A DNA stretch of 62,238 nt, counting the filler, from Platydemus manokwari (Eukaryota), in NCBI GenBank assembly GCA_037951405.1. It is 5 parts of 5 records of this genome, joined end to end, with 100 filler letters (N's around TTAATTAATTAA, not from the genome) between each part and the next. Parts side by side here need not be neighbours in the genome. Positions count along the whole stretch, not along the records: positions 38,955 to 53,075 come from JBBMOY011524745.1; 4 more parts are not named here. One strand, 5' to 3'. Below, piece by piece: positions 1 through 62,238 of the stretch (the stretch's first letter is position 1; every line of letters starts with the position of its first letter). The position numbers were made by a program, and so were the translations under genes. Under the pieces are notes generated by a model. The model ran no database searches. It was not told the DNA's origin and worked only from the letters and a program-made list of their open reading frames with translations.

Positions 1-13500: not shown

Positions 13501-14086
13501 AAGATATAAATCGATACTCTGAAGTCTTGTTTGTTTAATTTTAAACCTTAATGTTTATTATTTTATCATGTAACGATAGTTAGCAATTGATCATAAATCA
13601 TATCTGTCCATTCCTCACCTTATAGATTATATACCGTTAAGACATGTAGAGATATTGGGAATTATAATTGCAAATGCATACGGTATTGATCTTCTAATGT
13701 TGATGTATAAAATAATGTGTTGTTTCATTGACTCTTAGACTTTCAAAACAAATGTAAAAATTTGCGTATAATATTATTTGGTGAATATTTCAAAATATTT
13801 TTACTTGTATAACGAATACATATTATATAAATTTATATTTTTATTTCTTTAGCAAGAGTAAAAGATATAAGCTGGATAAAATAAATTAATAACCTAGAAA
13901 GTATCATTTAATAAAATAGTTTTCTTTAAAATCAACTTATCTACATCTTCATCCATCGTATTGACTGGCTTTTATTCTTTCATTCAGATCATTTTATAAA
14001 TATAAAATGAAGAATTCGATGGGTGTTATAAAATTATCTTTAAATCTATATAGTGTTATAAATCAAGAAATATTTAGAGAATTCAC

Positions 14087-14186
14087 NNNNNNNNNNNNNN
14101 NNNNNNNNNNNNNNNNNNNNNNNNNNNNNNTTAATTAATTAANNNNNNNNNNNNNNNNNNNNNNNNNNNNNNNNNNNNNNNNNNNN
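14087..14186. other. Artificial contig-join spacer
   Basis: 44 N + TTAATTAATTAA (stops in all six frames) + 44 N = 100 bp. Confidence 0.97.
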
Positions 14187-14263
14187 TCTATATATTTGTG
14201 AATAAATGTCTATATATTTTTGAATAAATGTCTATATATTTTTGAATAAATGTCTATATATTT
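14187..14263. repeat. 22-bp minisatellite, about 3.5 copies, at a contig start
   Basis: Repeated unit tctatatattt(t/g)tgaataaatg. Confidence 0.9.
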
Positions 14264-16799
14264 ATTCATAACCCTGTATTTATTATGATAAAATTGAACA
14301 TAATTAATAAAATCTTTTAATTAATACCAGATTTCATAACTATGAAACATGTTATATACAAAACATTCAAAATTCAAAATTAACTATTAATAAAAATTTC
14401 CTAAATTAAATATTGATGTACAACAAAAATGTAAACAATTTTTGTACCTAACTGTTTGTGCACAGAAATATAATCGAATCAGGATAATTGTTTGCAATTG
14501 TTATGGATAAAAAATTTTCACTAAATGTCAATATTGACTATTTATCCTATATGTTTTTTGATAGAATTTCATTGCTCTGCGTTTTTTTCATTTTTCATTT
14601 TATCGTCGTTCCTTCCAATTTCTTTCGGCTTCCTTGAATGGTATTATCATTGTTTTTGATTTCCTATTGTTTCTTTGGTCGCGTTTAACAAATTTACACA
14701 TTCCTGAATGAAATGTACTTTCAGACTCATTTATTAGCTTTTTATAAGCGCTGATGGAACCCTTAATTAAAGTTTTCTATATTTTTCTAGAGCTTTTTTT
14801 TCTTGACTTTCTGCTTGGCCTCATTTTCTATTTATTTAAGATTTTATAAAATCGATTGACAATGGGATTTTATTTCTTTTAATGACTTTTTCACTTTTTA
14901 TTTTATTTCTCTTTGGAGTGAGAATTTTAAATATTCGGTTTGTGTTATCCTACCATCGATGTTTCGAGTAGTCATAAAAACAGCATTGCTGCTCTTCAAA
15001 CATCAGTAATGCGGTATTTTGCTTTCGTTAAATTTATTTTGGATAAAGGAAAATTATCTTCGGATTTTTTCCAACTGTTCTGAGTTCAATGTCGAACAGA
15101 AAGTCAAATGGTAATGCAGATTTTCTAAGGTGAGCTCAATTAAGATAAAAACTTGGTGTTCACTAATAATAGAAAACTCACTTGATATTTATAATCAGTA
15201 ATAAATACAAACCGTAAACAGTAAATGTGTGTGTGCCTCATAAATAGTTTTGATTTACGCTCTTCACAAAAAAACAATCCAAATAAAAATCAGGTCAGAA
15301 GAAATAATTATTGTTTAGTTAATCTCCTGACACATTTCGAGTCATATTCTGCATTCTCTATGAAATGAAGTATCTGTGCGTTTTACGTTTGAATTTAATG
15401 TCTGGTCGAATACCTAAATCTAATGACTCCTATGTATGCAAGACAAAAAATCGAATTATTAAAGACTATAGTTATTATTATTATGATTTCAGAGGTGCAA
15501 GTATCTCATGACTTCCATCAACTTTTAAGGGTCAAAGCAAATTTCAAGTTAATTAATATATTAATTATCATTCATTGTTTATTTTAAAATAATTACTTCC
15601 AAATTCTTCCTTAAAGTAAATAAACGATTCCAATACAATTTAATGTAAGCTCAATCATAAGCTTGTTAAAATTTATCAACATTAATTCTAAATAAGTTTT
15701 TACATTTAAATTTTTTTGTTCTTCCGCACTAATCACATTGCGGTATTTAGATTATGTAACAAGAAAGTTGATTGGTAATTAAAACTAATTATGATGATTG
15801 ATTGTTATTGATAACTTAACCTTCATATTGTGACAAATTCTTGCTTTTCCAACACAGATAAGCATAATATAAAACAGAATAAGAATGCTAATTCAAGTTC
15901 AAACTATAATATCGTATTTGACAAAGTAGAAAATAATCGAAGTCCGAATAAACGATTGAGTTTGATTTTATAATTCTAGAAAATAGTATACTGATTCGAT
16001 TAGGAATGAATTTAATTTATGAGTCAAAGAAAGATTATTATAATCTATTAATTGTCGAAGACGAGTATCGATAAATGTTATTTATTAGTTCAACAAAAGA
16101 TAAAGTCTAGGGGCTATTATAATTCCAAATAAATAGCTCCAAATAAACCTATTACTTAATATAACTTTTTGGAATTAGTTTATTACTTATGAATTTGAAT
16201 GATCATGTCCCATTGTAATTATTTCAATAAATTGTTTTTGAATAGTTAATGATTGCTCTACTAGATAATTTTTTCTGAATAACTATATATCTCTTAGAAT
16301 AAATAAGTCGTGATTTTATAATGTTGGTCATCTTAGGTAATAGATGATCTAAATATCTCTGTTTCAATTATATTTATTTGAGTAGAACTATTTTAATAAA
16401 TAGTCAATTACAGAAATGCCCATTAAAATTATCACAAGATTTTACAAAATGATAATTTTCTTTGAAAACATTCAACATTGATTAAATAAAATTAAATAAA
16501 GATTTGTGCTGCAACCCTCAGGAAAAACCATTCAAGTTAAAATCAAAAGATTAAATCCTGATAAATTATAATGAATTAAAATGATTAGGAATCTAGAATT
16601 CTAAAAATTCTAGAAGATTAAGTAAGCCGCAAGAATTCAGAAAGTATAGACTCGTCCGCTGAAATGTATTTTATTATTATTTATTTGTATTAGTATATTT
16701 GATAAATTTATATCACTAGATTTAACTTAACATCTTAGCATATTGTGAAAAGACGAGTACAAATACCAATGGAAATCTTTAAAAACTTCCGAAATTTGA

Positions 16800-17110
16800 G
16801 CTCAAGCATTACATTCACGATCATCCATGCACGATCACATCAACAAATGAGGCAAAGCAAATTTCAAATATTCAGAGCAAACACACACAATCATAAAGTA
16901 ACAAGCAATTCGATAAACCAATCAACACTCTAAAATTTAAAATACCAATATAAATCCTATAATATTTATCGAATAATTTGTAGTCATTCACATACTTCCA
17001 TAATCGGTTTTCCACTGCCTACAGACAGTTGAAATATAAACGTAACAATTTTCCAGCTGGTTATTTATAACAGCATTGCTGACCTTTAGAAATAATGAAA
17101 GCTCTAATTT
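16800..17110 (+). mobile_element. Possible decayed Penelope-like 3' end (GIY-YIG C-terminal region)
   Basis: Broken frames give RSSMHDHINK, then KFQIFR, then AIR/INQSTL, reminiscent of the Penelope S.IHDH...NF.IL...EAI.I...P.LN pattern. Weak. Confidence 0.25.
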
Positions 17111-17515
17111 ATTTATCCCTTGTTATCTTTAAAAGACCATTTTTCGACTGGCTTTAAAATTGCTAATAATTTTACTTTCATTTATATTAAAATAAAACAT
17201 AATCTTCGAACAAAAAATAATTAAAATGACAGAGATTATCACTTTAAATAATAAAATAAAAGTAATTTTTTGTATCGAATATCGAACAAATTTTAAAATG
17301 AAAAGTCAAATCATGTCACTAAAATATATTTCAAACCTAATGTGATGCAACAATGAATAATCACAATAAACATAGGTCTAAATAAAAAACAAAAATAGAC
17401 GAATATTATAATCTGGAAGAAATATAAAAAACGAAACAAAACAAAGATAAATATCTAAATAAATCGTCAAATATAAAGTCATATTGATAATCTCAAATTT
17501 TTATTCCTTATTGAT

Positions 17516-20500
17516 TCATGTATTTGAAAGAGCTTCACAAATATCAATATGATCTCGAACCAGGGCTTCGTCGTAAGCTGTGTTGTTATATTTGTTGGTG
17601 ATATGTCGATCACAATTCGCATTCAATAATAAATTGACGAAATCCAGTTTCCTATAAATCGAGGATAAATGCAGAAAAGTACAACCATTTTCATCTTGAA
17701 TCTGAAAATAAATCGATCAATAAATCAAATTACCCTATAGATTAAAACAAATGAAGTGGTATCTTTCGAAATAACTATAAAAATAATTTTCCCAGATTTT
17801 GATAAGCTAATATCGAATGTGTAAAAGATTTATTAATTAACTTATGTCATGGACTTCTAGATATACCTCACATAGCCAGAGACGAATTGGTGCTGAAGTC
17901 TTACACTACTGACTGAGTTCAGTATATCATTTTGTTATATATTGATCAATTTGATGTTTTGTTTAGTTTTTAATGGCAAATTTTCGAATTTATCTTTCGA
18001 ATCTTATCACAGTTGATCGCTATCTGATATCTCTGCCCGTTTGTGTTCTTAATTACTTTCCATTTGCAAACTACATTCAAATTCATATTATTTAGATACT
18101 CATTCGTCTAATTTACAATTTCCTTATAACTTCTACTCATTTCAAAATAAGACAACATTTTTCAAAATAACCATGGAAACAATTTTCCTTCACATGTTTT
18201 GTTATACAAATAGATATAGTTATGTATTTTGCGATTAAAGGAAATGCGGAACTGAAACATGATTCTGTCAGTTTTATTATATCATATAACATTTACTTGA
18301 TAAAATGGATATTAAAATTATATTTCATCCAAATGAAAAAATCTCCTATAAAAGAGAAGAGATAACAGTGAAATTTATGACAGGGCATCTTTCTTCTACA
18401 TCATTCTTTATCTTAGGACTAGTTAATGAATAATTGATGCATAACACTCTTACTCATGTCTATATCGCTCATCTCAATTCATTTGGTAACTTCTTTAAAT
18501 GATAGAAGGTAAGCCAATAAATAACCAGATCATTTAAAAGAAACTATAATGTAACGATTATTAGCAGTACAACTTAACGGAAAATACAGGAGACAGTGGG
18601 AATATTTGTTACTTGTGAAATACTTTAATGATTATATTTTCCTTTAATAATAATATTATAAAATCATCAAAATTCTTTCAACCAATGAAAGTATGTATAA
18701 TTATGTGTACAATTCAATAAATCATAATTCTTTATTAATCTATCAATATTTAGAATCGCTACATAAGCGATAATTTATAGATCATTGAAATTTATTTCAT
18801 TTTTCGTCCGACTTCGATACAAAGAATACCCCCACCATTTATATCATAGAATCCTTACAATAATTGATCCAGTTGCGGATAAATATCATAAAAATTCTCT
18901 TTTATATTTCAGATACGGGTTTATTCAAAGACAAAAAATATTTTAATCGATATAATTTTTTTTACGATTAACATTATATAATCTTTGCGTGATCGATTAT
19001 GGCAATTTATTGAATTGATTAATTCGATAGATAATTGCTATATGATAATTGTAGACATCACTTACATTCACATCGATTCCAGCTTGAATATATAATTCCA
19101 TTAACCGAACATCATTTTGGTGAATTGCCCAAGTTATTTCTTGAAATAATTCACTATTTGATATTTCAAGTTTGCTTCCTTTGTTTCTCAATTCTCGAAT
19201 CAGCTCTACACTGCTTCGATTTGATACTGCACACCTCAATGGTGTAAAACAAGATTGATCTTTACAATTCAATGAAACACCCTTTTCAAGGAGAAATTTC
19301 ACGACTTCTAATTGATTTTCTGACGAAGCAACATGAAGAGCAGTTCTACCATTATAGTCAGCTGCCTACAAATAAGGAAAATAAATGTAGAGCTTTATTA
19401 TTTTAATGTTTTGTCTAGAAAAATATCGATCGATAAATTCTATGATAATCAGACTGAATTGATTCTGTGTGCTTAACAATCTCAGAGAGTCGCTTAACAT
19501 TGCTCACACAATAATTCTGAAATCGACAATGAAAGCAGTCTAATCTTAGACATACAGACTTACAAATTATTTGAATTGATAGTCAGGAATTCTCCTATCA
19601 GATATAGTCTAATAAAATGACATTCTCGTTAAAAAATGGAAAATGTCAGTAAATACCAAAGTTATTAATAAATATTTGTGATTTATTTGTGGCATCACTC
19701 ACAGTTTTCCGGTCCAAATAATATCACAGATAAAAATCTGAAAACTCCCTCTTTTCCCAACCGTTATTATTGAGTGTATATTTTTAAGAAATAATGTTAC
19801 TGTTTATATATTGATATATCAGTTAGATTTTTTATTTATTTTACTGGAATATAATTCATGTACAAATGTTAATCAAGTGCTCAACATAGCGAAAAATGTT
19901 TATTGCACTCAACACATCGTAACGATTTTAATGAAAAAACATCTTAAACTCTACTGAATGCTCTCCCACTAATCTCTGAAACCATTCATTTTAAACTACA
20001 AAATTTTAATTAATATTGTATTATTATATTTGTATTATTATAACGGCGCATTGTTATACATGGTTTAGATTAGAATCAACAAAGAATGGTTTCAGCTATC
20101 CTGATAATCGATTATAGCTTTCATAACAATAGTAAAGCAAAAACTGATAATAATAATTATTATAATTATTGTATTTATTATTACAAAAATGATTATAACG
20201 GAAATCATAATAATATAACCGTATTATAAATAATAAAAAAACAATGTTAATAATAATAATTATTATTATAAAGTTAATTATTATAATAGTGTCAATGATG
20301 ATTATCATAAAAATATAAAATTATAATTATAATATTAAAAATAATATCAAAATCAATAATCATCAAATAATCAACAATTTCAATAAAATCACCTCCCAAT
20401 TTCCCCGACGTTTACCAATTTGTTCCACCATTGCGACATTTCCCTCCTTCGCGCTAGCACAAAGTGCAGCTCCGATAATCGCCTCGCTGTCCATCACTAT

Positions 20501-22875
20501 CCCATCTTGACTAAGTGTTCGTTGCTCTCGAGCTATTTCGGCCTCCGTCAGAGTTAATTCTCCACACAAATTTCTCGTCATTGCGGACCTCTTGGTCTCA
20601 ATTGTCCAATCGGATCTCGCTAGCACATAAGACAACTTATTAAGAGCTGCCTCCAAAGTCATGTCAAGACCAGGAAATATGCCATATTCCTTTAGAATGA
20701 ACCCCGTTCGATAAATGGCTTTGATGCCACCTTTCCAACATTGTGTGATATTGATAATGATACAGCCTCGATCGTATGCATCTTTGAACAATCCCAACAA
20801 ATCTTTCCGACAGAAAGGCATATTTCCAGATCCATATGTTAATAAAACCACACCTGACAACCAGTTTCATTCTGAATCATATATTTAATGTAATTACCCT
20901 TGATTGGTGGAGCAAGGAATGCTTTAACTGTTTCACAAGTAATCGATGGAAACATTCGCAACACCGACACATCTGCACACATATTTGTGTGAACCTTGAA
21001 TGGATCACCACGCTTGTCATGCATTAGAATACGATGAGCATGGACCTTTATTGATATACCTACATCTGCTAGTGGGGGATAATTGGGAGAATCAAATGCA
21101 TCAAAATGCACACTGGATAGTTTCGAAGTACGATTGGCTCTGAATAACTGAAAACAATGTTATGAAACAAATGGAATTATTCATGCCAGAAACAATATAC
21201 GAACTTTTTCATGAAAGAAAAGAGTGACTTCCGGAATATCATAATGGCTAGCGATAATGAGAGATGCCAAAAGATTCTCCCGGCCGTCACTTCGAATCTC
21301 AAACAATGGGATCTGGGAACCAGTCAAAATTACGGGTTTTGATAAATTTTCCATTAGAAATGAAAGAGCGGAACCGGTGAATGACATCGTGTCAGTGCCA
21401 TGGAGAATAATGAAACCGTCGTAATTGTCATACTCTGAATAAATATCTTTTGTAATCCTGATATAATCATCCATGGTCATGTCAGAAGAATCTAACAATG
21501 GTGTATATTCCCAAACATTAAAGAAGACACGAACGTCATCTGGTGATCGAGGCATAATAAAAACGTTGCTTTGAAGATCCATCTCTTGCCTGATAGAGAA
21601 ATATTATGTTTAATTATAGATAATTTGAAGAAAAGTTTTATTGGTGAATCTATAAATTCAAGAAAATTGTCAAATTGAGGTTGAGCCTCACGTTAAATGC
21701 AAACATATTTTATAATGAAAATAATCAGAAAAACCGTCACAACAAAAGGCACTTCGAGCTTCAGGATTTCAGGATTAAAAACTAAACATTTCTTGACTCA
21801 ATCTGATCAAACATATCACAGAGCACTTGGTAAAAACATTTATTTATAAAATCAAAATGACTATAAAAATAATACGAATATAATCACGAATTCATTATGA
21901 TCAAACTTCTGCATTAAATAAATATCAAAGAAAAACGTGGATCACAATCCCCTTAAGTCGGAAATTTCGTTTATGACGTCACAACCTTTACTCACATTCT
22001 CGAACATTCGTCAACCAATGAGATTCGTTCATCAAAAACTATTTCAAATTGCATAATATTCATTCAATAAATTTTCCTATCCCCGTTCAGATTTCATCCC
22101 AATAACTCATTTCGCAGCCATATGGACAATAAATGGTAATAGAGATTAAATTTCACGAATTGCTCTCCCCATGGGTCTATAGTCTATATTTCAAAGGTAC
22201 GCAGACAAAACAGAGCCCAAAAATCAAAAACAAGACGAAAATATTGCATCTCACCAGTACATGTAATTACCGCGACAATGATAAATGACAGTTTTAACTA
22301 GTGAGTATAAATAATAATCTTTTATGAATGTTTTCAGCCATAAATAACCATTGTTGTCAGATAGTTATGATATTGAGAGCTCGGTTACAATTTCGGATAC
22401 ATTTTACTAGCAATTAATATATGATCTCAAATAATTTATACCAAAAATAGATTAGCTAAAAAGCGTATTCACACCCACCTGAGCCGATTGTCATTGAACA
22501 TAGGTAACTTATGGAGAGCTTTACAAAAGAAATTCGGTTCAGGTTCATAAGCACCATCTTTTTTGCGCATACCAATTGTGCCACCAGTATACAAGATTAA
22601 AATTTCTTTTATTTTTTTACATTGTGGATCTAATTTCTTCAATGTTTCAATAGAGAAATTAGGAAGACGGGAACCATAAATGACTTTCGGTTTATAGTAT
22701 TTATCTATGCTTTTGACTTCGAAACTGTTTTCAGAAATTAGATTCTTCTTGGAATGAGGTTTATCATTGATTCCGTTGATAGACGTCAGTGTAGAATTAA
22801 AATCTCTGAAGAATTGAAATAGATTAAAATATTAAAATGTTGATTTAATAGAAATTACGTTTCAGAGTTGGTCAT
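17516..22875 (-). CDS. ASPG: L-asparaginase with C-terminal ankyrin repeats (60-kDa lysophospholipase, ASPG-like), 7 exons, 641 aa
   Basis: Manual splice: exons 22875-22859, 22805-22479, 21589-21205, 21147-20898, 20853-20393, 19365-19066, 17701-17516 (1926 nt, all GT-AG, phases consistent). Catalytic-domain motifs: LYTGGTIGM, LLDSSDM, ILHGTDTM, LTGSQIP, FDAFDSPNYPPLA, TYGSGN, DMTLEAA. Ankyrin motifs: DYNGRTALHVAS, DQSCFTPL, DENGCTFLHLS. AATAAA on the minus strand at 17505-17500. The 17-nt first exon is the least certain. Confidence 0.95.
20130..20362. repeat. Degenerate (AAT)n low-complexity tract in ASPG intron 5
   Basis: aataataattattataattatt-type repeats. Confidence 0.75.
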
Positions 22876-25539
22876 TGTAATTGTTAAAACGGCTTGAACT
22901 ATAAAAATTTCTTCAATAAACGTGACCTAATTAATAGCCATTTAAATTGTCTCGAATATATTTAAAATCGTTACTCAAATTTGTTTGATAAATTTGACCT
23001 AAATGATATAAATTCATAAGATTTAAACAAAACTAACTTAGAAATTTATTATGAAAAATTGAAATATTTTATTTATAATCTAATATAATAAATTAATCTG
23101 TGTAATTTGCCAGAGATTCATAAAAATTATTAATCAGTTAATGAGATGCACATGAATATTTAACAATGCTTCATTCTCTTCAAATTTCTTAATGTTTTCA
23201 ACTTCAATGAAAATGGTGCAAAATATACAAAACTGCAAATGCTTTGTGAAATTATTGTAAATTATATTTCCCACAAATTATTTTTTTTACTTAATAAAAA
23301 TAGATATATAAAGTGTTTCGGATTTTTGTTAATCTAGTAGGTGAACTTCAGAAAGAATATCCAAATATATAGGCAATATTCACTTCTTTAATAAAGATAT
23401 TATTTTGCTCCAATCAGGAGGTTTTCGTTCCAAAGAAGTAAGAGATTAAGTTTACATGCAGAAAAAATAGACATGATTAAACAGTTACGGATTAGTAGAG
23501 AAAATCTGTTTTGTCTGTGTAAATCAAAAATCTTTTAATTATGAAATATAATTTAACAATTTTATCATTGAACTAAAATATTATTATAATACAACTTAAC
23601 TTACAATGATAAAATTGAGTTTTACCATGATAAACTATTTGTTTCCACTGCTTTCATATTTACAGATTGGTGCAGTTTAACGCATATTCGTTCCAAGTGT
23701 GTTTTTAATTAATTTGTACTTCTTAATAAATAATTTCAATCATATTTTATTATTTTAGATTATTATAGAGTCACACCTAAGCAGGTTATCGGCAAAATTT
23801 TTATTTTATTAAGTCAAAAATGTTTTTTGTTTTGTTTGGAGTTTATTTTCCTTGAACTAATGATAATAAAAGAACCGCAGTATTAAAAATGTAAGTTTAA
23901 CTGTCCAAATCTCCTTATCGATGACTTACTACTATTGAACTGACTATGCTACAAAGGTTGATTAAAAGTCTATAATTTATTCTAACTACTTCTCAAACTG
24001 TGATTAGTAGCTGAATCTTATTACCAGAAGACCATGTGACACGAAATTTTTATATAAAATTTTTATATATTTTATATCCCAAGCTATAAAATTAATTATA
24101 ATTAAAATAGTTGTGGCACTGTTTATTATAATTGACTAGTCAGCTCAAAATATTCAAGCAAAAAATGCACTATATACAAATGAGAAAATGAAGCGTTAGT
24201 ATGGGAATTATTAAGTTTAACAAATGTGTTGGGTCAGCTATATATATTAGATTCATTGTCAAATCAAGTTGCACATTTTCTACAAAATTGAAAGGTAAGT
24301 TCTACCAGAAGAAGATTTCTTCTCTAGACTAAAAGACATTCAAATCCCTACGATTTTAAATTATATGTTCAGTATATCTGGAAGTAGCAAACACTAATCA
24401 AAGGTATTTAGCATTTTTCCTAATATTATATCGTCAACATATATAATAATTCATATTTGTTAATGCCTTATACCAGATACCACTCCAATAATACGAAGAA
24501 GTAACGGTTATCATCAAGCGTTTACTAGTATTGTGTGTGACTCAAAATTTGATTGAGTATGCTCGTAGATTTTGTTATTTTTTATTAATCATTAATAGAG
24601 TTTTATTATTATTATTATTATTGTTTCTGTCTTTGTCTCAGTTGTTTTATTGTAATTTTGTGTTTAATCAGAGTTTGATAGTTATTGTTAATACTTCACG
24701 ATCACCTATAACTACTGGCTGTGTAATTGTATATGTTAGTAAATTGTGTTAATGCTGTTTAGTTAAGTGAATATCAGTACAAAATTATACGAATTAAAAA
24801 TTTGTATGCCCACCATTTCACTGGAAGATCAACCAATTTGGTGCCATAAGCAAGAAAGATTAATTCATATAAAATAATTAATCATTTATACTATCCATTA
24901 TATATACAACTAAGCTCATTCATATAAACGATTTCACCCAATTATTAATAGGGATCCTATAAATCATGACCTTTCCAAAATTGTCATTGGCTGCTATTAA
25001 GGTGCATGTTAGTATTCTTAAACTTATATCGGTGTTAATTTGTTACAATAATAAACGTTTATAAAGCAAATGTAGTTTCGATTATTACCCACTGCGTGCT
25101 AAAGGATCATAGTTCGTTTCAAAAGGAATTATTCCTAATTACTCGAAAGTGTTTGGATATTGAAATTTGAATTAGATAAACACTATAACACCGTTATCCT
25201 TCTCGACAAACAAGGAAGTGAACGATCGAGGGAAGGAAGAACAAATAAAACTAAGTTTAGGGTCATTACTTCCAAAGAGTCATCAGAGGTAATCAGACTG
25301 ATTAGGCATAATAAGTTCTTTTGTTTGATTGTTTGATTGAAAATATTAATACAGAATTATTAGACTTCTAAATTAACCGTTTTTCCTTTTTAAATGTCTC
25401 ACATTAGCTTTATCAAATATTCACCCAATTTGTCAGGTTTACGCAATCTTCGTCCGTACAATTTACCGAGAATATAATTACTTCAAGAATGATTTTGCCT
25501 GTCAATTGGGTATTTTAATCATTCAAACACGGAGATGTT

Positions 25540-25690
25540 CGGCACCTTACTGTACAAATCAGATTCTTGTAAATTGTTATTCTCTGACTGGATTTCAGCT
25601 TGCGATAGATTTATGTCAGCAGAAATAAACCAACTTTCAGATGAGCCAATGACAACGATGAATGAAAGGAGAATTTCCAATTGCAAAAAT
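25540..25690 (-). mobile_element. Possible decayed APE-type LINE endonuclease fragment
   Basis: A minus frame reads LEILLSFIVVIGSSESWFISADINLSQAEIQSENNNLQESD, resembling the APE motif II..I.ETWL...I...EI.I..Y.L.R.DR. There is no start codon and stops lie nearby. Confidence 0.3.
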
Positions 25691-28600
25691 ATTTACCAAA
25701 ACTTTGAAAGATCTAGCAAATAAAAATCTATTTACAAGTCAGGATTAACACCCAAATTAAGACTATAAACACGTTGTCTTTTGACAGATATTACCAACCT
25801 TATCTTTAACTTTTTGATTACAAGCTTATTTTGTGATTTGGATTGTATTTTGCTATCGACATTACTGTTTACAGCTGGTCAAACAATTTTTCACATATTT
25901 TAATCGAAACATTGCTTATGGTACTGTATTATATAATGTACTTCTTATAAAATACTAGCTGTGACGTTTTACTGATAATGCTTCGGCAATGATGGAATTA
26001 AACCTGTGTATTGAGATTGCGTGGCCACTACCTCCCTGTACTACTCATCCTATCTGTGTTAACCATTGATAATTATTTTTAATGCTTCATACTTGTAGTT
26101 GATTGCATAATTTTAAGTGTAAAAACTAACATGAAATTTCAATAATTTTCATGGTTAAAATATATGTTAGTAGAAAAAAAATTTTCTTTAACTTAATAAT
26201 ATATTGAGAATAATTTTTGGTTTAAAATAATTTGGATAGATAAATAAATAAATTAAAATTAGAATTAATAAAAGATAATAAATAAATATGGAAAATCGAG
26301 AGTCGGGATTGTCTAGAATGTCCGAAATATCACATGAAATAAATTTAATGACTATTTAGAAAATCAATATACATTAAATTAAATAATAATCAAAACAAAT
26401 TGGTAAAGAATTGCCTATTGGAACAGCCAATAATAAAAGCCGAACACTTAATTTAAGGATACCTATACATTGAAATTCGAATATTGTAATTACGAACAAT
26501 TTTTTTCCGAAGAATAAAAAGACAGAATTGCAGTTAGATAAAAAGGATAATAATTTCAAAAAACACGATTTACTATTTCACAGACATTATTAGAGAGCTC
26601 CGACAAAATCCGAATCAATAAGTGAATGTGTATTAGCTTCATTAAAAATTTTCCATATAATTTCTGTTGGCATCTTGGGTATTTATAAAATATTAGAAAT
26701 AAGAATTTTTAAAAGATATGTATAGAATACCGGCAATTAATAATATATAAAGCACTATCTAACTCCAATGAATACTGTTATAAGAATATATAATTAATTT
26801 TATAACAATTACAATTGATATGGACTACAAACTAAAGCAATAAATAATTATTAGTTGAAACAATAACCAGGCTTTTACCTGACTTTTGTTCAAATTAATT
26901 TAGAGTTTCCTGTGCCTTCGCCGCAAGAGCCCTTGTTGTTGAGTAACTTACTGAGAATTTAGCCTATATCTCCCAGTAATTCCTCTAATTGAGATAAGTT
27001 TATGCAATTAGTTTAAATGCAGTTAATGGAATAGTTGGGCTGGGTCCACTCCATGTAAATTTAAAGAAGAAACATAAATTCGTTACAATAAATTGTTTAT
27101 AAAAGTCATTTGATAAAATTAAAATTAATTGAAACGTAGAATAGTTATAATTCTGCAAGAAATTCCTGATATTTATACATGAATATTGATTGATTTTTCT
27201 GCTAGTAGGATTTTTCTTAAAATAATCATCATATGATCGAGTAGGTGTAATAATTATAGATCGTTCTGTCTGGAATTTCTTGACTGATATAATATTGTAA
27301 TATCAAATATAATATTAGATGTATTATAATGTTGGGCGCTTTTGTAATAACTGGCAATCTTTTTCTCTTTTTCTTCTTTATTGTTCGATGCTGTTCCTAT
27401 CTTTATATTTTATTTAATCTCTTTCTATCGCTTATTCTTCTCCGTCATTATTTTCGGTATTTTTTAATCTCATTTTTCTACTTAAACTTTTTTATTTTTC
27501 TATTTATTTTGAGAAAAATTTTATGTTTACTGTTGTTTATATCCAAATATGCGTCGCATAATATTAACATTGCATTATTAAATTTCTTTTGTAAATAAAT
27601 ATTGAAATCACAACTTTCGTTGTAGTTAATCTTTTAATTTGTTGCTATTTGTTGATGTGTTCCAGCATTTTTACATTTCTATTATAAACTGAACGTTCAT
27701 TCGACTCTTCACATTTATAATTTCATTATTAGTGAATAACAATTAATTAAGGAGACATTTTAATTATCACTGTTGATCATTATTAAATATCAATGAAAGC
27801 AGAATACCAATCGTGTTAACAGGTATTTTTATAGCTCATTTTACCAGCTCATTAATCTATTTGCATTAACGTCATATTCAATAGTACGGTTGGGCACAAA
27901 TTGAATTTTTCCTAATTCCAAACCTTCATATTGATAAAGGGGTATTACTATCAACAGCTATAAACACTTGATATTAGTCTTAACTAAATTTCAGTATCAG
28001 TCTCGATAACATGTTATCAGCCCCTTGGGACATTATGAACTATTGACACTTATTCAGAAATATACAGAAATATACTCATATTATTGCTGATATCGCCCTT
28101 AGTGAAACTATTATTTCGAAAGGATCTTCAAGCGGCATTCAGTAATTTAAATGTTCGACACATTGACCCACATGGTAAATACAACCTTAATCCTTTTTAA
28201 TGATCTAAAATTCTGTCGGAGTTTTTATGTTTACCATTTTTGTTTGTATTCATCTAAATTGTCAACAATTTCCAGGTTAATTTTCAGATTCCTGTGCCAA
28301 AATTGTAATTCGGATTGTATTAATCAAAACATAACGATAGCTTGTAGAGAAACAAAATCTATATTTTTGTTGTTTTTGGGGTCAGGGTTTTTTTGATGAT
28401 TCATTGTCTATTCTCAATTCTATCTGATTTATTTAAATTTGATTTGTGCAATATCAGAGTCAAATCAGTCTCAAGGAGTTCGTATAACCTCAGAAAAGCA
28501 GTAAAACTATTATTTTATAGTGTTTCTTCTCCGCAATCGAATCAATCCTCGTATGAAGATGGGATGATCAGCTCAATGATATTGCTTGTATTTTCACTCT

Positions 28601-29304
28601 CAATTTAAACTTTATTTTATCTTTTATGCACTTTCCAAAAATTTGATGAAATAATACTGAAATGATGTTTTACTGCCAATGAAATGAACCTTATGGCACT
28701 CGCCAAAATCAAAACGAACTTGCCTTTTAAAATGCACTTTTATTATAAATTAAACAATTATAAATTACTACTTGTATACAATAAATTTACAAAGCGATAC
28801 TTCTATACACTTAAACGACAAGATGTTGACAATTCCGGAAAAGCTCTGATTAATATCTCTTCAAATAGGAATAAACCAATTGACCAAGGTAGTTGGGATC
28901 AACCCGACAGATAGGAACGATTTTACAGATAATGAATGATTTTACAATAATGGACCTTACTATTGTCCTTTGCATTTGATATTGAATCACTCAGAATGAT
29001 TATCAATATTATATTGATACTTCCAGTAAAACCGGGTATGTACTTCTGAATGTGTTGGAGTAATTTGGCTGGCTTATACGGTTGGTGAATTCGAATAATT
29101 TGTTTCGTATATCGAGATCACTTTATTAGTGGTTTCAATAAGGCAAAACTACTGATATTGAGAGCCTATTCATATGGATTTTATTCGATTGGAATTTCTA
29201 TCGAAACGCGGGCTTATTATTTAAATTCAATAGAACTTTTGGGTTTTAATGCGAGTTATTATTTTATTGTGAAGGTTTCATTGTGTGGAAATTGATTTTT
29301 ATTA

Positions 29305-29378
29305 TTAGGTTGTCCCATATGAAATGTCCGATTTTTATATATTGAACTTTAAATCAAAATTTTTTAAAAACTACTTAA
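29305..29378 (+). mobile_element. Mariner-like terminal inverted repeat, truncated at the contig end
   Basis: TA followed by TTAGGTTGTCCCATATGAAATGTCCGATTTTT, which has the TTAGGTTG start known from cecropia-type mariner TIRs. Confidence 0.55.
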
Positions 29379-29478
29379 NNNNNNNNNNNNNNNNNNNNNN
29401 NNNNNNNNNNNNNNNNNNNNNNTTAATTAATTAANNNNNNNNNNNNNNNNNNNNNNNNNNNNNNNNNNNNNNNNNNNN
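29379..29478. other. Artificial contig-join spacer
   Basis: 44 N + TTAATTAATTAA + 44 N. Confidence 0.97.
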
Positions 29479-31035
29479 ACATGCAAATCCCTTAATATCT
29501 TCAAACAAGAAATATATGACTTATACCACTTTCATAATCAAGGGCACATATATATGAAAGAAATCGATTAAAAATAAAACTGTAATGTAAAAGTAGACTG
29601 TTTACGTTAGAAAAAACACAAGAACGCAAGTTGAAAACAGTCAAGTTCGATGAGGTGCATTAATAAATGTAATTCTTGGGAAGAAAAGAATTAAATAAAT
29701 TCACAAAGAAACAAAATTACTTCTGAATGTCAAAGAAAATCGATATTATGAGAAAAATTTATCAAGAAAAGAAATTGAAAAAATTGAGAATTTCAATCAC
29801 TATCTGGAGTGGCTCTTGATAAGCACTGTCATACAAAAACTCAACTCATCTATAAATTCCATTACAGTCGATTGTTTTGGAGTATAATAAAAATAGAAAT
29901 TTAGGATTGGTCCAGAGGATATCAGACAGACTCATGTCAAACGAGATTCGTCAGTTAGCACAGTTTCGATAAGTTCTCCAAATTTTATTTAATTTCAATA
30001 AATATTCTACTCATATTTATGTTTTGACTCTATTTACTTTCACGCAACAATAAGGGTGCTGAAAATGATTTATAACATTTGATGTTGACCATGTAGGAAT
30101 TTTATGTTTTGTGCTGTTAAGGTTTTGGTCAAATGTATGTCTCAGAGAAATTGTGTTATTATTATTAATAATAAACTTATATTCTCAACTTCATTGGTTG
30201 TTTGATTATTGCTACAATTAAATCTCTTGAATTACCACTCGTAATCGACTCCCAACAGTAACGTTTCGTTTATCAAAAATCGATATTTTCATCCAACTTA
30301 GTCTTAATATAAATTGGTAACCCCACAAGTAGAATTGCTATTGCCGCAAATTAGGTAGGGACTAAACCTTTATTACACCACCCGTCATGCATTATATATA
30401 ACCAATATTATATTGATTTCAGTTTTAATCAATGAAAATGACAAAATAAAATACAATAATAAAAATAGATAAGGAATGTGTAATCGTACAATATTAAAAA
30501 ATTGATTTTAAATGCAGTGCTCTGGATAAATTTAACAAAGCTACCCTAAAAGGCCCAACGGTTTCGACTGGTTTTCAAAAGATCAAGAAAGTAATTTATT
30601 GATTAACTTTTAATGAAGAAAATATCATCATTTCCGCAAATCTATCCTGACAATGGAAACCGATCCAATCGAATATTTTTCACAATCGATACGAAAGTTT
30701 CATTTGTAATCGATAATAATTTTACTTAGATGTAGTGTAATGGCTTGATAAGATATTTTCTGTTGTGAATATTTGTGAATATATTATGTCAGAAACAAAA
30801 CTCCATACACTCGAGCTTGACTGCCAGAAATGTATTTATCAAAATATTGGAAATGAATTCTATTGGGTCAGAGATGGTAATGCGGTTAATTGTAATTCTG
30901 TCAGGTATTAGGTAAACTAGATAATGTTTCGTTGATTCTCTGTTAGATATGATCATGTACACGTTTATTTTCAGATTTAGATGGATCTACAATATTCTCT
31001 ACAATATTTTTAAATAATATTTTGATAGCTTAGAT

Positions 31036-31725
31036 CAGGAGTGTGCAAAATAGGGAGAGAAACATTGTATTGGGGGCCTCTAAATTTTTTAATTCTAAAA
31101 TAAAATGTAGTTGTTATAATTTCTGGTTTGTTGAAAGTTGTTTTAATGATATTGAAACACGGCAGATTTATAAAAATGGATAAGTGGCTAATGAAAAATG
31201 ATTCAAAAAATTCTGCAGCTTCAGATCTGGAATTACATGTTGAGAATGCCAGAAGCTCTGTGAAAATTTTGCAAGAAAAAGAAGATCTAAAAATAAGTAA
31301 TCGTCCAATAAAAAAGCACTGAACATCAGAAAGCGAAAATATAATGACGAATTTCTTAATTTGGGGTTTTCATATACCATGGTTAATAATGGACAACGGC
31401 CGATTTGTGTAATTTCTTCCGATATAAGAAAATTGATTTCTCCAAAAGACAAGAAAATTTATTTGGGAGTCGCTAGAAATTTCATCAAATATCGATCGAA
31501 TTTTAAAGAACTGGAATTAGTACTGAGACCAGCAATCACTGAAATAGAGCCAATATTTGATGTTTTATGCCAGAATATGAGCAAAATCATTGCTTTTATT
31601 AAATATCTTTTAATTTTTTGGCATTAAAAGAAGTTACTTTGTTATTTTTATTTTAGTCCTTAGGGGTTGCGAAAAAATTTGGACTCGTAAAGTGGGTCGC
31701 AACATAAAAAGTGTGAAGACCACTA
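31036..31725 (+). mobile_element. Internally deleted hAT (Buster/Charlie-type) transposon
   Basis: Starts CAGGAGTGTGCAAAA and ends gggtcgc...aaaaagtgtgaagaccacta. The 8-bp flanks gctTAgat / ataTAaat have the central TA of Buster targets. Broken frames give MDKWLMK and KRKYNDEFLNLGFSYT...QRPICVI (BED-finger start), fused to KYRSNFKELELVLRPAITEIEPIFDVLC (Buster C-terminus). Confidence 0.8.
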
Positions 31726-32889
31726 ATATAAATTAATATCAGCTACTGAGATTCGAATATTTCACAACTCGAATTCCCAATGAATGTATTCATAGCCAAA
31801 TATGATTCACCTCATTAAGGAATTGATTTTCTGTAAATTTAAAACAATTGGAAAATCAATATTATTGTGATTGCACCGATATTCGATTCAAGATTTTACG
31901 AGAAATTACATTTTCTAAAAATAATTTTTTTCTCTAAATGTTCATGCTGATAATCGATCGGCTACAAATAATTTTTTATCAACATCTTTTACAGCGACCA
32001 TTTTAAAATCAAATCTGGCTTTTTAAGTAATAATAATATCATATAATTATCGTGTCCTGAAATGTTTCAAAAATAATTATCTATTATATAGAAAGTTACA
32101 AATTCCAGATATAAAATAACGTCACGATAATTATTTGGTGTTTTCAATACTGAATTGATTAAGAATGATTCTCTAATGAAGTAATGTGACATCAATAATT
32201 CGTCAAATTCTGATCTTATCAATTCATAAAAATAGACACATTATTAAAACAAATATTAGGTTCATTCGGTTTTATATTTTGTTACTTGATTGTGAATATT
32301 GATTATTTTATGTGATATTATATTACAATAGAGGCTTTAAAATTCTCCATTGATTCCAAGAGAATTCAGTAACAGGTATTGATGGCCACTTTATCTGAAT
32401 TACTTTCTTCACTGAATTATCTTAACAGTTTTTAAACCTAGTCCTCTGTCTGATCGTTGAAATTTAAATATTAATATATTAGCACCCATTGATTTCAATA
32501 TTGGGTAAGTTATCGATTAATGAAAGAACTGAGTGAAATCCTTGGTAAATTCTGAATTGAAGATATAAATTAATAAATATATTGTTTCACTACTATGTAA
32601 ATATCCCATGGTTGCAATAACGAATAAAAAGATAACAATAGCTCGAAGTGGACGGAGAACGGGGTCAATTTAAGAAAATTAAATTTCGACAGATTATCTA
32701 AGCTTAAGATATTGCATAGAATATTGAGTTGTAAAATCATTGGTATGAGATAATGAAAGTGAATTATCAACAAATAAATGATAATTTACTGCCTTAATTC
32801 TTTCTGTAAAATTTATTTCCTCACGGTCGAAAATTCCACTATCGTTATTTTCTAAAATCCACTACAATTGTTGTCCAAAAACCCATCAA

Positions 32890-33600
32890 CAATGGTGAAA
32901 ATTATATCTGCATGCTTTTACTGTGCTTCCAGACGTTGAGATGGTCGGAAGTTGCTCATACAGGATAGAATCTCACAGAAGTTGTAACGATTCGATATAA
33001 GGTATTTAAATCATAAATTTCTCAACATTGAATGAACTTGAAAATATAAAATGCAATACATTTCTTGACGTTGATGAAAGGCTATGTGGAGAGATAAGTT
33101 CTCGAGTTGTTGAGAAACAAATTCATCTTTGTGTTAATGAATATGACGGATATTTTGAAAATAATATTTGAAAGCCGAAGTCTTTATAAAATAAGGCGCC
33201 TATGAGGTTCGTTGGTAGATACCATATATGATGTTTGACTTGTGTTTCTCAAATTTATTGATTCACCTTTAGAGTTGAAAAATTCATTTCAAAATTATCG
33301 ATTTTATAGCCAATATTAAAAATCGATGTACTCAAACAAGTCATTAATTCATAATGTTTTGACAGGAGAGAATAAAAATTCGTTATCAATATTTTATAAA
33401 ATATTTACAATTCTTGGATAAATATTAGTTTATAAGAAACGGTTGTTTATCAGGGAATGGTATCTATTATCTTTTTTAATATTATTCGGGATTCATATTC
33501 GATTAGGATTAAACTTTTCAATGCTTATGCTGGTTTTGTTTTAACTCGAATCTATTAAAAATATTTAAAATCCATTTTGGGAAACCAATACCAGATTAAG
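32890..33600 (-). mobile_element. Possible highly decayed hAT transposase C-terminal remnant
   Basis: Scattered minus-strand peptides FPKWILNIF, FSSSFNVEKF and SNFRP resemble the hAT dimerisation region. Many stops. Confidence 0.25.
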
Positions 33601-35610
33601 AAGAAGTGGAATTGAAGGAAGAGTACAAATGTTAACAAAGTTCGAAATATAGGAGCTCGTGCTCAGTTTCAAGTCATTTTATTGAACACGGTAAAATTTA
33701 TAATGAGATCGACATTTTCTGAGAATGTCTAATTTCCATTTCCAATATCGCTAAGGTTACCGATGGAAATAAATTTTTCATTTGAAAAAAATGATATTTA
33801 AACATTCTTCTCTGAACATAATTTCCAAATATAACGCTCTTAAATGTTTTTTTTTAATTTATCTTTTCATAAATCGAAATTTATTCACTGGAGATGTTTA
33901 TTTATCATAGAGAGAATAATTATATGTCGATTTAGAAATAAAATAATCATTTTCATTGTATTATTGTGACGTTTCGATCAGTTTTGGTGACAGAATTCAA
34001 TTACTCATAACTGTGGGGCATTTTCTGGGTATTTAAATAATTCTGAATAAAAATGATGACATTACGTCATACTAAATCTTCAAGTGCCTTTTGCTCTACA
34101 ATCGATAAAATTATCACGTTGTTATCCACGTTTGAAAATAGTTTTCAATATCAATTATAAATTTTTATTTATTGATTATATTTTTCATAATATATCAAAT
34201 TGATTATTTTTGTTTCTTTAAATAGAAACATTTTTTGATAAATAATTAAAATGCCTTTTATATTCCGTGATAAAAAAGGGATTTGAATATCATTGGTCGT
34301 TATTAAACTTAATGCGATCGTCGTAATCTCATCATTTACAAATCAAAATGAGAATTTTCGACTTTATTTTATCAGATGAAAATAAAATTATAATCATCAG
34401 CTGAACCACGGGGGTAAATGTTAAAATGGTCCAGTCTAGCTTAAATGATTAATAGTAAATGGAAACAGAATTTCCTCTCGTCATTCAAGCAAAAAGTGTG
34501 GTCAGTTATCGTTATTCTTGGACATTGATCAAGAGTACTCATGAAATAATTCCTGACGAATTCTTCGCAATTGATTTCTGGAAAGATTTGATATTGATTA
34601 TTTCTTTATTTAATAATATATGAAATCAATAAATTGTTATTTCTGAAATCTATTTGCAAAAATATAATCGATAATTTTTGTGTCTCCTGACTTCATTGTA
34701 AATTATTGATATTGAGTAAACAAATAAAATATCGATCGTTACCATATATAATATAATTTGTAAGTAAGACCAAAATCTTTCTGTCCTTTGAAAATGCCAT
34801 CTTCAAAAGAGAAGTTCTGGCCAGATTGATACATTTTAGGAATAGTAAAATATACACGTACTTTAATAGTCAATAAATTGAAATCGATTAATCTAAAAGT
34901 ACATTTCCCAGAAATAATAATAAATCATCATGTGATTTTGCAATACTTGTGCACTTTATACCAAAATAATTTAGCAAGTCATTCAACACAACTCTGCACA
35001 ACGATTAGAAATAAGTTGGCACAAAATAAACAAAGAAAAGGAAATGGATTTTCCAAACAGAATTTCTTACGTGAACGTGTTACTATAGCCATCGGTATCC
35101 GAGATAGCAGTGATCTGTTGTGAGGAACAGCTGCTATCAAATACCAGAATATCTCATGCTGTGCACAATTTTTATAAATAATCCTGGCCGGAGTTCCTGA
35201 ATTACAGAATCACTTCATCACGAGTGCATTATTGACCTAAGCACTCCTAATGTCTATTTATGCAGTAACTTACCAATAGCTTCTCAGGCACCGATAACAG
35301 TTTCCAATAAGCAACTCGAAATAATCAAAATTTTACAGACTAGACTACATAAGTGACAGTGCAGAAACTATTTGTTGAAATGGCAGTGTCTTTGGATATT
35401 TGAAAATATCCAATCAAATTGTCGACAAACAAATATGTTTATTGCTGCACACCGGTTGTTTGTTATTTGCGGAGAACATTTTCGGGACAACTGTATACAG
35501 CAACACATGGTGATTGATATAGACACACAAGCACACACAGTGAGTCAACACATAATCGAAGTGTATAATTAGACGACATCTCGCATTTCTATCAATAATC
35601 AAGAATCTCA

Positions 35611-35938
35611 ATGCCGTTCACGGTGAGTATTGTATTCTATCGAATAATCGATAACGATTTTTCTATAAATTTCAGCCAAAAATCGAAAAATGTCAAAGAT
35701 GTGACAAAGCTGTCTATGCCAATGAAAGAATGGAGGCTGGAAGTCTAATTTGGCACCGACTTTGCTTTCGTTGTGCACAATGTGACATGTCGTTGAAGTA
35801 CTAATCGATAATGTTTTATAACAAAAATCTTATGATTATTGCAGGCTCAATAATTATGCCCAGGACAAAGGTATCCTCTATTGCAAGAAACATTTCAACG
35901 AAATGGTTGTCGCCAAGAATACCCAAACTCCGATTTAA
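35611..35938 (+). CDS. Small single-LIM-domain protein, 75 aa, 3 exons
   Basis: Exons 35611-35622, 35676-35797, 35845-35938, with GT-AG introns of 53 and 47 nt. Translation MPFTPKIEKCQRCDKAVYANERMEAGSLIWHRLCFRCAQCDMSLKLNNYAQDKGILYCKKHFNEMVVAKNTQTPI has the full LIM Zn-ligand pattern CxxC...HxxCxxCxxC...CxxH. AATAAA at 35963-35968. Confidence 0.93.
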
Positions 35939-38854
35939 GATTCTTGTTTAGCTGAACAATGAAATAAAGTTCTAAATTTTTGATTTGTCGTTGTATTATT
36001 ACTTTTATGGTATGGTTTCTGCGCAGATTTTTTTAAAGCATTGTTGTTATGGTCAAACACAATCACGTTTAATAATCTATTTAGTTTGTCGAATTACGAT
36101 TATAAGTTAACATACCTGTTCAAACGTTGAGAATATGCTAAAAATGAGAAAAATCAATAGTGGATATTTAAGACGGAAACCTAAATTTAACATAAAACTA
36201 CGATGTTTATGGAAACAGATTGCGATTGATTTCTTTGTTGATCAATTTCGCCATATTGAAATATCTGACCAATAGAATTGAACGATTTGATAATGATTTT
36301 TTTAAACTTGTTCAATATATCAATGATTCTCGATTGATATTTGTCGATGTCGTTTACATTTATTACGAAACGAAAATGTAGTTACCTCATTCATAATAAT
36401 TTCGTGATTTAATTTATTGTTAGTCGAAATAATCTTCTCAATGAAATTATTCGATGTAAATTTCACAGCTGATTATCGGATTAAGTTTGTTTCATTGCTT
36501 GGTGGATCGACAACAATTGTTATGCGCACAAAAATCAATGATGGACAATCGTGCATGCCAATGCTAAGCTCAGGAACCACTGTTCATTGTGTATATATAT
36601 ATCGTACATTGGAAATACTCACATTCGTTTGTGCGATAAAAATTCAATTTGTCATGCCAATATTCCAAATACCAATTCCAATTCACATCAATTTCTTGAA
36701 GAAAAATTGATTAAAATTCACACTCATTTTCGTGGTGTGGTGAATTTATTTTTATGATTAGAGCGACGTCTTGACATGTTATTAGAGTTTAAAACATTGC
36801 GATGGCAATGTTGGAATATTTTTTAGAAACTTAAATGTCGATGTTATTGAAAATCGATTGGTGTTTTAAAAACTAAGACAGATCAAATGGATTTTAACTT
36901 GATATCGATTTTTCATTGAAAAATTTAACTGTTAGATAATTTTTCTTTTTCATACTGATGATAATCAAATGTTCTCATTAAAAAAATATTTGGTATTTAC
37001 AACGAAAAGTGAAGATTTTTTAATACAAATCAAATACATTTTCTAGAACAATTATAAAAATTGTGTGAATAAAAGATATTCAATAATGGTTGCCAACTGT
37101 TCTTTAATATTTGGAAGGGTTTTGAGGATTTTCTCATCAAGCTATTAGCACTCCCATCACATAATCGCTGACCAAATATAAACTCGGTATCGCGTCTCTT
37201 TTTCGGCTGTCCTCGTTCGGAATCAGACTGGTTTACGTGGCTATTTGTTTGTTTCAATAATAACACACGTTTCGCGTTGACCTACAAGTGCTTTGTCTTT
37301 CGTTTCATTTTTACATTCGGGCCTTATTGATTTTATTGCTTTAATCAATATGATTTCTATTTGATATCACTCTTATCAGTCTCAATGAGGTGTAATCTAC
37401 CTTATTATGCTTAATCGCACAACCCTATTGTGTGAAGTGATATATTTTAACTGCCAGTCTCAGTTTAAGCACCTTATTTAAATTATTAAATTACTAACAC
37501 CAATGATAATAAACTATGATTTATGATCCCTATTTAATCAATAATCAACGCTTCTTACTACAAACGTTTATTATTAAATAACGACGATACAAATTGACAA
37601 CTAAATAAAATAAATATAAATAAACTGAAAAAAATTAAACTGAAGTGATAAAATAGAATAAAAACTCTAAAAATTCAAGATTTTTGATGATTTGAAAATG
37701 AGAATGTGTTAAATTTTAAGGCAAGAATTCAATCGATTCTTAGGAGTGACATCATTGTGAACAAAAAGAGTACAGTGATTATATCTAAAAGAGATACAAT
37801 TTGCCTCTTGATGTACGTCCATAGATTAGAGTCAACCTATTCAAATATTATCTTTAAATTTGTTGTGGGACAATCCACCCAAGTTATGCACAAATAAATA
37901 AAATACACAACAATTGTTTCCAAACCTGTAAAAACTAAATTTATAACGCGTTGACTCCTTTGAAATCACTGAATTAACTCCAACGAAACCACCAATAAAT
38001 GGGCACATCAATTCAAGTATAATTCCGAAATATTCTAACATTCCATTCCAACGAATAAAACTCCATAAAAATTTATAACAAATGTCCCAACAGCAACTTA
38101 GTCTCGCCTGATGCAGTCCATACAACAAAGCGAATATTAACATTCATTAAAACCAATTATTGTTTGATGTTTTAATGTTTAGATTTGTTTTAACCACAGA
38201 GGTATAGTCTTAATTTTTAATATAAGTTAGGGAAAATCCATAAGTCTATGTTTTAGTTATTTGTTAACTAGCAATTTGATTGGGATATTTTGTAGTTATT
38301 ATATTAGAGTAACTGTTTTTATTGATAAATATATTTCCGTGATTCCATAAGGTCTCATTAACTGTATAGCTTTGAAAAAACAAAAAAAATTGTTTTCGTT
38401 CGTTTCTTAGAGTAAGAGATTTCGGAGATCTTCGCTACCATTTCTGACATCTATTACGTTCTTAAGAAAAAATAAATTTCGTTTTAATTTGTAAATTAAA
38501 AGATTCTTTCAGTATCTTTCAGAACATGCATTTTTATTGAAAGAAGTCAAAAGAATCCATGGTGATTTATCCGATTTCATTCTTTATTACAGCTTTTTGT
38601 CCTTTAGTTTTTTTGGGAAACAATCCTTTCTCAAATCGGTCTTGGCCAGCCTAAGCATTTTGCCATCACATCTTTTCTAGAACGGTTATTAAACTTGCAA
38701 TTTCCCATCTTTCATTTTTATTTCCCTTTTTTCTTTCTTTGCAATTCTGTCCTTAGTGGATCTGGTCAGATATATAATGATGAACAATGTTTTCTGTACT
38801 ACTCACATTGATAAAAATTAAATTCTTAACTAGAAGGAAGTTGACGTTTTATAT

Positions 38855-38954
38855 NNNNNNNNNNNNNNNNNNNNNNNNNNNNNNNNNNNNNNNNNNNNTT
38901 AATTAATTAANNNNNNNNNNNNNNNNNNNNNNNNNNNNNNNNNNNNNNNNNNNN
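38855..38954. other. Artificial contig-join spacer
   Basis: 44 N + TTAATTAATTAA + 44 N. Confidence 0.97.
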
Positions 38955-39029
38955 AAATCAACAAACCATTTTTCTTATGGCCAGTGACATCTGTTACAAA
39001 AACCGGAAAGGAATTACCGACACACCTGG
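38955..39029. mobile_element. Mariner-like terminus at a contig start
   Basis: ...aaaaaccggaaaggaattaccgacacacctgg|TA. The reverse complement TA-CCAGGTGTGTCGG resembles the CCAGGTGT start of Mos1-type TIRs. Confidence 0.45.
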
Positions 39030-40199
39030 TACTTCAGAGTCATGACAAAATAAGAGATAAATCGATAAAATTATTCGATCGATTATTATTTGAAATAAAT
39101 TTAGAACACTCGAATTATTGAAAACAGTCTTCATGGTAAAAATGATCATTTTAATTTTCCAATTCATTGAAAGCTAATCTAACTAGAAATCAACTATTCA
39201 TATTCGAGAATATTTTTCTATTTTATAATTCCTATTACGTAATATGGGATGTGATTCTTGATCCATAATTATAATTATAATTGAAATTCGTATATCTAGT
39301 GAATAAAAACTTGAAATCATAAATGTGCTTCCAGGAAATTATCCAGACATGTTGTCTTATTAAATAAAATCATGAATGAAATTCCATTTAATTTTATATT
39401 TCATTAAATTTAAGAATTGTTTAATTTCAGAGAATTATTAAATTTATTATTTAATTCAATAAAATATCTGGTACTGTATGGAAAACAACTTCAAAAATTA
39501 TGATACATCGAGAACAGATAATCATACAACCCAAAATTCTTATAAGAAATACAATGAAATCGATAATTATAACAGAGCTAAAACGAATAACAAAAGTTAA
39601 GTAGAAATTCATAACCAGTATGCAAATAAGAAAAACGTCAGTTGATATAGAAAATAAAATAACAATAGGAACAATAATTCTATGAGTAATAATAACAAGT
39701 GTGACCACTATAGCATTGATTGTCCTGGGTATAAGGTGTTTAGTAAAATTCGTAAGAAGTATCATCATCGGTGGGTCACTGAGGTTTGACAATTATATAA
39801 CATGACATTGTATATAGTTCAAGTTAATATAGGTGTATATTGTAGTGTAATTGTATGTTGTAAAAATAGTATATTTTAGCAATAAATTGTATATATATAT
39901 ATAGGAGCAACAAAATTGTAAATAAAAATAGGTTAAAAATAAGAATAATTTATGTAAATAATATTAGTTTAGGAAAAATTGTAAATATGAAATATTCTTG
40001 TAAATAAATTAGTGGATAATAAATTTGTAAATATAAATAAATATTTGAACATGAAACCTTGTAACCCTTTACACAATAAAAAATTGAAAGTATTAAATCA
40101 AAATTCCTTGGCAAAAGATAATTCACCAACCAATAAAAATAAATCAAATTAGAGAAAAATTAAAATACATTAACCCATAATTATTCCCAAAATTTATTT

Positions 40200-43100
40200 C
40201 TTGCGCCAGTTGTTTGAAAATCAAAACGATGAGTAAGTCTCATTGATATGAAGCCATGAATTTTAACCATTTTAAAATCTACAACATAAATTTGGAAATC
40301 GAATCCACCTTTGTTCAGTGATATCCCACAAGACTTTATACAACATCAAAGTCAAAGCTTATGATTAAAGAAATAATGCCCAAAGAACGCATGGTCTATC
40401 ATAAAGTCATCTTACATGCTGTCCTCACCCCCTTCAAAATGCTATGGAATAAAGAAACATCAGGAATTAGATGCATTTTCAATAATACATGTAGCATTGA
40501 GAGAAGTCGTTCAAACGAGGACCACCTTCGTACAAAATCGAATTATATCGACATCAGTAAACCATATTTTACTTTCAAACGTTTCCGATTTTTCAGTAAT
40601 TTCATTAAGTGTGCTATCTAAGCCAGTAGGATCTACTTGATCATAAAAGATCTTGACTGGTGTAGGCACAATTTGACATTTTTGAAGTTCTTCCAAGTTT
40701 TGTGTCAATGTCAATTTCATAGCTCGTCCAGGTCTATTGGATATTGGCGTATGTACATTTATTTTCGTCTGACTTTTTTGACTATACTATTAATAGTGGA
40801 AAAGGAGTCAAAGAAGCTCATACTGTTTTTATTATAGCTTAGACTTTTTCCTGTTTTTTTATTTTTACGGGAGTTGCAAGTATCTATTGAATCCTTTTCA
40901 GTTTCAATATTAATGACATTTTTAGTCAATGTTTCACTAATATATATAGTTTCATTTTCTGTATTTAAGTCATCAGTCATACATCTATTATATTTTTAAT
41001 AGCTTATAGGATTGGTTTTTTAAGCTCGTTGAGAAAAGTTATCAGACACATTCCAATCCCAATTCGAGATTGCAAACAATTTTACATGATTTTGATCACC
41101 AAATTTTAGTTTTTCTTTCATTAATGATTCATATTTATCTCGAATTACTTTCGTTACCAATTTGATAGCTTCACATTTCAAATTTCTAGCTGCGACCCTA
41201 GATCATCAGAGTTACTTTGTATGCTGATAAAAACAGAGCTGACTTTATAAATCGTATCAGTTTAGGTGGTTTCAATAAGTCAGATTTCTGTGACGTTTCT
41301 AAGCATGAATTCTGTTCTCAATTAAAGAAGCCCCAAAATTTGAAGTGAAAATTTTAAAAAAATAAATTTAAGTAAGAGTTACTCTTACGCTTTACCGCTT
41401 TTTAACAAGTTTAATGATTTACTTTCATTTATATTATATCTATTTTCCATTTTGGAAAAAAGCTCTTTAACATTCTATAATGATGATAATTTAATTGTCT
41501 TTAGTTTGAAAAGATTTGCTTTTTCAAGCCCGCAGCAGATGAATAATTTCCTGGAGATTCTGACAAAAGGGTCATGGTTTCTCAACTGAAATCATATATA
41601 AGAACTCTCAATTCTTGACCAGTTCAGACTCAGTTACTCAGAAAACAAACACATCGGTTCCGGTAACGATTTGAGTTCATGGATGTATAAACTTAAGCTG
41701 ACTAGCTCAAACTGATCAAAAGGCCAAAAGCATTTTGGAAATGAAAAATGTAACGAATAAGGTTATGGGAGTAACTTTCCATATAAGCTGTTGTTTCCTT
41801 TTCACTACTGATTATAGTGAAGATATTTGGAATATGAACATATATGAGAATGCGTGCTTTCTCCTTATGGAAGATTTTACCCCTAATAACTCTTTCGATA
41901 ATTTGATTAGATGGTCAATCTGTGTCAACCGACACTTAAACTGAAAAAATCCGAAATGGTCTTACAAATTGTAATTAGATGAAGAGGTCATCAATACCTT
42001 TAATTTAGGTGGTGAACACAAAATTGGGCGTTCCATCAGAAATTATCTATCAGCCAGTGAGGGTTAAACAGATAAATTAATCAAACTATTAGACATTAAT
42101 GAAAAATGGAAAAAATGTCAGCCCATATTGGCTGTCGTAAATTCAAAAATGGAGCACTCAGGCACTTTGTGAGTCTATTGGTTAAAGACTTTAACACCCT
42201 ACTCCATGACACAGCTTATCCATTAGCTTTAATCAACAAATTTGAGAAAGTCCTAGGTAAAATTCTGATTGATAACACGCCACTCGAATCTGATTTACCG
42301 ATTGTTCCGACCATGATAAAGAAAAAAATAGGAAATATTTCTCCAAATGGTACTCCTATCACCTCAAAACTTTGGCTTCACACTGCAAAACAGTTGTTAA
42401 ACCGAAATATTAAGACAATCACGATCCGATAGAAAAAGAAACGGAATCGGCTTTGAATTCCATAGCTAACCTTCAAGATATTTAAAGGGAGGTTACTGCA
42501 CTGGAAATTTATACTTCTCATCAGAGCATATCACAATTTCAGAGATCATATATCTCCAAAAACACTTAATGATCTAACAAAGTTCAACCCACGTGCTTGG
42601 TTCGATGATCACTAGGTACTGGATACATTATTGAGTGATTCTAAACGACACTCTATAGCGCCCATTGTGTTGTCTGAATTATGATGATTGTCACCAGCTC
42701 TATGATATTCAATCACATCATGAAAATACTTCAAAGCTTTTCGTGCCAATTAATATCGATATTTGTCTTTGGATTTTATTTATATTTGATAACATATCTT
42801 AAACTAATTATTGGCTCGACCCTATCAGAGGTGTATTCAAACTAAGTGAATCCAAACTCAAATGTCTTAAAATTCACTCTTTTCTTAACACTTGTTTCGA
42901 TACCAATCATCAAATTTGTCATGATCAACCGTACTTATTATGATACCAAGATAATGACGTTTATTGTGAACCATTGATATGTATTTATGCAATACAATTA
43001 TCAAGGGACTTAAGTCCATCTGAAAGAACTATATCAATAGGAGACATCCGAAAATTAGTTTATCACCTCAATCGTCGGAATGTGTTCAGTAGTTATACTG

Positions 43101-43880
43101 AGATTAATTCATTAATAACACTATGCGATGGTGGCTACGCTGATTGTTGAAGTTATATGCAAACAATGAATAAGTTCCAAAAATTCCTGTTTGCTGGTAA
43201 GAAAGCTATAATAGTCTTGGATTACATTCTATTGTGTAATCCACTAATAGAAAATAAGGAAATCGTTTTAATCACGTGAAAGTGTTTCAATTACGCAGCG
43301 CAGCGTATGTGTGCAACGTTGTTGAGATTGGCGATATCCTGTACGTGTTCATTTACTTCAACTCGACAAAAACCGTCTCAATGATCAACCACAACCCGAA
43401 ATCATATAGTGAGATAATTGATAAGTCTCGAGTCCTCCTTGAAAGATTTATGAAATATTTTTTCTTACAATCGGTGAGCGAATCCATATTCAATTTTAAA
43501 CAATGGTCATTCCTTAAAAACGATTAAGTTATTCTTGTAACAAGAACCATGGAATGTGTGTGTCTGGTGCTAAGTGAAATTGGGTCCAAAAATTCCATCT
43601 TTAGTACCAGCATGTATGATGGATTTTGCAATTATAATTGTTACAGTGTCAAAAACAACATAAGTCACGTTAATAGGAGAATATCACTCAAGGATATAAT
43701 ACAATTCTCCCTCTCGCTGGACTCGATAAAATGGATAATAGGGGTTGATCTTGTCACGATCATAGCTTTGATTGATAGCAATTGCAAGTACCTCTCTGAG
43801 CATTTAGATAGAGCAAAAATAAAACTGGTTGATGTTATCTTTTGCCTAAAAATTCCTCCCAGCTACGATATAGTTTAAGG
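40200..43880. pseudogene. Block of disrupted coding-like sequence (minus 40200-40980; plus 41700-43880), probably a decayed large transposon
   Basis: Locally higher GC, and chains of 70-110 aa ORFs on consistent strands broken by stops and frameshifts. No obvious splice pattern. Confidence 0.4.
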
Positions 43881-44879
43881 TTTGTGAGAGTCGATTATTC
43901 CTTAATAGGGACTTCTTTTACTTTTAAGGAATATATATAAATTGATAAATAAATTTCTGCAGTTGTGGTGACTTTGAATGTAAGTATTCCGATTGACTGT
44001 TGAGAGTATTACATTCGATAGTAGGACTTATCTCTCACCACTTCAATAACATTATTGGACTATCTTTCTTTCATTTTTATTTTTTTTTATTTTTATTTAG
44101 ATTCCGTGTATTATTTTCTGGCTTAAATTATGAAAAAGTTTTAAGATGGTTGTAACATTTCCAAAAGCTACCAACACATCCAGAGAATAACAAAATATAA
44201 TTGTTTGTAAATGAATCTTTTCAAAGACCAATAGACTGATGCTCCTTGGAATTAGCATGATTTTGTTATTCTTATTGCTATTAATAGCCAATACTACTCG
44301 TCTTCCCTAATTGCTAGATTGAATCACAATATATTAAATTTTAAAAAGCCAGTGTATAAATGAAATTCGAATCCAGATGAAGAAATACCTACAGAATTAT
44401 ATTTGAAATCATTGATATATTTTATTTATCTTCAACACATAACTCATTGATTGATTTATTATTTTGTTTATTTATAATAATTATTTATTGATGAAGAAAG
44501 CATTTTGGAAAATAATTTTTTCTATCAAATTATTCTTACAAGCCTTGTAAATGAAAACGATGGCCGCAAAAAGAGCGATCTTTAAAATGAATTTTCAATA
44601 TTCAATCCAAATATTCATACAAACCGATATCGAATCAAAATCATTATATTTTCATTTTTTATCATTCTTCAAATTATAAAATACTTTTCTAATTTATTAT
44701 AATTTATTGTCCTAACATCAATATACAGTATTTCCAGTTGCATTCTTTCAATGATTTATTCTCTTTCAAGATTCTTGGTCAGTTTTGTCATATTTCATTC
44801 GATTGAGATCTATCAATCCGTGTTCGTTGTTCTCAGTTGGTTTAAGGCCTTCATTCATGATGGTGGCTTATGTTTCCTT

Positions 44880-45460
44880 TGGCCAGTGTGCGATTTATAT
44901 GTTGAAAAGGCATCTATTAATAGCGTTGCAATCAGGAAGCCTGCAATATCTATAATCTGCGCTTTGCCTAGGTCGAGTTATTGAGAACTTTGTTGTTTTT
45001 TGGGTCTCATGAGCCAAGAGCTCTGATGCAGATTGCATCCAGTGATGTTTCATATCTGGTCTTTGTTTTGATTTCTGATGCAATTGATCTGTATTTCTTG
45101 TAGGTCAAGGTTTGGTGTTTTTTGAAGTTTGCATTGATATCAAATGGGATTTTCAGGTCGATGATGAAAGAATGTCTTTTTTTGTTCCTGATGATTATAT
45201 CCGGTCATAGTTTCGTAGCGGTTTCCAGTGTCTTTGTCTGTGTCCAGTCCGAGAGATTGTAAATAACTGCCGAGTTGATCTAAGTTAATTGAATGTCTCT
45301 TCAATGCCAGACCAGGGAGTTGTGAACAATATATAAAGATATGAGAGTCAATCTCCGGTTGTATTTGGCACTTTCGGCATAGTATAGATTTCTTTTGTTT
45401 TGTAAAATATGGGCTGTAAATGAGAATAAAGAGATTGTTTCTGGCTTGGAATGCAAAAAT
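44880..45460 (-). mobile_element. 3' fragment of an RLE-type non-LTR retrotransposon (R2/NeSL/R5/Utopia group), disrupted
   Basis: Broken minus frames give, in order: FQARNNL; LCRKCQIQPE..LSHIFIYC....LKRH (CCHC knuckle + RH); PDIIIRNKKRHSFIIDLKIPFD (PD..D nuclease); KKYRSIA; DAICIRALGS*DPKNNKVL. Confidence 0.85.
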
Positions 45461-46258
45461 TCAAACTACCGGTGATAGGTAAAAACTTTTGAGCGGTTTC
45501 TCCGAAAGATGAATGGCCGAGAAGCAGTGAACTAACCTACCTTATTTCTTCATTATCGTTAATTAGTAAATGCATCTGGTAAATGCATTAATCAGCTTCA
45601 TCAAATGAAATCTCTGTAATAAATGTAATTTAGTCTTATTCGAGTGTACCACAGCTACTGAAGCAAAACCTAACAATTTTAACGGTTCATCTGTCATCTT
45701 ATATTTTAAAATTTCTTAAAACATTTTAAAAATCCCAAATTTATCAAAATTGAAGACCGATTCAATTTAATGAATATTTTAATGAAAAATCAAAATAATA
45801 TACTTTAATAACAAAATAATATACTTTAATGATAAAATATTTATTGGTTTATCAAAAATCAGAAGGCTCTTGTTTCATTGCTTTCTTTATCGATAAATTA
45901 TTATTATAAACAAAATATATCAATGATTTCAAATATAATTCTGTTGGTTTTTCTACAGCTGGATTCGAATATCAGTTGTTCACTGACTTGAAAATGTAAA
46001 AAATATTGTGATTCAATCTAGCAATTAGGGAGAGAAATCTCAAACAATTAATCAATAATTCATACAACTCATTTAAAATTCAAATATCTCTGTTCCATTA
46101 CAAGTGTGCATATCTTAATCTTCATTCACAATATTCCAGAACATGTTCACACATTTCCAATATTTGAATCATTTTCATTCACAATTTTCTCAATCATGTC
46201 ATTTCGATCTGTAATTTCGATATTAGCTGACATCTGCTTTTGCAATGCTTCAATGGTC

Positions 46259-46317
46259 AACATCTGTCGATTATACTATCATAATAACTCTCGACAGATT
46301 TGATTTGTTATATAAAA
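46259..46317 (+). promoter_or_regulatory. Putative core promoter of the His-rich peptide gene
   Basis: TATAAAA at 46311-46317, about 40 bp before ATG 46358. AACATCTGTCGATT (contains E-box CATCTG) at 46259-46272. 9-bp inverted repeat atctgtcga/tcgacagat. Confidence 0.5.
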
Positions 46318-46357
46318 GAGAATGATTTTTATACGAAATCAATCAAACATAGTCACA

Positions 46358-46585
46358 ATGATGAAATTGATATTGTTATACATGATCATTGGTATTGTGA
46401 TGATGAATATCATGGAGACGAGATCAGAAGATACTGTCGAGGATGATCATGAAGAAGATCATGAAGAAAATGCAGGGAAAGGAAAGCATGGACATGGCAA
46501 AAAAGGTAATGAACATAAAGGACATGGCAAAGGGGGTCATGAACATGGAGGACATGGCAAAGGCGGCAAGAAAAAGGAACAATGA
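46358..46585 (+). CDS. Small secreted His/Gly/Lys-rich peptide precursor, 75 aa
   Basis: MMKLILLYMIIGIVMMNIMETRS (signal-like) + EDTVEDDHEEDHEENA (acidic) + GKGKHGHGKKGNEHKGHGKGGHEHGGHGKGGKKKEQ. TATA upstream, AATAAA at 46599-46604. The ORF-track ATG at 46322 is too close to the TATA box to be transcribed from it. Confidence 0.8.
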   Translation: MMKLILLYMIIGIVMMNIMETRSEDTVEDDHEEDHEENAGKGKHGHGKKGNEHKGHGKGGHEHGGHGKGGKKKEQ

Positions 46586-46757
46586 CACCACTGTGACAAA
46601 TAAAATGTGATAATAAAATATAAGTCAGTTTTGATTTTATGAATAAATTTTCATTTTGAATTTTATTTTATTTTGAATAAAAAGATCAATAAATATTGAA
46701 ATAAAATCGATATTAAATATTCAAAGTTAAATAGGTTGTAATACATTGTAATTCCTG

Positions 46758-47246
46758 ATCAAAATCATTTACATCAATAAACTTCAGATGTGAAATCATT
46801 GTAATGTCGATCGATAGTATCGATTATATTTGGAAGAAAACTAAAGGAGAAACTAAATAATTTAAGGCTTGATGAGAACTGAAACAAATATCGACAAATA
46901 TGAGTTGTTAAAGAATATAATATAATATACCTTCAGAAGAAATGATGAATTTTGTTGAGACTGTTGCTATGAATTGAGATAATTAAATTGGCTTAAATTA
47001 TAAATTTATAAATATAGATAAAGTCTGTTTTTCAGGGCATAACAACAATAAAAAAGATTCAGAAATGAAATCATAGCACGAAAGAGTTTATAGTTAAAAT
47101 CGATCGATAAATACAACTTGTAAAAGATTTATTGCGATATCAAAGATCATTATAATGTGGATTCATTCAAATCATTTCTTTTAATAATTCTTTTCTACAA
47201 TATTGGAGAAAGAATATGTTGCTGTTTATCTCGAATTCTAGATTCA
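46758..47246 (+). repeat. Diverged direct repeat, copy 1 (copy 2 at 51724-52087)
   Basis: Shared blocks in the same order: tcatttacatcaataaact, cgatcgatagtatcgattatattt, tttattgcgatatcaaagatc, tttcttttaataatt...tctacaatattgga. Confidence 0.85.
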
Positions 47247-48544
47247 AAATAAAAGTCCCCTTCTCATTATATTTATTATAAATAAGATGGATCGAAATTT
47301 CAACCAATCAGTTTCATTAGAGCTTTGATAATATGAAAATTTAACTAAATTTTATAGATTTAATTTTATAAAAAATTATGTTTATTTATCAGTATAATGG
47401 TATTTGAATAGATTTCTTATTGTTTTGTCATTTCAGTTCGTTTTCGACGAGCATTTTTTAAAATACTTGTGACTAAGAACAGCAATAAGAATAATAAAAA
47501 CAAGCTAAGGAACATCAGTCTATTATTTTGTTGAAAAGAATTATTTACAAATAATTACATTCTGTTGTTGTCTGGATTTGTCTGTTATTTTCGGAGATGT
47601 TAAAGTAATTTTGAATCATTTCCATAATTTAAGCCAAAAAATGATACAAGGAATTTTATAAACCATCTAAATTAAAGTACCGACAAATCAAAATGATAGA
47701 AAGATATTCCAATACTGTTATTGGTTTGATAAGTTATAAATCCTATTATCGAATTTAGTACTGGCAAAAGTCAATTGCAATACTTTTATTCACCATAACT
47801 ATTTATCAATTTACATATGTAAGCTGGTACATAGTAAAACAAGAACCGATTAAAGAAAAATCGACCTTCACAAACCATTGAGATGATCGATAAAATTTTA
47901 ATATATTAATGTCGTTAATTATATATAATAATAAGCTCTTGCATCTCTGACTAATGCATTTTAGTTCAGCTCTCACAGGGCTCTTTACTTACAAAATTTT
48001 ACTTATAAAATTTTTAAAACATTTACAAACTTTTAAAATTCTTTTAAAACATTTTATATAAAAATATTAAATTTTAAATGTTTTAAAAGTTATTTTTAAT
48101 TATTTCAATTAAACCTCACAGTTCTCATGAAATGACCTTAACCTAAATGATTCTTTCCGGGGAATGTGGCTATCTCATGTGAAATGTTTTGTTATTTCTT
48201 ATTGGATTGGAAATATTTTTAAAATTTCGCTTGGCTTTGTAATTGTTTTAAATTGTTTATAAATAATTATGAATAAATTATATAATCTTATATATTTGTT
48301 GTCCAAAAATATGAATTATTATTTTGAGGCTACTATAATTTTTTTAATATTGATAATTTTTATTTTTTTTTGCTCCACATCATATCATTCGTTTTAAATA
48401 TAATATTACCACCAAATTATTTGATGAAAATAAGAATCAACACAGAATTATTTTATAAAGATCAATATCATTGATAAGATCAAATTGCCTTTATAGTCTA
48501 TTCGTGTTTGTCCAGGATTTTATGTGGCCGTTTCGAAATTAGCT

Positions 48545-49040
48545 TAGATATCGCTATCATCCTATTTAATGTAAAATGCCCCACGGACGAACCTGCTTTA
48601 ACGACCGAAACAACTCAAAAAATATAGAAAATACACCGACCTCCGAAATGCTATCAAAAAAAGCGGCCCTATTGGATTGTGAAACTGTTCACTTTTGTTG
48701 TATGAGATCCTAGAACTTGGCATACACAGACAAACGATAAAGTTTTCAATAAATTAGAGATGAACAAGAAAATGACAAATAAAATAGCTCTTGCCAGTAT
48801 AAAGTCGAATATAAATGCGAGCTATTTGCAAATGGAAATTCAATACATGAAAGACAGCCTTAAAAATAAGGGAGGAGGATATCCAAGACAACACCGACTG
48901 GATTGCAGAGACAGCATTGAATGAAATGTTGAATTGATTGTATGATGGAACTAGCGAACTGTGATTCATGGATCGATCAAAAGAAAGAACGATGTACATC
49001 CCATATTTTAATGTGTGGATATCAATGTTTATGAATAAAT
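48545..49040 (+). mobile_element. Second RLE-type non-LTR retrotransposon 3' fragment, disrupted
   Basis: IILFNVKCPTD, then (frameshift) KYRKYTDLRNAIKKKRPYWIVKLFTFVV*DPRTWHTQTNDKVFNKL. This matches the D(V)KCP...K..KY..L...FVVG.LG.W...N pattern of R2/NeSL-like endonucleases. An AATAAA follows near 49034. Confidence 0.65.
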
Positions 49041-50091
49041 ATTAGCACTAGCTTTGAACTCGCTATCTCACCTATCAAGAAATCAAATTATAATTTAATA
49101 TATCTATCATTATTTCTCTTTCAAAAATGTGATCATTTTTAATTTTGTTTTTTACTGGAACACATGATAATTTAATTATTTTGTTTCTCGTATTTTCAAA
49201 TATCGATTCTTTATTTATGGATTAAATAAGATATTTTCAGATTCATATTTTATTTATTTATAAAAAAAACGTTTAAACTACACATCGAAATAAATTTCGA
49301 AATAGTGTTTCTGGAGATACAACGAAATATCAGTTGCACGTAATAGAAAAAGTTTCAACAAGTGGTAACCAAGCTTTACCAAGGTCTGAAATGAAGTTTT
49401 TCAAAATTTACTGAATGATTTGAAAATGTAAGTTGTTGTTCTCATATTATGACATGTGAGAATAATTAAATAAAATTAAATTTTTACATATCTAATTTTG
49501 TATAAAATTATATTTATTGGTTTTGATAATTGTATTTTGAATACATAATTTAATGATTTGCTTTTTCAAGTCGTTTTTGATGCTTTTTTTTTATATAATA
49601 GTAGTAGCTAACATGGCGACCACGTATCTGGATTCAATTCTGAGAAAATCAATAACTGTAAATTATCGAGAAAAAGGAAGAAGATATTGAGACTATATAG
49701 TGACTACAGATTTAGAAAAGACATAAAAAGATTGAGGAATTCGAGATTTTGTCGTAAGCAAATATGTAGAATATTTGATACAATTTCAATAAAGAATATA
49801 ACGAAAATATTGATTTTAAAAACGGGGGATGTGAGAAGATTAAAATTTAATGAAATGTTTTATATATAATTTGAAATTTTAATAAAAATTATATTTTGTT
49901 GCTTAGATAATTGAAATTGAATAAATAATTTAATGTGAAATTTGTTCGAGTTCGCTTTCGATGTGACTTTTATATACTAGTGGCAGCTAAGCATGAAAGA
50001 ATAATAATGAATATAAGAATAGAGGAAGAAAACGAAAATCCAATTCAGCGATAAATGTTTTTGAAAAGTGTGTTACATGATTATGGGTTCA

Positions 50092-50180
50092 AATCTTCAT
50101 TAAGATAATTATGAATTTGTGAATTCGACAGCTTTCGGATACTGATGAGTGAGCATGCCTTCAAAATTATTTATAATCAT
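50092..50180 (+). repeat. ~90-bp direct repeat, copy 1 (copy 2 at ~51485-51573)
   Basis: aagataattatgaa(t/c)ttgtgaa(t/a)tcgac..tttcggatactgatgagtgagcatgcct.caaaattattta occurs at both sites. Confidence 0.9.
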
Positions 50181-50828
50181 TATCATTAAAATCGATAATT
50201 ATAGCTAAAAAATCTTTAGATGACTTCTTAAGACAATTTTATATGAACACTACAAGTAAATAAAAATTTAAATGATCATTTTGGATTTTATTTTCATTGT
50301 TGTAATAACAATGTCGTGAAAATTGATTTTGGTCATCGAAAAGTAATATATCGACATATCAATAAATAAATTAGTTTTTGCAATGTTAAATAAAAATTTG
50401 AATAAAATAAATCCTCAACAACAAAGAAAATTACTTCTAAATTATATAATAAAGTAAAACACTCCACTTGAGTAATCACCAAATTTCTTGCTTAACTTTA
50501 TATGGAACAGTAACAATTTCTATTTGTTACCATCGATTAATGATATATCACGATAAGAGTAGATCATAGTAATTTGAAAAGTGAATTATAGATTTCAAGA
50601 AACTTTCAAAGTCCTTGAGTTTTTCTGCAAAAATAGTATCACACCATAGAAAGCTACCAATACAATAGCCTATCTTTACTTGGTTGATTGTATCTCTCTG
50701 CAAACATCTGTCGATTTTTAACATGTTAGACTATTTAAGATCCCATTGTATTTTTAAGAGATTGTTTCACAACTTTCTCCTTTTATATGAAGGAAATTTG
50801 TCTATCTCTTAAATATTAAGCAAAAATC

Positions 50829-51428
50829 ATGAAAATAACTTCCATTCTTGTTTCACTGGTTACATTGCTGGTGATATCATCGCAAAATCAAGATTTGAGA
50901 GAAAGAAAAGAGATTGGTGAAATTTTGTCAAAACTTGCTGATAAACGAGTCAAAAATATTCAAAATGAAATTGAAAAAACTACCGGAATAAATAAAACGT
51001 TAAAAACAATCCTTGTTTCAAAAAATAAAGATAATGATGTGGACGAAACAAACAACGATCACGGTGAAAAGGAATCTGACAGTGAATATTGTGACTACGA
51101 AGGAGATGGTGTTATTTTTTCAAATCATGGCCAAGAAACAAATGAAATCAATATCGAAAATAAAAATGATACCAAAGGCAATCAAAATGATGAAAAAGAA
51201 TTTAATTATCAAAATGATGAAGAAGAATCAGATAGCAATGAATGTGTTGACGAAGAGGATGCTGTTGTGAATAGTTATCGAAAACAAAAGTTAACAAATC
51301 ATAATTTTCTGGAAGACGATGAAGACAAAAATTCGATAAAACTAAACAGTAAACAGTCGAATGGTGAAGGAGATATCGTTACTAATATCGATGAAACACA
51401 CGAAACAAAAGAGAACAGTTGTTGGTGA
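50829..51428 (+). CDS. Putative secreted acidic (D/E/N-rich) protein, 199 aa
   Basis: 600-nt ORF in very AT-rich DNA with a signal-like MKITSILVSLVTLLVISS. Internal repeat NNDHGEKESDSEYCDYEGDGVIFS / NYQNDEEESDSNECVDEEDAVVNS. The C-terminus may be truncated by a local duplication. Confidence 0.6.
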   Translation: MKITSILVSLVTLLVISSQNQDLRERKEIGEILSKLADKRVKNIQNEIEKTTGINKTLKTILVSKNKDNDVDETNNDHGEKESDSEYCDYEGDGVIFSNHGQETNEINIENKNDTKGNQNDEKEFNYQNDEEESDSNECVDEEDAVVNSYRKQKLTNHNFLEDDEDKNSIKLNSKQSNGEGDIVTNIDETHETKENSCW

Positions 51429-51482
51429 TATCATCGCAAAATCAAGATTTGAGAGAAAGAAAAGATATTGGTGAAATATTGT
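50865..51482 (+). repeat. 64-bp direct repeats (50865-50928 and 51419-51482)
   Basis: ttg(c/t)tggtgatatcatcgcaaaatcaagatttgagagaaagaaaaga(g/t)attggtgaaat(t/a)ttgt, offset 554 bp. Confidence 0.95.
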
Positions 51483-53075
51483 TCAAACCTTCTTGAAGAT
51501 AATTATGAACTTGTGAAATCGACTGTTTTCGGATACTGATGAGTGAGCATGCCTACAAAATTATTTATTATCAATACAGATTTAATTTTGTATAAGATTA
51601 TATTTAATGTTGTGCCTTTTCAAGTCGTTTTCGATGTGATTTTCATATATTAGTCATAGCTAAGTATGAAAAAATATTTGCGTTTCTTTATCGATCTCAA
51701 TGAATGTTAAAATGTTATTTTTAATCAAATTCATTTACATCAATAAACTCTAGATATGCAAGCACTAAATAACGATCGATAGTATCGATTATATTTCAAT
51801 ATAAATTTATAAACATAGATAATTTTTGTTTATCAGATATTTTGAAATATATATGAACAGAAGTAAATATGAAAATCGATAATTTAGTTTTTAAGGGTCT
51901 TTATAGCGCATATTGTGAGCTGTGATCGATCTTGAAAGATGAGAATAAATACTGCTTATAAAGATTTATTGCGATATCAAAGATCTTTATAATATGAATT
52001 TATTTATGTTTTGAATTTCTTTTAATAATTATTATCTACAATATTGGATGATTATTGTTTCGTTGAATATCTGGAAGTCAAGATCCATTGTTGGCGGATT
52101 TGTCGTCACATTATAATAAATTTATGAAAGGTAATTTTCTCTAAAGAGGTATTACTGAGGTGTATTAATGAAAAATTATTAATTTAAATAATTAAATATC
52201 GATTAAAGTAATTCTATAAGAGCATATGTGTATTTGTGTGTGTCTCTATTCAATTCGGATATTAATTTGATTTCACGTGGAAATATTTCAATTGGTTTCA
52301 TTTTTTGTCTTTTAGAATTATTTTTTTCCAAATAAATGTTTTGATATACTTTTTTAATTGATATTTTATCGATTTCTTATTTTCATTAAAAGAAACTATT
52401 AGATTTTACTTTTAATCGTTCTAAAATAGATTTATATTGTCTCGTTTTGTGGAATTCTCTTTGATTTTGATTTTTAGTTCTTGACTTTGCTCAGAATGCT
52501 GCCGTTGTTCTAAATCCGACAACATTAATTTATAATGATCGATTTATATCTTTAGTTCAAACGATCAATAATTCCATTTTAGGAATAAAAAACCTGAAAG
52601 AATATTTTGTTGTATTTCAGTATAGAGAATTTGGAATTTGTGATTTTGGACTTCTCTCAAATATTCACATATGCTGTTATATATTTAAGCATAACTCACA
52701 TTTGTCACTTTTGAATATCAGGTTTGGCATGATATTCAATTATTTGAGTAATCTTGATGGTTTTGAAAATCTGTTAAACACCGACAATGTTGTGAACAAT
52801 AAAAATTGAAAAGATTTTTAAAAAAGCAATTCTAAATATGAGGGTTTTATTGAACACAATGCGATTCTAAATGTCGCATTTGAACAATCAATATATACTC
52901 AAGATTCATCCATTTCTGTTTCGTGAATGTTCCTAATGTTCCACACAAATATCTATGAGGTCCGCTCCGTTTTAAAGGTGTTAATGATTCTTTGATAGAT
53001 ATTTTTGAATGGTTATTTACCGATATAAGCTCAATTTATATTTGTGGACCTATTGCTACATTGGACTTGTATATT

Positions 53076-53175
53076 NNNNNNNNNNNNNNNNNNNNNNNNN
53101 NNNNNNNNNNNNNNNNNNNTTAATTAATTAANNNNNNNNNNNNNNNNNNNNNNNNNNNNNNNNNNNNNNNNNNNN
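53076..53175. other. Artificial contig-join spacer
   Basis: 44 N + TTAATTAATTAA + 44 N. Confidence 0.97.
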
Positions 53176-53250
53176 TATCATAGTTTTGGCCCTCCAAATT
53201 TTAAAAAATCAGCAATGTGGCCCTTTGCTGAAAAAGTTTGGAGACCCCTG
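53176..53250. mobile_element. hAT (Charlie/Buster-like) terminus at a contig start
   Basis: tggccctc...atgtggccc...gaaaaagtttggagacccCTG. Typical hAT-Charlie subterminal GGCCC motifs; the TIR reads CAGGGGTCTCCAAACTTTTT on the other strand. Confidence 0.7.
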
Positions 53251-56200
53251 ATCAAGACTATGTTCACTGTTCGAATGTTATTAAATTTATTAAATCATTA
53301 TTTGTACTTCTATTTCCAGATATATTATTTGTCGAAGTAGCATAATGAGATTGATTATATTCATCACTCATTATCATCAAGGCAATTAATAGTTCACGGT
53401 ACTTGTTTTTTTAATCAATTTTCGATGTGCGAATAACAGCATGTTGCTTTAAGAACACAGAATAATATATATCAAATTAACGAATATCAGAAATGTCTGA
53501 AAAATGCTTTCAATTCGATAAGAATTACAGATGAGGAAAGAGCAGTGTTCAATTTGTGTGAATTTGCGATAAGAGTACTCCGATCGTTTCCATTGAAAGA
53601 ATTAATGGGTTTCTTAATGAGATTTTTCTTATAAAAATAAATCTACAAAAATAAACCATTAAATTTAATCTTAATGGCCATTAATGATTGCTCCATTATT
53701 TCAAGATCTTTATTCTTATTTTCAAAGTGTAAAACCAATCCAAAATTCAACATTGAGAAGCAATTGACATGTTTTTTCCCGATAACCAGATTCGAAATAT
53801 TTCATTTTTCAATTTTATGTCAATAATGTAACCTTTGATTACAGATAAAAAAAACATCAAAAGGCACGGAAGAATCAAAAATCCAAAGCACAATATAAAC
53901 TACTTACAAATATTCATATTTATTACATAAAATTAAAAATAATTTATTATGTTTTTTTATTTTTTTTTATTTTATGATACATGTTCTATTATTCATTACA
54001 ATTTTAAAAAGAGTTTTTGCGGTGTTGAAAAGCAAAAGAGAAAAACCACAATATTACGCATATTTTTTGTTTGGAGATTATATTTTTCAGACAGTATCGT
54101 TGGGTCTAGCTGATGTAAAGCACAGCAATACTGGTAATCTCCAGAAGATGAATTATTTGATCGCTAACTTCACTGATTGTCACACTGTACAAGCGTTTTG
54201 TGTAAATTTAATTGACAAAAGGGCGAGCACTTACATAAATTCCTCAATAAAAGTCGAATCAAGTCCGGATACAAAATTGAAAATGTTGACTGAGTATCTG
54301 CTACTAGCCTTACAGCGTAAATACAATTGCGGTACTAACAAAATCACAGCGTTCGTAAAAACTTCTATTCTTTGCACTTTAAATATTCAACCTTTACCGA
54401 TATTCGAAATAATTATTCTCGAATACCCCAAAAATATTGAATAATACAGAATGGAATTACATGTCTTATTAGAATTTTTTTTCCGAAATGACTTCTCTTG
54501 ATTTTTCTCAAAAATTCTTGATCAGTAATTTCTTCTTTTTGTTCAAATCAGCAATCATACTATCTTCTGATCATAAAATCATACGAAATGACAATCTTAA
54601 TCGGATCGCCTGCGTATTTATACCTTACTCACGGCAATGTGCGGTAAATCAATCAATTTTAATTCTGTATGTCGGATTGTTTTCCTATCCATAAATCGAT
54701 CGAATGGCTTTCACCGATTTCTTCAAATTTTGTGACAATTTCTTAATGGTCTAAATCTGGTCAAACATCAGAGCAATGACTAGTTGTAATTAAACATTAT
54801 TTAATTTTATTTTCTAGTATTTTATTTTTATTTATATTTTCATTTACTGGGCTCTTCAATATTATAAACCAGATAATGTTTCAAATTGTGAGATATCCTT
54901 CTTTATAACTCACAGAAGAAGATGAATTTTCTATTTCTAATTCATCTTGAAAATTCACCAAGATTGCTCAACATCTCCAAATAATACGTTTTTGAGTATT
55001 TTGTGAGAAAACTAACTGAATTGACCTGCTATTTATTCTAATTCAGAATTTATAATAATCCAGAATAAGGGTATTTTCAAATTCTTATTTAGTTTTTATT
55101 CAGCTAAATTAAGTTACTTAATTTATCACTTAATATTTTCTCATGAGATTTTTAACACATTTCCTTAGTTTTAAAAATTCTTGTTATTATTTAAAAGCGT
55201 GATACCATATTCGTAAAGGTTAATGTTATTAATTTTTAGAGGTAAATTGTATTTCCATTTTAACGGTTAGTTAACTTTATATTTTTATATTATTTTATAT
55301 AAACTTTTTAATAGATTCGTGTACATTTCTGAGACTACATTGAACTACACAGCTAAGGTCAATCAGGTTGACGAGCCAAAAATAGTAATAAAAATAGGAT
55401 AATAGAAGAATTGTATTAAAAATAAATTAATAAAAGTTGATCTAAATATTAATAAATCAGAATATAAATAAATAAAATGAAATAAATAAATGAAAGAGTT
55501 TGTTTAAATAAATTTAAGTTATTTTAAGTAAATAATTTATGAGAATGAAAATTCAATGTCAAAATATTGACCTAACATTTTAAATGTGCCAAACCAATGT
55601 GTTTTAGGCTTACTACACAATCGTACCAGTAAAACTGATGTAAAAGTGATGACTTTTACAAGTGATGACATGATGTAAAAGTGAAGATTACCAGTTAAAA
55701 AATGTATCAGAATATTATTAGCCAGAAGTTGATTCTTTCATTTTTTACTTCTCGTGAGGAAATTCGACACACTTTTTGCATAAACAAAGCTTTTATAAAG
55801 GACTTGACCCTACAGTCCTTTATTTGTCATTTTTTTAATTAAAGGATTAACTATTGTGATAATCTCAGCTTACATTGTGATATGAATACAATGTATTGCA
55901 TTTTTGGAGTCATATTGATAAGCACGTTTTTGCAACAAGATAAATCAATAATCTCTCAAACATTTCGTCAATTAATCGATTAGACAATTACATTCAAAAC
56001 ATGACTGATTCATTCGATTATAAAACTTACCTGATGCTGCATTTTGGATAATCAAATCCTTACAGTGATGATCTTGACACAAGATATGATGTAGAGATCA
56101 TTTATACTGTTTGATTATCCAATTTACAGGGGCAGTGGATAATTATTTGTTGATTGGTCATTGGATGGATTAGATATAAATATTGAATAACCTTTTATTT

Positions 56201-59200
56201 TGATTCTCTCGAAACTCAGAGCTGGCACGACTGCAAGATCAATCAAGGAAGATACCACTTTAGAAGACACATAAAACTTTATTAAAGTCGAGGTGAGAGG
56301 ATTTCCCACCGCCTCGTAAAGACCAATTTTATGCTAAATAAATGTATAAAATATGTATTGAAAATAAAAAAGCAAGAAAGTAAAATTCATTGTCCACACA
56401 ATAAGCTAATCTAGTGATTATTTCAACTTCCAAGCACAATGAAATGCTAACAATGAATTGATAAAAAATGGAAAAATCGAAATGAAAATACGCAAAACAG
56501 CAAAATGGTGTGGTATTTTCTCAAAAAGCAGTCACTAATGAGAGATGAGGAAGCGAGGATTAATTGTATACGTGTATCGATTTACACTTAATAAAATTCG
56601 ATTGATCATAATTTTTAATATTTTATTTCGTTAATTTCCATCGGTTAATTTGCAGTAATCATCTTATTTATCACCCGAATCTCGAGGATTTACTGGCCGA
56701 ATTATATGGTTATTACACCAGATTATTATAAAGAACATGCTACAGTTATACTGTAATGTGATGAATGCTTAGTTATGGATTTAGGTGGTCTGACTACTTG
56801 AATGAAATCAAGATATTAATCAATATTATTCCTTCTTAATAATTCTATTAGTAATATTTTCTTGTGATTAGGTTCAGGTACTGGTTTTATATCATCGTGC
56901 CTTTCATTTTATCGAACACTTGGGATCCTCATTTCCAAAATTCCAATAAATTCACCTACATAGAATTATTGATTAGGGAATTAATCAATCAGGGAATTAT
57001 AGTTATATAATCTTCCCACCAGAAAAATGGAAACTATAGAGAAAAGAAAAAGAAAATATTGTTCTATCAAGTAACGCACGTAAAGTAAAAATTACCATAT
57101 AGTTTTTCGATAAATTGTAAAGCATCTTGCTGGTGTCATCATAATTTCCATCAGTTTCTTGGGCTTCCCCAACTACCACTTGACTAAATTTTAATCTTAT
57201 TACACTACTAACTGCTTCCGAACTATTAGGTCCCAACTATCGGCAATAATTATCCGGAGCCTTGCAGCTCTCAGAACAAGGGACTTATAAAATCACATCA
57301 CATGACATTAACATCTAATCAATAATAAAAAATAAAATTTCCATGGTTATTTGTTACATCACTAATAAATCATTGTAAATCATTTTATTCGTAATTGTAA
57401 TCTTAATTATGATTTAGAACGATTATATATTTTTTATTTATATTTATATATTTTCGTCATTTTTAACTGAGCCTTCAAAGTCAGCTATAAAAGACCTTCT
57501 GAAGTTTGGACCTAATCAAAATCAAACAATATTTTCACTTTTTCTGTTTTACATCTTCTTTACCAACTTCGCTATTACATTTCTTCTGTCCTTCCATGCC
57601 AAAAACGTTCTCAGAATAGAATAAATTAAATTGTCTTTTACTAACAATTATTAAAACAAAGAAAATAAAAGAAAAGAAGCACTTTCAATAACTCATCTCT
57701 GCAAATCATTTAAGTAGATTGATAAATAAGTCAACTGTATTTAAGGTCCGTCTAATTAATCTATCATCTTTAGCTATAAAACACCTGTTTTTATGTGTTC
57801 AAGGCATAGTGAAATCAATCACTTTATTTGTGGCCCAACAAATTATTTCAATTTGATAAAATGATATGATGCAAAAAGATTTTCGATAACTTCAGGAAGT
57901 TGACTTATCATGGAGAACCAAACTAATATAATTCTCGCTTTAAACCACTGCAATTATAGTGGAACATTTCTGTAATGGATTTTACTGCAGCCTGTAAAAT
58001 AAAATGATTTATAATTACAAGACTTCTTCAGTCTCTGCAGAAATTTTTCTGATTGGGGGAGAGTATCCACCTTGCAAAAATCATACTTTGTATTAATTTC
58101 ATCTGCTGGAAACGGTTTATAAAAGAAATAATAAAGTAGATCCGTAAGTTCTTCCCAATTTACTGAATTACAAAATGAAGAATTGCCATTTATATCAGGA
58201 ATAAAACATAAAAATAAATTATGAAACATAATATAGAAACGAAGGAGCGTAAAAGTAAAGTTTTGTAGGTGATAAAGAAATAAAATAATATATTATTATA
58301 AAATTCGGTGAAGTTAAAAAAATGAAACTGATTTGAGGAGAAATGAGCGAATTTTAAATTATTGTGAACAGGTTTTGGATTTTTGAATTTCGCATTAAAC
58401 GGCCTTGGTTCAAAAGTGGAAATTTATTAGTTGATCCCTTATCATTTTCATACCGTCTTTATACCAGCTTTTTAATCATTTAAATAAATCTACTAGGTAC
58501 TCATTGGACCAAGAAGTAAAATTATTTTCGAAAAGACTGGCCATCACTTAAATTCTAATTCTATCAAATATATAATTAAATTTACTCCATCAAAAATATT
58601 TAATTTCTTTATACATAACCAAATGAAAACATGAACTAAGTGATGGCAATAAAGATAAAAGCAAAACATGACATGACATGGAATTTCTTTGAGATAAAAG
58701 ATTTCTCTTATTCCTCAGTCAAACTGAAAAAAACATTGGGATATTAATTCAATACAATTTTATATTCTCTAATACTGTGGAGTCATTGTAGAGAGAATAT
58801 CCAAAACACATCGATCTGGTCTCTTCAATAGTGTTACTATTAATAATAATCGATAGATATTATATATAATTTTTGCAGTTTTGCTGATCATTAATTTCGA
58901 ATTATTATCTTCACGTAAATTGCGAAAATGAGAAATTTCAGGCCAAACAGTTCAGCATTTTTTCGCAGTAGGTAATATCAATTATAGAATTAAAACGATC
59001 TTAATTACCATATAAATTGGTTCATTTTTAAAAAGCGGCAAAATGTTCGATTCGATTATCGTCATTTGTCATTGGAATTAATCCCATCATTCCACACATT
59101 TATATTTGCAGACTTTTTTGCTCCATTCTTCACAACAAAAAACCGAGCTTTGTCAGAATCGTTTTATTTCATGTTTCTCTATTTTGTCGACAAATAATTG

Positions 59201-59862
59201 ATTGTCTCAAACCAATCGGTAGTCGATGGGAGTAGACTTTCATGACTGACCAATCCAATGTGGAAAATCGAAGAAAAGTAGTTGATGACAAAAAATTAAA
59301 ACACGAATTATGAGAGGATAATTTTCTGTTTTTTTAAATGGGAAAATGAATAAAATATTGATTGATTTGTAATAAACGAGCTTTGTGATTCTGTTAAAAA
59401 TTAATGTTATACAGAAACTATGTATGGTTATAGAAACTATATGTAGAGAATTATTTTTTTCCCCAAAGCGATGGATTCGAATTCAAAAATAACGGGTCAA
59501 AGCGGTTTCTAGTATCAATGAATAGAAGATGCCACAAAACTATTATATACCTTGGGATTTATAAATCGACGTCTCTAAATCTAAAATAAAACACAATATA
59601 ATTTATACTCACATATTTATACTCATTGATATGAATTATTATTCACTGATTAATGTACTTTATTTCTTATTGAGCATTATTACAATATGGCGGAAACAGA
59701 TGGTGATATTAAATTTTCGCTTGCCACCATAATTACTATTGTTACTACCAAAATCAACAAGACTTATTTAAATCGAAAATGTCATTGATTCATAATTAGG
59801 ACATTTAACTATGAAATTAAAAGTTAATTAAAATAATCGATAAATAACACTAATTAATACAA

Positions 59863-60438
59863 TTACCGTCCGTATATAGAACTTCGACGGAATCCTCCAC
59901 AGGCCCGTCTCCTACTTGAACTACCCGTTTGAAGATAAACTGCTCCAAAACAAACTTGACGACCACAAATAATTGCAGTAGTGATTGCAACACTACATTC
60001 CAGAAACCCAACAATGAATAGTAAAGTATGAAGAACAATAAGGTGCATTTTTGTTGACTGTGAATGTTTTACGCCATCTTGAACCAGACCTGCTGTGGAA
60101 ATCGAGGCAAGGACTGCACTAGTGACAGAAGTCATAACACATAATACGAGAAGAGAAATCAAAGTGCATGGAGAACGATGACGACTGGTAGCTATACCCA
60201 AACAGCCTGCAGCAAGCATCAATGATCCAGCCCACATACCAGTGCCAATTTGATGTAAATAACCCTCTTTAGTTAGTGCTACTCCGAATAAGATGATGGC
60301 AGCACTTCCACAGAGAAGTTGAATGAGGCTTAGAATGAGCAAGTTTTCTGAATCAAGCCGGCGTGGCAAATGTGGACAGCAAACGCAGAGCTTGCGACTG
60401 TCTGATATAGGAAGACAGGCAGATTGCTGTGGAGTCAT
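59863..60438 (-). CDS. MS4A/CD20-like (sarcospan-like) four-transmembrane protein; main coding exon
   Basis: Four hydrophobic segments: LILSLIQLLCG, GTGMWAGSLMLAAGCLGI, then the LVLCVMTS and LECSVAITTAIICGR patterns of the CD20-like family. The ATG is directly preceded by the acceptor-like tttaacAG. A GTAATT donor at 59866 overlaps the stop, so more exons may follow. Confidence 0.8.
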   Translation of the reverse strand: MTPQQSACLPISDSRKLCVCCPHLPRRLDSENLLILSLIQLLCGSAAIILFGVALTKEGYLHQIGTGMWAGSLMLAAGCLGIATSRHRSPCTLISLLVLCVMTSVTSAVLASISTAGLVQDGVKHSQSTKMHLIVLHTLLFIVGFLECSVAITTAIICGRQVCFGAVYLQTGSSSRRRACGGFRRSSIYGR

Positions 60439-62238
60439 CTGTTAAAGACATTGCATTTATTTAAAGAAATTACACAATAATTAAAACAAAATACTGATAG
60501 AAATTGTCTAGACATATTAGCAAAACAATTTCATAGATGAAATTATAGCTTAAAATAAATTCTTCTATTTAACATACATCTAATTAGCTTTTCTTAGAAA
60601 CTAGATAAAGTAGTAAAACATTAATTATCAAAGTATTCACAAAACATATTGTAGAATTTTATCATTTTATCATTATCTATATACTTATACCTAGTTCTTA
60701 TTATATCGTACTTGCATCTTATTATTGTCAGTATTTTTAAAAAATATTAAAGCCAAATCTCTTAAAAGGAAATAATTGTAAACACATTACATTTTTCATT
60801 CCAATATGATCATGCCGCTATTTAATGGTATTAGCGGACTACATAATAATTACGTGTATACAAATTTATAAAGTAGAACTATACTTTGGTCTAGTTATCT
60901 GTGGACATTCACAGAGAACTAACGAGCATGACAGATATTGATATGGTAACCGATTAAATTCTCCAATCATATAATAACGACTATAATTACCAACAATTTA
61001 TTATCGAAACAAAATCGCTTTTCTTACAAGAATCAATTGAAAATAAAGGCGTTTTAATACTAAAAATAAAGTGATTAAATCAATGATAATTCCAACCGAC
61101 AGTCCACTGAAAAGTCAACTTTTGCAGTCTTTTTATTCATCAGTATCGAAGGGGTTTCTAATTCACTATTAGTTAATTCACTTATTAGTGGATTCGAAAC
61201 CCAGGTCATTTTACACGAACATTTGCAAATACAAAAATTTATTTTAAAAGACAATTCTTGCCCATGAGAGCTCTTCACACCTTCTGTTTCTTCTTTGATC
61301 CTATTTTTGTGTTATTCATCGTTGTCGTCATGAATTTCATGAGATTCATTAGGATAGCCCAGTAACATAAAAGCTTTCTCGAATCGATTGTCGGTCCCTT
61401 CCGAGTCACTTGGCCATTCATATTTACCGGCTGTGAGCACTTGTTGTGTTTGCATTTTGGTTCTCTATCAGCATTTATCTCTCAAACAAATTACATGATA
61501 TACACATACATTTGTAATAAATCTTTACATACGTGATTGACCTATATTAATAACATATTAGTAATATATTAATAACTACTGGTAAAATTAAAAAGAAAAC
61601 AATTCAAAAACAATTACCATACATTCGTTTCAGCGTCATTAATGAAAGTTGAAATAAAACTCCACTAAGTCAATAGTAAAGTTATTTCAGCTTCTTTAAC
61701 GTCATATAAGAATTATAAAAAATTTGGAACCAATTTTAACCCATAATAAATTTTAAAGGAATGTCTTTTATTCTTTTTCTTTGACCAAAAACTTTAATAA
61801 TCTTTAAAGTTAATATTAAAAAATTTTCTAGACGTTTTCTAGACCAACATTAACAGAAGAATTTCAGAGTTTTAGACAAAATCACTTTCTCTGATTCTGG
61901 AATTGAGGCATATCTTCCTTATTATCTTGATTATGATGTATATAAATAGACATATTTAAGGGTTTTTTTAAAAAATTTCAACTCAAAACATTTAAAAATC
62001 AATAGATTGGCCAGTAATCTAAAAATCGTAAAGAAGCACTTGCACAAGAAATCCTAAAAAAGCTTGATAACATCTAGCATGCATATATAGCATTCAAAAA
62101 TAAAAACTTGTAATTCACAATATACTTCAAATAAGAACTTTCATTACTTTTATATTCAACAAACTTTCACAACACAAAAAACATAATAAAACCATACTGA
62201 AAAAAAAAATTTAAAATAAATATTAACTATTATACATC

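What the first reader, a model, noticed from the sequence alone, without database searches (positions are those of the whole stretch)
46358..46604. Orphan secreted His/Gly/Lys peptide with an acidic pro-piece: candidate antimicrobial or metal-binding mucus peptide
Seen: a compact intronless unit (TATA, ATG, stop, AATAAA) encoding a signal-like segment, an acidic 16-mer (12-nt repeat gatcatgaagaa x2) and a 36-aa tail with 14 Gly, 10 Lys and 7 His. The tail is built on a strict 30-nt period (ggacatggcaaa at 46490, 46520, 46550 = GHGK). Known: anionic pro-piece plus cationic tail is a common antimicrobial precursor layout, and Gly/His-rich peptides (histatins, holotricin-3, tenecin-3) are antifungal or bind Zn/Cu. 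Inference: a lineage-specific defence, adhesive or metal-binding peptide. I do not recognise it as a named family.
Basis: partly seen in the sequence, partly recalled or inferred. Interest (0 to 1): 0.72.

Follow-up and report, generated by a model that had tools for sequence, protein, structure and literature searches.

The report
Small orphan His/Gly/Lys secreted-peptide gene
A compact, intron-free 75-codon reading frame with the look of a small secreted, unstructured peptide (water-repelling leader, acidic block, then a Gly/His/Lys tail) is really there and has no relative in any database, but no RNA data exist to show that it is expressed, so it remains a plausible species-specific peptide gene of unproven function.

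Summary

For a real gene:
- A simulation control makes a leader-like ORF of this kind rare by chance.
- It is the most G+C-rich and purine-rich spot of the 14-kb piece.
- A statistically secure 199-codon ORF of the same build lies 4.2 kb downstream.

Against:
- Four of six frames are open across the tail.
- An ORF this long is expected about once per piece.
- The context is repeat-rich.
- The single public run holding this DNA is DNA-like, so expression is untested.

No homologue was found in 1.84 billion cluster representatives, the 5.8-billion-protein word search, JGI metagenomes, PDB, Pfam or full-text papers. Contig depth hints at several near-identical copies in the genome.

The "acidic pro-piece" reading lacks a processing site at the acid/base junction. 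The secreted product may instead be one two-block ampholyte (pI about 6.3) whose charge flips with His protonation. Antimicrobial, metal-binding or adhesive roles rest on composition alone. I rate it a likely new, lineage-restricted member of a known kind, of modest interest.

The parts
46262..46299 (.). Perfect 9-nt inverted repeat (ATCTGTCGA / TCGACAGAT) with a 20-nt spacer, ending 10 nt before the TATA box. Possible regulator site (inference).
   Evidence: Read directly. A 14-mer overlapping its left arm recurs at 50703-50716, upstream of the neighbouring 199-codon ORF (E 0.13, not significant).
46309..46316 (+). TATATAAA box, 49 nt before the ATG.
   Evidence: The 8-mer occurs only 4 times on the + strand of the 14-kb piece.
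46339..46345 (+). Initiator-like TCAATCA. Its A at 46341 lies 32 nt after the start of the TATA box, which would give a 17-nt leader (inferred start site).
   Evidence: Read. No transcript data.
46358..46585 (+). 75-codon ORF with its TGA stop. A at -3 of both ATGs.
46358..46426 (+). Leader-like residues 1-23: Lys3, uncharged hydrophobic residues 4-19, then a polar stretch with Thr21 and Ser23 at -3/-1.
   Evidence: Hydropathy. Chance control. AF2 helix 2-25 at pLDDT about 87. SignalP was not available.
46427..46471 (+). Acidic Asp/Glu/His block, residues 24-38, charge -10 at pH 7. It contains the exact 12-nt doublet at 46445-46468, which encodes DHEE twice.
46472..46582 (+). Gly/His/Lys tail, residues 39-75, pI 10.2, +7.4 at pH 7 and +12.5 at pH 5.5. 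Built on a 30-nt (10-codon) period at 46490-46563. KK at residues 49-50 and KKK at 71-73, each preceded by Gly.
46599..46640 (+). 3' end signals: AATAAA at 46599 and at 46612, CA at 46626-46627, then a T-rich stretch at 46629-46639. Inferred poly(A) site, giving an mRNA of about 290 nt.
   Evidence: AATAAA is common here (55 on the + strand), so this is weak on its own.
46742..46831 (+). About 90-nt block 160 nt after the stop, also found about 285 nt after the stop of the 199-codon ORF (51708-51796). It is part of a mosaic repeat, not demonstrably part of the gene.
   Evidence: (82% over 85 nt, E 2e-18), (families D9, D16).

Best explanation
window:46358-46585 (+) is most likely a real, very small, intronless, TATA-driven gene. 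It probably belongs to a family of near-identical copies confined to this genome or lineage.

Proposed mechanism (all inferred): the product enters the secretory pathway through a 23-residue leader. It is released as an unstructured peptide of about 52 residues made of two opposite blocks. The first is an Asp/Glu/His block (-10). The second is a Gly/His/Lys block (+7 at pH 7, +12.5 at pH 5.5).

With nine His residues the net charge flips around pH 6.3: about +5 at pH 5.5, as in an acidic secretory granule, and about -2 at pH 7. I think the most likely working mode is a His-dependent, pH- and Zn/Cu-responsive secreted defence or surface peptide. It would bind metals or polyanions rather than lyse membranes, because the tail has no hydrophobic residue. 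The acidic block would neutralise the basic block during storage.

Shown: the sequence anatomy, the absence of any homologue, and a predicted helix followed by coil. Inferred: transcription, secretion, cleavage, family size and every functional statement.
For: Gene-like anatomy:
- TATATAAA at -49, an initiator-like site 32 nt after it, and A at -3 of the ATG.
- AATAAA, then CA, then a T-rich stretch after the stop.

Leader:
- Leader-like start followed by a uniformly hydrophilic remainder.
- In 200 second-order Markov copies of the piece, such leader-like ATG-ORFs of 60 aa or more occurred 0.04 times per piece. None had a hydrophilic remainder.
- In the real piece, 3 of the 26 ATG-starts of 60 aa or more pass the leader test. 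Two of them are this ORF's two ATGs; the third was not printed by the script.

Composition:
- The ORF is the highest G+C (0.44) and highest purine (0.76) 150-nt window of the 14-kb piece.
- Both repeats have periods that are multiples of three and are far above chance.

Structure:
- AF2 gives helix 2-25 at pLDDT about 87, and the rest coil at 53-60.

Reads from run X1:
- Summed contig depth is 190-390 over 46004-46504, against about 10-27 in nearby low-copy stretches.
- Among the rows shown, no insertion or deletion is listed inside the ORF, while the flanks carry them (45987, 46624). 33 further substitution rows were not shown.
- The one listed difference in the ORF, 46512 A>G, is a missense change (Glu52 to Gly) that keeps the frame.
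- One contig follows the ORF to 46431 and then continues with different letters that stay open in frame.

Neighbour:
- The ORF at 50829-51428 has the same build: a weak TATA about 45 nt before the ATG, a leader-like start, then an acidic body.
- Its 199 codons are far too long for chance, with 6e-5 expected per piece.

Against: - No RNA run holds this DNA. The only holder behaves like a DNA run, so there is no evidence of transcription.
- No homologue exists anywhere, so conservation cannot be used.
- Over the tail, 4 of 6 frames are open, and a stop-free run of 87 or more codons is expected about once per piece.
- The unit sits in repeat-rich DNA: a 1.7-kb inverted-repeat element ends 327 nt upstream, and mosaic repeats lie downstream. 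It also appears multi-copy, which fits a non-coding repeat as well.
- The tool warns that summed contig depth is not a copy number.
- There is no convertase site between the acidic and basic blocks.
- The 16-residue hydrophobic stretch is long for a leader and could be a membrane anchor.
- SignalP could not be run.
- All functional readings rest on composition.
Confidence: 0.42

Rival explanations
1. It is not a gene. A moderately repeated, purine-rich minisatellite-bearing segment happens to be open in this frame and to start with AT-rich codons, which read as Ile/Leu/Met.
For: - Four of six frames are open over 46430-46585, and about 1.1 stop-free runs of 87 or more codons are expected per piece.
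- Tandem repeats of similar score are common in the piece.
- The region looks multi-copy and lies between repeat blocks.
- AATAAA and TATAAA are frequent in this 72% A+T DNA.
- There is no homologue and no RNA evidence.
Against: - A leader-like start with a hydrophilic remainder never arose in 200 simulated pieces.
- TATATAAA occurs only 4 times on the + strand, and one copy is correctly placed.
- The stop is followed within 50 nt by AATAAA, CA and a T-rich stretch.
- No indel is listed in the ORF across the contigs laid, whereas the flanks have them.
- A secure gene of the same build lies 4.2 kb away.
Confidence: 0.3
2. It is a real secreted peptide, but a material component rather than a defence molecule. 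It would be a pH-triggered self-condensing ampholyte, or a Lys/His-rich cross-linking partner, in an adhesive, mucus, capsule or eggshell secretion.
For: - The product has two blocks of opposite charge, with pI 6.3 and a charge flip between pH 5.5 and pH 7.
- It is Gly/Lys/His-rich and predicted to be disordered.
- A strongly acidic secreted-looking protein is encoded 4.2 kb downstream on the same strand and could be a polyanionic partner.
- From my own knowledge: sandcastle-worm cement, mussel byssus and marine-worm jaw proteins use Gly/His/Lys-rich proteins with pH or metal triggers.
Against: - There is no Tyr (DOPA), Cys or Ser (phosphorylation) in the secreted part, and known adhesive and tanned proteins rely on these residues.
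- At 52 residues it is far smaller than known structural proteins.
- There are no expression data.
Confidence: 0.13
3. It is a prohormone or neuropeptide precursor. Cleavage at Gly-Lys-Lys (residues 48-50) and Gly-Lys-Lys-Lys (70-73) would release two C-terminally amidated peptides, and the acidic block would be a spacer.
For: - A leader, then an acidic spacer, then Gly followed by basic clusters is the classic precursor layout (my own knowledge).
- The motifs can be read.
Against: - The released peptides would be low-complexity Gly/His/Lys strings with no hydrophobic or aromatic pharmacophore.
- Lys-Lys is a poor convertase site compared with Lys-Arg.
- A multi-copy, near-identical family is atypical of neuropeptide genes.
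Confidence: 0.05
4. It is a real micro-protein that is not cleaved. The hydrophobic stretch would act as a signal anchor, holding the charged His-rich tail at a membrane surface.
For: - The uncharged stretch is 16 residues long, bounded by Lys3 and Glu20, which is long for a leader.
- AF2 draws one continuous helix over residues 2-25.
- Weak compositional matches to ZIP and Ni/Co transporter His-rich loops.
Against: - Sixteen residues is short for a stable membrane span.
- Small residues sit at -3/-1 (Thr21, Ser23).
- The transporter matches are far below threshold.
Confidence: 0.07

Closest known systems
Gly/His-rich antifungal peptides (shepherin I/II of Capsella; holotricin-3 and tenecin-3 of beetles)
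   Same: - Secreted, unstructured peptides dominated by Gly and His and built on short internal repeats.
- Shepherin I binds Zn(II) and Cu(II), and Zn induces its antifungal activity (PMC10698721, abstract seen).
   Different: - No sequence relation was detected.
- This tail is 27% Lys and has no Tyr, Gln or Leu.
- It is joined to a strongly acidic block.
- Activity is untested.
Anionic pro-piece plus cationic peptide precursors (for example Hydra arminins, defensin and cathelicidin-type precursors; from my own knowledge)
   Same: The order is the same: leader, then an acidic block that balances the charge, then a cationic C-terminal block.
   Different: - No dibasic or RXXR processing site lies at the junction here.
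- The cationic part lacks hydrophobic residues.
- There is no homology.
SpTransformer (Sp185/333) proteins of sea urchins
   Same: - Small clustered multi-copy genes flanked by repeats.
- They encode a leader, a Gly-rich part and a His-rich part, and are intrinsically disordered immune effectors (PMC5491942 and PMC5940198, abstracts).
   Different: - SpTrf genes have two exons and much larger products with defined element patterns.
- There is no sequence similarity.
- Family size here is only hinted at by depth.
Pfam PF07172 GRP (plant glycine-rich protein family)
   Same: Leader followed by a Gly-rich low-complexity body. The alignment spans residues 4-70.
   Different: The score is 20.8 bits against a gathering cut-off of 30. 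The match is compositional and does not show membership.
His/Gly-rich material proteins (Nereis jaw Nvjp-1, Glycera jaw protein, sandcastle-worm cement Pc proteins; from my own knowledge)
   Same: Gly/His(/Lys)-rich proteins whose condensation is triggered by metal or pH.
   Different: Those are much longer and usually also rich in Tyr/DOPA. No sequence relation was found.

Membership tests
Pfam PF07172 GRP | Score at or above the curated gathering cut-off (30 bits) | tested here: not met
   20.8 bits, E 6e-4.
Gly/His-rich antifungal peptides (shepherins, holotricin-3, tenecin-3) | Mature peptide dominated by Gly and His in short repeats | tested here: met
   The 36-residue tail has 14 Gly and 7 His on a 10-codon period. 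It also has 10 Lys, which those peptides lack (my own knowledge).
Gly/His-rich antifungal peptides (shepherins, holotricin-3, tenecin-3) | Detectable sequence homology to a member | tested here: not met
   phmmer against 1.84 billion representatives gave one hit, which is spurious. PDB was blank. Low-complexity filters may hide weak matches.
Gly/His-rich antifungal peptides (shepherins, holotricin-3, tenecin-3) | Antifungal activity, enhanced by Zn/Cu | not testable with these tools
   Needs the synthetic peptide and MIC assays.
Secreted peptide (classical secretory pathway) | Cleavable N-terminal signal peptide | tested here: inconclusive
   The heuristic features are present: Lys3, a 16-residue hydrophobic core, Thr21/Ser23 at -3/-1, and a rare-by-chance control. 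No trained predictor was available, and a signal anchor is not excluded.
Anionic pro-piece / cationic peptide precursors | Acidic block that balances the charge of the cationic block | tested here: met
   -10 against +7.4 at pH 7.
Anionic pro-piece / cationic peptide precursors | Processing site (dibasic or RXXR) between pro-piece and mature peptide | tested here: not met
   The junction reads ...HEENAGKGKH..., with no dibasic or furin-type motif.
Neuropeptide or prohormone precursors | Gly followed by basic cleavage sites flanking the peptides | tested here: met
   G-KK at residues 48-50 and G-KKK at 70-73. The motif alone is weak in a Gly/Lys-rich string.
Neuropeptide or prohormone precursors | Neuronal or endocrine expression and conserved bioactive core | not testable with these tools
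   No RNA data and no orthologues.
SpTransformer (Sp185/333) | Sequence homology and two-exon structure with element patterns | tested here: not met
   There are no hits, and the ORF is a single uninterrupted exon.

The most novel reading that the evidence does not exclude
The unit is one member of a rapidly diversifying, genome-specific family. Its members share promoter and leader but carry different mature parts. This member's product is not processed. Instead it acts as a His-gated two-block ampholyte: soluble and cationic in acidic granules, and self-neutralising at external pH, where it condenses by itself, with Zn/Cu or with the neighbouring polyacidic protein. That would be a minimal peptide-scale pH switch for forming a protective or adhesive secretion.
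Probability: 0.07. Interest if true: 0.6.

Novelty: new member of a known kind. Interest (0 to 1): 0.3.

Why it matters
If expressed, this is a taxonomically restricted secreted peptide of very simple design: 52 residues and effectively five residue types. Its nine histidines place the net-charge flip near pH 6.3. That makes it a convenient natural model for His-gated metal or polyanion binding. It would also add to the scattered set of Gly/His-rich defence or material peptides.

If its genomic copies share a leader but differ in the mature part, it would also illustrate how such effector families diversify.

As it stands it is one of the many unverified orphan small ORFs in a repeat-rich invertebrate-like genome. 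No long-standing question hinges on it.

Tried and rejected
Searches for relatives of the 75-residue product, all blank:
- Word-indexed search of 5.8 billion proteins.
- phmmer against 1.84 billion representatives. The one hit, P0001, is a translated tandem repeat that matches only the hydrophobic leader, so I rejected it.
- ESM Atlas.
- JGI metagenome scan: 331 pattern matches, none confirmed.
- PDB.
- NCBIfam, noise only.
- Pfam, sub-threshold GRP, ZIP and SelP matches that reflect composition.
- Exact-product look-ups for the 75-aa and 87-aa forms.
- Full-text search for six short motifs of the peptide, and three topical paper searches that found no matching family.

Expression: no RNA run holds this DNA. 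The one run laid is short DNA-like contigs and cannot show a transcript.

Organism identity:
- Nine other ORFs gave no Pfam hit.
- The 199-aa neighbour and a 109-aa ORF found nothing.
- The Atlas was blank for a 116-aa ORF.
- A ciliate or other variant genetic code was rejected, because no long ORFs appear under alternative stop sets beyond chance.

Other checks:
- No paralogue lies inside the piece by tblastn or blastn.
- A shared promoter between the two leader-bearing ORFs was rejected. Only a 14-mer is shared (E 0.13), and the upstream alignment is at background level.
- No Rfam family and no tRNA in the piece.
- Substitution patterns among the three 30-nt units are too few to test for selection.

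Full report
**1. What is there**

The piece (38955-53075) is 72% A+T and has no N. At 46358-46585 on the + strand lies a 75-codon ORF.

- TATATAAA at 46309, and AATAAA at 46599 and again at 46612.
- An exact 12-nt doublet at 46445-46468.
- GGACATGGCAAA exactly at 46490, 46520 and 46550, with 0.03 expected and 0 of 100 shuffles reaching three.
- A TRF array of period 30, 2.5 copies, 86% matches.
- A 36-residue tail with 14 Gly, 10 Lys and 7 His.

Both ATGs have A at -3. An initiator-like TCAATCA lies 32 nt after the TATA box. The stop is followed by AATAAA, a CA at 46626 and a T-rich stretch. An in-frame ATG at 46322 lies only 6 nt after the TATA box, so it would not be transcribed if that box is used.

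**2. Is it more than chance?**

Several single features are weak:
- A stop-free run of 87 or more codons is expected about 1.1 times per piece.
- Four of six frames are open across 46430-46585, because the stretch is T-poor.
- AATAAA occurs 55 times on the + strand.

The combination is not weak:
- In 200 second-order Markov copies of the piece, ATG-ORFs of 60 aa or more with a leader-like start occurred 0.04 times per piece. The test required Lys/Arg and no acid in the first six residues, then a 12-residue uncharged window of mean hydropathy 2.2 or more.
- None of those simulated ORFs had a uniformly hydrophilic remainder.
- In the real piece, 3 of the 26 ATG-starts of 60 aa or more pass the leader test. 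Two of them are this ORF's two ATGs, and they are the only ones that also have a hydrophilic remainder. The script did not print the third.
- The ORF is the top G+C (0.44) and top purine (0.76) 150-nt window of the piece.
- The neighbouring ORF at 50829-51428 is far too long for chance: 199 codons, with 6e-5 expected per piece. It also starts with a hydrophobic stretch and has a weak TATA about 45 nt before its ATG. Compact intronless units of this build therefore do exist at this locus.

**3. The product**

- **Residues 1-23.** Lys3, a 16-residue uncharged hydrophobic core, then Thr21 and Ser23 at -3/-1. AF2 without an alignment gives helix 2-25 at pLDDT about 87, and the rest coil at 53-60.
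- **Residues 24-38.** An Asp/Glu/His block with charge -10 at pH 7.
- **Residues 39-75.** A Gly/His/Lys tail with pI 10.2, +7.4 at pH 7 and +12.5 at pH 5.5.
- **The whole 24-75 peptide.** pI 6.3. Its charge goes from +4.6 at pH 5.5 to -2.4 at pH 7.

There is no dibasic or RXXR site at the acid/base junction. The only basic clusters are G-KK (residues 48-50) and G-KKK (70-73), inside the tail. The tail has no hydrophobic or aromatic residue.

**4. Relatives**

None was found:
- The word-indexed search found no candidate.
- phmmer against 1.84 billion representatives returned a single protein. It is a translated tandem repeat that resembles only the leader.
- The Atlas, the JGI metagenome scan, PDB, NCBIfam and a full-text motif search were blank or noise.
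- Pfam gave only GRP at 20.8 bits against a 30-bit cut-off, plus ZIP and SelP His-rich loops. These matches reflect composition.

The organism could not be identified. No other ORF in the piece has a hit, and a variant genetic code is not indicated.

**5. Reads**

Only one public run (X1, 2024) holds the stretch. It holds 68% of the sampled words and is not on record as RNA. Its short contigs tile the intergenic DNA at depth about 10-27, so it behaves as a DNA run.

Over 46004-46838 the summed contig depth is 113-392, highest over the leader and acidic block. This suggests several near-identical copies, although the tool warns that summed depth is not a copy number.

Among the rows shown, the ORF carries one difference and no indel:
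- The difference is 46512 A>G, a Glu52-to-Gly change that keeps the frame.
- The flanks carry several substitutions and two indels (45987, 46624).
- 33 further substitution rows were not shown, so this is a weak argument.

One contig follows the ORF to 46431 and then continues with 30 different letters that stay open in frame. This is a lead for a paralogue with the same leader and another mature part. It is a single contig, and ten open codons are not significant.

**6. Context**

- A 1.7-kb element with 126-nt inverted ends (44304-44429 and 45906-46031, 86%) ends 327 nt before the ATG.
- An older inverted repeat of about 200 nt (44084-44290 and 47470-47671) brackets that element together with the gene.
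- Blocks downstream of the gene (46742-47463) recur, partly permuted, at 49485-50182 and 51481-52087. They include a block of about 90 nt after both leader-bearing ORFs.
- The two upstream regions share only a 14-mer (E 0.13).
- There is no Rfam family and no tRNA in the piece.

**7. Reading**

I put about 0.6 on a real gene for a small secretory-pathway peptide, and about 0.3 on a fortuitous ORF in a repeat.

Given a real gene, I think a membrane-lytic antimicrobial is unlikely, because the tail has no hydrophobic face. A His-dependent mode fits the composition best: pH- and Zn/Cu-responsive binding or sequestration, in the manner of shepherin-type Gly/His peptides (PMC10698721). A self-neutralising, condensing ampholyte is the more novel alternative.

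The 'pro-piece' idea is weakened by the missing processing site. A prohormone reading (G-KK and G-KKK) and a signal-anchored micro-protein are minor rivals.

**8. Verdict**

If real, the unit is a new lineage-restricted member of a known kind, the low-complexity Gly/His-rich secreted peptides. Interest is modest until a transcript or the genomic copies are examined.

Noticed in passing
window 50829-51428 (+): A 199-codon ORF that is far too long for chance (6e-5 expected per piece). It has a hydrophobic leader-like start and an Asp/Glu/Asn-rich body with four Cys, a weak TATA about 45 nt upstream, and no homologue or Pfam family. It is probably a second lineage-specific secreted protein gene on the same strand.
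   Followed up: partly
window 50865-50939 and 51419-51493: A 75-nt direct repeat (91%) brackets the acidic body of the 199-codon ORF. The second copy is in another frame and would end after 25 codons. The long ORF may therefore have arisen by a 554-nt insertion or duplication into a much shorter leader-bearing ORF.
   Followed up: no
window 44304-46031: A 1.7-kb element with 126-nt inverted ends (86%) and further matching inner arms (44467-44502 and 45879-45914). It has no coding hit and raised contig depth in run X1. It looks like a non-autonomous DNA transposon ending 327 nt upstream of the ORF. No clear target-site duplication was seen.
   Followed up: partly
window 44084-44290 and 47470-47671: An older inverted repeat of about 200 nt (75-82%) brackets the nested element together with the peptide ORF. 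Its arms are at low-copy depth, so it looks like a local inverted duplication rather than the ends of a mobile element.
   Followed up: no
window 46742-47463, 49485-50182, 51481-52087: A mosaic of shared blocks (77-93% identical) appears in partly permuted order in three places. It includes a block of about 90 nt that follows both leader-bearing ORFs. This is either a dispersed repeat family or remnants of duplicated gene units.
   Followed up: partly
window 48008-48174: A very high-copy A+T-rich stretch with nested short palindromes. Summed contig depth in run X1 is about 21,000, against 10-27 for low-copy DNA. It is probably a satellite or an abundant miniature element.
   Followed up: no
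window 42103-43875 (+): A run of stop-free segments of 42-116 codons in a region of higher G+C (0.34), with balanced amino-acid composition. It has no Pfam, protein-database or Atlas match. It may be a decayed gene or transposon ORF.
   Followed up: partly
window 46118-46199: Two 29-nt copies (79% identical) spaced 53 nt apart lie upstream of the TATA box of the peptide ORF. They could be duplicated regulatory modules or simple slippage.
   Followed up: no
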